The translations under genes and the position numbers were made by a program. From contig CAZWRG010000002.1 of NCBI GenBank assembly GCA_964636355.1, positions 32,746 to 96,745 on the forward strand: a stretch of DNA of 64,000 bases. Direction: 5' to 3'. Source of the stretch: an uncultured Candidatus Saccharibacteria bacterium. GTDB taxonomy: Bacteria > Patescibacteriota > Saccharimonadia > Saccharimonadales > JAGQNK01. The notes under the pieces were generated by a model. It ran no database searches. It had not been told where the DNA came from and worked only from the letters and a program-made list of their open reading frames with translations. Of this stretch, positions 1-64,000 are shown piece after piece (within the stretch, counting starts at the first letter, position 1; each line of letters begins with the position of its first letter).

Positions 1-55
1 AAAAGTCGTCGCCGGCGAAACCACCCTCGAAGAAGTCTATCGGGTGATCGGCTAG
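1..55 (+). CDS. 3' end of a CDS entering from upstream; tail resembles GspE/PilB-type secretion/pilus ATPase C-terminus
   Basis: Frame 2 reads ...KVVAGETTLEEVYRVIG-stop (stop 53-55). The G-x-T-[TS]-LEEV-x-RV tail is typical of GspE/PilB ATPases. Only 18 codons are visible. Confidence 0.3.
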   Translation, partial: KVVAGETTLEEVYRVIG

Positions 56-103
56 TAATTTTAATTACAGATTACATTTATTAAAATATGTTAAGGTTTG
101 AAT

Positions 104-369
104 ATGAGCCGGGAATGGATGATTCAAGCTTATTGTCGAGACGATACAAAGCAGTCAAATATGCTTGATCTATTCTTTCCGGAATCTTTTGAGAGAGAAG
201 AAGACAGGCTTCAGCGTGAGTCTTTGGCTAAAGCGATATGCGCGCCCAATGTGTGGTAAGAACTGAATGCTTGAACTACGCTCTTACTTATGAACAGCAG
301 AGTGATGGGGTGTGGGGCGGTCTAAACAAAGAAGAAAGAGGCCGGCTCATTGACTCCAAGGCTTCCTAA
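104..369 (+). pseudogene. WhiB-like (Wbl) Fe-S transcription factor interrupted by a frameshift at ~248-249
   Basis: Frame 2 (104-259) reads MSREWMIQAYCRDD..MLDLFFPES..AKAICAPNVW-stop. Frame 1 (250-369) reads CVVRTECLNYALTYEQQSDGVWGGLNKEERGRL... Joined, they give C-x34-C-x2-C-x5-C plus the GVWGG turn and a basic tail. Two extra nt (aa, 248-249) split the CxxC. Confidence 0.7.
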
Positions 370-371
370 TC

Positions 372-1505
372 TTAATTTATAACTTTTGCGATTTCGGGGA
401 CTAACCGATGGTCTAGGTTGTTGGGGATTATCATGTCTGGAGTTGGATTTTCAACGAGTTCGGCAATCACTTCGGCGGCGGCAATTTTATGATCATCAGT
501 GATTTTTGAGACCTGATTATCAAGTGCTCCCCGGAAAATTCCAGGAAAAGCCAGGGAGTTATTGACTTGGTTAGGAAAATCGCTGCGGCCGGTGGCCATA
601 ACTGCAACGCCGGCAGCTTTGGCGTCTTCGGGCATAATTTCGGGAACGGGATTGGCCATGGCGAAGATAATCGGATCCGGCGCCATCGACTTAACCATAT
701 CAGCCGACAGTAAGCCAGCCTTTGAGACTCCAATGAAAATATCGGCATCTCTAAGTGCGTCCTCCAAGCTGCCGCTAACATTATCGTGATTTGTAAACTC
801 TAAAAGTCTTCTCTTTTCACTATTTAGGTCTTCTCGATTAGCGCTGATGATTCCTTTGCTATCGACGGCCAAAATCTCAGGCTCAGCATAGAGATTTAGA
901 AGTTTCATAATTGCTGTTCCGGCAGCTCCAGCTCCAACACAAACAATTCGACAGTCTTTGAGGTTGCGCCCAGTTACTTTCATGGCATTTATCAAACCAG
1001 CCAATACAACCACAGCTGTGCCGTGTTGGTCATCGTGAAACACCGGAATATTTAGTTCAGACTTAAGCCGTTCTTCTACTTCAAAACAAATTGGCGCGGC
1101 AATATCCTCTAAATTAATTCCGCCAAAGCTTGGAGCTATGGCCTTAACGGCAGCAACGATTTCATCGGCTGAATGAACATCTAAAATGATCGGAACTGCA
1201 TCAATTCCAGCAAAATGCTTAAACAGCATGGCCTTGCCCTCCATGACCGGCAGCGCGCCATAAGGTCCAATATTTCCCAGTCCCAGAACTGCTGAACCGT
1301 CCGAAACAACTGCTACAGAGTTGTTGAGCCAAGTATAGTCACGGGCTTGGTCTGGGTTTTCGGCCACAAAGCTAGAAACCGCGCCCACTCCAGGCGTGTA
1401 ATAAATGCTGAGCTTTTCCTGAGTATCAAGTTTATCTTTTAGCTCAATACTTAACTTTCCACCGAGTTGTTTGTGTTTGTCTAGAGCGATTTTCGTATAA
1501 TCCAT
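372..1505 (-). CDS. NAD(P)-dependent malic enzyme (short ~377 aa form)
   Basis: Motifs YTPGVG, GLGNIGPYGALPVMEGKA, FGGINLEDI, FHDDQHGTA and VGAGAAGTA are present. The ORF-track start (1550) was trimmed to the ATG at 1505 (MDYTKIALDKH...). Confidence 0.9.
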   Translation of the reverse strand: MDYTKIALDKHKQLGGKLSIELKDKLDTQEKLSIYYTPGVGAVSSFVAENPDQARDYTWLNNSVAVVSDGSAVLGLGNIGPYGALPVMEGKAMLFKHFAGIDAVPIILDVHSADEIVAAVKAIAPSFGGINLEDIAAPICFEVEERLKSELNIPVFHDDQHGTAVVVLAGLINAMKVTGRNLKDCRIVCVGAGAAGTAIMKLLNLYAEPEILAVDSKGIISANREDLNSEKRRLLEFTNHDNVSGSLEDALRDADIFIGVSKAGLLSADMVKSMAPDPIIFAMANPVPEIMPEDAKAAGVAVMATGRSDFPNQVNNSLAFPGIFRGALDNQVSKITDDHKIAAAEVIAELVENPTPDMIIPNNLDHRLVPEIAKVIN

Positions 1506-1606
1506 AAAAACTATTGTATGGCTTTGTTTATAGAAAACAAAAACATTCATGAATTTTGATTAGACTGTTGACCCCAGGTGGTAAATGGTGTAGAGTTGTA
1601 TGGTCT

Positions 1607-2053
1607 ATGCAATCAGTAATTCAAAAAATCAATCAGAAATTCATGAAACCAGAAGTCGTCGATGTGCGCTCTGGCGATACGGTTAAAGTTCATCAGAAAA
1701 TTCGCGAAGGCAGCAAAGAGCGAGTTCAGATTTTTCAAGGTCTAGTAATTAGAGTTGATCGCAAGGGCAGCCACACCAGTCGTATTGTGGTGCGTAAGAT
1801 TGCCAGCGGTGTTGGCGTAGAGAAAAGTTTTCTGCTTCACAGCCCTCTGGTTGTAAAAGTTGAAGTGACTAAGCGAAGCAAAGTTCGCCGTAATTATCTT
1901 ACTTACATGCGTGACCGAACCGGCAAATCTGCGCGTTTGGCTAGTGTTGATTTTGATAAAACCGCAGTTAATACTGTCAAGGACGTCGAGTCCGAGCAGC
2001 CAGCTCCTGAAGCCGAGGCATCAGCAGAAGCTTCTGAAGAAAAAGAAGCCTAA
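1607..2053 (+). CDS. rplS: 50S ribosomal protein L19 with acidic C-terminal tail
   Basis: Reads MQSVIQKINQKFMKPEVVDVRSGDTVKVHQKIREGSKERVQIFQGLVI. Start trimmed from 1556 to the ATG at 1607. The tail reads DVESEQPAPEAEASAEASEEKEA. Confidence 0.9.
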   Translation: MQSVIQKINQKFMKPEVVDVRSGDTVKVHQKIREGSKERVQIFQGLVIRVDRKGSHTSRIVVRKIASGVGVEKSFLLHSPLVVKVEVTKRSKVRRNYLTYMRDRTGKSARLASVDFDKTAVNTVKDVESEQPAPEAEASAEASEEKEA

Positions 2054-2078
2054 ATTATTTTATAAATCGTTGAATTTT

Positions 2079-2106
2079 AAAAGAGCCAGACGGCTCTTTT
2101 TCTTTT
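2079..2106 (+). terminator. intrinsic terminator after rplS
   Basis: Stem agagcc (2082-2087) pairs with ggctct (2092-2097), loop agac, followed by ttttctttttg. Confidence 0.7.
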
Positions 2107-2145
2107 TGCTCCAAATTCCACCATCAATACTCTATAATCTAATAT

Positions 2146-2712
2146 ATGATTGGGATTGATGAGGTCGGTCGGGGTTGCTGGGCAGGTCCGCTTTTGGTAG
2201 TGGCTGCCAGGCTAACCGGCGACTTGCCGGCTGGTCTTACAGACTCTAAGTTGTTATCAAAAGTCAGACGAGAAGAATTATTTTCATCGTTAATAACTAG
2301 CTTCCAGTTTGGGGAAGGCTGGGTTCAGCCCGAGGAAATTGATAAACATGGTTTAGCGGCGGCAATGCGTATTGGGGTTTGCCGAGCATTACTAGCTCTA
2401 AAAGCAGAGCCTGACGAAGAAATTATTATGGACGGCACGGTAAATTACTGTCCGGCAGAGTTTGATAATGTTAAAACTATCGCCAAAGCCGATCAATTAG
2501 AGTCAGTAGTTAGCGCCGCCAGTATTTACGCCAAAGTCACCAGGGATCAGCATATGGAACGGGCGGCAAAATTTCATCCGTATTATGGTTTTGAAAAGCA
2601 TGTTGGCTACGGAACGGCGCTGCACATGAGCGCATTAAAAGTTCACGGTGTCAGCGCCATCCATAGACGCAGCTTCAAGCCAATTAGCGGTATGATGAAG
2701 GTTGAAATATAG
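2146..2712 (+). CDS. rnhB: ribonuclease HII
   Basis: N-terminus reads MIGIDEVGRGCWAGPLLVVAA, followed by the DSK motif. TATAAT at 2133-2138 lies 7 nt before the ATG and there is no SD. Confidence 0.9.
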   Translation: MIGIDEVGRGCWAGPLLVVAARLTGDLPAGLTDSKLLSKVRREELFSSLITSFQFGEGWVQPEEIDKHGLAAAMRIGVCRALLALKAEPDEEIIMDGTVNYCPAEFDNVKTIAKADQLESVVSAASIYAKVTRDQHMERAAKFHPYYGFEKHVGYGTALHMSALKVHGVSAIHRRSFKPISGMMKVEI

Positions 2713-2715
2713 TTA

Positions 2716-3279
2716 ATGAGTTTCTATATTTTGATCTCGTTGCTTCCACCTTTATTTCTTAATATTTGGCATATAATTTTAGTGACAAGGCCGCGAACGA
2801 GTCCTAGGCCATTGACCATCAGTGAACATGCTTCAGAGAGTCAAGCCACATTATTGGCTCATCGCATATTGCATTCGCTGCCAATCATTATGTTAACGCC
2901 CTTTATTGTATGGTTTTTAATCCCAAAAGGGCATATCTATGCTGCAGTGCTGCTTTTTAGTGGTTCATTTTTCGACTCAATAGAGGTTTTAACGCTGAAT
3001 AAGCATTCGGCAGAACTTGATGGCCCTATAAATCTACATAAAGTAACTGCATGGATAATGGCTCTAAGCTACATGGGCTACATGCTTGCAATTAGCAGGG
3101 TAGCGGAAATTAATCCATATATTTATGGTCTTTTCTTTTTGGCATGTGTGCTGCTCATGGTTTTTGCGATTAAGGGTATGTTCAAAGCCTATTTTCTCTT
3201 TATGCAGACTATATTTTTTGTTTTAATGTCCCTTGTAATATTGATGGCCCACATTGCTTTATTGGTAAAAAGTGCATGA
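2716..3279 (+). CDS. hypothetical polytopic membrane protein
   Basis: 187 aa with several long hydrophobic segments and no recognised motif. Tightly packed between rnhB and the yraN-like gene. Confidence 0.5.
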   Translation: MSFYILISLLPPLFLNIWHIILVTRPRTSPRPLTISEHASESQATLLAHRILHSLPIIMLTPFIVWFLIPKGHIYAAVLLFSGSFFDSIEVLTLNKHSAELDGPINLHKVTAWIMALSYMGYMLAISRVAEINPYIYGLFFLACVLLMVFAIKGMFKAYFLFMQTIFFVLMSLVILMAHIALLVKSA

Positions 3280-3611
3280 AGACAAACTATCAATCCGGGC
3301 ATGATGCTGAGAAGTCGGCTGCTGAATACTTGGTCAGCCAGGGATATGAAATTTTAGATATAAATTGGAAGACTCGCTACTGTGAAATCGATATAGTAGC
3401 TAAAAAGGACGGCATCGTATATTTCGTGGAAGTAAAATCCCGTAAAAATACTGATTTTGGTAGCGGGTTAGAATATATTACACCGAAAAAACTCAAACAA
3501 ATGACTTTCGCGGCTGAAATGTGGGTCCAAAGCCAAGTCTGGTCCGGCGATTACCAGTTAGCAGCAATTGCGCTTGATGGACAGCAGGTGACGTTTGTCG
3601 ATGAGCTATAA
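3276..3611 (+). CDS. yraN: YraN/UPF0102 family endonuclease-like protein
   Basis: GHDAEKSAAEYLVSQGYEILDINWKTRYCEIDIVAKKDGIVYFVEVKSRKN matches the family pattern. 4-nt overlap with the upstream ORF. Confidence 0.8.
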   Translation: MKTNYQSGHDAEKSAAEYLVSQGYEILDINWKTRYCEIDIVAKKDGIVYFVEVKSRKNTDFGSGLEYITPKKLKQMTFAAEMWVQSQVWSGDYQLAAIALDGQQVTFVDEL

Positions 3612-3622
3612 GCCAAAAATAA

Positions 3623-3656
3623 CATCCTGAGGTCTGACCTCAGGATGGGTTATTTT
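3623..3656. terminator. bidirectional stem-loop between convergent yraN and pepN
   Basis: catcctgagg (3623-3632) pairs with cctcaggatg (3638-3647), a 10-bp perfect stem with loop tctga. The downstream flank is T-rich. Confidence 0.7.
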
Positions 3657-3731
3657 ATGTTATAATTTTTTGCTAACTCAAAAACATGAAGGGTATTGAA
3701 AGTGGATTATAGAAAAGGGCTTAGTAGCATT

Positions 3732-6284
3732 TTATTTTTGAAAAAAGTTTTTGATTTCTTGTAGGTCGCGTTCTTTCCAGGCAGACTGCCAGGTGAGCAC
3801 TTCAATTCCTTGGTTTATAGCCCGTTCAAAAGCTGGTGTCTTTTTGGGTAGGAAAAAATCTTTAAACTTAACCAGGAAGTCCCGGTTGCTGTAAGCGTTG
3901 GCGGCAAACATTGGGAATCTATAAAAGCTAAGGTCGTCGCCCAAGTTTTCTTCCAGCCAATCCCAATGTTTTTTAATCCATTCCCAGGTTGCGTCGCGTG
4001 CAAAACGGTTTGAGAAACTATACGCTACCCAATATGACACGTCTTGCAACCTAACAGAATCGGAATTGATGAGCTTAAGAGCTCTTTTGATGAGCTCCGG
4101 CTGCTTGAAGTTGGTTAATGCGGCGGCAATAGTGACCCGTTCTTCGCTGGAACTGCTGGCTTCATGAAGCTCAAAAAGTTTATCAAAAGTCGTTTTATCG
4201 CCATGACGAGCCACGCTGGTGTAAATAATGCTTTTAACGTCAGGAGAAATATCCTCAGGTTTGGTCATCGAATTAAATCTATGATGGCACTGCTTGATTG
4301 TTTCAGGGTGATCAGCGCCGGCTGCCAGCCCAAGAATTGTCGGCCTGAGTAGTCTCTGGAAATGGGTTTCATCGTCTTTCGGCTCCCAGCCTAAAATCTC
4401 TAATTGCTTGGCAACTAAGCGGTGGATGTAGGGCTTCATTGATTCTCTTAGCGATTCATCGTCCATCGCTGATCGAGTGGCGGTTATGCCGCTCGCCATG
4501 ACATCCCAAACAGCGTTATCGGATTCTTCTTTGAAGTATTCCAGGAACTTAAAAGCTTCTACAGTTTGGCTCTTGCCAGCTTTCGCTGTTTCAAAAACGT
4601 CACTTAAAATGCCTAGCCTATCTAGTGGCGAAAGTTCACCTTTATCAATTAGCTGACCTAGTCGCGCTAGATGCTCCCGGTCATAAGTCACCCTGTAAAA
4701 ACCGCTTTGTCCGCGGTTAAGTTTGAAATTAGAATTATCCTTAAGAGCGAAGGTTTTAGACTCAGTACTGAGCAGTTCTGGAATGTCTGAATTATTGGCT
4801 AGTAAAGCGATTGGCCAGGTGTCTGATGAGGTTTTTTGAGTTTCTGGATTAATGAAAAACCGTTGCTGTTTGAGTTCAACAGAGCCTGGGTTTAGCTTTG
4901 CTTCGACTATCGGGAAACCGGACTGAGAAGTCCATTTGTGCATGAAATCCTTAACTGGTTTGCCAGATACTTCCTCTAGAGCTTTCCAAAGATCAACCGT
5001 GTCGGTATTGCCGTATTCGTGTTTTTTCAGATAATGACGCAAACCATCACGGAAAGTTTCAGCGCCCAAATAATCATTTAACATATGAATCGCGCTGGCG
5101 CCTTTGCTGTAACTGATGGTGTCAAAAATTGACCTAATTTCATCGGGGTGATTAATTGGCACTTCAATCGGGTGAGTGTGCTCCAAAGCATCAAGTTTAA
5201 AGGCCCGATGCTGTTCGTCGACGGCAAATTGTGTCCACATTTGCCACTCCGGGAAAATATGATCAACCGCCAGGTATTCAATCCAGCTGGCAAAACCTTC
5301 ATTTAGCCAGAGATCGGTCCACCAGCGCATGGTCACTAAGTTTCCAAACCACTGATGAGCTAATTCATGAGCTACCACCATGGCTACATATTGCTTGGTT
5401 GAAACGCTGGTTTTTTTAGGATCAACCAGCATAGTGTGTTCGCGGTAGGTGACCAGACCCCAGTTTTCCATGGCGCCTGACGCAAAATCTGGCAGAGCCA
5501 CCATGTCCAGTTTAGGCAGCGGATATTTGATATCGAAATATTGATTGTAAAATTCCAGGCATTTAACGGCGACGTCCAGGGCAAAATCGGTGTAGTCAAC
5601 GTTGTCAGGCGTGGCGTAAGTGCGAACCGTCACGCCATCTTTGGTAACAGCTTCTTTATAAGACATATTGCCGTAAACAAAAGCCAGTAAATAAGTGCTC
5701 ATCTTTGGGGTGGTTTCAAAAGAGGTGGTCACGAAATCGCCTTCGACAGCTTCTTTTTTAACAGGTGTATTGGCAATTACTTTTTCGCCGTTTGGAGTTG
5801 TAAGCGTCAGGTCAAAAGTTGCCTTGGCCTGTGGCTCATCAATGCAAGGGAAAACTTCTCTGGCGTGATGACTTTCAAACTGGGTGGCGATCAATTGTTG
5901 TTTTTTGCCAGCGTGCTCGAAAAAACAGGGGTAAATGCCATTCATCGCTCGAGTAATTTTACCCTTAAATTTGAGCTTGATGGTGTATTTGCCGGGGTAT
6001 AAAACCTCCGAGGTGTGGAGTCTTACTTCATCAGAGCTTCTGTGGTGGTTTATGCGGCTGACTTTAATTGTAAGCTCGCCGGATTTATCGTGTTTTATTA
6101 TTTCGGCATCGGTAATTTTTAAATCTTTTTGGTGGAGGGTGATTCTTTGGCTGGGACGTGAGGTCTTTTTGCCGCTCAGCGTTAAGGAGCCGCTAAAATC
6201 CTTATGTTCGCGCCGTGGTTTTAGGTGCAGATCATAATGTTCTGGTTGATAGTCAGTGTATAAATGCTTTAAATTTTTCCCCAT
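3732..6284 (-). CDS. pepN: M1-family aminopeptidase N
   Basis: GAMENWGL exopeptidase motif and HELAHQWFGNLVT..x..WLNEGFA zinc site; 850 aa. Confidence 0.9.
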   Translation of the reverse strand: MGKNLKHLYTDYQPEHYDLHLKPRREHKDFSGSLTLSGKKTSRPSQRITLHQKDLKITDAEIIKHDKSGELTIKVSRINHHRSSDEVRLHTSEVLYPGKYTIKLKFKGKITRAMNGIYPCFFEHAGKKQQLIATQFESHHAREVFPCIDEPQAKATFDLTLTTPNGEKVIANTPVKKEAVEGDFVTTSFETTPKMSTYLLAFVYGNMSYKEAVTKDGVTVRTYATPDNVDYTDFALDVAVKCLEFYNQYFDIKYPLPKLDMVALPDFASGAMENWGLVTYREHTMLVDPKKTSVSTKQYVAMVVAHELAHQWFGNLVTMRWWTDLWLNEGFASWIEYLAVDHIFPEWQMWTQFAVDEQHRAFKLDALEHTHPIEVPINHPDEIRSIFDTISYSKGASAIHMLNDYLGAETFRDGLRHYLKKHEYGNTDTVDLWKALEEVSGKPVKDFMHKWTSQSGFPIVEAKLNPGSVELKQQRFFINPETQKTSSDTWPIALLANNSDIPELLSTESKTFALKDNSNFKLNRGQSGFYRVTYDREHLARLGQLIDKGELSPLDRLGILSDVFETAKAGKSQTVEAFKFLEYFKEESDNAVWDVMASGITATRSAMDDESLRESMKPYIHRLVAKQLEILGWEPKDDETHFQRLLRPTILGLAAGADHPETIKQCHHRFNSMTKPEDISPDVKSIIYTSVARHGDKTTFDKLFELHEASSSSEERVTIAAALTNFKQPELIKRALKLINSDSVRLQDVSYWVAYSFSNRFARDATWEWIKKHWDWLEENLGDDLSFYRFPMFAANAYSNRDFLVKFKDFFLPKKTPAFERAINQGIEVLTWQSAWKERDLQEIKNFFQK

Positions 6285-6312
6285 ATAGACCAGTGTACCT
6301 CGGAGCTAGCGA

Positions 6313-6342
6313 TTGACACAAGCCAGCAGGTTAATGTATGAT
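6313..6342 (+). promoter_or_regulatory. candidate sigma70-type promoter for nusA
   Basis: TTGACA (6313-6318), 18-nt spacer, TATGAT (6337-6342). A small hairpin with a T6 run (agtcg..cgactttttt, ~6358-6383) lies in the leader. Confidence 0.4.
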
Positions 6343-6457
6343 AGATTTGTTCTGATTAGTCGGCCAGCAGGTCGACTTTTTTCATGCCTTTCATGTAGAA
6401 ACCAACAAAGCTACCTGAAATTGACAAATAAATACAAGCTAGATAAGGAGAAAAATA

Positions 6458-7642
6458 ATGGATTTAGATGTAAAACAATTGGCCCTGGCTGTCAAAGCAA
6501 TCGCTGAGGAAAAGAATCTGCCAGCTGATACTGTGCAAGAAGTCGTTGAGCAGGCGCTGGCGGCTGCCTATAAGCGTGATTATGGCGACCGTGAACAGGA
6601 AGTGCGAATCAGCATGAATGTTCATAGCGGTGAGGTTGATGCTTATGTGACCAAAGAAGTCGTTGAGCGGGTTGGTGATGAACACTTTGAAATCAGCTTA
6701 AAAGACGCTCAGGTTATGAAAAAGAACGCCAAAGTTGGTGATGAAATTGAAGTTCACCAAAAAGTAGAAAACTTTGGACGTGTCGCTGCTCAAACTGCCA
6801 AGCAGGTTGTACTTCAAAGACTGCGAGAGGCGGAGCGTGAGATCATCGTTGATGAGTACGAGGACAAAATCGGCACGGTTATCAACGGTATTGTTGGTCG
6901 GGTAGAGGGCCGAATTGTACGAGTTGACCTCGGTAAAGCTCAGGGAATTATGCCGATGAGCGAACAGATTCAAGGTGAAAGATATTATCCTGGGCAGCGC
7001 CTAAAAGTCTACTTAAAAGATGTTGAACGAGGCATGCGAGGCCCGCAGTTGGTGGTGTCCAGGGGCAATACTGAATTCGTGGAGTGGCTATTTAGGGCCG
7101 AAGTTCCGGAGATGGAAACTGGCGCCGTAGAAATTAGTGGTATTTCGCGTGAAGCTGGCGTGCGCAGCAAGATTGCAGTTCGCAGCACAGTTCAAGGCGT
7201 GGATCCGGTTGGTACATTTGTGGGCGGTCACGGCACTCGCGTAAATGCGGTGATGAGTGAAATTGGCGAACAGGAAAAGATTGACATTGTAGTTTGGGAC
7301 GAAGATCCAAAAACTTACATCGTTAACGCCTTAAGTCCAACCAAAGTTGATAAGGTGGAGCTTGATGAGGCTAATAAAAAAGCTAAAGTTACTGTTCCCG
7401 AGGATCAGCTAAGTATTGCCATTGGTAAGGGCGGTCAAAATGTTCGACTGGCTAGCAAGCTGACCGGATATGAGATCGATATCAACTCGTCACAATCTGA
7501 TCAGCCGCTGGATGATAAAGCTCCAGCTGATGTTAAGCCAGCTAAACCAGCTGGTCCACAACCACTTGCCGGTCCAAAGCTTAAGAAAAAAGAACAACTC
7601 GAAAGCAGCCTACTGGAAGCTATCGAAGAACACGGCGAATAG
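6458..7642 (+). CDS. nusA: transcription termination/antitermination factor NusA
   Basis: N-terminal domain plus S1 and KH regions recognisable (GRVAAQTAKQVVLQRLREAERE, QLSIAIGKGGQNVRLASKLTGYEIDI). SD aaggag lies upstream. Confidence 0.9.
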   Translation: MDLDVKQLALAVKAIAEEKNLPADTVQEVVEQALAAAYKRDYGDREQEVRISMNVHSGEVDAYVTKEVVERVGDEHFEISLKDAQVMKKNAKVGDEIEVHQKVENFGRVAAQTAKQVVLQRLREAEREIIVDEYEDKIGTVINGIVGRVEGRIVRVDLGKAQGIMPMSEQIQGERYYPGQRLKVYLKDVERGMRGPQLVVSRGNTEFVEWLFRAEVPEMETGAVEISGISREAGVRSKIAVRSTVQGVDPVGTFVGGHGTRVNAVMSEIGEQEKIDIVVWDEDPKTYIVNALSPTKVDKVELDEANKKAKVTVPEDQLSIAIGKGGQNVRLASKLTGYEIDINSSQSDQPLDDKAPADVKPAKPAGPQPLAGPKLKKKEQLESSLLEAIEEHGE

Positions 7643-7647
7643 ATCAA

Positions 7648-7869
7648 GTGTCGGAACGTGACCCGGAGTTAGAATGGCGCTTGGCATATATGACTACCTA
7701 TCGTCCTGATATGTTGGCGGATGATATCGAATTTGTTGAAGAGGCTATACAAATGGATGTAGATTTCGAGCCATTCCGGCAGGTTGGCAACGTTGATAGG
7801 TTGTTGCTAGCTGCGGCAAATCTGGCGGCGGCTGTAAAAAATATGCGACAGCAAGGCTTGGATCCCTAA
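7648..7869 (+). CDS. hypothetical small acidic protein (GTG start)
   Basis: 73-aa ORF directly after nusA. No clear SD and no recognised motif. Confidence 0.3.
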   Translation: MSERDPELEWRLAYMTTYRPDMLADDIEFVEEAIQMDVDFEPFRQVGNVDRLLLAAANLAAAVKNMRQQGLDP

Positions 7870-7917
7870 AAGTATCTTTTATTTGAAATTATCACACTTG
7901 GCCAATATCCTCATGAT

Positions 7918-7956
7918 TTAGCACTCTTGACTTGGGAGTGCTAATTTTGTTACTAT
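7918..7956 (+). promoter_or_regulatory. perfect CIRCE inverted repeat overlapping the clpC promoter
   Basis: TTAGCACTC (7918-7926), N9, GAGTGCTAA (7936-7944). The N9 spacer contains TTGACT (7927-7932), and TACTAT (7951-7956) follows 18 nt later. Confidence 0.8.
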
Positions 7957-8028
7957 GTATTTGTGACAATTTACGCTGAATATGAGAATACGATTCTTTT
8001 ATAATAAACGGTGGAGGGATGAATAAAT

Positions 8029-10530
8029 ATGACACCAAACTCATCTGATTTCCAAGAATTTTTGAACCATTTAACTGATAATGCTCTGCAAAGTTTAAAG
8101 CACGCCGATGCGATTGCTAGAAGCTTTGGCAGTGCTTATGTGGGCACTGAGCACTTGTTGCTGGGAGTCTTGGCTCAAGACACCAGCATGGGCTCCAAGC
8201 TTTTAGAAGGTGCTGGAGTAACTTTGGACCGAGCGCAGATGGCGCTTAATCTAACACCTAAAACTTTGGTCATTAATATGGGAGCCAAAGGTCTGAGCGA
8301 GACAGCCAAGCTAACTCTTAGGATGGCCTATGATGTGGCTCAAGATTTTAATCAGGAATTTTGCGGCACAGAGCATATTTTATATAGTGTGCTGTCGCAG
8401 AAAAATGCCCGGGCGACGGTTCTGCTTAGGGATATGAAGGTTAATGTTGATGGGTTGATGACCGAACTTGAGCAATTTCTAAATCGCCAACAATATGAAA
8501 GTGGCGGTCAGGGAGCTTCGGACAGTCGGCGCAAGTCTAAAAAACAGAAAAAAACGGCACTAGATTTCTTTGGCACAGATCTAACTGCTCAAGCCAGAGA
8601 TGGCAAGCTGGATCCGGTGGTCGGGCGTGAGGCTCAAATTCGCCGGGTAGTTACTATTTTGAACCGTCGAACAAAAAATAATCCAGTTCTAATTGGAGAG
8701 CCAGGGGTTGGTAAAACCGCGATTGCCGAAGGTTTAGCACAACGAATTGTAGCCGAGGAAGTGCCTGATAGCTTGCTTGAAAAACGAATAATTATGCTTG
8801 ACCTGGCCGGAATGATTGCCGGGACCAAATATCGTGGTGAATTTGAAGAGCGGCTTAAAAAAGTTATGGCTGAGCTGGAGAGTGACAACAAAACAATTGT
8901 CTTTATTGATGAGCTTCACTTGATTGTGGGCGCCGGCGCAGCCGAGGGGGCCATGGATGCTGGAAATATCTTAAAACCAGCTCTAGCCCGCGGGAAAATT
9001 CAAATGATTGGCGCTACAACCACGGCTGAATATACTAAGCATATTGAAAAGGATTCAGCCTTAGAGCGCAGATTCCAGCCAATTCAAGTGCCCGAGGCTA
9101 CCAACGCTGAAACTCTGGCCATCCTTAAAGGCCTCCGCAAACACTACGAAGAATTCCACGGAGTTACAGTTAGCGATGAAGTTTTAGAAGACACTGTAAC
9201 TTTGGCCAAAAGATATATAAATGATCGATTCATGCCTGATAAAGCCATTGATCTGCTCGATGAAACGGCGGCTCATTTACGGGTTGATAAGGGCAAAACA
9301 CCGCCCGAAGCACGTAAATTGCAAAAGGAATTAAAGCTAGTCAATGTTCGGATTGAAGAGGCGGTTGATAACGAAGATTATGAAAAAGCTGCCAAGCACA
9401 AACAGCGAGCGTCGCAGATAAAAGAGCAGCTTGATCAGCTTGAGCAAGATGGCAAAACTGCTAATAGCCTGACAGTTACCAGTGAGGATATTGCCGAAGT
9501 TGTGGCTCGTATTACCGGAGTTCCGGTCACTAAGGTCATACGTTCGGAAGCAAAATATTTGTTAAACCTGGAAAAGAATCTCCGAAAATTCGTGATTGGC
9601 CAGGATGAGGCGGTCGAGGCGGTGTCTAAGGCTATTCGTCGAAACCGAGTTGGCATTGGCAGCAGTAAACGTCCAATTGGCTCGTTTATCTTCTTGGGTC
9701 CAACCGGTGTTGGTAAGACTGAGCTAGCGAGAATACTAGCCAGAGAATTCTTTGGCTCGGAAGATTCGCTGGTCAAGATTGATATGAGTGAATTCGGCGA
9801 GCATCATAACGTTTCACGTCTGGTTGGAGCACCGGCTGGTTACGTTGGTTATGACGAAGGCGGCCAGCTGACTGATAAAATTCGCCGACAACCATATAGC
9901 TTGGTGTTATTTGACGAGATCGAAAAAGCCCACCCGGAAGTCTTTAATATGCTGCTTCAGATTTTAGAAGACGGTGTGTTGACTGACGCTAAGGGCCGAA
10001 AGATCGATTTCACAAACACTGTCGTAATCATGACCAGTAACATCGGTGCCGAGAAGCTGCAAAAAGAAGCTGAGCTTGGTTTCCACGCCATAGACAGAAG
10101 CGACATGAACAACCTTGATAGCCTGCACAGTATCAATAAAAGCAAAGTTTTTGATGAGCTTAAAAAGATGATGCGGCCAGAGCTACTAAATCGAATTGAT
10201 AAAACAATTGTCTTCAGAGCGCTTACTAAAAAAGATGTGCTTAGGATTCTAGATCTACAGATTGATGAACTCCGTCAGCGTTTGATTAAGCACGGCATAG
10301 ATTTACAGCTGTCCAGATCTGCCAAAAATCATCTGCTGGAAGAAGGCTATGATTCGCATAATGGTGTGCGACCGCTAAGAAGGTTAATCGCCGATACTAT
10401 CGAGGATCATATTGCTCACGAATTGCTTGATAATAAATATCATAAAGGTCACATCATAAAAGTAAATGCTCGAGGTGGTAAGTTGGTTTATTCAGCCGAA
10501 TCTGAAGTCAAGCCTCAAGCAGTAGTGTAA
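8029..10530 (+). CDS. clpC: ClpC-type AAA+ chaperone ATPase
   Basis: Two Clp_N repeats, two Walker A sites ([16 protein letters not shown]) and a UVR-like linker ([20 protein letters not shown]); 833 aa. Confidence 0.9.
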
Positions 10531-10539
10531 ACTAAAACC

Positions 10540-11469
10540 ATGAACAAAATTGCCGGTTTAGCATTTTGGTTGATCGCTATCGGTCTGCTTGTAGTGTCGG
10601 TTTTGGGCTTTTTGAATCGCCAGGAAATATATGATTGGTGGCGGCTAAGAGATTATTCGCCGCCGCCAGAAATCGCTCAGCTGGCCACCGACACTACCAT
10701 GCAAGACAAGGCTCGGCGTTTGTTTTATGTGTATCGGCCAGAGCTTAATGATCGTCTGCAGTTTAATCAAAACTGTACTCATTTTGAAGAAACCATTGTG
10801 CTGGGCTGTTATGTTTCGAACCTGGGTATATATTTGTTTGATGTCGATGATCCGCGGCTGCACGGTGTTCAGCAAGTCACCGCCGCTCATGAGCTGCTAC
10901 ATGCGGCTTATGATCGGCTGGGCGCAGAAGAGAAAGCTCGGGTTGATAAACTAACGGCTGACACTTTTGCTTCGCTTAATAATCAGCGAATCATAAGAAC
11001 AATTGAAAATTATAAGTCACGCGATCCGTCGGTAGTCCCCAATGAGCTGCACTCTATATTGGCGACCGAAGTTCGAGAGTTGCCTGAAGAATTAGAAGAA
11101 TATTATAAAAAGTATTTTTCTAATCGCTTAAAAATTGTCGAATATTCTGAAAAATACGAGTCAATTCTCACTGAAAGAAAAACCAAAGCCGTTACTTTAG
11201 AGGCTCAAATTACGGGGCTAAAAAACGATATCGAATTGACCGAAGCAGAGCTTAATCAGCAACGAAACAGATTACAGCAAGACAGAGCCAATGTGACTAA
11301 CCAACAGCAAGCTCGGGCATATAATCAGCGAGTCGAAGCCTACAACGCCAGCATCAAAGAGCTGAACAGCATGATTGACCGTCACAATAAATTAATCGAA
11401 GAATACAAACGAAACGCCTTTGAAGCTCAGGAATTGTACGAGGCGATTGATAGTCGACCAACCATATAA
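10540..11469 (+). CDS. membrane-anchored protein with HExxH motif and C-terminal coiled coil
   Basis: N-terminal TM helix (LAFWLIAIGLLVVSVLGFL), AAHELLHAAY, and a Q/N/E-rich heptad-like tail. Confidence 0.5.
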   Translation: MNKIAGLAFWLIAIGLLVVSVLGFLNRQEIYDWWRLRDYSPPPEIAQLATDTTMQDKARRLFYVYRPELNDRLQFNQNCTHFEETIVLGCYVSNLGIYLFDVDDPRLHGVQQVTAAHELLHAAYDRLGAEEKARVDKLTADTFASLNNQRIIRTIENYKSRDPSVVPNELHSILATEVRELPEELEEYYKKYFSNRLKIVEYSEKYESILTERKTKAVTLEAQITGLKNDIELTEAELNQQRNRLQQDRANVTNQQQARAYNQRVEAYNASIKELNSMIDRHNKLIEEYKRNAFEAQELYEAIDSRPTI

Positions 11470-11505
11470 TTAGAAATTGCTGGTCGATGAACTATAATTA
11501 AAGGG

Positions 11506-12855
11506 ATGGCTAAAAAACCTTCGGTTAAATATGTCTGCAGTAACTGCGGCGCGGAAAGTAATTCCTGGAGCGGCCGTTGCTATAATTGCGGCGAATGGAA
11601 CACGCTTGAAGAGCAGCTTTCATCAGTAGTAATTAATAATGTAAAATCGGCGGGTCGAACCTTGCAGCCGCAATCGGTCAGCAAATCAATATCCAAAGAT
11701 CATCATCGTCTGCCAATTGGTATTAGCGAAGTCGATAACGTTTTAGGCGGCGGAATTGTCGCCGGCAGTGTCAATTTGATTGCTGGACAGCCGGGAATTG
11801 GTAAAAGTACTTTGTTGCTGCAAATGGCTTACGAGCTTAGTAAGTCACAACCAGTGCTGTATGTTAGTGCTGAAGAATCGGCTCACCAGATCGGCATTCG
11901 AGCAGAGCGACTTGGCACAAACAGTGATAAGCTTCAGTTAGTTACCAGCACCAGCGCTGATGATATTGCCTCAACGATTGCGGCTGGTGATTATAAATTA
12001 GTTGTAGTTGATTCAATCCAGACGATTTCTTGCGAATCAATTGCCTCAGCAGCCGGCAACGTTAGCCAAATAACTAACAGCACACAGCTATTGACGGCAG
12101 CCGCCAAGCAATCTGACACAGCAATTATAATTGTTGGCCACGTCACTAAAGAAGGCTCAATTGCTGGACCGAAGGTTTTAGAGCATGTGGTCGATGTGGT
12201 ACTTCAACTAGAAGGCGATCGCTACGGCGGCTTCAAAATTTTAAGAGCCGTGAAAAACCGCTATGGATCAACCAACGAAGCCGGAATTTTTGAAATGGTC
12301 GACAATGGTCTAAAGCCGGTAGCCAATCCTTCAGCCGCGCTGCTGGCAGAGCGTAAAATCACTGACGGCTCGATAGTTTTAGCCACACTGGAGGGCACGC
12401 GGCCGCTGCTGGTTGAAGTTCAAGCCCTAGTTAACAAGACAAGCTACGGCTATCCAAAAAGAGCGGCCAGCGGAATTGATCTTAATCGAGTAAATCTTTT
12501 GGTGGCCATGCTGGAGCGTCGGACCAAGTTAAACCTAGCCGATAAAGACGTTTACATAAACATCGTTGGTGGAATTAAACTTACCGAACCGGCAGCCGAT
12601 TTAGCGGTGGCCATGGCGATTGCTTCAGCTACCAAAGGCCTGCAGCTCAAACAAAACGCGGTGGTGTTTGGTGAGCTTGGTTTGGCTGGCGAGGTTCGTC
12701 ATGTGCCGTTTTTGGATAAACGGGTTGCTGAGGCCAAGAAGCTGGGCTTTGAGCTGGCAATTGGACCGGAGATTCGCTCTGGTAAAAAACCAGCCAAATA
12801 TCACGGCGTAAGTGATGTTAGATCAGCTCTAAATACATTTTTAGAGAAAAGTTAA
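11506..12855 (+). CDS. radA: DNA repair protein RadA/Sms
   Basis: Zinc finger CSNCGAESNSWSGRCYNCGEWNT, Walker A GQPGIGKST, KNRYG motif and a Lon-like C-terminal domain. Confidence 0.9.
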   Translation: MAKKPSVKYVCSNCGAESNSWSGRCYNCGEWNTLEEQLSSVVINNVKSAGRTLQPQSVSKSISKDHHRLPIGISEVDNVLGGGIVAGSVNLIAGQPGIGKSTLLLQMAYELSKSQPVLYVSAEESAHQIGIRAERLGTNSDKLQLVTSTSADDIASTIAAGDYKLVVVDSIQTISCESIASAAGNVSQITNSTQLLTAAAKQSDTAIIIVGHVTKEGSIAGPKVLEHVVDVVLQLEGDRYGGFKILRAVKNRYGSTNEAGIFEMVDNGLKPVANPSAALLAERKITDGSIVLATLEGTRPLLVEVQALVNKTSYGYPKRAASGIDLNRVNLLVAMLERRTKLNLADKDVYINIVGGIKLTEPAADLAVAMAIASATKGLQLKQNAVVFGELGLAGEVRHVPFLDKRVAEAKKLGFELAIGPEIRSGKKPAKYHGVSDVRSALNTFLEKS

Positions 12856-12888
12856 TATAATTTCTAGGTAATTACGAGTTAAGACTGA

Positions 12889-15867
12889 TTAGTTAACAGT
12901 AAAGGTTGATTCGTTGCCTCTAGAATCTTCGGCTCGAATTGTGTCGCCAGAGGCTATTGGTGGATTTGGACTACATGAACCTTTGGACGCCGCCTCGGAG
13001 CATATTTGATTGCCGCCGTTAAAGATACGGACTATTCCATTTCCGCCGCTCCAGGATATATCACCGCCCGATGAGGCGCCGGTAATTTCTAGGCCTGAGT
13101 CATTAGAAGCTTTGAATGGGAAAGTGCCGCTGTTGGTGTTGTCATATAGCACGCTGTCGACAATTGTAGCGCTAATTCGTTTAGTGCCTGATGACGTGGC
13201 TTTATAGTTGAATCTAACATTGCCGCTGCCACTGACTTTCGATGAGTGGACTTCTTTGCCGTCGATTTTGACCGTTAAAGTGCCAGGGAAGCGGTCACTG
13301 GAAAGCGGGTGGGTTCCTTGAGTCACATCAATGGTGATTTGGTAGTTACCGTTGCCCAGATCCCGCGCACTAGCCGGTCTGGCGGATGGTTTAACATCGT
13401 CACACTTATGAACGTCATCTTTTTCTTCGGTATTAATCGCCCCACGATTTCCTTCTACGAATTGGTCGGCCGAAAAGCTGTTGGCGTCTCCGCCGGTGAC
13501 TTCTTTTTTAGCCCGCGGCGGGGTACAGTCGGTAGCTAGCTTGTTAGAGACAATATCAATAGTTTGCTTTTTATTACGGATATTATTTTTCTTAAACCAA
13601 GACGGGAAAAGATCGGTTGATGGGCTTGGCTCCACTGATCCAACTCCAACATGGGAGCGCACAACAAAGGCCGGCAAGGTTTGAATTCCTTTTGGTTTTG
13701 GCCAGTCTTCGGCTTTTTGATTGGTGTGGGCCTCTTGCATCCAGCCCTGCCAGATTGGCTGAGTCATGTTTTCCATGAAGCCGGACATTTCTACTCGCCG
13801 GTTGTGGTAGCCAACCCAAACACCAGCGGCGTACTTGCTGGAGTATCCCATCATCCAACCGTCTTTTGAATCGTTGGTGGTACCGGTTTTAACTGCGAAT
13901 TTCCACTCGCCTTGACCGCCGTTAAAGCGGTGTGGTTTGCGGGACAGGTAGCTGGCCCGCGGATCACTCAACATATCAGAAATAATGTAGGCGGTATCTT
14001 CTCTAATGGCTTGTTCGCCTTTTTGTTCTTCCCATTCGGTAACTGTTTTGCCGCCGGCATCAACAATTTTTAGAATGTAAGTCTGAGGGATTAATTTGCC
14101 ATTACGAGCAAATGTACCAAAAGCGTGGACATGTTCATCCATCTTTAGATAAGCACCGTCACCAATCGCTGAAGAAGCATAACACTGGCCCTCATTGGTT
14201 AATTCTTCATCTTCGTAACAGCGGTAGCCGCTCTTGAGGCCCATGCTGTCAGCTACGGCGATGGTTTCATCCACGCCAACTGTGAGCATAGCCTTAACCG
14301 CTGGGATGTTCCTGGATCCGCCTAAGGCATATCGGAGTGTTAAGGGGCCGGGATATCGGAAGTCATAGTTCCAAAGACAGTTGCCAGCTGGTGGTCGGGC
14401 CTTGTTGGTGCAGGGGTAGCCTGGAATTGGGCCCTGAGTATCATAAAGAACCGAACCAGCGCCAATGTTTTCTGATTTTTCTATCAAAGCGGCGTAGTCA
14501 TAGGGCTTGAAACTGGAGCCCGGCGGTAATCGGTAGCGGGCGTAGTTGTTTTGGCCATATTCTTCGTTGGTGAAGTCGGTTCCGCCCACCAAAGATACAA
14601 TTTGACCGGTTTTGACATCTTCAGCTACAAAAGCCGCCACATTACCGCCTTGGGCGCGAATCTGAGCGGCGCCTTCGTTAACTTTGCGTTCAGCAACTCT
14701 TTGAAGATCCAAATCCAAAGTTGTAGTAACTTTCCAGCCACCACGTTGTACTGTTTCGCCACCAAACCTTTCCTCTAATGATTCCTTGGCAGTTAGCACA
14801 AACCAAGGGGCGGTAATACCGGTGTATTTAGGCTTCGGTTCCTTTACTTTAGCCAAGATCTTTACCTGCTTGGCTTCATCGCGGTCTTCGGCAGAAATCA
14901 TGCCCTGGCGTTCCATTTCATCAAGAATATAGTGCATTCGCCCAATTAAGGCCTCAGGATTATAGCTAGAGCCGTAAGGTGAATAATAAGATGGCGATTG
15001 CGGCATGGCTGCCAAGAACGCCGCTTCATCCAGGGTGATATTCTTGGCGGACTTTTGGAAGTAATCACGAGCAGCCGTTTCGACACCGTATTGGACGTTG
15101 CCATATGGAGCGGTGTTTAAATAGCCAGTCAGGATTTCTTCTTTTGAATAGCTTCTTTCCAGCTCAACAGACAAAATTAATTCTTTTAATTTACGGGTGT
15201 AGGTTTGTTCTTTTCCAACGCCGCTTTGAGTTAAGCGCACTAATTGCTGGGTGATGGTTGAACCACCTTGAGTGCTGCCGCCTGTGACGTTATTAAGGGC
15301 CGCTCTGGTGATGCCCCTAACGTCAAAGCCGCCGTGATTGAAAAAGTCTTTGTCTTCGATGGCAATTGTTGCCTGTCGCAGATAATCGGCCATTTCTGTG
15401 CTTTCTACCGGAACTCGTTTAACAGCGTCGAAATCCTCCCAAAGCAGGTGTTTACCAGTGCGATCATAATATCTAATGCTGCCGCCAATGTTATTTCCGG
15501 AAATATCTTTAAGGTTAGGCAGGTCTTTTCGGAAATATGCAAATAGGCCAACTAACAGTAAAAATCCGGCGATAATACCAATTCCGGTAATTTTAAGCGC
15601 CATGATTCCGCCCTCGCGGCTAAACCAATAGGCGTACATTCGCTTAGGATGCAGCCGGTAAAAAAATCTTTTGACGCGACTTTTTGGCATTCCAGCCAAT
15701 CGCTTAGCCCGAGCTTTAGCAAAAGCGTCTCGGCGAGCCCTGATTTTATCTGTCAGGCTGCGATTAATCTTGATGGTTTGTCCGCTTTTGGTCACAAAAG
15801 TGTTTTTGCTTTTACGACCCACACCACGAGCACTGCGGCTAACTTTCCGTTTATTCTTGCTACTCAT
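12889..15867 (-). CDS. class A penicillin-binding protein (glycosyltransferase + transpeptidase) with long C-terminal extension
   Basis: GT51 motifs (AIEDKDFFNHGG, GGSTITQQL), SxxK-type PGSSFKP, KTGTT, an N-terminal TM helix and a ~250 aa Ser/Gly/Thr-rich beta-type tail. Confidence 0.9.
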   Translation of the reverse strand: MSSKNKRKVSRSARGVGRKSKNTFVTKSGQTIKINRSLTDKIRARRDAFAKARAKRLAGMPKSRVKRFFYRLHPKRMYAYWFSREGGIMALKITGIGIIAGFLLLVGLFAYFRKDLPNLKDISGNNIGGSIRYYDRTGKHLLWEDFDAVKRVPVESTEMADYLRQATIAIEDKDFFNHGGFDVRGITRAALNNVTGGSTQGGSTITQQLVRLTQSGVGKEQTYTRKLKELILSVELERSYSKEEILTGYLNTAPYGNVQYGVETAARDYFQKSAKNITLDEAAFLAAMPQSPSYYSPYGSSYNPEALIGRMHYILDEMERQGMISAEDRDEAKQVKILAKVKEPKPKYTGITAPWFVLTAKESLEERFGGETVQRGGWKVTTTLDLDLQRVAERKVNEGAAQIRAQGGNVAAFVAEDVKTGQIVSLVGGTDFTNEEYGQNNYARYRLPPGSSFKPYDYAALIEKSENIGAGSVLYDTQGPIPGYPCTNKARPPAGNCLWNYDFRYPGPLTLRYALGGSRNIPAVKAMLTVGVDETIAVADSMGLKSGYRCYEDEELTNEGQCYASSAIGDGAYLKMDEHVHAFGTFARNGKLIPQTYILKIVDAGGKTVTEWEEQKGEQAIREDTAYIISDMLSDPRASYLSRKPHRFNGGQGEWKFAVKTGTTNDSKDGWMMGYSSKYAAGVWVGYHNRRVEMSGFMENMTQPIWQGWMQEAHTNQKAEDWPKPKGIQTLPAFVVRSHVGVGSVEPSPSTDLFPSWFKKNNIRNKKQTIDIVSNKLATDCTPPRAKKEVTGGDANSFSADQFVEGNRGAINTEEKDDVHKCDDVKPSARPASARDLGNGNYQITIDVTQGTHPLSSDRFPGTLTVKIDGKEVHSSKVSGSGNVRFNYKATSSGTKRISATIVDSVLYDNTNSGTFPFKASNDSGLEITGASSGGDISWSGGNGIVRIFNGGNQICSEAASKGSCSPNPPIASGDTIRAEDSRGNESTFTVN

Positions 15868-15988
15868 ATTATTAGTTTATCGATAACTCCACTTATCTAA
15901 GCTTTAGCTTCAATCTAGTATACCAAATTTAGCCGGCAAACAATTACATTTTGTGCACAATTTATCAGGGTAATATATACTTACTTAA

Positions 15989-17242
15989 ATGAAGATGAAG
16001 TTATCAGAAGAACTCAGCTGGCGTGGTTTTGTTAATCAGACCACTTTTAAAGACATTTCGGTATTAGACGGTCGTCCCATTAATTTCTATTTTGGGGTTG
16101 ATCCAAGTGCTGACTCAATGCAAATCGGCAATCTTGCGACGGCAATGATGGTCAGACATTTTATAGATCATGGCCACAAAGCTACTTTGTTGGTTGGCGG
16201 CGCAACCGGCTTAATTGGCGATCCGGATGGCAAGAAACAAGAGCGTGAACTACAGTCTATCGAACAGATAGAACTCAACAAAAAAGCAATTGCTAAACAA
16301 TATCATACGGTTTTTGCTGGCCAGGATTTTGAGGTGGTTGATAACTACGACTGGTTCAAGAACATGAATTTTATTGGTTTTTTGCGTGATGTCGGCAAGC
16401 ATGTACCGCTTAGTCAGATGTTGGGCCGCGAGTTCGTTCAAAATCGATTAGGTGAAGATGGCGCCGGTATTAGCTACGCTGAATTTAGCTATTCACTAAT
16501 TCAGGGTTATGATTTTCTGCATCTCAATCAAACGAGAGGTGTTACGCTGCAGGTTTGTGGAGCTGATCAGTGGGGAAATAGTATCGCCGGCGTTGATTTA
16601 ATAAGAAGAATTAATTCGGCTGAAGCCCATGTTTGGTCGGCGCCACTGATTGTTAATAAATCTACCGGAATAAAGTTTGGCAAATCAGAGGGCGGAGCAA
16701 TTTGGCTGGATGCTAAAAAAACCAGTCCTTATAAGTTCTACCAATTCTGGCTGAATACTGACGATGAAGGGGTCATCGATTACCTAAAAATTTACACCAT
16801 GCTGAGTAAAAGCCAGATCGAAGAAATTGAACAAAAATTCCAGGCTGATCGGGCTAACCGTTTGGCTCAGAAAACACTGGCCTATGAAGTCACCAAGCTA
16901 ATTCACGGTCAAGGTGCAGCCGATTCTCAGGTACGGATTGCCGAGGCTTTGTTTAGTGGTGATGAAATCAAACTATCAGATACGGAGCTAAAAAGTCTGG
17001 CGAGTGACTTTCCGGTGGCTAAAGTTCCAAAGCGAATTACATCTGATAACCTGTTAAATGCTATGGTTGAAACCGGCTTGGCTTCCTCAAAATCGGAAGC
17101 CCGACGGTTTCTGCAATCCGGAGCGGTATATCTAAACAATATACAGATAAAATCGCATGATAATTTCGAATATGACAGCTCTTCAAGTTATACTGTCCTT
17201 CGTCGCGGTAAAAATACCGTCGCTTTATTAAACGTTAAATAA
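15989..17242 (+). CDS. tyrS: tyrosyl-tRNA synthetase
   Basis: Class I aaRS with KFGKS (KMSKS-type) loop and a C-terminal S4-like domain (EARRFLQSGAVYLN). Confidence 0.9.
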   Translation: MKMKLSEELSWRGFVNQTTFKDISVLDGRPINFYFGVDPSADSMQIGNLATAMMVRHFIDHGHKATLLVGGATGLIGDPDGKKQERELQSIEQIELNKKAIAKQYHTVFAGQDFEVVDNYDWFKNMNFIGFLRDVGKHVPLSQMLGREFVQNRLGEDGAGISYAEFSYSLIQGYDFLHLNQTRGVTLQVCGADQWGNSIAGVDLIRRINSAEAHVWSAPLIVNKSTGIKFGKSEGGAIWLDAKKTSPYKFYQFWLNTDDEGVIDYLKIYTMLSKSQIEEIEQKFQADRANRLAQKTLAYEVTKLIHGQGAADSQVRIAEALFSGDEIKLSDTELKSLASDFPVAKVPKRITSDNLLNAMVETGLASSKSEARRFLQSGAVYLNNIQIKSHDNFEYDSSSSYTVLRRGKNTVALLNVK

Positions 17243-17257
17243 GAGATATTTTTTAAG

Positions 17258-18055
17258 ATGCCAAAAACTTCAACCAAATCTAAAACCGCCAAGACTAAAT
17301 CGTCAAAAAAGGCCGTTAAAAAGGCTGATCAATATAATGATCCAAGCCACAATTACCTGCGCTATTGGGATGGACGGGATTATGAAAATGCTGCCGAAAG
17401 AGTCGCTATTAAACGGCTTTTAAGGGGTAAAACTTTTAAACACGCGGCTGATATTGGCGGCGGCTATGGCCGGTTGTGTATTTTTCTTAAAAAATATGCC
17501 GATAAGGTAACTCTGGCCGAACCATCTCAGCAGCAGCTCGATATTGCTAAGGATTTTTTGAAAGATCACCCTGATATTGAACGCAAGCTTACTCAGGCTG
17601 ATGATCTTAAATTTAAAGATAAATCACTAGATCTGATCACCATGATTAGAGTTATGCATCATTTGCCTGATCCCAGTCAGGAGTTCAGCGAGCTGGCGCG
17701 AGTTTTGAGTGATGATGGCTACCTGGTGCTGGAAGTGGCAAATTATGCTCACGGCCGTAATCGTCTCAAACACCTTCTAAAAGGTTCTAAATTGCCAACC
17801 GAGCCAGTTGATATTAGAACCAAGGAAAGTGACATTGCTTTTGTGAACCACAACCCCAAAACCGTCATCAGGCAGCTGGCTCATGCCGGGCTTAAGGTCG
17901 AGAAAGTTTTATCTGTCTCTAATCTCAGGAGCCCGGGCCTTAAGAAAATTGTACCCAAATCTGTAATGCTATCGATTGAAAAAATTATGCAGCCCGTCTT
18001 AGCTCGTACATATTTTGGCCCCAGCGTCTTTTTCTTGATCAAAAAAGCCAAATAA
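17258..18055 (+). CDS. class I SAM-dependent methyltransferase with Lys-rich N-terminal tail
   Basis: Motif I DIGGGYGR, then the LDLITMIRVMHHL region. Substrate unknown. Confidence 0.7.
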   Translation: MPKTSTKSKTAKTKSSKKAVKKADQYNDPSHNYLRYWDGRDYENAAERVAIKRLLRGKTFKHAADIGGGYGRLCIFLKKYADKVTLAEPSQQQLDIAKDFLKDHPDIERKLTQADDLKFKDKSLDLITMIRVMHHLPDPSQEFSELARVLSDDGYLVLEVANYAHGRNRLKHLLKGSKLPTEPVDIRTKESDIAFVNHNPKTVIRQLAHAGLKVEKVLSVSNLRSPGLKKIVPKSVMLSIEKIMQPVLARTYFGPSVFFLIKKAK

Positions 18056-18101
18056 ACGCTACTGCTTGCAAATACATATACTTGAGATTTAAACTCATCT
18101 T

Positions 18102-19655
18102 ATGAGACAATTTAGCGAAGCGGGTGAAGCAAAGTTGCCAATTGATATGATTGGTGATGTGACAGCTCATTGGACGCATGCTGGCATACATAACGATCGG
18201 GAGTTTGAGGCGTGGGTTACCTTTGTTGCCGAGCGTGGAAAAAATATTAGTTCTATCGTTGCAAGCGAAAAAGTTCTACCGAGCCAAGTTGATGATCTAG
18301 CATTCATTAGTGATGCCTTGCGAATAATGCGCCCTGTAGCTATCCAGCAGATGCCACAATATGTTAAGCGAGACGATGAGTTTGGTTGGGCTCATGAGTA
18401 CGAAAAAATTGAAAACGAAGTTGTTCCACATATAAAGCGCGGTTCTGCAATCAAATCAGTTGTTGAAGGTGATAATTTTAGTGATGTAGAGCTTATAGAG
18501 ATTGTCGAAGCAGCCTATGCAAGCCGGGCACGCTATTTGGCAACAGGAGATAAGCAATCTTTTTGGGAGAATGAACGGCATTATGCTCATGAAAGGATTG
18601 GGCACTGGGACGAAGCTCAGCTACTTGAGCATATGATAACTGTTGGTCAGTACATAGATGAGACCCAAGGCATGAATGAGTATGAGAAGCGTATAAATGT
18701 AGTAATTTCTAATATGGCTCAATTATACGCTGATCATGGTTTAGTAGGTCGTTCTATCGCTATGTTTTCAATCTTGACCGACTTAGAAGAAGCGCGTTCA
18801 ACACTGACTGTCTTGTCCGACAGGATGCGAGAAAATCGTCAACAATATGGTGATGAGTATTATCAGCAGGATTATGCATATGCGATTGACTGCTTACGTG
18901 GTGATGACGAGCTCACAAATCTGTTTGTTTCAACGTTGCAAAATGCTACGATTCCGTTAATTGAGGGCGCGATGCGACGTTCTATTAGATCTTACGGACA
19001 ACACGAAGCCATTATTGAGTACTACGAAAATGCGAGAGATATAAAAGGTTTTGTAGAAGGTGGAGAGCCAGTACCTATGCCGTACAGAGACTTCAAGGAA
19101 AGGGTTATCCAACGTCTTGGCGAATACGACGAAGATGTAAGTTATGGCCTGCAGGCGGAGGTAGAGTTTGACGATTTAACATCCGAGGCACAGCTAGCTA
19201 TAGAGCGCCATCATAACGGGCGAAAAGAAATAGATGAAACTGACAAACTTAAAGAAATTGGACGCCTTATCTTTGGCCTGGGATACAGCTTGTTTGTTAA
19301 TCCCATAAACGATAAAGAACACTACATTCATCCAATTAGTAGTGATGTCGAGGAGCCAAGGGCAGCCTCTTCGGATGTCAAGGCTTTAGATGTAGAGCTG
19401 TTAGAAGAAACTTGGCTTGTCACTGAATATGACGGCGGATATACGCGCGCTCAGGGCTACTTACTTCGAGACATTATGCGGATAGCTCCCGAGGACGCAA
19501 ATGCATTTTGGTTTGCTGGTAACCAGAGACAGGTATTGGCACCGAACGATCAGCACATTACAGCGAAACCCAGCAATCACGATTCTGATGGATATACGTC
19601 AAGGTATGTGATAACTCCAATTTGTTTTTACAAAGCAAAAACAGGCGCTCTATAA
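18102..19655 (+). CDS. hypothetical protein, 517 aa, no recognisable domain
   Basis: Long uninterrupted ORF between the methyltransferase and recG. Acidic and helix-rich by eye, with no SD upstream. Confidence 0.55.
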   Translation: MRQFSEAGEAKLPIDMIGDVTAHWTHAGIHNDREFEAWVTFVAERGKNISSIVASEKVLPSQVDDLAFISDALRIMRPVAIQQMPQYVKRDDEFGWAHEYEKIENEVVPHIKRGSAIKSVVEGDNFSDVELIEIVEAAYASRARYLATGDKQSFWENERHYAHERIGHWDEAQLLEHMITVGQYIDETQGMNEYEKRINVVISNMAQLYADHGLVGRSIAMFSILTDLEEARSTLTVLSDRMRENRQQYGDEYYQQDYAYAIDCLRGDDELTNLFVSTLQNATIPLIEGAMRRSIRSYGQHEAIIEYYENARDIKGFVEGGEPVPMPYRDFKERVIQRLGEYDEDVSYGLQAEVEFDDLTSEAQLAIERHHNGRKEIDETDKLKEIGRLIFGLGYSLFVNPINDKEHYIHPISSDVEEPRAASSDVKALDVELLEETWLVTEYDGGYTRAQGYLLRDIMRIAPEDANAFWFAGNQRQVLAPNDQHITAKPSNHDSDGYTSRYVITPICFYKAKTGAL

Positions 19656-19673
19656 ATAGCCTATACTAACAAT

Positions 19674-21710
19674 GTGATAGTTGATGAATCGTTAAGCAGT
19701 ATAAGGGGTGTGGGGCCGGCTTTGGCTGCCAAATTCAAGACTTTGGGTCTTAGTTCGGTTGGGGATTTAATTAATTATTATCCGCGGCGATATGATGATT
19801 ATTCTGAAGTTCAGCCGATTAAAAGCATCAAACCCGGGCCAGTTACCATAAAAGTGACAATTAAGCAGGCGAAGGGTCGTTATGTACGGCGTGGCATGCA
19901 CATTACCGAGGCGGTGGCTAGTGACTCCACGGGCAGTGTTAAGCTGGTTTGGTTTAACCAACCGTATCGGGCGGCGGCGCTTAAAAGTGAGGCTGAATAT
20001 TACGTATCTGGTGATTTTGCACTTAAAGCTAATCAGTTTAGCATTCAAAATCCGTCAGTCGAGCTGGTCAGTGAGTTTCCAGTAAGTACCGCCCGGATCG
20101 TGCCAATTTATAAAGAAACCAAAGGCTTGAAATCAGCCCAAATTCGTAAAACATTAAAAAATTGCATGCCAGCAATTCGTCAGCTGCCCGAAACATTGCC
20201 GGACTGGGTTATCGAAGATAATTCGCTGGTAGGCTTTAGTGAGGCGCTAAAGACAATCCACTTTCCACCCAGTTCTGAGGTCTTAAAATCTGCCAAAAAA
20301 CGGATTGGTTTTGAAGAAGTTTTTTCACTGGCTTTGTCGTCGCTGATAAATAAAAATGAATTGCTGCATGAACCAGCCCTTAAGATTGAATTTGATCAAC
20401 AGCTAGCTAAGGATTTTGTTAAAAAACTGCCATTTAAATTAACTGATTCGCAGCGCAAAGCTATCTGGCAAATCTATCTTGATATGGAAAAAGCTACGCC
20501 GATGAACCGATTATTAGAAGGCGACGTTGGCTCTGGTAAAACGGTGGTGGCTGTGATGGCGGCACTGATGGCTATGAACCGTGGTTTTCAGGTGGCTTTT
20601 ATGGCGCCTACTGAGATTTTGGCTCGTCAGCACGCTGAGACAATTTATAAATTACTGGAGCCGCTTGGCAGAGAAAAAGAAGTCACCCTGCTTGTCGGTG
20701 GCCTTAAGCCAAAAGCTAAAAGCCGTGCTCAGGATAATATTGCCAGCGGCAAAGCATTATTCATTGTTGGCACCCATGCTCTTTTGCAGGAAAAAGTGAG
20801 TTTTAAAAATCTCAATTTAGTGATTATTGACGAGCAGCACCGGTTTGGTGTCGAGCAACGCAAGCAGCTTCAAAAAATTACCGGACACATTCCGCACATG
20901 TTAAATATGACCGCCACGCCGATCCCCAGAAGTCTGGCGCTGACTTTATATGGAGAAATGGACATTACAATTATAGATGCCAAACCAGTTGGCCGAAAGC
21001 CGATAAAAACCAAAATTGTTTCACCAAATTCGCGGGCCCAGCTTTATAAAAAAATTGACCAGCAGCTGGCGATGGGTCGTCAAATGTTCGTGGTCACATC
21101 GCTGATTTCCACCTCTGATGTAGTGCCAGCTAAATCGGCCGATGAGGTTTATCAGGAACTTAGTTTAAAGTATTTCAAGCACCGCCGAGTGGGGCTTTTG
21201 CACGGCAAGTTAAAACCCGAGCAAAAAGACCATGTAATGCAACAATTTATGAATCATCAGCTTGATATTTTGGTTTCTACAACCGTAATCGAGGTTGGCG
21301 TTGACGTCCCAAATGCCACCGTCATGATTATTGAAAACGCTGAACGATTTGGCTTGGCACAGGTTCATCAACTTCGCGGCCGGGTTGGGCGCAGCGATCA
21401 TCAGGGTTATTGTTATTTAATGTTGAGCAATTCTAAGCCGCCAAGCCGCCGGCTTCGAGCGCTGGAACAATCTAACGATGGATTTTCTTTAGCGGAGTTG
21501 GATTTGGAAATTCGCGGCCCGGGAGCTATTTATGGAGTGTCTCAACATGGCCAGCTGGATCTCAGGATGGCTAAATTAACCGATGTTAAACTCATCCAGC
21601 AAGCCAAGAACGCCGCCGAGAAGTTTATTAGTAGCCAGGAAAAACTGGTAAAATATAAGCAATTACGGTCCAGAGTTAAAAAGCTTCGGGCAATTACAGT
21701 GTTAAATTAA
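19674..21710 (+). CDS. recG: ATP-dependent DNA helicase RecG
   Basis: Wedge-domain region plus helicase motifs GDVGSGKT, DEQHRFG and QLRGRVGR. Confidence 0.9.
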   Translation: MIVDESLSSIRGVGPALAAKFKTLGLSSVGDLINYYPRRYDDYSEVQPIKSIKPGPVTIKVTIKQAKGRYVRRGMHITEAVASDSTGSVKLVWFNQPYRAAALKSEAEYYVSGDFALKANQFSIQNPSVELVSEFPVSTARIVPIYKETKGLKSAQIRKTLKNCMPAIRQLPETLPDWVIEDNSLVGFSEALKTIHFPPSSEVLKSAKKRIGFEEVFSLALSSLINKNELLHEPALKIEFDQQLAKDFVKKLPFKLTDSQRKAIWQIYLDMEKATPMNRLLEGDVGSGKTVVAVMAALMAMNRGFQVAFMAPTEILARQHAETIYKLLEPLGREKEVTLLVGGLKPKAKSRAQDNIASGKALFIVGTHALLQEKVSFKNLNLVIIDEQHRFGVEQRKQLQKITGHIPHMLNMTATPIPRSLALTLYGEMDITIIDAKPVGRKPIKTKIVSPNSRAQLYKKIDQQLAMGRQMFVVTSLISTSDVVPAKSADEVYQELSLKYFKHRRVGLLHGKLKPEQKDHVMQQFMNHQLDILVSTTVIEVGVDVPNATVMIIENAERFGLAQVHQLRGRVGRSDHQGYCYLMLSNSKPPSRRLRALEQSNDGFSLAELDLEIRGPGAIYGVSQHGQLDLRMAKLTDVKLIQQAKNAAEKFISSQEKLVKYKQLRSRVKKLRAITVLN

Positions 21711-21767
21711 ATCGCAGAGGAACCCCCAAAGACATGGACTACATCAGATCAAGTCAGAAAATTTATT

Positions 21768-22649
21768 ATGTATAGCGGCACAACTCTTACTAGATATTCC
21801 GGACGGGTTATTGGCGGTCACCAAAAAATCGATCGCATTGCCCGGAGGCACCTTGGAAAACTTATTCCAAGGGACGTTGCTTTTCCAACTAGTCGTCAGA
21901 TTTTATATTTTGAAGGCAAAAACGGCCCCGATGCAATTAAGCGAAAAAGCCCCGCCAAGGATGAGCTGTGGCATTATTACGACCCGTTTGATGAAAACGA
22001 CACGCGTATTTTTGAAATAATTGATGATCATTTCGAGCAGCTGGTTAAGGAAATTAAAGCCGGCAACACCGAGCGTGTAGCGTTTGAAGCGGCGTGGCTG
22101 TCGCATGCCATTGTTGATGGTTTAACTCCAGCTCATCATTATCCCTACGAAGAGGAATTAACTCAGCTCCGCGGCGGTGAGGGTATCGAAACCCGAACTT
22201 CTCTCAAGCAAAAAATCATTATGCCTGGCATAAACAAGCGTCAAATCATGTCTAATAACTGGAAAATGTGGGGGCCCAAAGGCCTGATGTCAACTCACGC
22301 GCTGTTTGAAATGGGCGTCGCTGGCATAATCGCGCCGCTGACTTTTAGTGACACCGTTCCAAGACGTTCAGAAATCAAAACCATACAAGAAATTGGTGTA
22401 GTTGAATATTTTAAGCGAACGGCTCGTGAAATAGCAGTACTTGATATCTATCATCGTTATCATAAAAAGGGCTGGACGCCCAAGTTGGTTTACGAAGTCC
22501 GCCATCGGCTCGGTCCGTTAATTATAAGTTGTGTCACATTAGCTTGGTACCTGGCGCTAGTTGAAGCAAAAGTAATCGATAAAAATTATTATGAGAATCA
22601 TATCCGGAAGCCTCGGCGGAAGAACCTTCCAAAGTCCCAAAACATATAA
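21768..22649 (+). CDS. hypothetical His-rich protein (weak resemblance to zinc-dependent phospholipase C / S1-P1 nuclease-like folds)
   Basis: GGHQKIDRIARRHL and WLSHAIVDGLTPAHH motifs. The 3' end overlaps rsmD by 59 nt, so the true stop or start is uncertain. Confidence 0.45.
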   Translation: MYSGTTLTRYSGRVIGGHQKIDRIARRHLGKLIPRDVAFPTSRQILYFEGKNGPDAIKRKSPAKDELWHYYDPFDENDTRIFEIIDDHFEQLVKEIKAGNTERVAFEAAWLSHAIVDGLTPAHHYPYEEELTQLRGGEGIETRTSLKQKIIMPGINKRQIMSNNWKMWGPKGLMSTHALFEMGVAGIIAPLTFSDTVPRRSEIKTIQEIGVVEYFKRTAREIAVLDIYHRYHKKGWTPKLVYEVRHRLGPLIISCVTLAWYLALVEAKVIDKNYYENHIRKPRRKNLPKSQNI

Positions 22650-23124
22650 CACCCACCCGATGAGCGATAAAATTCGCGGCGCGATTTTTAATATGCTGGG
22701 TGATATTAGTGGGTTGAGTGTTTTGGACAGTTTTTCGGGTAGCGGGGCGATTGGGTTTGAGGCAATTAGTCGCGGCGCAAGCTCGGCACTGTTAGTCGAG
22801 ATTGATAAAACCGCTTTTCAAACCATCAAACAAAACATCAAGGCACTTGATCTTGAAGATCAAGTTCAGACGATACGCGGAAACATTAAGGGTTGGTCAA
22901 ATAATAATCCAGATAAAAAATTTGATATCGTAGTTTGCGATCCGCCGTATGACGCCGTTTTAGAGCAGTTGATTCATAAAATTTCACGGCATGTGAGCAG
23001 TGAGGGACTGTTGGTTTTATCATGGCCCAGCAAAGAGCCTACCCCTGTTATTCCACTGATGGAGCTGTTGCGCCACAAAACTTATGGCAATGCCACTCTG
23101 TTCATTTACAAAAAAACAGGGTAA
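22591..23124 (+). CDS. rsmD: 16S rRNA (guanine966-N2)-methyltransferase RsmD
   Basis: MRIISGSLGGRTF..P.....HPMSDKIRGAIFN, LDSFSGSGAIGFEAISRGA and the DPPY motif. Confidence 0.85.
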   Translation: MRIISGSLGGRTFQSPKTYNTHPMSDKIRGAIFNMLGDISGLSVLDSFSGSGAIGFEAISRGASSALLVEIDKTAFQTIKQNIKALDLEDQVQTIRGNIKGWSNNNPDKKFDIVVCDPPYDAVLEQLIHKISRHVSSEGLLVLSWPSKEPTPVIPLMELLRHKTYGNATLFIYKKTG

Positions 23125-23171
23125 AATAGTTTTTGTTTCAATAACCTGAAGCAACTGTTTAACAATCATAT

Positions 23172-23205
23172 GCGCGAGTGGTGAAATTGGTAGACACGCA
23201 TGCTT
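23172..23205 (+). pseudogene. tRNA-Leu-like 5' half fragment (acceptor + D arm + 5' anticodon stem only)
   Basis: gcgcgagtggtgaaattggtagacacgcatgctt closely parallels 23314-23347 of the intact tRNA-Leu (tggtgRaattggtagacacgcatgc). No matching anticodon stem, T arm or acceptor 3' strand follows. Confidence 0.45.
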
Positions 23206-23313
23206 ATAGTAGAATTCGAGCACGTGCCGCCGGCACATCGTACATTTTTAAGTTATATTACTGTATGGGGATGTAATGAATTGGTAGAGTCCCTCACAGT
23301 TTAAATCCTGGAT

Positions 23314-23398
23314 GCCGGAATGGTGGAATTGGTAGACACGCATGCCTTAGGAGCATGTGCCGCAAGGCGTGGAGGTTCAAGTCCTCTTTCCGGCACCA
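23314..23398 (+). tRNA. tRNA-Leu (anticodon UAG), CCA encoded
   Basis: Acceptor gccggaa/ttccggc, D loop aattggtaga, anticodon stem catgc/gcatg with loop cttagga, long variable arm, T arm ggagg-ttcaagt-cctct, then A-CCA. Confidence 0.9.
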
Positions 23399-23440
23399 AT
23401 TAGACCCAAATGATTTTCTAACAGTATAGTTTCAAACATT

Positions 23441-23797
23441 ATGAAGGATTTGGCACCACAGCTTACTCGCCAACGTCTACTTATTGAAGCTAAGTATGAC
23501 CGTGAGCTGAATCAAGCAGACATTAAGTCTTTTCTATTAGGCGTGGCTGAAAAACTAAATCTACGAATCTATGGTGACCCAATCATTCATTCGCCAAGCG
23601 GTGAAGGAAAAGATGAAAATCAAGGCTTTGATGCATTCGTACCTTTGATTGACTCAGGTATTTCATTATACGTTTGGACTAACGCAAAATTTCTGTCAGC
23701 TGTACTTTATACTTGTAAAGAGTTTTCTGTTGCTGATGCAGTTGAGTTTACAAAAAAATTCTTCAATACCTCAGAATTGGAACAACTAGAATTTTAG
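23441..23797 (+). CDS. small S-adenosylmethionine decarboxylase (SpeH/SpeD class 1)-like protein, divergent
   Basis: GFDAFVPLIDSGISLYVWTNAKFLSAVLYTCKE aligns by eye to the [33 protein letters not shown] core. The ES-H processing site reads DS-G, and the downstream His is Tyr. Confidence 0.5.
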   Translation: MKDLAPQLTRQRLLIEAKYDRELNQADIKSFLLGVAEKLNLRIYGDPIIHSPSGEGKDENQGFDAFVPLIDSGISLYVWTNAKFLSAVLYTCKEFSVADAVEFTKKFFNTSELEQLEF

Positions 23798-23963
23798 TCA
23801 AGTAGATTACCAGTGAGGTTAAATTTATTGACTAGCTGCTGTAGTTTATAATCGTTCACAGCATCGATAGCTGATGTTTGAAATGCGTCAACTATGTTGC
23901 ACCAAGATTTATACTGCGGGGCCCGCATATTCTCGTAGCAAGGTCCGCCTGCTACAGGACAGG

Positions 23964-24003
23964 CTTAGGAGCATGTGCCGCAAGGCGTGGAGGTTCAAGT
24001 CCT
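23964..24003 (+). repeat. 40-nt exact direct repeat of the 3' part of tRNA-Leu (anticodon loop to T arm)
   Basis: cttaggagcatgtgccgcaaggcgtggaggttcaagtcct is identical to 23346-23385. No complementary 5' half lies upstream, so it is not a tRNA gene. Confidence 0.9.
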
Positions 24004-24022
24004 TACACCCCACCAAACAATG

Positions 24023-24047
24023 AGCCCAGTGAATGCTGGGCTTTTTG
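24023..24047 (+). terminator. intrinsic terminator
   Basis: agcccag (24023-24029) pairs with ctgggct (24036-24042), followed by ttttt. Confidence 0.7.
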
Positions 24048-24163
24048 TATGGTTTGAAATCAAAATCATCTTTAGTATGGTGTGGGCTTGTTGTTTGAGG
24101 GGTTTGTAAAGTAGTTCACAAAATATATTTGTAGTATATACAAAAGGTGATAAAATAATTTTC

Positions 24164-24928
24164 ATGAACGAGAAACTTACACCTACTCAAATTGTTGATT
24201 TTGTAGAACATGATCCTATAGATTTACCAATATCAGATGCTGCGCTTCAAGTTGAAGTAGCTGAAAGGCGTGACATGATATTAAGTGCCATGGCTGATAG
24301 AGCACTAGATATTGCTACCGATCCTGCCAGTACACAGCGGGACGCCGGCCAGGCGACAGCAATATATAGCCAAATAGCAGAATTTCATCAGCCAAACAAT
24401 GAAAGTATGCCAACCTTTGAATCCCGCGTAGCCACCGCCAAACAAGCCCTCGCCGAGCGTTATAGTAAATCAGAAGAAGACTTTGAATTGATTTCGTGGC
24501 AAAACGAAGACGGTGAAACCGAGCATTCAGTTGTGTATGCAGCTTTGTCGGGAATTGATCTGGGTGACCCAGAGAAAGATTATGACGAAAAGCGTAGCTT
24601 CGATAGCCTAATGGCTGACGACACCCACTTCATAGAAATAAACGGCGAGCGGGTTGATACTCGTACTCTTACCGAGGCAGGCTATCGAGCCTTTATTAAA
24701 GCAGCTCAAGAAAAAGGCATTAGCCCATTACCAGATAGTGAGGCCCTGCGAGACGAAGAGAACGAAGGTGTTTGGACAGCCACCTGGCTACCAGGCGAAG
24801 AGGCGGACGGTTCGGACGCTCGGTGTGGTGACGTCAACGTCGGTCGGGCGCGCGTGATCTGGGTTTATCGTGACGGCGGCGGCCGTGCTATGCGGTTGCG
24901 CCCCGCAGTGATGATCAAAAAAGATTAA
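24164..24928 (+). CDS. hypothetical acidic protein, 254 aa
   Basis: Uninterrupted ORF with no recognised motif. C-terminus is Arg/Gly-rich (VGRARVIWVYRDGGGRAMRLRP). Confidence 0.5.
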   Translation: MNEKLTPTQIVDFVEHDPIDLPISDAALQVEVAERRDMILSAMADRALDIATDPASTQRDAGQATAIYSQIAEFHQPNNESMPTFESRVATAKQALAERYSKSEEDFELISWQNEDGETEHSVVYAALSGIDLGDPEKDYDEKRSFDSLMADDTHFIEINGERVDTRTLTEAGYRAFIKAAQEKGISPLPDSEALRDEENEGVWTATWLPGEEADGSDARCGDVNVGRARVIWVYRDGGGRAMRLRPAVMIKKD

Positions 24929-25042
24929 TCTTTTAAAACTTTTCCTTTTTCCCTCTTTTACATTTTTTATATTTAACATCTCGCATAATTTCAACCAGCG
25001 CAGTACAAACCCAAACCCAAGTAAGTTATAATGGTTTAAATC

Positions 25043-26347
25043 ATGGCCTTATCAACACAACCTTATAAAGGCGCGCGGGATTTTTATCCGGAGGATAAGC
25101 GCATTCAAAAATACATGTTTGGCGTTATGCGTGACGTGGTTGAGGCGTTTGGCTACGAAGAATACGATGCTCCAATCTTAGAGCCCACCGAACTCTATGC
25201 CGGCAAAACCAGCGAAGAAATCGTTAACGAACAAACCTATACTTTTAATGACCGCGGCGACAGAAGCGTTACTATCCGGACCGAAATGACTCCAAGCGTC
25301 AGCCGGATGGTGGCCGCCAAAAGGCAAGAACTGGCTTATCCGCTGCGCTGGTATTCGATTCCAAATTTGTGGCGTTATGAGAGGCCGCAGCGTGGGCGTC
25401 TGCGTGAGTTTTGGCAGCTGAATGTTGACCTTTTTGGGGTGGCTGGCGTTGAGGCTGATCACGAAGCTATATTAGTGGCCGATAGAATCATGCAGGCTTT
25501 TGGCGCCAAGCGCAGTATGTATACAGTCAAACTCAACAGCCGCAAGCTCATGGACAGTCTGTTTAGCGACGTCTTAAAGTTGGACGCCACTCAAAGCAAA
25601 ACCATGGCTCAGCTGATTGATAAAATGCAAAAACTGGAATACGCCGAATTTGCTGCTAAGCTTGACGCTATTTTTCGGCCAGATCAAAGAGAGGCTGGTG
25701 AACCGGAGCTGCTGCTTGAGTTTTTAAAGTGCAGGGATTTTAAAGATCTGCCGGCTCAGATAAGTTCCCATCCTTCGGCTTTGGAGTTGCAAAAACTGAT
25801 GTCGATGTTTGATCAGGCTGGAATTTCCAATGTTGAGTTTGATGTTTCGTTGATGCGCGGATTTGATTATTATACCGATATCGTTTTTGAGGTTTTTGAT
25901 ACTCATCCGGAGAACAATCGGTCACTGTTTGGCGGCGGCCGTTATGACGGACTGGTTGGCTTGTTCGGAGTTGAGCCGGTGCCGACAGTTGGTTTTGGGA
26001 TGGGTGATGTGCCGCTTAAAAACTTCTTAGAAACGCACGAGCTTATGCCAAAACTGGAGCCAGAGACCGATGTTTACGTGATTTTAATTGGCGACGTTTA
26101 TGAGCGGGCGCAACCAGTGCTTAGCGATCTTCGAAATATGGGCGTCAAGCTGGCGGTAGACATTAGCGGCCGAAAGCCTGATAAACAAATTAAAACAGCT
26201 GTTAAAAAGGGCATTCATTACGCCCTGTTCATCGGCGAAAATGAGCTGACTGACGAACAGTTTGTGCTTAAAAATTTACTGACTTCTGAAGAGGAAAAAC
26301 ACGGCCTGGAGCGACTTGTCAGTATCATTAAAGATTATCGGAAGTAA
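25043..26347 (+). CDS. hisS: histidyl-tRNA synthetase
   Basis: Class II motifs (RWYSIPNLWRYERPQRGRLREFWQ, GGGRYDGL) and an anticodon-binding C-terminal domain. Confidence 0.9.
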   Translation: MALSTQPYKGARDFYPEDKRIQKYMFGVMRDVVEAFGYEEYDAPILEPTELYAGKTSEEIVNEQTYTFNDRGDRSVTIRTEMTPSVSRMVAAKRQELAYPLRWYSIPNLWRYERPQRGRLREFWQLNVDLFGVAGVEADHEAILVADRIMQAFGAKRSMYTVKLNSRKLMDSLFSDVLKLDATQSKTMAQLIDKMQKLEYAEFAAKLDAIFRPDQREAGEPELLLEFLKCRDFKDLPAQISSHPSALELQKLMSMFDQAGISNVEFDVSLMRGFDYYTDIVFEVFDTHPENNRSLFGGGRYDGLVGLFGVEPVPTVGFGMGDVPLKNFLETHELMPKLEPETDVYVILIGDVYERAQPVLSDLRNMGVKLAVDISGRKPDKQIKTAVKKGIHYALFIGENELTDEQFVLKNLLTSEEEKHGLERLVSIIKDYRK

Positions 26348-26350
26348 TTT

Positions 26351-26791
26351 GTGCGAGCTGTAAATCACACCGTTACCGGGGCAGTTATTGGCGCGGCAGT
26401 GGCTAACCCAATTTTAGCCGTTACTGCGGCGCTGTTGTCTCATTTGGTGCTTGATATAATTCCTCACTCTAGTGGTCCTGATAAAAAATCAAAAGCTTTT
26501 TTGTATCATCTAGTAATTGATGCAGCCATGGCGGCGGCGTTTTTGATGTTTTTGGTACTTTCGGGAATTCCCAATTGGCAGCTATTGACAGTCTGCGGAA
26601 TTATAGCGGCCAGTCCAGACTTACTATGGTTTCGGCATTGGTTATCGGAACTTAAAAATAAACCTGTCAAATACAATAAGTTGGAAGAATTCTTAGCCCG
26701 AATCCAGTGGTGTGAAAGGCCCTGGGGAATTTATATTGAGGCGGTGTGGTTGGTGCTGTCGCTGGCAGTGTTTTTTGCAATTACATCTTAA
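26351..26791 (+). CDS. small membrane protein, YdjM/DUF457-like (GTG start)
   Basis: N-terminal HTVTGAVIGAAV...SHLVLDIIPH pattern and 4 hydrophobic segments. Confidence 0.45.
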   Translation: MRAVNHTVTGAVIGAAVANPILAVTAALLSHLVLDIIPHSSGPDKKSKAFLYHLVIDAAMAAAFLMFLVLSGIPNWQLLTVCGIIAASPDLLWFRHWLSELKNKPVKYNKLEEFLARIQWCERPWGIYIEAVWLVLSLAVFFAITS

Positions 26792-26834
26792 AAACTGTGG
26801 AAAATTATAGTCTAATCTGTTAGCATGGATAACC

Positions 26835-28124
26835 ATGCAAGTAAAAATAACTCACCCAACCAAGACTCAGGCTGTTTTGACAGTCATCGCCGGCGACAAA
26901 GAGCTGGCTCCGATTAAAGCTCATGTATTGACTCATTTTAAAGATAGAGTCAAAGTTCCGGGCTTTCGAGCCGGTAAAATTCCAGCTGAAATATTAGAGA
27001 AAAACATTGATCCAAATGTTCTTCAGACCGAGTTTTTAGAAGACGCCATTGAGCAGCTTTATGTAGCCGCCGCCCAGGGCGAGAAGATCAGACCAGTTGA
27101 TCGCCCGAAGATAGATATTAAAAAATTTGTGCCTTATAGCACTTTAGAATTTGAAGCTACCGTAGACGTAATCGGCGAAATTAAACTGCCAGATTATAAG
27201 AAAATTAAAAAATCAAAACCGGAAGTTAAAGTTACTGCCGAGGACGTAAATGATGTTTTAAAGTCACTTCAGTCCCGTCTGGCTGATAAAAAGGACGTCA
27301 CCAGGGCCGCCAAAGATGGCGATCAGGTGTTTATTGATTTTTCTGGAGTTGACGCTAAGACCAAAGAGAAAATCAATGGTGCTGATGGCCAAAACTATCC
27401 GCTGGTGATTGGCAGCGGTACTTTTATCCCGGGGTTTGAGCCGGAGCTGATTGGGCTTAAAGCCGATGAGACTAAGACATTCACGGTGACTTTTCCAAAA
27501 GACTACGGCGTGGCAGCTCTAAAATCTCGCAAAGTCGAATTTACGGTGACCGTAATTAAGGTTCAGGAAGTTATTGAGCCAAAACTTGATGATCAGTTTG
27601 CGGCTAAAGCCGGGCCGTTTAAGACCTTAAAAGATCTAAAAGATGATATTAAAAAGCAGTTTGCTAACGAAAAGCAAACTAAAGCAAACCAGGATTTTGA
27701 GTCCGAGCTTGTTAAGCAAATCAGCGACAAAAGCAAAGTAGAGGTTCCTGAGGTTCTGGTTAATGATCAAGTAGAGCGGCTGCTAAATGAAATCAGACAA
27801 AACGTGGCTTACCGCGGTCAGACAATTAAGGAATTTTTTGAGCTGGAAGGCAAAACCGAGAAGCAATACAGGGATGAAATCCTAAAGCCCCAGGCATATG
27901 ACCGTGTAAAGGCCAGTCTGGTGTTGGCTGAAATTGCCGAGCAGGAAAAGCTTGACGTGACCGCAGAGGAGTTGGAAGCAAGAATGCAAAGTCTGAAGAA
28001 TCAATATCAAGACCCGCAGATGCAAGAAGAGCTTAACAAGCCCGAAGCCCGGCGCGATATAGCAGCTCGACTGCTGACTGAAAAAACAGTTAAAAAATTA
28101 ACAGATTACGCTACCACTAAATAA
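26835..28124 (+). CDS. tig: trigger factor
   Basis: N-terminal ribosome-binding GFRAGKIP motif, central FKBP-like domain (GDQVFIDFSG...FIPGFE) and the canonical position upstream of clpP. Confidence 0.9.
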   Translation: MQVKITHPTKTQAVLTVIAGDKELAPIKAHVLTHFKDRVKVPGFRAGKIPAEILEKNIDPNVLQTEFLEDAIEQLYVAAAQGEKIRPVDRPKIDIKKFVPYSTLEFEATVDVIGEIKLPDYKKIKKSKPEVKVTAEDVNDVLKSLQSRLADKKDVTRAAKDGDQVFIDFSGVDAKTKEKINGADGQNYPLVIGSGTFIPGFEPELIGLKADETKTFTVTFPKDYGVAALKSRKVEFTVTVIKVQEVIEPKLDDQFAAKAGPFKTLKDLKDDIKKQFANEKQTKANQDFESELVKQISDKSKVEVPEVLVNDQVERLLNEIRQNVAYRGQTIKEFFELEGKTEKQYRDEILKPQAYDRVKASLVLAEIAEQEKLDVTAEELEARMQSLKNQYQDPQMQEELNKPEARRDIAARLLTEKTVKKLTDYATTK

Positions 28125-28142
28125 TAGGATAATTTTCATGCT

Positions 28143-28700
28143 ATGAGTATAGAGTTCGATTCACAACCAGTCGTATCATTGAGAGCCGCATCGCCAGAGC
28201 AACAGCCCCAGCCGCGATTTGGCAGTCGCCTGACGCGTCCTGCTTTCTGGGCTCTGGCAACTAATCAAATTAATAAAATCTATGAGGTATTTGAGCAGAC
28301 TGGCCACGACGAAGTAATGTTAACAAACCCCACGATTAGCCCCTTTGTGCCAGCTGTTTCTGTTACTCGCGACCAAGACGGAGGCGGAAGTATATTAATA
28401 ACCTTTAAATCTATGGTTCGTCCATCCCGAAGAGAAAAAGAACTCCAGGTTCATTTTGCCAGAGATAATCATGAGTTAGATGACAACCACACCGTAAACG
28501 AAATATCCCAAATAAATTGTCATCGACGCGAATTTAGTGTTGGCTTTGGTAGGCCGATTTCTCATCAAGAGTTACACATTGACAATCAAGGTAAATTCAC
28601 CGGCAAATTGAGCCCAATTTCCGTTTTAATTGGGCTGGAAAGAGCCGTAATGTCCAGAAAACAGCTAAACCCACCAGCCGCACGGCAAGTTGAGCTATAA
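28143..28700 (+). CDS. hypothetical protein, 185 aa, inserted between tig and clpP
   Basis: Uninterrupted ORF with no recognised motif. Confidence 0.45.
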   Translation: MSIEFDSQPVVSLRAASPEQQPQPRFGSRLTRPAFWALATNQINKIYEVFEQTGHDEVMLTNPTISPFVPAVSVTRDQDGGGSILITFKSMVRPSRREKELQVHFARDNHELDDNHTVNEISQINCHRREFSVGFGRPISHQELHIDNQGKFTGKLSPISVLIGLERAVMSRKQLNPPAARQVEL

Positions 28701-28716
28701 CAAATTAGCGCCAAAA

Positions 28717-28754
28717 TTAGCACTCTTGACACGAGACTGCTAATTTCTTACAAT
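28717..28754 (+). promoter_or_regulatory. CIRCE-like inverted repeat (1 mismatch) overlapping a consensus clpP promoter
   Basis: TTAGCACTC (28717-28725), N9, GACTGCTAA (28735-28743). TTGACA (28726-28731), N17, TACAAT (28749-28754). The clpP ATG is at 28764. Confidence 0.75.
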
Positions 28755-28763
28755 TAAAGTACT

Positions 28764-29369
28764 ATGAACAAACCAACCAACGCTACATTGATTCCAACAG
28801 TTATTGAACAAGACGGCCGCGTGGAGCGAGCCTATGATATTTACTCCCGCCTATTAAAAGATAGGATTATCTTTTTGGGTGATGGCGTTAATGAGCACAC
28901 CGCTAATTTAATTGTTGCTCAGCTGCTGTTTTTGGACAACGAAGATACTAACAAAGATATATTCTTATACATCAATAGCCCTGGCGGCAGCGTATATGAC
29001 GCTTTGGCGATTTACGACACCATGAAGTATGTCAAATCAGACATCCAAACCGTGGGGATTGGTGTTCAGGCCAGCGCCGCGGCTTTTCTGCTAAGCTCAG
29101 GAACCAAAGGTAAGAGGTTCTTATTGCCTCACTCGACGGTTATGATTCATCAGCCAAGTTCAGGCACGCGCGGTAAGGTCACCGATCAGGAAATTGACCT
29201 TAGAGAATCGCTACGGGTAAAGAAACTACTGGAAGAAATTATGGCCAAAAACACTGGTCAAAAAGTATCCCGGATTCACGATGACATGGAACGTGACAAA
29301 TGGCTGACCGCTGAAGAAGCCAAAGATTACGGCATTGTCGACAAGGTTATCAAAACACCACCAAAGTAG
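28764..29369 (+). CDS. clpP: ATP-dependent Clp protease proteolytic subunit
   Basis: [24 protein letters not shown] and the MIHQP catalytic region. Confidence 0.95.
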
Positions 29370-29407
29370 TCTAGGGGCTACAGCTTATAGATGTGTTTTT
29401 GTCTTGC

Positions 29408-29437
29408 TGGGCTGGCCGCAGTTTTGAGGCCAGCCCA
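29408..29437 (+). terminator. 10-bp GC-rich stem-loop after clpP (no T-run)
   Basis: tgggctggcc (29408-29417) pairs with ggccagccca (29428-29437). It is followed by aaaacc, so its function as a terminator is uncertain. Confidence 0.35.
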
Positions 29438-29459
29438 AAACCAACTTTCAATTCAAATA

Positions 29460-29497
29460 GTACCATTAAAGTGTCCGATCGGACACATTAATGGTAC
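29460..29497. repeat. 38-nt near-perfect palindrome upstream of rpoB
   Basis: gtaccattaaagtgtccga|tcggacacattaatggtac: 19-nt arms, one mismatch, no loop. Confidence 0.85.
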
Positions 29498-29717
29498 AGG
29501 GTTGGCAACTTCTAGGTTAACCCTTGACTCAATATCCATAACTCTGTACTCTATACAGTAAGAAGTAGTGTACGTATGGGATGTGTTCAGCTGTAAGCAA
29601 TAAATTGAATACCAAAAACCCATTTTACGTAGTTAACTTTGCGCGCAAATATCAAAGTCAACATTAACCCCTAAACGACAGGGGATATAACAATATTAAG
29701 TGGGAGTTTTATAGCTT

Positions 29718-33283
<3,566 letters not shown>

Positions 33284-33284
<1 letters not shown>

Positions 33285-36200
33285 TGAGACGCTACAATTA
33301 CGGGACCGATATTGCTGATTTTGATGCTGTTAGGTTGGCGGTTGCCAATCCTGAAGACATCATGGATTGGAGTCATGGCGAAGTAACCAAGCCAGAGACT
33401 ATTAACTATCGAACCCAAAAACCAGAACGTGATGGACTGTTTTGTGAGCGGATTTTTGGTCCGGTCAAGGACATCAACCCTCACGATGCTAAATATAAAG
33501 GTGTTAGATCACGTGAAGCAGCCGTTGATAAGAATGGCGAAATCGTCACCAAAAGCATTGTTCGTCGTGAACGAATGGGTCACATTCAGCTGGCTTCACC
33601 AGTGGCGCACATTTGGTTCTTGCGCGGCACGCCATCAGCCGTTGGCTTGCTGCTTGGCATGACTGTTAAAAACCTGGAAAGAATCGTTTACTTTGCAAGT
33701 TATGTCATTAAATCTGTTGATACTGAAAAGCGCGACCAATATCTAGCTGATAAAGAAGCTGAGTTCGCAGCGGCTCAGGAAGCTATCAAAGCTCGCTTTG
33801 AAAAAGAAGCCGAAGCCGAGGACGCCAATGTTAAAGCTCTGGCTGAAATGCAAACCAAGGAGCTTGAGGAAGTTACTGCGCAATTTGAGCAGCTTAAGGA
33901 TCAGTTAACTGGACTTGAGAAGCTGGCTCTGATCAGCGAGAGTGATTACCGTGATCTGCCGGATGAGCTAAAAGACATGATTACTGTTGGAATGGGCGGC
34001 GCGGCAATCAAGGAGCTTCTAGCCGATATTGATCTTGACGCCCTAATTCAGTCGCTGACCGAGGAGGCTGAGGAGGCCAAAGGCCAACGCAAGAAGAAGC
34101 TAATGAAGCGACTTCGATTGCTGGAGAGCATGCAGCGGGCTAACATTCGCCCAAGCAGTCTTTGTGTTAGCGTTTTGCCGGTAATCCCACCGGATCTTCG
34201 CCCAATGGTTCAGTTGACTGGTGGACGTTTTGCGACCTCTGATCTTAATGATCTTTACCGACGAGTCATCAACCGTAACAATCGTCTTAAGAAACTGATT
34301 GAACTCAATGCTCCAGAAGTTATTCGCCGCAACGAACAGCGAATGCTTCAAGAAGCAGTTGACGCCTTAATTGACAACAACAATGCTCGTTCAGGACGTG
34401 CAGTAGCCGCTACTGGTCAACGCCGCCGCCTGAAGAGTTTGAGCGATCTGCTAAAAGGTAAGCAAGGTCGATTTAGGCAGAACCTGCTTGGAAAACGCGT
34501 TGATTACTCTGGTCGTTCAGTGATTGTGGCTGGTCCAGAGCTAAAAATTTACGAATGCGGTCTGCCAAAGATGATGGCCCTCGAGCTGTTTAAGCCATTC
34601 GTAATTGGTCATTTGATCGCTAACGAGCACGCTCATAATATTCGTTCGGCCACTCGAATGATTGAAACAGGTGAAACCGAAGTTTGGGACGCCTTAGACG
34701 AGGTAATTAAAGGCAAATACGTGCTGCTTAACCGCGCGCCTTCACTTCACCGTTTGTCAATTCAGGCCTTTCAGCCTCGGCTAATTGAAGGTAAAGCTAT
34801 CCAGCTTCATCCGTTAGTTTGTAAGGGCTTTAACGCTGACTTTGACGGTGACCAGATGGCTGTTCACCTGCCACTATCGGATGGCGCTCAAGAAGAAGCC
34901 AGAGAAATTATGGCTGCCAACCGAAACCTGCTAAAACCAGCCGACGGTTCACCAATTCTTCACATTGAACAAGATATTGTACTTGGCTGTTACTACTTGA
35001 CATATGATCGACCGGGCATTAGCAAACAGGCAAAAGCCTACAGCAGCCTGAACGAAGCATTAATGGCCTTTGACAGCGGTGCAATTACCCTGCAGAGTCT
35101 AATTAAGCTGCCTTTCCGCGGCGAAAATCGCGAGACAACGCTTGGCCGAGTTCTGTTTAACGAAATTTTCCCAGAAGATTTCCCATATCAAGATGAAGCG
35201 ATGACCAAGAAACGCCTCAACAGCGTGCTGGCGCTTTCTTACCAAAAATATGGTCAGGCTAAGACTGCTGAAATTGCTGACAATCTTAAAGACTTGGGCT
35301 TTGAATACGCCACACTTTCAGGACTCAGCCTTGGGATGACAGACTTCAGCGACCTTGAAGATCTGGACAAAATGTTGGAAGTGGCCGAAGAGCGAGCTAC
35401 TGAAATTAGTGATCAGTACGAGCAGGGCTTCATTACCGATGACGAAAGATATCGTTTGACGGTTGAGACCTGGATGGATGCTGATAAGACAGTTCAAGAC
35501 GCACTTTCCGAGCAATTTGCCGACGAAGACAGTTCAATGTCCATCGCGGTTGTGTCTGGTGCTCGTGGTAACATCGGTCAGGTTAAAACTGCCGTTGGTA
35601 TGCTGGGTGTCACAATGGACACCACCGGTAAAGCAATTGAGCTGCCAATTAAGAGCAACTATAAAGACGGTCTAACGGCGCTGGAATACTTTACGGCGAC
35701 CCGTGGTGCTCGTAAAACCATGATCGACACAGCGCTTAAGACAGCTGACTCGGGTTACTTGACTCGTCGTTTGGTTGATGTTTCACAAGATGTCTTTACT
35801 ATCGATGAAGATTCAGAGGCTGATGATCCAGGCTTTGCAATGAAACGAGCCGACGCCGAAGAAATTGGTGTTAGCTATGCTTCAAGATTGCGCGGACGAT
35901 TCGCCGCTGAAAATATCGATAAGCTGGTCAAGCGTGGTGAGCTGATCACTGATGAGATTGCTGAGAAAATCGAAGCTGATAAATCATTGGATGATGTAAA
36001 AATCATGAGTGTGCTGTCGGCTACATCTGTTAAGGGCGTGCCTCAAAAATCATATGGTCTTGACCCGGCAACCGGCGAGCTAGTGGCTAATCACCACCCA
36101 GTTGGTGTGATTGCTGCTCAGTCAATCGGTGAGCCAGGAACTCAGCTAACACTGCGTTCCTATCACGGTGGTGGTTCGGCGGCAGCTGAAGACATCACTC

Positions 36201-37111
36201 AAGGTCTGCCGCGTGTTGAAGAGTTATTCGAGACTCGGACACCAAAAGGTCAGGCTTATATTTCTGAAATCGAAGGAACAGCGGCGGTTTGGGAAGACGG
36301 TGATAACTACATCGTTCAGGTCACTGCTCCCGATGATCAATCGGTTACTCTGGATATTGGTGATCGAAAGGTTCAAGTGGCTGATGAGTCCGAGGTTGCA
36401 GTTGGTGATGTATTGGCCTCTAGCAAAGATGGCTCAAATCCGCTGATTGCTTCAATTGCCGGCAAAGCTCACGTAACCAAAAAACAGATCACAATTTCTG
36501 GCCTTAACGGACGAGTAGAGCGCTACGAGATCCCAGGCTTTAAGCAGCTGCAAGTAAAAGACGGCGACACAGTTACCGTTGGTCAACGGCTAACTAATGG
36601 TTCAATTAACCTGCACGATCTGATGCGAGTTTGCGGTGTGGAGGCTACCCAGCGCTACATCATGAATGACATCTTGCGTATCTTTGCTTCTCAAGGGCAA
36701 AATATTGCCGATAAACACCTGGAAATCATTGTTCGTCAAATGTTTAGTCGGGTTCAAATTGAAGACGCTGGCGATTCAGAGTTTGTAACAGGTGACATTG
36801 TTTCCAAGCTGGCGGTTGTAGAAGCTAACAAGAAATTAGCCCAAGCCAATAAGCAGCCAGTAGTCTTTAGTCAGCTGCTGCTAGGAATCACCAAAGCCAG
36901 CCTATCGACTGATTCATTCCTCAGCGCGGCCTCATTCCAAGACACAACCAGAGTTCTGATATCAGCCGCCACCAGCGGTAAGGTTGACAGACTTTACGGA
37001 CTCAAGGAAAACGTCATCTTGGGCCGCAAGATTCCAGTTGGTACCGGCTGGACACCTGAAGATTCAGAAGCTGACGTCGAAGAGCTGCTTGCAGAAGAAG
37101 TCGAACTGTAG
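33284..37111 (+). CDS. rpoC: DNA-directed RNA polymerase subunit beta'
   Basis: NADFDGDQMAVH catalytic motif plus trigger loop and bridge helix regions. The start overlaps the rpoB stop (TAATG). Confidence 0.97.
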
Positions 37112-37117
37112 CCCGCG

Positions 37118-37138
37118 AGAGGGAGTGACCCTCCCTCT
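37118..37138 (+). other. stem-loop just after rpoC stop (agagggag/ctccctct)
   Basis: 8-bp stem and 5-nt loop with no T-run. A GAGAGGG/CCCTCTC hairpin theme recurs at 47238-47262. Confidence 0.5.
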
Positions 37139-37383
37139 AGGGCGTTGCAACTGATGACAATTTCTGCTAAAATAACCAAGTTAATAATTTCAATCCGAGC
37201 CGGACGAAAAAAGCTCATAGGCATTAATGAGTTCGGATGTTACGGGTGAGTGCAGTTTGTGCAAATGTCACCGGATCGCATGGAGCGGTACATAAATTCC
37301 GCGAAAGAGCACCGCAAGAGATTTGCGCAAAATATGCTATCTGTATCAGCCGCGTCTGCCGCAGTAAGATTAAAGGAGAATAA

Positions 37384-37797
37384 ATGCCAACAATCAATCA
37401 ATTAGTGCGTAAACCACGCAAGAGCAAAGCCGAGAAGTCAAAATCTCCGCACTTGCACCGAGTGGTTAATACGCTCAAAACTACCAACTACGAAAAACCA
37501 GCGCCTTTTAAACGTGGCGTTTGTGTAAAGGTAACTACCAAAACCCCAAAGAAGCCAAACTCGGCGCTTAGAAAAGTCGCTCGTGTTCGGTTGAACAACG
37601 GTCACGAAGTGTGGGCCTATATTGGCGGTGAAGGTCACAACCTGCAAGAACACGCTGTGGTGATGATTCGTGGCGGTCGCGTAAAGGACCTTCCCGGTGT
37701 GCGTTACCACATTGTTCGTGGCGCACTCGACCTTCAGGGCGTACAAAACCGTAAAAATGGCCGTTCCAAGTACGGCGCCAAGAAGGAGGGTAAGTAA
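37384..37797 (+). CDS. rpsL: 30S ribosomal protein S12
   Basis: [13 protein letters not shown]..., [15 protein letters not shown] and GVRYHIVRG. Confidence 0.97.
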
Positions 37798-37799
37798 TC

Positions 37800-38057
37800 A
37801 TGGGTGATTTCTTATTTGAAGCAAAGCGTTGCCCAGCAACCGGGGAGCCTTGTCAGATATTAGAGGATGAAATTACTGGCTCATCTTTTGAAGTCAATCT
37901 TCGCTTTACTCTCGGTACAGCATGCAGGGAAGGAATGCGTGTAGCAAAAATGACTCAAACAGAACAGATTGAGTGTGGGCTGGAGTATGGTGCGCAGCTA
38001 GAAGCGGAACGCGCATCACGTGCAGCTGCAAAAGAAGCAGGAGTCTACTATGCCTAG
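37800..38057 (+). CDS. 85-aa 4-Cys small protein inserted between rpsL and rpsG
   Basis: ATG lies 2 nt after the rpsL stop, with SD aaggaggg upstream. The stop overlaps the rpsG start by 8 nt. Cys residues at 11, 18, 42 and 59 (CPATGEPC...). Confidence 0.55.
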   Translation: MGDFLFEAKRCPATGEPCQILEDEITGSSFEVNLRFTLGTACREGMRVAKMTQTEQIECGLEYGAQLEAERASRAAAKEAGVYYA

Positions 38058-38526
38058 GAAAGTTACTAAATCACTAGTTCGACCTATTCCCGCTGATCGT
38101 TTGTACAATAGCGTACAGGTTCAGCGCTTGATTAACCGCGTTATGTTAAACGGCAAAAAACAGCTTGCTGAACGATTAGTTTACGGTGGTATGCAAAAAG
38201 CTGCTGAGACTCTCAAGGTGGATAATCCGCTAGACGTGTTTGAGCAGGCGATGGCCAACATCAAGCCATCTGTTGAAACTCGTTCACGCCGTGTTGGTGG
38301 CGCTAACTATCAGATTCCTTTTGAAGTTAAGGGTCAGCGCCAGAATCACTTGACGATGATGTGGTTTGTGGCCGCCGCTCGAGCTCGTAAAGGCATGAGC
38401 ATGGAAGACCGCATTAAGCTAGAGCTGATCGATGCCTACAATGGTACAGGTGCGGCAGTTAAAAAGCGTGAAGACAACCACAAGATGGCCGAAGCTAACC
38501 GAGCATTCGCTCATTTTGCAAGGTAA
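38050..38526 (+). CDS. rpsG: 30S ribosomal protein S7
   Basis: MPRKVTKSLVRPIPADRLYNS...; start trimmed from 38020 to the ATG at 38050, which is preceded by aggag. Confidence 0.95.
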   Translation: MPRKVTKSLVRPIPADRLYNSVQVQRLINRVMLNGKKQLAERLVYGGMQKAAETLKVDNPLDVFEQAMANIKPSVETRSRRVGGANYQIPFEVKGQRQNHLTMMWFVAAARARKGMSMEDRIKLELIDAYNGTGAAVKKREDNHKMAEANRAFAHFAR

Positions 38527-38529
38527 ATT

Positions 38530-38802
38530 ATGTCTCCTGTATCAGGTGTGCCAGCTAGCTGCCAAGATAGATGTCCTCTGGAAGCCCTTCCCGAGAATCT
38601 GATCGTCGATTACCCATTTACAAAAAGATGTAATGGTCCGGTAATGGTAACGGATACGCCTGTTGATAATGAATTTGACATTGAAAATAGCGGCTACGTA
38701 GAAAGGGTTACACAGGATTCTAGAAAAATAGGAGCCAGAGCGTGTACGAACAATGGAGTTGCAATTTATTTAGATAAAATAGCGTCTGGAGAAGGAAAGT
38801 AA
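38530..38802 (+). CDS. 90-aa 4-Cys small protein inserted between rpsG and fusA
   Basis: ATG lies 3 nt after the rpsG stop. The stop overlaps the fusA start (TAATG). Cys residues at 11, 15, 34 and 72 (CQDRC...). Confidence 0.55.
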
Positions 38803-40889
38803 TGGCAGCAAAGAAAACTGAGATGAAGAACATCCGCAACTTGGGCATCATTGCCCATATTGACGCGGGTAAAACAACCACAACCGAAGGTATTTTGTAC
38901 CGAACCGGCATCAAGCATAAAATTGGTGCAACTCACGAAGGTGAATCAACCACTGACTGGATGGATCAGGAGCGTGAGCGCGGTATTACTATCGTAGCGG
39001 CTAGCGTGACCTGTTTTTGGAAGGGTAATCAGATTAACATCATTGATACCCCTGGTCACATTGACTTTACAGTTGAAGTAGAGCGATCACTTCGTGTGCT
39101 TGACGGCGCTTGCGTGGTCTTTGACGGTAAGATGGGTGTTGAATCACAGTCTGAAACCGTCTGGCGTCAGGCCGACAAATATCACGTGCCGCGTATCTGT
39201 TTTGTCAATAAAATTAACCAAACCGGCGGTGATTTCTATAAATCACTCGATTCAATTCATAACCGCCTCAGCAAGCGAGCTTTCCCAGTTATGCTGCCGA
39301 TTGGTTTTGAGCAAAGCATCAATGGCGTAGTTGATTTGGTAGAGATGAAAGCCTTTACCTACACTGATTTCCACGATCATGAGTTGGTTGAGAGCGAAAT
39401 CCCAGCCGACATGATGGATCAGGTGAAAAAATATCGAAGTCTGCTAATTGAAAACGCAGTTGCCGAAGACGAAGCCATGCTTGAAAAATATTTTGAAGTT
39501 GGCGAAGAAGGTTTGTCAGTTGAAGAGATCAAACAAGCCATTAGAAGTGCTACTTTAACTGGACAGTTCTTCCCAGTCACCGGTGGTGATGGTCGGGGTG
39601 TGATTGTAGAAAAAGTTTTGGATATGGTAAATGATTACCTGCCAAGCCCACTCGATAACCCGTCTATTTGGGGCACTCACCCAAAGACTGGTGATGAGAT
39701 TGAGCGCAAAAGCTCTGAAAGCGAGCCTTTCGCAAGCTTAGCATTTAAAATTACCTCTGATCCGTTTGTTGGTAAGTTGGCATATTTCCGAGTTTATTCC
39801 GGAAAAGTAACCTCTGGATCGTACGTATTTAACAGCTCAACCGGCGAGAAAGAACGGGTTGGCCGTATTGTGCGCCTGCACGCTGACAAACGCGAAGAAG
39901 TCAGCGAAGTTGGCGCTGGTGACATTGCTGCCATTGTTGGACTTAAAGCCACTACCACTGGTAACACGCTGTGTGACCCCAATAATCCAATTGTGCTTGA
40001 AAGCATTGAGTTCCCAGAGCCGCCAGTTAGTATTGCGATTGAGCCAAAGACCAAGTCTGACCAAGAAAAGATGAGCTTGGCGCTGCAACGACTAGCCGAA
40101 GAAGACCCAACTTTCCGGGTTAGTGTTGATGATGAAACCGGCCAAACAGTTATTTCAGGTATGGGTGAGCTTCATCTAGAGATTTTGGTTGAACGTATGA
40201 AACGCGAATTCTCAGTAGAGGCTAACATTGGTGCGCCACAGGTTGCCTACCGTGAAACAATCCGTAAAGACGCAGTTGAAGCCGAAGGTAAATTTGTTCG
40301 CCAATCTGGTGGACGCGGTCAGTACGGTCATGTTTGGCTAAGACTTAGCCAAAACGAGGCCGGCAAAGGCTTTGAATTCATAAACTCCATTAAAGGTGGC
40401 GTCGTTCCATCGGAATACATCAAACCAGTTCAGCAAGGTATCGAAGAAGCTATGAGCAACGGTGTTTTGGCTGGCTATCCAGTGGTTGATGTTAAAGTGG
40501 AGCTTTACGACGGTAGCTATCACGATGTTGACTCCAGTGAAATGGCCTTTAAGATTGCCGGAAGTATGGGCTTTCAAGAAGGAGCTAAAAAGGCTAAACC
40601 AGTTCTTCTGGAGCCAGTTATGAAAGTTGTCGTGGTTACCCCAGAAGAATTCATGGGTGACGTCATTGGCGACCTCAACTCCAAGCGTGGTCGGATTGAA
40701 ACCATGGAAGATCTAACCGCTGGCATTAAAGAAATCACCGCTTTTGTGCCACTTGGCGAGATGTTTGGCTACACCACCAGCCTGCGTTCTATGACTCAGG
40801 GTCGAGCCAGTTCAAGCATGGAACTGGATCATTACGCCGACGTACCACCAAACGTCGCCGAAGCTATCATCGCCAAAAACAGTAAGTAG
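38802..40889 (+). CDS. fusA: elongation factor G
   Basis: [27 protein letters not shown] and NKINQ G-domain motifs; 695 aa. Confidence 0.97.
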
Positions 40890-41055
40890 CCATAGAGAAA
40901 AAGCCGGAAGAATAATACTTGAAACTTTCGGCTTTCTAACATATACTTTCAGGGTAACTCGCGTGAGGGCTTTTGCTGTTATGCAGTAAATATGGATCGC
41001 GAAAATACATAAAATAATTCATTAAACCCTTATAAATAACAAGGAGTCCATACAT

Positions 41056-42240
41056 ATGGCAGATACATTTGACAGAAGCAAGCCGCACGTTAATGTCGGA
41101 ACCATGGGTCACGTTGACCACGGTAAGACTACTTTGACTGCTGCTATCACGACTGTACTTGCAAAGAAACTTCCAAGTGCAGTAAACAAAAAAGTTGACT
41201 ACGATCAGATCGACAACGCTCCAGAAGAGAAAGCTCGTGGTATCACGATTGCTACTTCTCACAACGAATACGAATCAGAAAAGCGCCATTATGCGCACGT
41301 TGACATGCCAGGTCACGCTGACTACGTTAAGAACATGATTACCGGTGCCGCTCAGGTTGACGGTGCAATCTTGGTTGTTAGCGCAGCTGACGGTCCTATG
41401 CCGCAGACACGTGAGCACGTTTTGCTTGCTAAGCAGGTTGGTGTGCCAAAAATTCTAGTATTTATGAACAAAATGGATCTTGCTGATCCAGAGCTTGTTG
41501 AGCTGGTTGAGATGGACATTCGTGAACTACTCGCAAAGAATGGTTTTGACGAAGACGCTCCAATCATCAAGGGCTCAGCTGTTAAGGCTCTTGAAGGCGA
41601 CGCAGCCAACGAAGACGCTATCATGGAGCTGGTTAAAGCTATGGACGATTACGTTCCAGAGCCAGTTCGTGACCTAGACAAGCCATTCTTGATGCCAATC
41701 GAAGACGTTTTCTCAATTAAAGGCCGTGGTACTGTGGCCACTGGTCGTATCGAGCAAGGTGTTGTTAACCTTAACGATGAAGTAGAAATCGTTGGTATCC
41801 GTGACACTAAGAAAACTGTTGTAACTGGTGTTGAAATGTTCAAGAAAATGCTTGATCGTGGCCAGGCTGGTGACAACGTAGGTATCTTGCTGCGTGGTAT
41901 CGAGCGCGACGACATCGAACGTGGTCAAGTGCTTTGTAAGCCAGGTTCTGTTACCCCGCACACCGAATTTGACGCTGAAGTTTATATTCTTACCAAAGAA
42001 GAGGGTGGACGACACACTCCATTCTTTAAGGGCTACAAGCCACAGTTCTACATCCGTACAACTGATGTAACTGGTGAAGTCGAACTTCCAGCCGACAAAG
42101 AAATGGTTATGCCAGGCGACACCGTAACCTTTAAGGTTAAGCTGTTGGCTCCAATTGCTATGGAACAAGGTCTAAACTTCGCTATTCGTGAAGGTGGCCG
42201 AACCGTTGGTGCTGGTGTTGTAACCAAAATCAACAAATAA
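41056..42240 (+). CDS. tuf: elongation factor Tu
   Basis: [32 protein letters not shown] and NKMD. Confidence 0.98.
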
Positions 42241-42262
42241 TCGAAGACGATTATTGATTGCC

Positions 42263-42292
42263 GAAGAGCTGCTCCTTTAGGGGCGGCTCTTC
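42263..42292 (+). terminator. stem-loop after tuf
   Basis: gaagagctgc pairs with gcggctcttc, a 10-bp stem with one G-U pair. No clear T-run. Confidence 0.45.
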
Positions 42293-42324
42293 ACTATTCA
42301 TACCTACAGGTATAGAATGTAATT

Positions 42325-42567
42325 ATGCATCCCGGTGTTGTTTTCGAGCTTGAGCGGACAAAACAGCCAATCAAGGCAATTATTAGTCAAGCTCCGGAAG
42401 TTGTGGCAAATCAACACATTATGGTGCTAGTTGGGTTGATCCGGCTTAAACAGCTCAGGGCTGACAATTTTGTAGGCGCCGTAAGAATAAAATACGTCGA
42501 AAATCTTACGCATGATGAAATGAAGTATATCAATGACATGTCGCCACTTAATGACTCCGTTGAATAA
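42325..42567 (+). CDS. hypothetical 80-aa protein between tuf and rpsJ
   Basis: TAGAAT (42313-42318) lies 6 nt before the ATG, with no SD (leaderless geometry). No recognised motif. Confidence 0.4.
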   Translation: MHPGVVFELERTKQPIKAIISQAPEVVANQHIMVLVGLIRLKQLRADNFVGAVRIKYVENLTHDEMKYINDMSPLNDSVE

Positions 42568-42602
42568 CTAACCTAGCGTAACTCTAAAAATTAATTGAAT
42601 GC

Positions 42603-42631
42603 TTGGATAATCTTATTTATTGTTGTATAAT
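42603..42631 (+). promoter_or_regulatory. candidate promoter for rpsJ
   Basis: TTGGAT (42603-42608), N17, TATAAT (42626-42631). A ~160-nt structured leader follows. Confidence 0.55.
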
Positions 42632-42732
42632 CACTCCTGTAAATTAATCGTGGTGACTAAAAGTCGTCTGAATCGTTCTCTATAACGACCAGGAGATGTT
42701 ACACCACAAATTAGAAGATAGGAATTGGCAAA

Positions 42733-42756
42733 TGGAATTTAGAATTCTAAATTCCA
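42733..42756. repeat. 24-nt perfect palindrome in the rpsJ leader
   Basis: tggaatttagaattctaaattcca is its own reverse complement. Imperfect complementarity extends to ~42712-42780. Confidence 0.9.
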
Positions 42757-42798
42757 CAATCCATATTCCAAATTCTAGGACGACTGAAAGGAGTCAAG

Positions 42799-43152
42799 AT
42801 GGCAGAAGCAAAATCAACTAAGAAAGCTGAAGCTCCAGCAGCTAGCGGCAAGCAACGGATTAGAATCCGTCTAAAAGCTTATGATCACAAGGTCATTGAC
42901 CAATCCGCCAAGCAAATTATTGACACGGCGCTTAGAACCGGCGCTACGGTTGCCGGGCCAATTCCGCTGCCCACCAAGAAAACACTTTACACTGTCGTAA
43001 AAAGCCCTCACGTTTATAAAAAGGGTCGCGAACAGTTTGAAATGCGAGTTCACAAGCGCCTAATAGATGTTTTGGAGCCAACTCACAAGACAATCGATAG
43101 CTTGATGAATCTTAGCTTGCCAGCCGGATGCGATGCTGAAATCAAGATGTAG
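42799..43152 (+). CDS. rpsJ: 30S ribosomal protein S10 (N-terminally extended)
   Basis: [26 protein letters not shown]...GPIPLPT...[23 protein letters not shown]. Confidence 0.95.
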
Positions 43153-43172
43153 CCTACGATAAGCTCAAACTT

Positions 43173-43208
43173 AAAATCATCCATCCTTAACTGAATGGAT
43201 GATTTTTG
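43173..43208 (+). terminator. strong intrinsic terminator directly after rpsJ
   Basis: aaaatcatccat (43173-43184) pairs with atggatgatttt (43195-43206), 10-nt loop, T-run 43203-43207. Confidence 0.85.
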
Positions 43209-43225
43209 TTTAACATGTTATATTA

Positions 43226-43552
43226 ATGCTAATGGCTAAAAAACAAACATCTAAGCAAAAGAAAAAATCACCAGCTCGGCTGCGGCTAAGAAGCAGGGTT
43301 CGTAAAGAGCCACAAACTCCTGATGGGATTTATTTCTTAAAGCTGGTCATGTATCTAATTTTAGGCAGTTTATGGGTAAAAATTACTGATGGCAATACAG
43401 TTCAACTGCCAATACCAGTTGGGTTGTTGCTTGGTCTGGTATTTGCGGCTCATGATAAAGTTCAGCTCGATAAAAAAATCGGTTTTGCAATTCTACTGGT
43501 TGCCATGCTGGTCGGTTTTTGGGCCCCTTTTGGAATCTACATTGCTATTTAA
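43226..43552 (+). CDS. small membrane protein with Lys/Arg-rich N-terminus, inserted between rpsJ and rplC
   Basis: Three hydrophobic segments. An extended -10 TGtTATATT (43216-43224) lies 7 nt before the second ATG (43232), which may be the real, leaderless start. Confidence 0.55.
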   Translation: MLMAKKQTSKQKKKSPARLRLRSRVRKEPQTPDGIYFLKLVMYLILGSLWVKITDGNTVQLPIPVGLLLGLVFAAHDKVQLDKKIGFAILLVAMLVGFWAPFGIYIAI

Positions 43553-43575
43553 TCGAATGTAAAATAAACATCATA

Positions 43576-43605
43576 TTGACAGATGAGCTGGTTACATGCT
43601 AATCT
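43576..43605 (+). promoter_or_regulatory. candidate promoter for rplC and downstream S10-operon genes
   Basis: TTGACA (43576-43581), N18, TAATCT (43600-43605). Confidence 0.45.
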
Positions 43606-43630
43606 GTAACGGTCTATTAAATTTTCCAGA

Positions 43631-43705
43631 CTTGGTGAATGAGGTAGGTCTACAATTGTTCCACTATAGAACAGGGGTAGAAACCATCCATCACCAAGAA
43701 TTTTT
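43631..43705 (+). terminator. attenuator-like long-range stem plus T5 in the rplC leader
   Basis: cttggtga (43631-43638) pairs with tcaccaag (43691-43698), enclosing ~50 nt, followed by aattttt (T-run 43701-43705). Confidence 0.35.
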
Positions 43706-43749
43706 GTGTCATGGGACCAAAATTCTGGAGTAAAAAAGTAAAGGTTGCT

Positions 43750-44364
43750 ATGAAAGCATTAATTACAAGAAAGGTTGGCATGACCAGTACCATTGGTGAA
43801 GATGGTGTGGTGGCTGCTGTTACCTTGCTTTCCGCTAGTCCTTGCGTCATTACGCAAGTTAAGACCGATGAGATTGACGGCTACACAGCTGTCCAGATCG
43901 GCACCGAAGAGGCTAAAAACATGGGCAAGACTCAGGCTGGTCACTTCAAAAAATCAAAAGTTCAACCGAAGGTTGTTCGCGAAGTCCGAGTTGCTGAGAT
44001 TGACGAATCTTTGAAGGTCGGCGAATCAATCAATGTTGACACATTTGCTACTGGCGATGTTGTGTCAGTAACTGCCAACAGTAAAGGTAAGGGTTGGGCC
44101 GGCACAATTAAACGGCATAATTTTCACCGTCAGCGCAAAACTCATGGTGGAAAAGGAAATACTCGAAAACCAGGTTCAATTGGTTCAATGTATCCGCAGC
44201 ATATCTTAAAAGGTAAAAAGATGGCCGGCCAAATGGGCGCCGAACAAGTTACCGTCCGAAACCTAAAAGTTGCCTTTGTTGATCCCGAGTTAGGCATTAT
44301 TGGAGTTACCGGTGCTGTGCCTGGGCCTCGAAAAGGTATTGTTTTGATCAAGGAGGCCAAATAA
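43750..44364 (+). CDS. rplC: 50S ribosomal protein L3
   Basis: MKALITRKVGMTS...; start trimmed from 43711. GKGWAGTIKRHNF motif present. Confidence 0.95.
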   Translation: MKALITRKVGMTSTIGEDGVVAAVTLLSASPCVITQVKTDEIDGYTAVQIGTEEAKNMGKTQAGHFKKSKVQPKVVREVRVAEIDESLKVGESINVDTFATGDVVSVTANSKGKGWAGTIKRHNFHRQRKTHGGKGNTRKPGSIGSMYPQHILKGKKMAGQMGAEQVTVRNLKVAFVDPELGIIGVTGAVPGPRKGIVLIKEAK

Positions 44365-44468
44365 TGTTTCGTTTCACTCAACATCAGTCTCCAGTCTCCA
44401 GTCTCCAGTCTCTTGCGACTAGTGACAGGCGACTAGCGACTAAAACCGACCAAGGGGAGGTTTTGTAA
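44364..44468 (+). other. rplC-rplD spacer module: heptamer tandem repeats, also a 34-codon ORF bounded by TAATG at both ends
   Basis: 4x CAGTCTC (44385-44412), then CGACTAG-type heptamers (44416-44443). The ATG at 44364 shares A with the rplC TAA. The TAA at 44466-44468 shares A with the rplD ATG. Translation: MFRFTQHQSPVSSLQSLATSDRRLATKTDQGEVL. Confidence 0.6.
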
Positions 44469-45136
44469 TGGCAATAGCTACTTATACTAAAAGCGGTACC
44501 AAAGCCACAACCGCTGCGAAGCTTGATAAAAGCGTCTTTGGGGTTGCTGCTCAGAATCATCAATTATTAAAAAATGCATATCAGGCTTATTTGAATAACG
44601 GTCGCGGTAACTTTGCTCAAACCAAAAAGCGCGGCGAAGTTCGTGGTGGTGGCCGCAAGCCCTGGAAACAAAAAGGCACCGGCCGAGCTCGATTTGGTTC
44701 GATTCGTACTCCAATCTGGCGAGGTGGTGGTATAACTTTTGGCCCAACTGGCAATGAAAACTACAGCCACAAACTGAATGTTTCAGCTAAGCGCCAAGCA
44801 GTTCGACAAGCTCTAAGTCTGGCAGCTGATAAAGGCAAGATCATTGTTATTGAAGATCTAAAGATCAAAGATAACAAAACCGCTGAAGCATCTAAGTTGT
44901 TTAATAAGATTGGCATTAGTAGAAATGCTCTGGTGGTCGTCGCTGATAAGACAGAAGACTTGGTGAAATCAACCAGAAATCTTCAAAATATCAGCTTGGT
45001 CCAGGCTCGCTATCTGAATGTTTTTGACGTGTTAAATGCTGATCACATTGTTTTAACTAACGAGGCTCTAAAAGCTATCAGTGATTGGCTAGGCGCTAAA
45101 ACTGCCGCTGCTAAGAGTAAAGAGGGAGAAAAATAA
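44468..45136 (+). CDS. rplD: 50S ribosomal protein L4
   Basis: [36 protein letters not shown]. Confidence 0.95.
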
Positions 45137-45471
45137 TGGATAAGACTCTTGTACTTAAGCCGCGGGTCAGCGAGAAGGCTTATGGAATGAGCCAAGGAGA
45201 CGTCTATGTTTTTATGGTTCCAAAATCAGCCAGCAAACCGGCAATTGCCAGCGCTGTTAAGGCTCAGTTTGATGTAACTGTCACCGATGTAAATACAGTT
45301 GTAGTCAAGGGCAAAGCTAAGCGTACTATCAGAAAAGGCGGTCGACCAGTAATGGGCCGGCAGAGTGACTTTAAGAAAGCTTATGTGACCTTGAAAGAGG
45401 GTGATTCAATCACTGTTTTTGCGGCTGAAGATGATAACTCATCTAAGTCGACCAAAAAGGAGACTAAATAA
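45136..45471 (+). CDS. rplW: 50S ribosomal protein L23
   Basis: Operon position, L23-like sequence (LKPRVSEKAY...) and TAATG junctions on both sides. Confidence 0.9.
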   Translation: MDKTLVLKPRVSEKAYGMSQGDVYVFMVPKSASKPAIASAVKAQFDVTVTDVNTVVVKGKAKRTIRKGGRPVMGRQSDFKKAYVTLKEGDSITVFAAEDDNSSKSTKKETK

Positions 45472-46307
45472 TGGCCATTAAACAATACAAACCAACCACT
45501 CCAGGCCGACGTGGCATGACATCTCAGGATATGAGTGCTATCACTACAAAGAAGCCTCTGAAATCGCTGACTGTCATCAAGAAAAAGCACTCTGGTCGTA
45601 ACAATCAGGGGCGAATCACAACTCGTCATCGTGGCGGCGGCGTTCGTAAGTTTTACCGAATTATGAACTTTGGTCTACCTGCCGACACAACTGCAACCAT
45701 TGAACACATTGAATATGATCCAAACCGCAGCGCCCGAATTGCAAGAATTAAAGACCAGGCTGGCAAGTATCACTACATCCTTGCTTCAAAAGGTATGACT
45801 GTTGGTCAAAAAATCGTCAGCGGTGAAGAAGCACCTATCGAAAACGGCAATCGCCTGCCACTGAAGAACATTCCGGTTGGTAGCGTTATACATTCTATTG
45901 AGCTGCAGCCAGGTAAGGGCGGCCAAATTGTTCGCTCAGCTGGAGCCAGCGCTCAGCTTATGGCCAAAGAAGGTAACTACGCTCAGATCAAATTGCCGAG
46001 TGGTGAAGTTAGATTGGTAAACGTCAACTGTACAGCTAGTTTGGGATCAGTTGGTAATGAGCAGCATCAGAATATTAAAGTTGGTAAAGCCGGTCGTAAT
46101 CGTCGGAAAGGTATTCGTCCTGGTGTTCGTGGTGTAGTTATGAACGCAGCTGATCACCCGCACGGTGGTGGTGATGGTGGTCGTCACCGAATGGCCCGCG
46201 CGCCGGTCACCCCATGGGGTCAAAAGACTCTTGGCTTTAAGACCCGCCGACGCAAGAGCACATCTAATATGATTGTCCGAACCAGACATCAGGCGAAGAG
46301 GAAATAA
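45471..46307 (+). CDS. rplB: 50S ribosomal protein L2
   Basis: GRNNQGRITTRHRGGG and MNAADHPHGGG. Confidence 0.97.
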   Translation: MAIKQYKPTTPGRRGMTSQDMSAITTKKPLKSLTVIKKKHSGRNNQGRITTRHRGGGVRKFYRIMNFGLPADTTATIEHIEYDPNRSARIARIKDQAGKYHYILASKGMTVGQKIVSGEEAPIENGNRLPLKNIPVGSVIHSIELQPGKGGQIVRSAGASAQLMAKEGNYAQIKLPSGEVRLVNVNCTASLGSVGNEQHQNIKVGKAGRNRRKGIRPGVRGVVMNAADHPHGGGDGGRHRMARAPVTPWGQKTLGFKTRRRKSTSNMIVRTRHQAKRK

Positions 46308-46319
46308 GGAGCATATAAG

Positions 46320-46592
46320 ATGAGTAGATCACTGAAGAAAGGTCCATTTATTGATCCTAAGCTGGCTAAAAAAGTAGCCGCTTTAGGAGCTGAGGACCGC
46401 ACAATTATTAAGACCTGGGCCCGCGGGTCTACAATTCCGCCGGAATTTGTGGGTCGCACAATAGCTGTTCATAACGGTAAGGTTCATGTGCCAGTATTTA
46501 TCACAGAAAACATGGTTGGTCACAAACTCGGTGAGTTTAGCCCAACCCGTAAATTCCGCAAGCATGGCGGTAAGTTAGCGAAAGGTAAATAA
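46320..46592 (+). CDS. rpsS: 30S ribosomal protein S19
   Basis: [15 protein letters not shown]...[26 protein letters not shown]. Confidence 0.97.
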
Positions 46593-46594
46593 TA

Positions 46595-46699
46595 ATGGAA
46601 TTTAGAATATCGAATATGGAATTTAGAATGGGCTTCAATGAAGCTATTCCAACTTCTAACTTCCAGCATCTAACTTCTGCGACTGGAAGGAGCATCTAA
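46595..46699 (+). other. rpsS-rplV spacer module: GGAATTTAGAAT repeats and pyrimidine-rich arm, also a 34-codon ORF ending in TAATG
   Basis: ATGGAATTTAGAAT occurs at 46595-46608 and 46616-46629. Central hairpin gcttc-aat-gaagc lies at 46632-46644. The stop TAA (46697-46699) overlaps the rplV ATG. Translation: MEFRISNMEFRMGFNEAIPTSNFQHLTSATGRSI. Confidence 0.6.
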
Positions 46700-47091
46700 T
46701 GGCAGTTAAAGCAATTGCAAAAGGTGTTCGCATGAGCCCACGCAAAGTTGGTGTGGTTGCTGCATTGGTGCGCGGTAAATCAGTGGCTGACGCATTGACA
46801 ATTTTAGAGCACACTCCGCGACGGGCAGCTGAACCAGTTAAAAAGGTCATTGAGAGTGCTCGGGCTAACGCTGATCACAATCATAACTATAAGGCAGATT
46901 CCTTGGTGATCACCTCAATTAGCGTCACTCCGGGCGCTAGAATCAAGCGATATCGTCCAGCGGCTCATGGCCGAGCATTGCCTTTCATGCGCCGAACATC
47001 GCATATTTTTGTAGCGGTTGATGGCGAACAGCGTGCACCAAAGAAGCCAGCTTCTAAGAAGACCGAAGCCAAGAAAGAGGAGGCCAAGTAA
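46699..47091 (+). CDS. rplV: 50S ribosomal protein L22
   Basis: RMSPRKVGVVAALVRGKSVADALTILEHTP. Confidence 0.95.
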   Translation: MAVKAIAKGVRMSPRKVGVVAALVRGKSVADALTILEHTPRRAAEPVKKVIESARANADHNHNYKADSLVITSISVTPGARIKRYRPAAHGRALPFMRRTSHIFVAVDGEQRAPKKPASKKTEAKKEEAK

Positions 47092-47285
47092 TGGGTTTGT
47101 ATGGAAAAGAATTCTGGTCTGCTGAAATGGATGCAGCTTTGGTAAATGAAAAAGTTAACAGCGCATTTAGTCAGACTTTCAATAAGGATGACAGGGGAGA
47201 GCAGCCCGACAGTCTGGCTCTGCCAGCTGACGGCGCGCTGAGAGGGGATGTTCCCCTCTCAGGAACCGAACGGAGTGAGGTGTAG
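47091..47285 (+). CDS. 64-codon ORF inserted between rplV and rpsC (coding status uncertain; contains an 11-bp hairpin)
   Basis: The ATG overlaps the rplV stop (TAATG), and the stop lies 2 nt before the rpsC ATG. Perfect hairpin ctgagagggga-tgt-tcccctctcag at 47238-47262. Confidence 0.4.
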   Translation: MGLYGKEFWSAEMDAALVNEKVNSAFSQTFNKDDRGEQPDSLALPADGALRGDVPLSGTERSEV

Positions 47286-47287
47286 TT

Positions 47288-47920
47288 ATGGGACAAAAAG
47301 TTAATCCAATTTCAATGCGTCTCCAGGTCAATAAGAACTGGCGAAGCAAGTGGTTCGCAAACAAGCGTGAATACGCTAAGTTTTTGACCCAAGATCTAAA
47401 GGTTAGAAAATTGCTGCAGGATAAAATCGGTAGTCGCGGCGCAATCAACAAGATTGACATTGAGCGTTCACCAAATCTTGTTTCTGTAACCGTAACTACT
47501 GCTAAGGCCGGTGTTGTGATTGGCCGAGGCGGCGCCGGAGTTCAAGAGCTTAAAACAGCCATTGAAAAGATTTACGGTATTCCAGTGCGTGTCAACATCG
47601 AGGAAATTAAAAAACCTGAACTATACGCTAAGTTGGTTGCTGAAAACATTGCTCATCAGCTGGAACGCCGAATTGCTTTCAGACGAGCTACCAAACAAGC
47701 GGCTGCCGCAACCATGCGAGCTGGTGCGAAAGGTATTCGTATTGAAGTAGCTGGTCGTTTGGGTGGAGCAGAAATGTCGCGCCGCGAAAAAATCGTTGAA
47801 GGCTCCGTGCCACTTCACACCCTGCGAGCAGACATTGATTACCACGCCGCCAGAGCTCGTTATCCTGGCTCCGGTATCATCGGCGTTAAAGTATGGATCT
47901 ATAAAGGGGAGGTAGAATAA
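47288..47920 (+). CDS. rpsC: 30S ribosomal protein S3
   Basis: [12 protein letters not shown]..., KH domain and [10 protein letters not shown]. Confidence 0.97.
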
Positions 47921-47921
47921 G

Positions 47922-48335
47922 ATGTTAATGCCGAACCGAACTAAACACCGCAAGGTCTTTAAAGGCCGAGTCCGCGGACCAGCCACCTCTGGTAATACAA
48001 TCGCTTTTGGTCAATACGCTTTGCAAGCCCAGGGTCACGAGAGAATCACTTCTCGTCAGATTGAATCAGCTCGTCAAGCAATGACTCGCTACGTTAAGCG
48101 TGGCGGTAAAATTTGGATTAGAATTTTCCCTCACACGCCTGTTAGCCGAAAGGCTCTCGGTACAAAAATGGGTAGTGGTAAGGGAAATCCGGAATTCTTT
48201 GTAGCCAAAGTTAGACCTGGAACCATTATGTTTGAAATGCAAGGAGTTCCAGAAGAAGTAGCCCGCGAGGCAATGCGCCTGGCAGCGCACAAGCTACCTA
48301 TCAAGACAAAATTCTTGGTTAAGGAGGACGCATAA
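47922..48335 (+). CDS. rplP: 50S ribosomal protein L16
   Basis: [16 protein letters not shown]...RMGSGKG-type motif ([10 protein letters not shown]). Confidence 0.97.
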
Positions 48336-48535
48336 TGAAAATTGTTGACATTCGTAAATTATCAACCGCTGAGCTAACTGTTGAAAGCACAAAGCTCCGC
48401 GAGGAAATTGCTGAACTGAAGCGTCGTCTGCACATGGGTGAAGTAAGTAACGTCAGAGTAATTCGTGAAAAGCGCAAAGATCTTGCCCGCATTTTGACAG
48501 TCCTAAGTGAACAATTAATTAAGGAGACCGTGTAA
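48335..48535 (+). CDS. rpmC: 50S ribosomal protein L29
   Basis: Operon position, 66 aa, LREEIAELKRRL pattern. Confidence 0.9.
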   Translation: MKIVDIRKLSTAELTVESTKLREEIAELKRRLHMGEVSNVRVIREKRKDLARILTVLSEQLIKETV

Positions 48536-48855
48536 TGGCAAGAACAATTACTGGCGTGGTTTCCTCTGACAAGGCCGACAAGACAATTGTTGTCGCCGTG
48601 ACCACCAGAAAAACCCACCCGCTTTACAAAAAGCAATACACTTCAACCAAGAAGTTCATGGCTCATGATGAAAACAACGAAGCCCACACTGGTGACCGAG
48701 TTTTAATCAGTGAGACTAGACCACTCAGTGCCCGCAAGCGCTTCAAACTGGAAAAAGTTTTAGAAAAAGCAGCGATTACACACGTTGAAGAAATTGATCC
48801 AGAAGTCGCTGAAGTTGTAGGCGCGAATAAAGAAGAAGCCGAGGAGGACAAATAG
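48535..48855 (+). CDS. rpsQ: 30S ribosomal protein S17 with acidic tail
   Basis: [29 protein letters not shown]. Confidence 0.95.
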
Positions 48856-48856
48856 T

Positions 48857-49225
48857 ATGATTCAAAAAGAATCCCGACTGATTGTCTGTGATAACTCAGG
48901 CGCCAAAGAAATTCTTTGCATTCAGGTGCTTGGTGGAACCCGCAAACGATACGCCCGTGTTGGTGACGTTATCGTGGCGACCGTTAAGCAAGCCAGCCCA
49001 ACCGGAACAGTCAAGAAAAAGACTGTTGTGCGTGCTGTTGTGGTCCGAACTCGCGATGCAATTCGCCGAAAAGATGGTTCTACGATTAGCTTTGACGATA
49101 ACGCAGCCGTCATAATTGGCGATGATAAAAATCCTAAAGCCACTCGTATTTTTGGGCCAGTTCCCAGAGAGCTTCGAGATCTGGGCTACAGCAAGATTAT
49201 TAGCCTTGCGCCGGAGGTACTGTAA
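48857..49225 (+). CDS. rplN: 50S ribosomal protein L14
   Basis: [18 protein letters not shown]...[10 protein letters not shown]. Confidence 0.97.
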
Positions 49226-49557
49226 TGAGTGATCAAGTATATAAAATTCGATTAAAGAAGGGCGATAAAGTTATTGTCCGAACTGGCAAATATAAAGGCC
49301 AGACCGGTACTGTGCTGCAGACTCATCCACGACTCAACAAAGTCACGGTTGAGGGCATAAATATTGTCAAAAAGCATCAAAAACCAAATCGTGCTCATCC
49401 GCAAGGTGGAATCATTGAAGTGACTAAACCAATCGATGTCAGTAAAGTTGGATTTTATGATGCGACTTCCAAGAAAGCCTCTAGAATTGGCTTCAAGGTG
49501 GACAAGGATGGTAAAAAGACTCGAGTTCTTAAAACCACCGGCAAGGAGATTAAATAA
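49225..49557 (+). CDS. rplX: 50S ribosomal protein L24
   Basis: KKGDKVIVRTGKYKGQTGTVL KOW motif. Confidence 0.95.
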   Translation: MSDQVYKIRLKKGDKVIVRTGKYKGQTGTVLQTHPRLNKVTVEGINIVKKHQKPNRAHPQGGIIEVTKPIDVSKVGFYDATSKKASRIGFKVDKDGKKTRVLKTTGKEIK

Positions 49558-50132
49558 TGGCAGAATCTAAAACCGCTACTTACACCGTAAGGTTAAAGCA
49601 GGAGTACAACCAAAAGTTTGCTGCTGAGCTGCAAAAAGAGTTAGGTCTTAAGAACTCATCCGAAGTCCCAAAGCTGGAAAAGATCGTGATTAATGTTGGT
49701 CTTGGCAAAGCTAAGGACGATAAGAAGGTTTTTGAAGTAGCCACCAACACACTGCGAAAAATCACCGGTCAGCAGCCAGTTGAAACAATCGCCAAGCAAT
49801 CAATTGCTGGGTTTAAGCTGCGTGAAGGTAACCGCATTGGCCTAAAAGTCACATTGCGCGACGCCAGAATGTACGAGTTCATGGATCGTTTGATTAATAT
49901 TGTGATTCCTCGGCTTCGTGACTTTCATGGTGTCAGTGAAAAATCATTTGATAAGTCTGGAAACTACAGTCTTGGTTTAGTTGATCAATCTGTTTTTCCT
50001 GAGCTGACCTTTGAAGAAACAACCACCCCGCACGGACTACAAGTGGTATTTGTAATTAAATGTCAGGAACGTGAGCATGCTAAAGCACTACTGAAGCAGT
50101 TTGGCATGCCATTCCAGAAAGGAGCAAAATAA
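49557..50132 (+). CDS. rplE: 50S ribosomal protein L5
   Basis: [13 protein letters not shown]...RDFHG...NYSLGL. Confidence 0.95.
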
Positions 50133-50401
50133 TGGCTAAAAAGTCTATTGTTGCTCGTGATCTAAAACGACAGAAAATGATCCAAAAGTATGCCGCCAAA
50201 CGGGCTGAACTCAAGGCTATGGGTGATGCTGAAGGGTTACACAAATTGCCTCGCAATAGCTCGCCGACACGCTGGAAAAACCGTTGTGCTGAAACCGGAC
50301 GTCCTAGGGCTTACATGCGGCAATTTGGACTCAGTCGTATTAGCTTCCGAGAACATGCAAGCAAGGGTGAAATTCCCGGCGTAACGAAATCAAGTTGGTA
50401 G
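50132..50401 (+). CDS. rpsN: 30S ribosomal protein S14 (long, zinc-independent type)
   Basis: 89 aa reading [15 protein letters not shown]...[19 protein letters not shown]...PGVTKSSW. It has one Cys only, so no CxxC pairs. Confidence 0.93.
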
Positions 50402-50417
50402 AAAGGAGATAACAAAT

Positions 50418-50819
50418 ATGAGCACTACAACAACCGACCCAATAGCTGACATGTTATCTCGAATTCGAAACGCGATAGCAGTTAACAAAACCGAGGTTAG
50501 CTTGCCTCATTCTAATGTAAAAGAAGCAGTTGCTAAGCTTTTAGAGCAATCAAAATTCATTGACAAGGTGAATGTTGAAAAAGCTGAAGTTGGCAAAACA
50601 TTAAAGATTACAATCAACCAGCCGCAAACCAACGCCCGAATAACCGAGATTAAAAGGCTGAGTAAGCCTGGTCGACGCTACTACAGCAGCGCCGATAAAA
50701 TCCCAACAGTTATGCGCGGCCGCGGAATCGTCATCGTTAGTACCAGCAAAGGTATGATGACTGGCGCCCAAGCCAAGAAAAATGGTGTTGGCGGCGAATT
50801 AATTTGTAAAGTTTACTAA
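50418..50819 (+). CDS. rpsH: 30S ribosomal protein S8
   Basis: DPIADMLSRIRNA...GIVIVSTSKGMMT. Confidence 0.96.
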   Translation: MSTTTTDPIADMLSRIRNAIAVNKTEVSLPHSNVKEAVAKLLEQSKFIDKVNVEKAEVGKTLKITINQPQTNARITEIKRLSKPGRRYYSSADKIPTVMRGRGIVIVSTSKGMMTGAQAKKNGVGGELICKVY

Positions 50820-50911
50820 AGGAGTAGAAAGTAAAAAGTAGAAAGTTCATAAAGTAATAACTTTGAAACTTTTAACTTGATAACTTTATACTTTCGACTA
50901 AAGGAGAAAAG
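50820..50911 (+). repeat. rpsH-rplF spacer module: AAAGT-repeat arm / ACTTT-repeat arm imperfect hairpin, non-coding
   Basis: gtagaaagtaaaaagtagaaagttcataaagt ... aactttgaaacttttaacttgataactttatactttc. It ends cgactaaaggag before the ATG at 50912. No start codon and no open frame. Confidence 0.7.
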
Positions 50912-51451
50912 ATGAGTCGTATAGGAAAACTGCCAATCGATATCCCGAGCGGCGTGACAATCACTGTAGACCCTGAATGGATTACAGTTTCTGGGAGCAA
51001 GGGCACCCTCAAACAATTCACCATGCCAGGCGTAACAGTCAAGCAGCAAGACAACCAAATTGTGGTAACTCGTGACAATGACGAGCCAGTTAATCGATCC
51101 AAGCATGGGCTGATGCGGACTTTAATCAACAATATGGTTGTTGGTGTTAGCCAAGGCTTTGAAAAGAAACTTGAAATCAATGGTGTTGGTTTTAGGGTTG
51201 CAATGGCCGGCAATGGCTTGAAGCTAAACCTTGGTTTTTCTCATGATGTAAATTATGCTTTACCAACTGGCATAAGTGCCGCCGTGGAGCAGAATGTAAT
51301 CACCATTTCCGGTATTGATAAGCAGCAAGTTGGTCAAGTTGCTGCTGAAATTCGAGCCCTTAAGAAGCCTGAGCCATATAAAGGTAAAGGAATTAAATAC
51401 GTTGGCGAGCGAATTATTCGCAAGTCTGGTAAGTCAGGAAAGGACAAGTAA
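50912..51451 (+). CDS. rplF: 50S ribosomal protein L6
   Basis: [16 protein letters not shown]...PEPYKGKGI. Confidence 0.96.
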
Positions 51452-51452
51452 A

Positions 51453-51809
51453 ATGGCTAAAATATCGAAAAAATTGCAAAATCTTGTCCGGAGAAAAAAT
51501 CGGGTTCGGGCTACATTGTCCGGCACAGCAGTTCGTCCGCGGCTGAGTGTGTTCGTCAGCAATAAGCACGTTAGCGCGCAACTAATTGACGATGAAAATC
51601 ACCAGACATTAGTTCAGGTTAGTACGGTTGGTCAAAAATCCGCAACTGGAACAATGACCGAAAGAGCGACTTGGGTTGGCGCTGAAATCGCCAAGCAGGC
51701 TAAAACCAAGAAGATTAAGACAGTTATATTTGACCGCGGCGGTAGACTTTACCACGGCCGTGTAAAGGCACTGGCTGATGCAGCTCGTGACGGGGGATTG
51801 GAGTTTTAA
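51453..51809 (+). CDS. rplR: 50S ribosomal protein L18
   Basis: Start trimmed from 51315 to the ATG at 51453 ([20 protein letters not shown]...). [19 protein letters not shown] and [26 protein letters not shown]. Confidence 0.95.
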
Positions 51810-51811
51810 TT

Positions 51812-52363
51812 ATGGCTGAACAAAGAAGAAACAGGCAGCAAGCACCGACAGAAGAAAAACAGTTCGACGAACGAGTGGTTCATATTGACCGCGTCGCCCG
51901 TGTTGTTAAGGGTGGTCGACGATTTAGGTTCCGCGCCCTAGTGGTACTTGGTGATCACAAAGGCAAGGTTGGAATTGGTATTTCAAAGGGTGCTGACGTA
52001 ACAGCAGCCGTCGCCAAGGCAGTTGATGTTGCCAAGAAAAACATGGTATCGATTCATCTTTATAACGGCACAATTCCACATGAAGCCGAAGCTAAAGTAA
52101 GCGGTGCTCGAATCTTAATCAAGCCAGCAGCGCCAGGTACCGGTTTGATTGCTGGTGGTGTGGTACGAACAGTTCTTGAAGTAGCTGGCGTCAACAATGC
52201 GCTTTCAAAATCACTCGGCTCAACTAATAAAATTAATATTGCTTACGCCACTTTAGAGGCCTTGCAATCAGTCGTGCCGGCTGCCGAATGGCTGACAGTT
52301 AAAAGTAAAAAGTCTCAAGAATCAGCCACCAAAGCTAAGAAAGCAGCTGAAGGAGCAAAATAA
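51812..52363 (+). CDS. rpsE: 30S ribosomal protein S5
   Basis: VVHIDRVARVVKGGRRFRFRALVVLGD and PAAPGTGLIAGG. Confidence 0.96.
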   Translation: MAEQRRNRQQAPTEEKQFDERVVHIDRVARVVKGGRRFRFRALVVLGDHKGKVGIGISKGADVTAAVAKAVDVAKKNMVSIHLYNGTIPHEAEAKVSGARILIKPAAPGTGLIAGGVVRTVLEVAGVNNALSKSLGSTNKINIAYATLEALQSVVPAAEWLTVKSKKSQESATKAKKAAEGAK

Positions 52364-52833
52364 TGAAATTTAATGATTTAAATCTGACTAAAAATCGTTC
52401 CCCAAAGCGAGTTGGCCGCGGTACGGCTTCTGGTCACGGTAAAACTGCTGGCCGAGGCACCAAAGGTCAAAGCTCGCGCTCTGGCGGCAAGGTTCGTCCA
52501 GGTTTTGAGGGCGGTCAAAACCCACTTTATAAGCGGCTTCCAAAGCTGCCGGGTTTTACTTCTCACCGGCCAAAAGCTGAGAATATTTACACTGGCCAAT
52601 TAGATGCTTTTGCGGGCAAAACAGTTGATAATTTTACACTGGCAAATGCTGGCTTAGTCTCCAGCCCATACACCAAAGTAAAGTTAATCTCAAAGGGCGA
52701 AGTGACTAAAAAAGTCACTGTCAAACTGCAAGCAGCCAGTGAAACGGCTATTGAAGCTGTTCAAAAAGCTGGTGGCAGTTTCAGCGTGGTTGATCAGGTC
52801 AAAAGATTGCCCAAAGAAAAATCTGACAAATAA
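52363..52833 (+). CDS. rplO: 50S ribosomal protein L15 (follows S5 directly; no L30 gene)
   Basis: KRVGRGTASGHGKTAGRGTKGQ. TAATG junction with rpsE. Confidence 0.95.
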   Translation: MKFNDLNLTKNRSPKRVGRGTASGHGKTAGRGTKGQSSRSGGKVRPGFEGGQNPLYKRLPKLPGFTSHRPKAENIYTGQLDAFAGKTVDNFTLANAGLVSSPYTKVKLISKGEVTKKVTVKLQAASETAIEAVQKAGGSFSVVDQVKRLPKEKSDK

Positions 52834-52856
52834 ACCGCAATTTTAAAATCACTGAT

Positions 52857-52896
52857 AAAAACTGCTCTTTTATGTAGTATACTAGGAGCAGTTTTT
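52857..52896 (+). terminator. stem-loop with T-run between rplO and secY
   Basis: aaaaactgctc (52857-52867) pairs with gagcagttttt (52886-52896), 18-nt loop. Confidence 0.5.
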
Positions 52897-52927
52897 ATGT
52901 TGAACTTGAGGGGAAAATACTGATTTT

Positions 52928-54433
52928 ATGAACTGGAAGATTATTTGGAAATCATTTAGCAATAGCGACATGCGCGGCCGTATTTTGGCTGTCCTGGGGA
53001 TGTTGCTGGTATTCAGAATTTTAGCTCATGTGCCTATTCCGCTAAGTGATCCGCAAACCCTAAGACAAGTTCTGGAAAACCTTTTTTCCTCGGCTGATAC
53101 GCCGCAGCTTCTGAGTTTTATTGATGTTTTATCTGGTGGAGCATTGGCTAATTTTTCAATTATGCTGGTTGGACTTGGTCCATACATTAATGCCAGTATT
53201 ATTATGCAACTGCTGACCAAAGCTATTCCGCAGCTTGAAAATCTTAATAAAGAGGGTGAATTTGGTCGGCGCAAAATCAATCAATACACTAGAATTCTAA
53301 CCTTGCCGCTAGCGATTATACAATCAGTCGGTGCCATTTACCTGGTGCGCCAATCGGCACTTCAGATCGGCGGAATTGGTGACATTACCGCTAATACATC
53401 AATTGCCCAGTGGGTGTTGATGGTCGCTTCGCTAACTGGTGGCGCCATGCTGCTGATGTGGCTGGGAGAACTAATAACCGAACAAAGCATCGGTAATGGA
53501 ATATCGCTGCTAATCACAGTTGGAATTGTCAGTACTCTGCCGGCGACAATCTCCAGTCTTTATTCGGCGGTTTTCAGTGGCGGCGAAACAAGTATCTTAG
53601 GATTCAAGTTCGGTTTTGACCGTGCTCAAGCGATTTATGCTGGGATAATTGTGGCGGTTACAGTTTTGATTACTGTATTGGTGGTTAAAATTAACGAGGC
53701 TTCGCGGCGATTGACCATTAACTACGCCAAACGAGTTCAGGGCAACCGAGCTTACGGCGGCGTGACAACTGTTCTGCCAATCAAATTAATAACCGCCGGT
53801 GTGATTCCGATAATTTTTGCGGTCGCCTTTTTGAGTGTGCCGGCTTTCGTCGGTCAAATATTGTCCGGCGCCGGTAGCGCCAGACTTCAGGAAATCGGCG
53901 CTAAGCTTACTATTTGGTTCCAAAATCCCAGCCCGCAGACCTTCATGCAAGAAGGATTCACGCCATATATTTACCCGCTGGTCTATTTCTTGTTAGTTTT
54001 TCTATTTACTTTCTTCTACACCAGCATCACTTTCAACAGCAAAGAAATAGCAGAGAACTTACAAAAACAAGGTGGATTTATTGAAAATGTTCGCTCCGGC
54101 GCGCAAACAGAGAAATACTTAAGCCGAATTGTGAACCGTTTAACACTATTCGGAGCTGTGGCTCTCGGACTACTAGCACTAGTGCCGATTATCGGCCAGG
54201 CTTTTCTTCAGACCAACATTGCGCTTGGTGGAACCAGTATTTTGATCTTGGTATCAGTAGCGCTTGAAACCTTACGAGCCGTTGAATCTCGAGCCTTAAT
54301 GGTAACTTATGATCAGTACGAACAGCCTGATTTCTTTTATGATACCTCTGTTCCAGCCGAAGCTGCCACTGGCGGACGACGACTAAAATTCCTGCCCAAA
54401 CGAAACAAAAAATCGACCACCGATAAAAAATAA
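52928..54433 (+). CDS. secY: preprotein translocase subunit SecY (C-terminally extended)
   Basis: 10-TM profile with GLGPYINASIIMQLL and LMWLGELITE. ~60 aa basic tail. Confidence 0.95.
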   Translation: MNWKIIWKSFSNSDMRGRILAVLGMLLVFRILAHVPIPLSDPQTLRQVLENLFSSADTPQLLSFIDVLSGGALANFSIMLVGLGPYINASIIMQLLTKAIPQLENLNKEGEFGRRKINQYTRILTLPLAIIQSVGAIYLVRQSALQIGGIGDITANTSIAQWVLMVASLTGGAMLLMWLGELITEQSIGNGISLLITVGIVSTLPATISSLYSAVFSGGETSILGFKFGFDRAQAIYAGIIVAVTVLITVLVVKINEASRRLTINYAKRVQGNRAYGGVTTVLPIKLITAGVIPIIFAVAFLSVPAFVGQILSGAGSARLQEIGAKLTIWFQNPSPQTFMQEGFTPYIYPLVYFLLVFLFTFFYTSITFNSKEIAENLQKQGGFIENVRSGAQTEKYLSRIVNRLTLFGAVALGLLALVPIIGQAFLQTNIALGGTSILILVSVALETLRAVESRALMVTYDQYEQPDFFYDTSVPAEAATGGRRLKFLPKRNKKSTTDKK

Positions 54434-54490
54434 TAAAACTCTTTACAAACTGTAGTCATATTTGCTATACTTCATTGACGTTATATCTGT

Positions 54491-54712
54491 ATGGCAAAAA
54501 ATAAGGAAGTAATCGAGTTAATGGGAGTAGTAAAAGAGGCCCTTCCAGGGACTCAGTTCCGTGTAGAGCTCGAAAACGGTCATCAGATTATAGCTCATGT
54601 TGCCGGTAAAATGCGAAAACACTACATTCGTTTGGTACCGGGCGACAGCGTTACGGTAGAATTGACACCTTACGATCTTACGAAGGGTCGGATAACGTAC
54701 CGCAAGTCCTAG
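54491..54712 (+). CDS. infA: translation initiation factor IF-1
   Basis: [52 protein letters not shown]. Confidence 0.97.
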
Positions 54713-54777
54713 TACTTTCTTACTAGTTTTATAAATTATAAGGGCAGTGAGTTATTGCGAAAGGAGCAATGATCCGC

Positions 54778-54894
54778 ATGAAAGTGCGTGCAAGTGTGAA
54801 AAAGATTAGCCCCGACGACAAAATTGTACGTCGTAAGGGTCGTCTTTACGTTATAAACAAATTTAAGCCCAAGCATAAGCAAAGGCAAGGATAA
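54778..54894 (+). CDS. rpmJ: 50S ribosomal protein L36, Cys-less (zinc-independent, YkgO-like) form
   Basis: Not in the ORF track (38 aa): [40 protein letters not shown] aaggag lies 11 nt upstream. The usual CxxC...CxxxH positions read S, D, N. Confidence 0.9.
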
Positions 54895-54898
54895 AATT

Positions 54899-55006
54899 AT
54901 GAATAATTTTATCAAGTTAAAAGTTAAAAGTGTAAAGGTAAAAGTAGCTCAACTTTCTACTTTCAACTTTCTACTTTCAACTCAAGTTACCGGAGGTAAC
55001 AAATAA
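54899..55006 (+). other. rpmJ-rpsM spacer module: purine-rich / pyrimidine-rich arms, also a 35-codon ORF ending in TAATG
   Basis: Arm aagttaaaagttaaaagtgtaaaggtaaaagtag faces arm aactttctactttcaactttctactttcaactcaagtt. ATG at 54899; the TAA at 55004-55006 overlaps the rpsM ATG. Translation: MNNFIKLKVKSVKVKVAQLSTFNFLLSTQVTGGNK. Confidence 0.6.
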
Positions 55007-55392
55007 TGGCGCGAATATCTGGAGTAACCATTCCGGACAATAAGCAAGTGCAAGTGGCGCTTACTTATGTTTATGGAATCGGCCCCAAGACCGCTGGTGA
55101 TATTTTGACACAAGCCAAAGTTGAGCCAACCGTAAGGACCAAAGAATTAACCGATGCCGAAATTTCACGCATCCAAGATGTTATCAACGAGACGCTAACT
55201 GTAGAAGGTGAACTTCAAAGAATTGTTAGTACTAACATCAAGCGTCTGAAAGACATTGGCAGCTACCGTGGTATGCGCCACAAAGCCAACTTGCCAAGTC
55301 GCGGACAGCGCACCCGAACTAACGGACGATCCCGCCGGGGTCGTAAGGTCGCCGTTGGTGGAGCACAACCTAAATCAGCATCTAAGACATAG
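55006..55392 (+). CDS. rpsM: 30S ribosomal protein S13
   Basis: MARISGVTIPDNKQVQVALTYVYGIG...GSYRGMRH. Confidence 0.97.
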   Translation: MARISGVTIPDNKQVQVALTYVYGIGPKTAGDILTQAKVEPTVRTKELTDAEISRIQDVINETLTVEGELQRIVSTNIKRLKDIGSYRGMRHKANLPSRGQRTRTNGRSRRGRKVAVGGAQPKSASKT

Positions 55393-55401
55393 GACTCAAA
55401 C

Positions 55402-55797
55402 ATGGCAGAAATATCTACAGCAACCAAGAAGAAAAAAGCCAAGCGCTCGGTTCCTTATGGACAGATGCACATTCAGGCTACATTTAATAACACGATTATC
55501 ACCTTTACCGACCCAGCTGGCGGCAAGCTAACTGCTTCAAGTGCCGGCGCATGCGGTTTTCGAGGTAGCAAAAAGGGTACTGCCTACGCAGCCCAAGTTG
55601 CTACTGAAAAAGCCGGTCAGGCTGCCAAGCAGCTTCACGGTTTAACCAAAGTTGACGTTTTTATAAAAGGTATTGGACTGGGCCGCGAGGCAGCTGTTCG
55701 AAGCCTCAGCGGTCTTGACATCAAAGTCGAGTCAATCAAAGACGTTACCGGCGTGCCCCATGGCGGTGTAAGACCTCGTAAGGCACGAAGGGTATAG
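55402..55797 (+). CDS. rpsK: 30S ribosomal protein S11
   Basis: HIQATFNNTIITFTD..G...SAGACGFRGSKKGT. Confidence 0.97.
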   Translation: MAEISTATKKKKAKRSVPYGQMHIQATFNNTIITFTDPAGGKLTASSAGACGFRGSKKGTAYAAQVATEKAGQAAKQLHGLTKVDVFIKGIGLGREAAVRSLSGLDIKVESIKDVTGVPHGGVRPRKARRV

Positions 55798-55811
55798 GCA
55801 GGAGATTTATT

Positions 55812-56429
55812 ATGGCAAGAGATACTCAATCGATAGTAAAAATGTCCCGCCGCGAAGGTTATGCGCTTCACCCTAAGGCTCATAAGGCTTTAGCAAAACG
55901 CAGTGGCCCGCCGGGACAACAGGGTGGACGTTATCAACGAAACAAGGCTAGTCAGTATTCGCTGCAGCTTCGAGAAAAGCAAAAGGTCAAGCGGCTTTAT
56001 GGTCTGCTTGAAAAACAGTTCAGCAACCTGATGAAAGAAGCCACTCGCCGCCAAGGTCAATCTGGCGAAAACCTGTTGCAGCTACTAGAACAACGAGCTG
56101 ACAATGCGGTTTATCGGGCTGGATTTGCTCCTTCACGTCGAGCTGCTCGACAGCTGGTGACTCACGGTCACTTTATGCTGAATGGTCGTCGTGTCGATAT
56201 TCCATCAATCCGCATGAAAGCTGGCGATGTTTTGACAGTGCGTGAACACAGCGCAAAGACCGAATATTTCAAGAGAATTGATGAAGTTAGCCCAGTCCCG
56301 TCAGAAATTCCTGGCTGGATGAATGTTAACCGCAAAAAACTAGAAGTGAAAATTACCGGTTCACCTGTTCGTGAAGACGCTGAACCAGACATAAATGAAC
56401 AATTAATCGTGGAATATTACTCACGCTAA
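55812..56429 (+). CDS. rpsD: 30S ribosomal protein S4
   Basis: S4 domain (RADNAVYRAGFAPSRRAARQLVTHGHFMLNGRRV). Confidence 0.96.
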   Translation: MARDTQSIVKMSRREGYALHPKAHKALAKRSGPPGQQGGRYQRNKASQYSLQLREKQKVKRLYGLLEKQFSNLMKEATRRQGQSGENLLQLLEQRADNAVYRAGFAPSRRAARQLVTHGHFMLNGRRVDIPSIRMKAGDVLTVREHSAKTEYFKRIDEVSPVPSEIPGWMNVNRKKLEVKITGSPVREDAEPDINEQLIVEYYSR

Positions 56430-56448
56430 GGGACTACAGGAGAAAATA

Positions 56449-57390
56449 ATGTCTAAAACAATCCACACCCCAGGAGTTGTCAACGTACAAGATCACGCCT
56501 CAAACAGTGCAACTTTTACTGTTGAGCCGCTGCATACCGGTTACGGAATGACTCTGGGAAACAGCTTACGCCGAGTTTTGCTTTCTAGCATTGCAGGCGC
56601 AGCCGTAACTGCCTTTAAGGTTGAAGGTGCAACTCATGAGTTCACTACTATCCCTGGCGTGAAAGAAGATGTCGTTGACATCATGCTTAATCTAAAGGGT
56701 ATTCGGTTCCGCGTTTTTGGTGATGAAATCCAGAACCTTCGAATCACTAAAAAAGGTCGCGGCACAGTAACCGCTAAAGACATCCAGCTGAACGCTGATG
56801 TTGAGATCGCTAACCCGGATCACGTGATTGCCACTATCGACGACGATAAAGCTAATTTCGTGATGGATCTAGTGGTCGAGACTGGTCGCGGTTATCGCAC
56901 AATCGAAGAAGGCACAATCCGAAAAGCCAGCGACATGATTGCTGTCGATGCTATTTTTAGCCCAGTTTTGAGAGTTCGCTATAAGGTCGAGAACACTCGT
57001 GTTGGACAAATCACCGACCTTGATAAGCTAATTATCACTATCGACACTGACGAGACCATTAGTCCACGAGATGCTTTTGAAGAAGCAGCCGCGATTTTGG
57101 TTAATCAATACACCGCGCTGGCTGGTCAAACCCGAGTTGAACTGTCTGCTCCGGCAACGGCTGGAGATGATGACCTTGATGGTGCCGATGGCGACGATGC
57201 GCCTGAGCTTATGACTCCAATCGAAGACATGAACCTCAGCGCTCGTACAACCAACGCTTTGATCAATAACGACATCCACACCCTTAAAGATCTATTCTCG
57301 TTGAGTGATCCGGAGCTTCGAGAGCTGAAAGGCTTTGGTAGCAAGGCACTTGATGAAGTTAAAGAGAAATTAGCGGAGTTGGAGCTCTAA
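56449..57390 (+). CDS. rpoA: DNA-directed RNA polymerase subunit alpha
   Basis: EPLHTGYGMTLGNSLRRVLLSSI and C-terminal domain LSARTTNALINNDIHTLKDL. Confidence 0.96.
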   Translation: MSKTIHTPGVVNVQDHASNSATFTVEPLHTGYGMTLGNSLRRVLLSSIAGAAVTAFKVEGATHEFTTIPGVKEDVVDIMLNLKGIRFRVFGDEIQNLRITKKGRGTVTAKDIQLNADVEIANPDHVIATIDDDKANFVMDLVVETGRGYRTIEEGTIRKASDMIAVDAIFSPVLRVRYKVENTRVGQITDLDKLIITIDTDETISPRDAFEEAAAILVNQYTALAGQTRVELSAPATAGDDDLDGADGDDAPELMTPIEDMNLSARTTNALINNDIHTLKDLFSLSDPELRELKGFGSKALDEVKEKLAELEL

Positions 57391-57391
57391 T

Positions 57392-57898
57392 ATGCATCGT
57401 CACGGATATAAAGGTCGGAAATTCCACCGCGAGCGTGATCAGCGCCGAGCTCTGATTAAGAGCTTAGCCGAAAGCCTGATCAAATATGAATCAATTGAAA
57501 CAACTTTGCCAAAGGCTAAAGAAGTTCTGCCGTATGTTGAAAAGCTGATAACCAAGGCCAAAAAAGGTGATCTGCATAATCGTCGCCAAGTGATTAGCTC
57601 ACTTCAGACGATTGAAACTGCCCACAAATTGGTTGATGAAATCGCTCCCAAATTAAAAGGCCGCGTCAGTGGTCACCTAAGGATTGAACGAACTGATTTT
57701 CGTCGCGGCGATCATGCTCAGATGGCAAGAATCAGCTTTGTAGATGATCTTAAGCAACCGCCGGTTGCAGCAGCAAGCAAACCAGCTGAGAAGAAGGCTT
57801 CACCTACACCTAAGACGCCAGCTAAAGCAAAGCAAGCTACCGCTAAGACTAAGCCAGCCGCTAAAAAGCCGGCTCCGTCCAAGAAAGAGGCTAAATAA
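57392..57898 (+). CDS. rplQ: 50S ribosomal protein L17 with Ala/Lys/Pro-rich tail
   Basis: MHRHGYKGRKFHRERDQRRAL...; tail reads AAASKPAEKKASPTPKTPAKAKQATAKTKPAAKKPA. Confidence 0.95.
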   Translation: MHRHGYKGRKFHRERDQRRALIKSLAESLIKYESIETTLPKAKEVLPYVEKLITKAKKGDLHNRRQVISSLQTIETAHKLVDEIAPKLKGRVSGHLRIERTDFRRGDHAQMARISFVDDLKQPPVAAASKPAEKKASPTPKTPAKAKQATAKTKPAAKKPAPSKKEAK

Positions 57899-58338
57899 TG
57901 AAGACATATAGCGCAAAACCAAATGAAGTAACCAGAAAATGGTACGTGCTTGACGCTGCTGAAGTTCCAGTTGGCAGATTGGCAACTTTTGCCGCTAATT
58001 TACTGACTGGCAAAGGCAAGCCAATGTTTACCAAGCACATTGACTGCGGCGATTACGTAATTGTCATCAATGCCGATCAGCTAATCATGACCGGCAACAA
58101 AGCCGAGCAAAAAACTTACTACAAGTACAGCAAATACCCCGGCGGACTTAAAGAGACCAAGCTTAAGGAGCAAATGGCCAAAGATTCAACACGTGTTATC
58201 GAGCACGCCATCCGCGGCATGTTGCCAGTTAACAAGCTGCGAGCCGACCGCTTAGCTAGGTTGAAAGTCTATGCCGGCGCAGAGCACAATCACGAAGCTC
58301 AGAAACCAGAAGTAATTAAATTAGGAGAGGTTAAGTAA
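57898..58338 (+). CDS. rplM: 50S ribosomal protein L13
   Basis: RKWYVLDAAEVPVGRLAT...GDYVIVINA. Confidence 0.96.
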   Translation: MKTYSAKPNEVTRKWYVLDAAEVPVGRLATFAANLLTGKGKPMFTKHIDCGDYVIVINADQLIMTGNKAEQKTYYKYSKYPGGLKETKLKEQMAKDSTRVIEHAIRGMLPVNKLRADRLARLKVYAGAEHNHEAQKPEVIKLGEVK

Positions 58339-58339
58339 T

Positions 58340-58747
58340 ATGGCCGAGAAATCAACTCATTACCATTATGCGCTTGGCCGCCGAAAAAGCTCCACAGCCC
58401 GGGTTCGATTGATGAACGGCAAGGGTAAAATCACCATCAACGACAAAGATGTGGTTGAATATTTTGATGGCAGCAAGTCAATTCTTCATGAACTGCAAAA
58501 ACCATTTGCAGCGCTGGAGCTTGAAGCCAAAAAATTCGACATCAGCGTGGTTGTTAGTGGTGGTGGTCATGCCGGTCAGGCTGATGCAATTCGACTTGGC
58601 ATCGCTAAAGCATTGGCCATCATGAACGAAGACCTTAAGGGAACTCTTCGGCGAGCTGATCTGTTGGGCCGCGATCCAAGAGAAAAAGAACGCAAGAAGT
58701 TCGGCCTCAAGGGCGCCCGCAAACAACGTCAGTTCACCAAGCGTTAG
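58340..58747 (+). CDS. rpsI: 30S ribosomal protein S9
   Basis: GRRKSSTARVRL...GGGHAGQADAIRLGIAKAL...KARKQRQFTKR. Confidence 0.96.
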   Translation: MAEKSTHYHYALGRRKSSTARVRLMNGKGKITINDKDVVEYFDGSKSILHELQKPFAALELEAKKFDISVVVSGGGHAGQADAIRLGIAKALAIMNEDLKGTLRRADLLGRDPREKERKKFGLKGARKQRQFTKR

Positions 58748-58749
58748 TA

Positions 58750-58777
58750 ATGAGGGAACCGATATAGGTTCCCTCAT
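58750..58777 (+). other. 11-bp perfect stem-loop right after rpsI
   Basis: atgagggaacc-gatata-ggttccctcat. Confidence 0.7.
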
Positions 58778-58790
58778 CGCACCAAGAAAA

Positions 58791-58821
58791 GAAACCCCAG
58801 TAAATGGGGATTTCTTTATTT
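58791..58821 (+). terminator. intrinsic terminator closing the ribosomal supercluster
   Basis: cccca-gtaaa-tgggg core with A/T extension, followed by tttctttattt. Confidence 0.6.
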
Positions 58822-58900
58822 GGGACACTCCTTACTGAAAGTTGCGAGTAATTTTACCAATAAAATTTATAAAATTTCTAGGTTATAATATTCAAAATAC

Positions 58901-58929
58901 TTGACAAAGGGTGTATATAGCGGTATTGT
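58901..58929 (+). promoter_or_regulatory. consensus-like promoter (with TTGACAA/TTGTCAA inverted repeat)
   Basis: TTGACA (58901-58906), N17, TATTGT (58924-58929). ttgacaa and ttgtcaa are reverse complements. Confidence 0.55.
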
Positions 58930-58938
58930 CAAATAGTT

Positions 58939-59022
58939 ATGAATAAAGTAATAAATTTCTTTGCATATTGGTTTACCTCCAGCAAGCTGGCGGCTACTAC
59001 TGTGCGCATTCGTAACAAATAA
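58939..59022 (+). CDS. 27-codon leader-like ORF (or part of a ~130-nt small RNA)
   Basis: MNKVINFFAYWFTSSKLAATTVRIRNK. The ATG lies 9 nt after the -10 box with no SD, and a terminator follows at 59044-59066. Confidence 0.3.
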   Translation: MNKVINFFAYWFTSSKLAATTVRIRNK

Positions 59023-59043
59023 GAATTAAACGAAGCAATCAAG

Positions 59044-59066
59044 ACCGCCAGAAATGGCGGTTTTTT
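59044..59066 (+). terminator. intrinsic terminator with possible upstream anti-terminator partner
   Basis: accgcca-gaaa-tggcggt followed by tttttt. The upstream ctggcgg (58987-58993) can pair with ccgccag (59045-59051). Confidence 0.7.
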
Positions 59067-59087
59067 AATTTTCATTAAGGAGATCAA

Positions 59088-59276
59088 ATGGAAAACTTAC
59101 AAACATCAAATGACGCAGACCCATCAGGATCAGAACCAGAAATATCAGCTGTATCTACATGTCCAGATATAAAAGGTCGAGATGTATTACCTATAGACGA
59201 GCCTGTAGCTAGCGTTTCAGCTAATCCTGAAATGGTTGTGATGGGCGTCCGCAGGCGTTTTCGTGTAGACCTCTAA
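59088..59276 (+). CDS. hypothetical acidic 62-aa protein
   Basis: Strong SD aaggag lies 8 nt upstream. No recognised motif. Confidence 0.4.
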   Translation: MENLQTSNDADPSGSEPEISAVSTCPDIKGRDVLPIDEPVASVSANPEMVVMGVRRRFRVDL

Positions 59277-59292
59277 TCTGCAGAGTTACATC

Positions 59293-59508
59293 ATGGAAAT
59301 ATCTCCAGAAGAACTAAATAGACAAAATGACCAGCTTGTTGACAAGTGGGCTTCAGATATAAAAGAAAAACGGCTTTATGAATATGAGTCAGACCAAATG
59401 ATGCGCACGGCAATAATCGCAATAGCCCGCGCCAGAGAGGCTGGCTACTTAGCAAAAGTTGCCCGCCAGGAAAACCAAGCTATCCAAGCTCAACGCCACG
59501 GCACATAA
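59293..59508 (+). CDS. hypothetical 71-aa helical protein
   Basis: ORF only, with no SD and no recognised motif. Confidence 0.35.
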   Translation: MEISPEELNRQNDQLVDKWASDIKEKRLYEYESDQMMRTAIIAIARAREAGYLAKVARQENQAIQAQRHGT

Positions 59509-59546
59509 TGAAGCTAGTAAACCTTAGGAATGGGTTATAATAAATC

Positions 59547-60572
59547 ATGACAATGAGTAAACAAGTTATTTTAACTGGGTTGAGGGCCAATAATGACCTG
59601 CATATTGGTCATTATTTTGGCGCTATGCTGCCGATGATTGATGTAGCCAAGCAAAAAGCTGGTAAGTATCAGGTCAATATGTTTATTCCGGACTTGCATA
59701 GTTTTACGACACCGATTGATCATAGTCAGTTGCAGGATCAAATCATGAACAATCTTCGGATATTTGTGGCGGCTGGTTTGCCACTCGATAATCCCGATGT
59801 TCATATTTATCGCCAAAGCTATATTCCGGCACATTCAGAATTGACGGTCATCATGAACAATTTTGCTGGCATGGGCGAAATGGAGCGCATGACGCAGTTC
59901 AAAGACAAATCTGCCAAGCTAGGGAATGACCGAGTAACAGTGGGTCTTTTTGATTATCCGGTGCTGATGGCTTGTGATATTTTGCTGTACGGCGCTTCTT
60001 ACGTGCCAGTTGGCGATGACCAATCGCAGCATATTGAGATCACCCGTGATCTTGGGCAAAGGCTTAATACAAAATTCAACAAAGAGTTATTTGTTATACC
60101 TAAAACCGTCAAAGAACAGCACCAGTTCTTCGGCAAAGATCAAGGGCTTAGAATAAAAGACTTGGTCGACCCCACCAAAAAGATGAGCAAATCAGATGAA
60201 ACTGGCAAGGGCGTAATCTTTTTGTCTGATTCTTCCGATGTTGTCCGAAAAAAGATCATGTCAGCCACTACTGACTCATTTGGCGACGTGCAGTTTGATC
60301 ACAAAACACGACCTGGAGTTAGTAATTTGCTCGATTTATACGCCTTGTTAGGCGGAAATCCAAATGAGTTTATCGGCCAGGAACAATACGGGCCGCTCAA
60401 ACAAGCCGTTGCTGATAAGGCTGCAGGATTTATAGAAGACTTTCAGACTAAGCTGGCAGCGGTTAATGACACGGCGATCTTAAGCAAACTTGAAGCTTCA
60501 GAAAAGTTAATGAATGAACAAGCTAACCAAACACTACTTAGGGTTCAAAAAGCCGTCGGCCTAAGAGTTTAG
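59547..60572 (+). CDS. trpS: tryptophanyl-tRNA synthetase
   Basis: HIGH-type LHIGHYFG and KMSKS (KKMSKSD). Confidence 0.93.
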   Translation: MTMSKQVILTGLRANNDLHIGHYFGAMLPMIDVAKQKAGKYQVNMFIPDLHSFTTPIDHSQLQDQIMNNLRIFVAAGLPLDNPDVHIYRQSYIPAHSELTVIMNNFAGMGEMERMTQFKDKSAKLGNDRVTVGLFDYPVLMACDILLYGASYVPVGDDQSQHIEITRDLGQRLNTKFNKELFVIPKTVKEQHQFFGKDQGLRIKDLVDPTKKMSKSDETGKGVIFLSDSSDVVRKKIMSATTDSFGDVQFDHKTRPGVSNLLDLYALLGGNPNEFIGQEQYGPLKQAVADKAAGFIEDFQTKLAAVNDTAILSKLEASEKLMNEQANQTLLRVQKAVGLRV

Positions 60573-60574
60573 AA

Positions 60575-61255
60575 GTGAGTATAGAGTTGAGAAAATCGTT
60601 GGAAATTGAAGCAATATTATTTGACTGGGACGGGACGCTGGCACAGACTCTTGAAGTTTGGTTAAAGACTTTTAAACAAGCTTTCGCGGCTTTAAATATA
60701 TACCCTACGGATGCCGAGATTGGTTCTAGATTTGGCAATCTAAATATTCATTCTGAGCTTGGTGTTACGCCGGAAAGCGAGAAGATATTCTATCAACACA
60801 TAGAAGTAGTATACGATCGTCTTAAAAATGTACCTCTTTATGATGGTGCTCTTAGTGTTTTGCAGGAACTTAAAGACAATGACCTTAAGCTAGGGTTAGT
60901 TTCAACGTCAAATCGAAAAATGCTTGAGGCCGCATTTAAAAACAATAAGATTAATCATTTATTTGACGTAACGGTTACTGAGGAAGATTCTGTTAAGCAC
61001 AAGCCAAACCCAGAGCCATTGTTTATAGCCCTCGATAAATTAGGTGTTGAGCCTAAAAATGCTTTGTTTGTGGGAGATTCCATTAAAGATACCGGAGCTG
61101 CTAAAAACGCAGGTATGGATCTTTTGCTTTTCGCTCCTAAATCTCATGAAATTTATTATGATCTTAATCGACTAAGAAATGAACCTAGCGTAATAGAAGT
61201 TTTTGAAGTTTGGCAAAACTTTCCTTTTAATAGTGTTGGCTTGTACAATAAATAG
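60575..61255 (+). CDS. HAD-superfamily hydrolase (phosphoglycolate phosphatase/beta-PGM-like), GTG start
   Basis: Motif I FDWDGTL, motif II VSTS and motif III-IV K....GDSIKD. Confidence 0.8.
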   Translation: MSIELRKSLEIEAILFDWDGTLAQTLEVWLKTFKQAFAALNIYPTDAEIGSRFGNLNIHSELGVTPESEKIFYQHIEVVYDRLKNVPLYDGALSVLQELKDNDLKLGLVSTSNRKMLEAAFKNNKINHLFDVTVTEEDSVKHKPNPEPLFIALDKLGVEPKNALFVGDSIKDTGAAKNAGMDLLLFAPKSHEIYYDLNRLRNEPSVIEVFEVWQNFPFNSVGLYNK

Positions 61256-62113
61256 GTGAGTAAAGATACAAAAATCGATTTTGAGCCTGGACTAAGGCTT
61301 GATAAAGCGCTAGCTTTGGCCTTTCCGGAATATTCCAGAGCATATTTAGCGCGGCTGATAGATGGTGGCGCCGTGAAAGTCAACGAAAAACAAGCTAAAG
61401 CCGGCCACAAGCTCCGAGTTAGTGACCAAGTAAATGTGACTGTTGATTTATCCAAAGAGCAAGTGATAGAAGACATTGATTTGCCAATATTATATGAAGA
61501 CGAAAACGTTTTAGTTATTGATAAACCAGCCGGAGTTATCAGTCATAGCCGCGGTCGATATTGGTATGAGCCATCGGTGGCGTCTTTTGTGCGGCAAAAA
61601 ACTGGCCAGGAGGGTGATCGCAGCGGAATTGTTCATCGGCTTGATAGAGCAACTTCTGGTGTGATGATTTGCGCCAAAAATTCTGAAACTTTGTCCTATC
61701 TTCAAAAACAGTTTTCAAGTCGTAAGGTCAAGAAGTCTTACATGGCTGCAATTGAAGGCAAAATATCACCTGAGCAAGCAATTATTGACATGCCAATTGA
61801 GCGCAACCCTAAAGCTCCGGCAACTTTTAGAGTTGGGGCTAACGGCAAGCCTTCTCAGACAAAGTATTCTGTCTTAAAAGATTTTGAGAATTACCAACTA
61901 CTGAAACTAGAGCCGATAACCGGGCGAACTCATCAGCTAAGAGTTCATTTGGCTTATCAAAAACATCCTATAATTGGCGATAGTTTGTACGACGGCAAGC
62001 CCGCCGAGAGATTATTTTTGCATGCTGAATCGCTTGAGATCACCATACCTGATGGTCAGCGGAAAATTTTTCATTCGCCGCTACCTGAGAGTTTTAATAA
62101 ATTAGAGTTTTAA
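61256..62113 (+). CDS. RluA/RluD-family pseudouridine synthase with S4 domain, GTG start
   Basis: HRLDRATSGVMICAKN catalytic motif plus TGRTHQLRVHLA. Confidence 0.85.
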   Translation: MSKDTKIDFEPGLRLDKALALAFPEYSRAYLARLIDGGAVKVNEKQAKAGHKLRVSDQVNVTVDLSKEQVIEDIDLPILYEDENVLVIDKPAGVISHSRGRYWYEPSVASFVRQKTGQEGDRSGIVHRLDRATSGVMICAKNSETLSYLQKQFSSRKVKKSYMAAIEGKISPEQAIIDMPIERNPKAPATFRVGANGKPSQTKYSVLKDFENYQLLKLEPITGRTHQLRVHLAYQKHPIIGDSLYDGKPAERLFLHAESLEITIPDGQRKIFHSPLPESFNKLEF

Positions 62114-62116
62114 ATT

Positions 62117-62971
62117 ATGTTAATTCATCCTAAAACCAAACTAGCTGCCCAGGATTTTATTGATAAACCATCGCATGGTCTTCTGATTAGTGGCTTGCCG
62201 GGCAGTGGTAAGACTATGCTGGCGATGTATTTATTCCGGCAGCTACTCGGCCTAAATACCGATGAGCAACTTAGAAATTACGCTTATTTTTTGCATATTC
62301 AGCCGGAAGCTAATTCAATCGGTATTGATCAAATCCGGGGTTTACAAAAGTTTTTACAGTTAAAAGTACCCGGGAATAGCTATTTAAGGCGAGCCGCAAT
62401 TATCAGTGATGCTCAGCAGATGACCCTCGAGGCTCAAAATGCGCTTTTAAAAGCCCTCGAAGAGCCCCCGGAAGACACTGTAATAATCCTGACTGCCCCC
62501 AAAAGCCTTAACCTTAAAGAAACTATTTATTCAAGGGTTCAGCAAATTTCGGTTTTGAGTGTTGGCCAGCAACAATCAGCTGAATATTTCGCCAACTCCT
62601 TCACGCCAGACCAAATAAAAAAAGCTTTTCTAATTAGCGGCGGACGAGCTGGACTAATGAATTCTGTTCTGAACGATTTGGAGCATCCACTGCTTAAGCA
62701 AATTGATTTTGCTAAGGAGCTTATGGGTAAAAGCCCGTATGAACGCTTAATTAATGTTGATGATTTGTCCAAAGATCGTCAAAAAGCGGCCAACTTGATC
62801 GAAGCTTTAAAGCTAATATGCCTAACTGCCATCGGCGTTGCAGGAAATAGCAAACCGCAGCAGCTGGAGGCCTGGCAGCGTCGGCTGAAAATAATCTATG
62901 ATGCCGAGGCATCCTTAAGACACACGCCCAACCAAAAACTTCTAATGAGCGATTTATTGCTCGGGCTATAA
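62117..62971 (+). CDS. holB: DNA polymerase III delta' subunit
   Basis: GLPGSGKT and NALLKALEEPPEDTVIILTA. Confidence 0.8.
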   Translation: MLIHPKTKLAAQDFIDKPSHGLLISGLPGSGKTMLAMYLFRQLLGLNTDEQLRNYAYFLHIQPEANSIGIDQIRGLQKFLQLKVPGNSYLRRAAIISDAQQMTLEAQNALLKALEEPPEDTVIILTAPKSLNLKETIYSRVQQISVLSVGQQQSAEYFANSFTPDQIKKAFLISGGRAGLMNSVLNDLEHPLLKQIDFAKELMGKSPYERLINVDDLSKDRQKAANLIEALKLICLTAIGVAGNSKPQQLEAWQRRLKIIYDAEASLRHTPNQKLLMSDLLLGL

Positions 62972-62991
62972 CTGTAGTATAATGAGTAATT

Positions 62992-63645
62992 ATGTATGAA
63001 TTAATCCTGTTGGTGGGATTTGGGGCGTTGGCATTTAGAAGTGCTCGGGTTTTTGATGAAGACCCGCTGGCGATACCTCGAAAAATCAGCGATAAAATGG
63101 GTCAGCTTTGGGACATTGCTCACCAGGGCATGAGAGAAAAACGCTTCTTACGAGCTGAAAAGGCCCTGCTGACCATCCTGAAAATTGATCAGAAAAACGC
63201 CGCTGCCTATAACCGCTTGGGCATTTTATACGCCAAACAAAAAGAGTATAAAGACGCGATTGACTGTTTTGAAATTGCCTCAAGCATCGAACCGACTGCC
63301 TCGAGTCTTCACAACCTTGGCTTAATTTATTATGAAACTGAAAACTATCAAAAGGCAGCTACCGCTTTTGAACAGGCTCTAAAACTAGAGAACGACATGG
63401 CCGCAAGGCACATCGCCTACGCTAAAGTTCAGGAAAAACTCGGCAACACCAAATTAATGATAAGTGAGCTTGAAAAGGCGGTTGAACTTGAACCCAACAA
63501 AGAAAGCTACACACTTTTAATCAAGGCCTATCAAGATAATGACATGCAGCCGCAGGCTGATATTTTGACTGATAAACTCCAAAAATTGATTGTTCCGGCC
63601 GGAAAACCTAAAAGAGTTAAGCGTCCTAAAAGAGTTGTAATTTAA
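62992..63645 (+). CDS. TPR-repeat protein with N-terminal TM segment
   Basis: Repeated A..YN.LG..Y....Y..A...FE.A..L.P pattern. Confidence 0.75.
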   Translation: MYELILLVGFGALAFRSARVFDEDPLAIPRKISDKMGQLWDIAHQGMREKRFLRAEKALLTILKIDQKNAAAYNRLGILYAKQKEYKDAIDCFEIASSIEPTASSLHNLGLIYYETENYQKAATAFEQALKLENDMAARHIAYAKVQEKLGNTKLMISELEKAVELEPNKESYTLLIKAYQDNDMQPQADILTDKLQKLIVPAGKPKRVKRPKRVVI

Positions 63646-63689
63646 CCCCTGTTTTGATACACTTGCTCGGTATTAATAAACGTAACTAG

Positions 63690-63766
63690 GCCACCTTAGC
63701 TCAGCTGGTTAGAGCATCGGTTTTGTAAACCGAGGGTCGTCGGTTCGAATCCGACAGGTGGCTCCA
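63690..63766 (+). tRNA. tRNA-Thr (anticodon UGU), CCA encoded
   Basis: Acceptor gccacct/aggtggc, D arm gctc-agctggtta-gagc, anticodon loop tttgtaa, T arm gtcgg-ttcgaat-ccgac. Confidence 0.9.
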
Positions 63767-63769
63767 CAT

Positions 63770-63854
63770 GCTGGGATACTCAAGCGGTCAACGAGGTCTG
63801 ACTGTAAATCAGATGGCTACGCCTTCGGGGGTTCGAATCCCTCTCCCAGCACCA
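63770..63854 (+). tRNA. tRNA-Tyr (anticodon GUA), long variable arm, CCA encoded
   Basis: Acceptor gctggga/tcccagc, anticodon stem tctga/tcaga with loop ctgtaaa, T loop ttcgaat. Confidence 0.9.
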
Positions 63855-64000
63855 TGGAATTTAAGAGTATGCAAATTCACATCGAAAATTATGTCGAAGT
63901 GTTAGGCCCCTGTACAGAAGATATTAGGGATTGTGAGATTATGCGGGCAGTGATCGTCCTGCAGCAAAAGGTACCTGATGACGACAGACCTAAAACTATC
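63854..64000 (+). CDS. 5' end of an unidentified ORF running off the window
   Basis: The ATG shares its A with the tRNA-Tyr CCA. 49 open codons (MEFKSMQIHIENYVEVLGPCTEDIRDCE...). It starts with the same ATGGAATTTA decamer seen at 42732, 46595 and 46616. Confidence 0.3.
   Translation, partial: MEFKSMQIHIENYVEVLGPCTEDIRDCEIMRAVIVLQQKVPDDDRPKTI

Follow-up and report, generated by a model that had tools for sequence, protein, structure and literature searches.

The 111-nt spacer between rpmJ and rpsM in this genome is probably a multi-copy, possibly mobile palindromic repeat cassette that has been neutralised by a translational relay open reading frame (ORF). The family to which it belongs is best read as one that, in some Saccharimonadales, colonises stop-start junctions within the S10-spc-alpha operons for ribosomal proteins. 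The core of the cassette is an imperfect hairpin of ~70 nt, whose arms are tandem 7-nt units (four to five per arm in the window). Here, the window is the whole stretch of 64,000 nucleotides that was analysed; positions are counted from its first letter, and the features described below lie on its forward (+) strand.

Organization of the rpmJ-rpsM spacer

The window is a segment of a Saccharimonadales (Saccharibacteria/TM7, Patescibacteria) chromosome, and the best relatives of its S13 protein are all Saccharimonadales MAGs, with 81% identity among GTDB genomes and 88% among metagenomes. The genes are arranged in the order secY (52928-54433), infA (54491-54712), rpmJ (54778-54894), the spacer (54895-55005), rpsM (55006-55392), rpsK, rpsD and rpoA. 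rpmJ encodes L36 (38 aa), has an alternative in-frame ATG upstream at 54769 and ends in a stop codon at 54892-54894; the Pfam domain Ribosomal_L36 was detected in its counterpart in the related locus L081. The cistron downstream of the spacer, rpsM, encodes S13. The distance of 111 nt between L36 and S13 that was given in an earlier note on this DNA agrees with these coordinates, and the G+C content of the spacer is about 32%.

As had been noticed in the same note, the spacer reads as a 35-codon ORF (MNNFIKLKVKSVKVKVAQLSTFNFLLSTQVTGGNK; 54899-55006), which we refer to as the relay mini-ORF. Its ATG is located 4 nt past the rpmJ stop, and its TAA (55004-55006) overlaps the rpsM ATG, the overlap reading TAATG (55004-55008). 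The off-frame stops that had been listed at 54918, 54925 and 54945 are also present. The sequence AAGGA (54887-54891), in the 3' end of rpmJ, lies 7 nt ahead of the mini-ORF ATG, and this position at the end of rpmJ is that of the rpsM Shine-Dalgarno (SD) sequence in relatives with a tight junction. In the window, the rpsM SD (GGAGG, 54992-54996) is found inside the last codons of the mini-ORF, 9 nt before the rpsM ATG. The 3' module of the spacer, CTTTCAACTCAAGTTACCGGAGGTAACAAATAATG, has homologues in locus L024 (CTTTCAGCTCAAGCGACCGAAGGGAGCGCCTAATG) that are read in the same frame. No promoter-like or terminator-like site was found on the sense strand of the spacer.

The purine and pyrimidine arms described earlier were recovered as period-7 tandem arrays: about 4.6 units of AAGTTAA in the left arm (54914-54947) and about 4.9 units of TCAACTT/TCTACTT in the right arm (54949-54983), the latter being devoid of stop triplets in all frames. 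RNAfold predicted three hairpins in the spacer, with a minimum free energy of -29.7 kcal/mol (z = -4.76; 1 of 200 shuffles was as good), and the antisense strand was more stable still (z = -6.5). The main hairpin (54915-54982) is imperfect and has 25 bp in five helices, matching the hand count of about 25 bp in five short helices. It is preceded by hairpin 1 (54890-54913), a perfect stem of 10-11 bp (GAUAAAAUUAU/AUAAUUUUAUC), which encloses the rpmJ stop and the mini-ORF AUG (54899-54901) and whose pairing probability falls to 0.26 given longer upstream context. Hairpin 3 (54986-55000; GUUACC-GGA-GGUAAC) follows and holds the GGAGG SD of rpsM.

An AT-rich, repetitive sequence from a metagenome-derived genome might be attributed to chance low complexity or to misassembly, and the latter possibility had been raised at the outset. 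This explanation is effectively refuted. Locus L082, which derives from an independent sample (SRR7082966), is 100% identical to the window over 3,843 nt, element included, and therefore the spacer is not an assembly artefact. The strong fold z-scores, the enrichment of the motif and the family-wide ORF statistics with their negative control (see below) speak against this explanation as well.

The spacer in related genomes

Judged from comparison of related loci, what separates the two genes is an insertion, a hairpin-forming repeat, and not a conserved leader. The rpmJ-rpsM gap was below 55 nt in 153 of 167 Saccharimonadales relatives (median 2 nt) and at least 55 nt in 14; similarly, it was 0-8 nt in 71 of 79 GTDB relatives. 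L101, the closest genus-level relative (S13 88% identical), has 3 nt between the two genes and inserts at no junction. In 173 sequences, we found 86 inserts in normally tight ribosomal-protein junctions, a count which includes some orthologous and paralogous copies and overstates the number of independent events. The earlier note had made its reading depend on conservation of the frame or the hairpin in related genomes. With regard to sequence this expectation failed, most relatives being free of a spacer, whereas the architecture is found again wherever a tight junction holds an insert, with its start at the stop of the upstream gene, its period-7 hairpin, its own SD inside and its stop placed on the start of the downstream gene. 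In the searchable literature on intergenic repeats, MITEs and relay ORFs of Saccharibacteria and Patescibacteria, no prior description was found.

These observations bear on the idea of a lineage-specific alpha-operon leader, that is, an S4-binding autoregulatory structure before rpsM like the E. coli Alpha_RBS. Its position, directly upstream of rpsM-rpsK-rpsD, would be right, and a search of 901 nt gave a sub-threshold match to RF00140 at 54934-55038 (22.7 bits, E = 0.0067). However, these 22.7 bits fall short of the gathering threshold (38 bits), and what matches well is the conserved coding start of rpsM. Besides, the structure is lacking at 153 of 167 orthologous junctions, cassettes of the same kind occur at rplC-rplD, rpsS-rplV and rpsH-rplF, and an unrelated sequence takes its place in a strain of the same species. 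We regard such a leader as highly improbable.

Sibling cassettes and heptamer arms

Period-7 arrays were detected by TRF at five places in the window, every one of them in a ribosomal-protein operon. The rplC-rplD cassette (44365-44467) forms a hairpin of CAGTCTC x4 and GCGACTA x4 and has a 34-codon ORF with TAATG at both ends, and the rpsS-rplV cassette (46593-46698) is a period-7 hairpin of GAATTTA/TTCTAAC units with a 34-codon ORF ending in TAATG. The hairpin in the rpsJ leader (42696-42798) also has a period of 7 (GGAATTT/AATTCCA) and carries the shared 3' module ACGACTGAAAGGAG; its ORF (42696-42821) overruns the rpsJ start, out of frame. The rpsH-rplF cassette (50820-50911) has period-7 arms of the AAAGT type (AGTAGAA/ATAACTT) and no ORF, at a junction which normally has a spacer of ~20 nt with its own SD. 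The link to this spacer proposed in the earlier note is exact: the 12-mer ACTTTCTACTTT of the rpmJ-rpsM spacer is found as its reverse complement at 50835-50846. Seven matches to this 12-mer were counted at up to one mismatch, versus 0.44 expected, and apart from these two spacers no place in the window is rich in AAAGT/ACTTT. The window's remaining strong hairpins represent ordinary terminators.

Among the relatives (0.98 Mb), there were 39 arrays of period 7 versus 1 of period 8 and 4 of period 5, and period 7 was enriched also over periods 9 and 10. As many as 32 distinct canonical heptamers were found in 36 arrays, showing that the period is conserved and the unit is not. Heptamer-free cassette families occupy the same kind of junction; their peptides are like REKSSQSARIHFA.LRDEKNRKVCLIT or of a short MTKTF...SEGG type. 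Viral contigs were scanned for the 23-mer of the right arm, and no match was found.

Turnover between strains and junctions

The spacer belongs to a cassette family with multiple copies and with differences between strains, and it is not a locus-specific leader; its occurrence is patchy and strain-variable, with paralogous copies across junctions. For example, L081 and L174, which come from one sample, have flanks that are 98-98.5% identical to the window (98.4% over 7.6 kb for L081), and their rplC-rplD and rpsS-rplV cassettes are the same as those of the window bar 1-2 substitutions. At rpmJ-rpsM, both have a different cassette, with YAGTCNC units and a 36-codon ORF which also ends in TAATG. 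This cassette resembles the rplC-rplD copy of the window (77% global identity, 81% over a 117-nt BLAST match), and in L081 its peptide, MMSHIIQHQSLVTSLQSL..., is unrelated to the peptide of the window. A different cassette was likewise found at rpsH-rplF of L081 and L174, with GGAATNN units and an ORF, and it is present in L173 too; the window, L081, L082, L173 and L174 represent one species. Similarly, paralogs that sit at different junctions within a single genome share 87-91% identity (L043, L024 and L150), and the nearest relative of an element was located at another junction in 52 cases versus the same junction in 33. The cassettes may have spread by transposition or, instead, by recombination or gene conversion between junctions.

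L024 has seven junction copies and one copy outside coupled junctions. The left arm of its rpmJ-rpsM copy contains TCAGTTA units, and the peptide there reads YSVISYQ, as PMC4679880 predicts. A TTCAAAA unit is present in L043. Two complete genomes, CP064992.1 and CP064993.1 (loci L086 and L088), carry cassettes as well. ORF-less period-7 hairpins outside coupled junctions were observed in L137, after an L33-like ORF and flanking a terminator, and in L024, at a gene 3' end.

Open frame and relay geometry

Ribosomal-protein junctions were annotated in all fetched loci, and open frames were compared with interior dinucleotide shuffles in which start and stop were kept. The statistics are modest for the mini-ORF alone (4% of shuffles keep the frame; p = 0.04) and overwhelmingly beyond chance at the family level. 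In the first set, 44 of 53 inserts had a bridging ORF versus 10.1 +/- 2.6 expected from shuffles, and the 5,328 nt of these ORFs contained no stop in frame 0, 141 in frame +1 and 101 in frame +2. Over all 173 sequences, a bridging ORF was found in 71 of the 86 inserts, including 14 of 14 at rpmJ-rpsM. In contrast, the control set of natively long spacers (L15-secY, secY-infA and infA-rpmJ; 55-300 nt) had such an ORF in 2 of 194 cases. Eleven of the 15 ORF-less inserts were at rpsH-rplF; these exceptions fit the relay model, being mostly at a junction with a native SD-bearing spacer of ~20 nt.

The geometry of the ORFs is also in line with a relay. Among 68 unique ORF-bearing inserts, the start was located at -3 to +5 from the upstream stop in 63 and was ATG in 65, a stop-start overlap was present in 43 (TAATG in 31 and ATGA in 12), and an SD-like tetramer was found inside the 3' end of the ORF in all 68. 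As 7 and 3 have no common factor, all three reading phases occur along a heptamer array. For the four arms of the window with a stop in the consensus unit, a perfect array would contain one frame-0 stop, at 54932, 44427, 46610 and 46664, respectively. The real sequence deviates from the consensus at exactly these positions, with off-frame stops left intact; in the mini-ORF, it is the would-be in-frame TAA at 54932 that is removed. The frame is evidently held open by selection.

We propose that the insert was built, or has since been moulded, as a translational relay, from which tolerance of the insert would follow. Ribosomes leaving rpmJ would re-initiate at the AUG 4 nt downstream by means of the SD-like AAGGA in the rpmJ end, translate 35 codons right through the hairpin and thereby melt it. 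They would then cross the GGAGG set within the last codons of the ORF and terminate at the UAA that overlaps the rpsM AUG (UAAUG), where translation would restart. Such a relay through the mini-ORF would keep the expression of rpmJ and rpsM coupled and stoichiometric despite 111 extra bases. From this arrangement we infer that the mini-ORF is probably translated and that coupling would occur via termination-reinitiation.

The selected open frame and good translation signals (AAGGA 7 nt before the ATG) would also be expected if the mini-ORF were a true small-protein gene with an independently functional 35-aa product, and paralogous copies of one genome do encode similar peptides, e.g., MLRFTTHQSKVQSPKLK... 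in L024. However, the peptide at the same junction of a same-species strain, MMSHIIQHQSLVTSLQSL..., is unrelated, peptides are wholly different between cassette families, and they are low-complexity translations of nucleotide repeats. The exact 35-aa product is not on record, and the peptide is too short for the homology search of the protein database, in which a 42-aa representative of the cassette family had no homologue. A small-protein gene is very unlikely.

RNA structure and origin of the hairpin

The hairpin could instead be the selected feature, with the ORF as a mere side condition: a host-selected cis-acting RNA serving as a processing site for RNase III or another enzyme, as a stability barrier, or as a brake that tunes the ratio between the ribosomal proteins encoded upstream and downstream. 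This explanation is consistent with the strongly non-random fold (z of -4.8 for the sense and -6.5 for the antisense strand), with the persistence of the hairpin architecture across 32 different heptamers and with the presence of period-7 hairpins where coupling is unneeded (L137 and L024). Also, Correia and ERIC elements are known targets of RNase III/E (PMC10969869). On the other hand, the hairpin is missing in most relatives, including the nearest genus-level one, and a different cassette takes its place in a 98.4%-identical strain. At the gathering threshold, neither the window nor nine cassette-rich loci gave any Rfam family. A covariation check, as suggested in the earlier note, gave double changes in 0 of 32 pairs of the main hairpin among the six L024 paralogs; this comparison, without compensatory changes, is uninformative, and thus there is no sign of selection on the RNA hairpin itself.

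The two strands also differ in their folding. The sense strand folded worse than the antisense strand in 39 inserts versus 14 with the reverse (n = 53, p = 8e-5), and the 53 inserts had 137 G.U pairs on the sense strand versus 239 on the antisense strand. This asymmetry speaks against a selected mRNA structure, and strand composition may explain it instead. The excess of A on the sense strand is equal in inserts and genes (AT skew +0.12 vs +0.13), so a neutral explanation for the asymmetry is available. The idea that the sense-strand A.C mismatches result from stop avoidance was rejected: C-to-T changes at those positions would create an in-frame stop in 10% of cases, which is also the value for all C's.

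We also considered an unfolding switch in which AUG and SD are hidden in hairpins throughout the family. No sequestration was found family-wide, the pairing probability being 0.56 for the mini-ORF AUG (0.54 in shuffles) and 0.54 for the SD region (0.54 in shuffles); the downstream AUG was slightly more open than in shuffles (0.45 vs 0.53, p = 0.016). Since pairing of AUG and SD is at the level of shuffles, the switch is unsupported and only the reinitiation geometry is supported. Taken together, the strand asymmetry, the lack of compensatory changes, the lack of sequestration and the ORF-less hairpins outside coupled junctions favour a DNA-level or selfish origin of the hairpin, with the relay ORF as an accommodation, and make a selected mRNA structure less likely. 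Overall, a host-selected cis-acting RNA seems to us unlikely.

Comparison with known elements

As genomic objects, the cassettes are closest to Rickettsia palindromic elements (RPEs), to MITE/REP-like elements and to the heptamer repeats found at start codons, and they miss defining features of each. Like the RPEs (PMC10969869), which are palindromes of ~100-150 bp, they are multi-copy and fall into several families with a characteristic peptide per family, and copies in translated sequence persist only if they are frame-compatible. Unlike the RPEs, which are in-frame fusions inside host proteins, each cassette is a mini-cistron in its own right that has a start, an SD and a stop and fits exactly between two genes; the cassettes also belong to another phylum and have arms of tandem heptamers.

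The resemblance to MITE/REP-like palindromes such as Correia, ERIC and REP/BIME (PMC10969869, PMC3333891) lies in the short, non-autonomous, hairpin-forming and multi-copy nature of the elements, in differences of presence and absence between strains and in frequent co-transcription within operons. Multiple copies and presence/absence polymorphism, by which MITEs are recognised, were both observed: there are five copies in the window and none in L101, and L081 departs from the window at 2 of 4 sites. Clear terminal inverted repeats were not found, the complementarity being in the internal heptamer arms and the ends (ATG... and ...GGAG..TAATG) not being inverted copies of each other. Nor was there an unambiguous target-site duplication at the cassettes. 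TAATG flanks the rplC-rplD and rpsS-rplV copies, and a direct repeat, ACTAAAGGAG, flanks the rpsH-rplF copy, where the right-hand repeat coincides with the family's own 3' module (CGACTRAAAGGAG). No linked transposase was present in the 64 kb of this genome. In contrast to MITE/REP-like palindromes, the cassettes are AT-rich, have period-7 arms and a relay ORF, and are enriched at translationally coupled junctions. REP/BIME elements in particular are G+C-rich palindromes of 20-40 nt with a conserved 5' tetranucleotide and an associated RAYT, whereas the element described here is ~70-110 nt long with about 32% G+C and period-7 arms.

Heptanucleotide repeats beside start codons have been described as TAACTGA in Beggiatoaceae, cyanobacteria and Bacteroidetes (PMC4679880) and as TTTTGAA/TTCAAAA in Nostoc (10.1101/2022.06.06.494920), and frame constraints were already noted there. 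Like the cassettes, these are period-7 arrays directly upstream of start codons, including those of ribosomal-protein operons, and a mobile or translational role has been suspected for them. They are, however, direct arrays of one heptamer, with TAACTGA stopping all frames, whereas the cassettes are inverted paired arrays which form a hairpin, use 32 heptamers and are stop-free in one frame. Kinship to the TAACTGA, TTTTGAA or STRR units was rejected: the 32 heptamers gave one exact match to a known unit versus about 0.14 expected, which is not significant.

With regard to the relay, the closest parallel is the synthetic bicistronic design (Mutalik et al. 2013), in which the leader ORF contains RBS2 and has a stop codon overlapping the start of the target, and the helicase activity of the ribosome is used (PMC6302717). 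Natural coupling by stop-start overlap has been reviewed (PMC12548453). The cassette shares with both a short leader ORF that has the downstream SD in its own 3' end and its stop on the downstream start (TAATG), and it may be likened to the bicistronic design also in that the helicase activity of the translating ribosome neutralises local structure there. Unlike that design, the cassette is natural, is putatively translated and would be fed by re-initiation from the upstream cistron and not by a strong RBS of its own, and its relay lies within a repeat and wraps a hairpin of ~25 bp. Another comparison is with mgtQ, a small ORF between mgtC and mgtB in Salmonella, which is a single conserved regulated locus and works by translation abortion (PMC8092293). 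Both are short ORFs in an intra-operon spacer, and the cassette might be compared to mgtQ in that translation of the latter governs the downstream cistron through local stem-loops. The cassettes, unlike mgtQ, are variable repeats with geometric coupling at both ends.

Implications

A bolder reading, which we offer tentatively as possible rather than probable, is that these elements represent an undescribed class of "coupling-neutral" cassettes that are specific to the stop-start junctions of essential coupled operons and are swapped or copied on strain-level timescales, with a dedicated heptamer machinery that is maybe common to the cyanobacterial and Beggiatoaceae repeats. Under this reading, a cassette equipped with a relay of its own (start, stop-free frame, internal SD and overlapping stop) would make insertion nearly free for the host, and a strict 7-nt period without sequence conservation (32 heptamers) would suggest dedicated machinery that generates or recognises the repeats.

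The cassettes provide fresh and tractable data for the old puzzle of heptanucleotide repeats beside bacterial start codons, and, for annotation, a sequence-only criterion for spotting translated "non-genes". They also represent a hypervariable marker within the ribosomal-protein block that is widely used for Patescibacteria phylogenomics and strain typing, where the inserts could disturb alignment or assembly. If the relay reading is true, the cassettes would be the natural equivalent of what engineers have devised as the bicistronic design, and an essential, tightly coupled operon would tolerate repeated insertions by means of a translated bridge that is carried by the insert or quickly acquired.

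Inserts at ribosomal-protein gene junctions and beyond

In strain L174, which belongs to the same species as the window and matches it at 98-98.5% identity in the flanks, the rplB-rpsS junction carried a 274-nt insertion (L174 2022-2295), where the equivalent spacer of the window (46308-46319) is 12 nt. We found that this insertion encodes an 89-aa orphan ORF, which starts 5 nt past the rplB stop and ends as TAATG on rpsS. Thus, the relay rule, by which an insert is bridged by an ORF running from the upstream stop to the downstream start, is obeyed by a larger insert as well.

Besides, a second cassette family, built of three hairpins and lacking heptamer units, was observed in several genomes, where it occupies many different junctions (L023 1160-1265; L025 9423-9533 and 9975-10086; L091 1490-1593; L104 682-803 and 1423-1537; L105 7451-7562). 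An ORF bridged the cassette in every case, with a peptide approximating xxREKSSQSARIHFA.LRDEKNRKVCLITxKGAK, and an Rfam search with these cassettes gave no match. Heptamer hairpins themselves were also found elsewhere: in the relative L137 (19458-19669), an ordinary terminator hairpin is flanked by period-7 arms of TAGTAGA and complementary CTACTA units, between convergent genes and downstream of an L33-like ORF. Thus, heptamer hairpins are not limited to coupled junctions.

Certain junctions could be mistaken for insert-bearing ones. At L018-S5 type junctions, for example in L049-L057 (Nanosynbacter), L021 and L023, the seeming 70-140-nt "spacers" upstream of rpsE are Arg/Gly-rich N-terminal extensions of S5, read through in frame.

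Strand asymmetry of insert folding

For the 53 inserts analysed, mean folding was 4 kcal/mol better on the antisense than on the mRNA strand, because A.C mismatches of the sense strand turn into G.U pairs on the antisense strand. Stop avoidance does not account for this asymmetry; strand composition might explain it.

Operon layout, orphan ORFs and L36 in the window

The S10 operon appears to be split between rpsJ and rplC. The intervening region (43153-43710) contains a hairpin with a T-run that resembles a terminator (43176-43205), a 108-aa orphan ORF (43226-43552) with no match in a Pfam search, and a TTGACA-containing stretch. A 64-aa orphan ORF between rplV and rpsC (47091-47285), joined on its upstream side by an ATGA overlap and separated from rpsC by 2 nt, was also called in L174 and had no Pfam match. 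In the str/tuf region, neither the 90-aa orphan ORF between rpsG and fusA (38530-38802) nor the 80-aa one between tuf and rpsJ (42325-42567) had a significant Pfam match.

Further downstream, infA directly follows secY (gap 54434-54490), with neither adk nor map between them and with a promoter-like site (TTTACA-18-TATACT, with TG; 54442-54471) upstream of infA. L36, encoded by rpmJ (54778-54894), has no zinc-binding cysteines and shows KKISPDDK...VINKF in place of C..C...C..H. Since the assembly collection lists the identical 38-aa sequence for 1,415 blocks, Cys-less L36 is widespread in this group.
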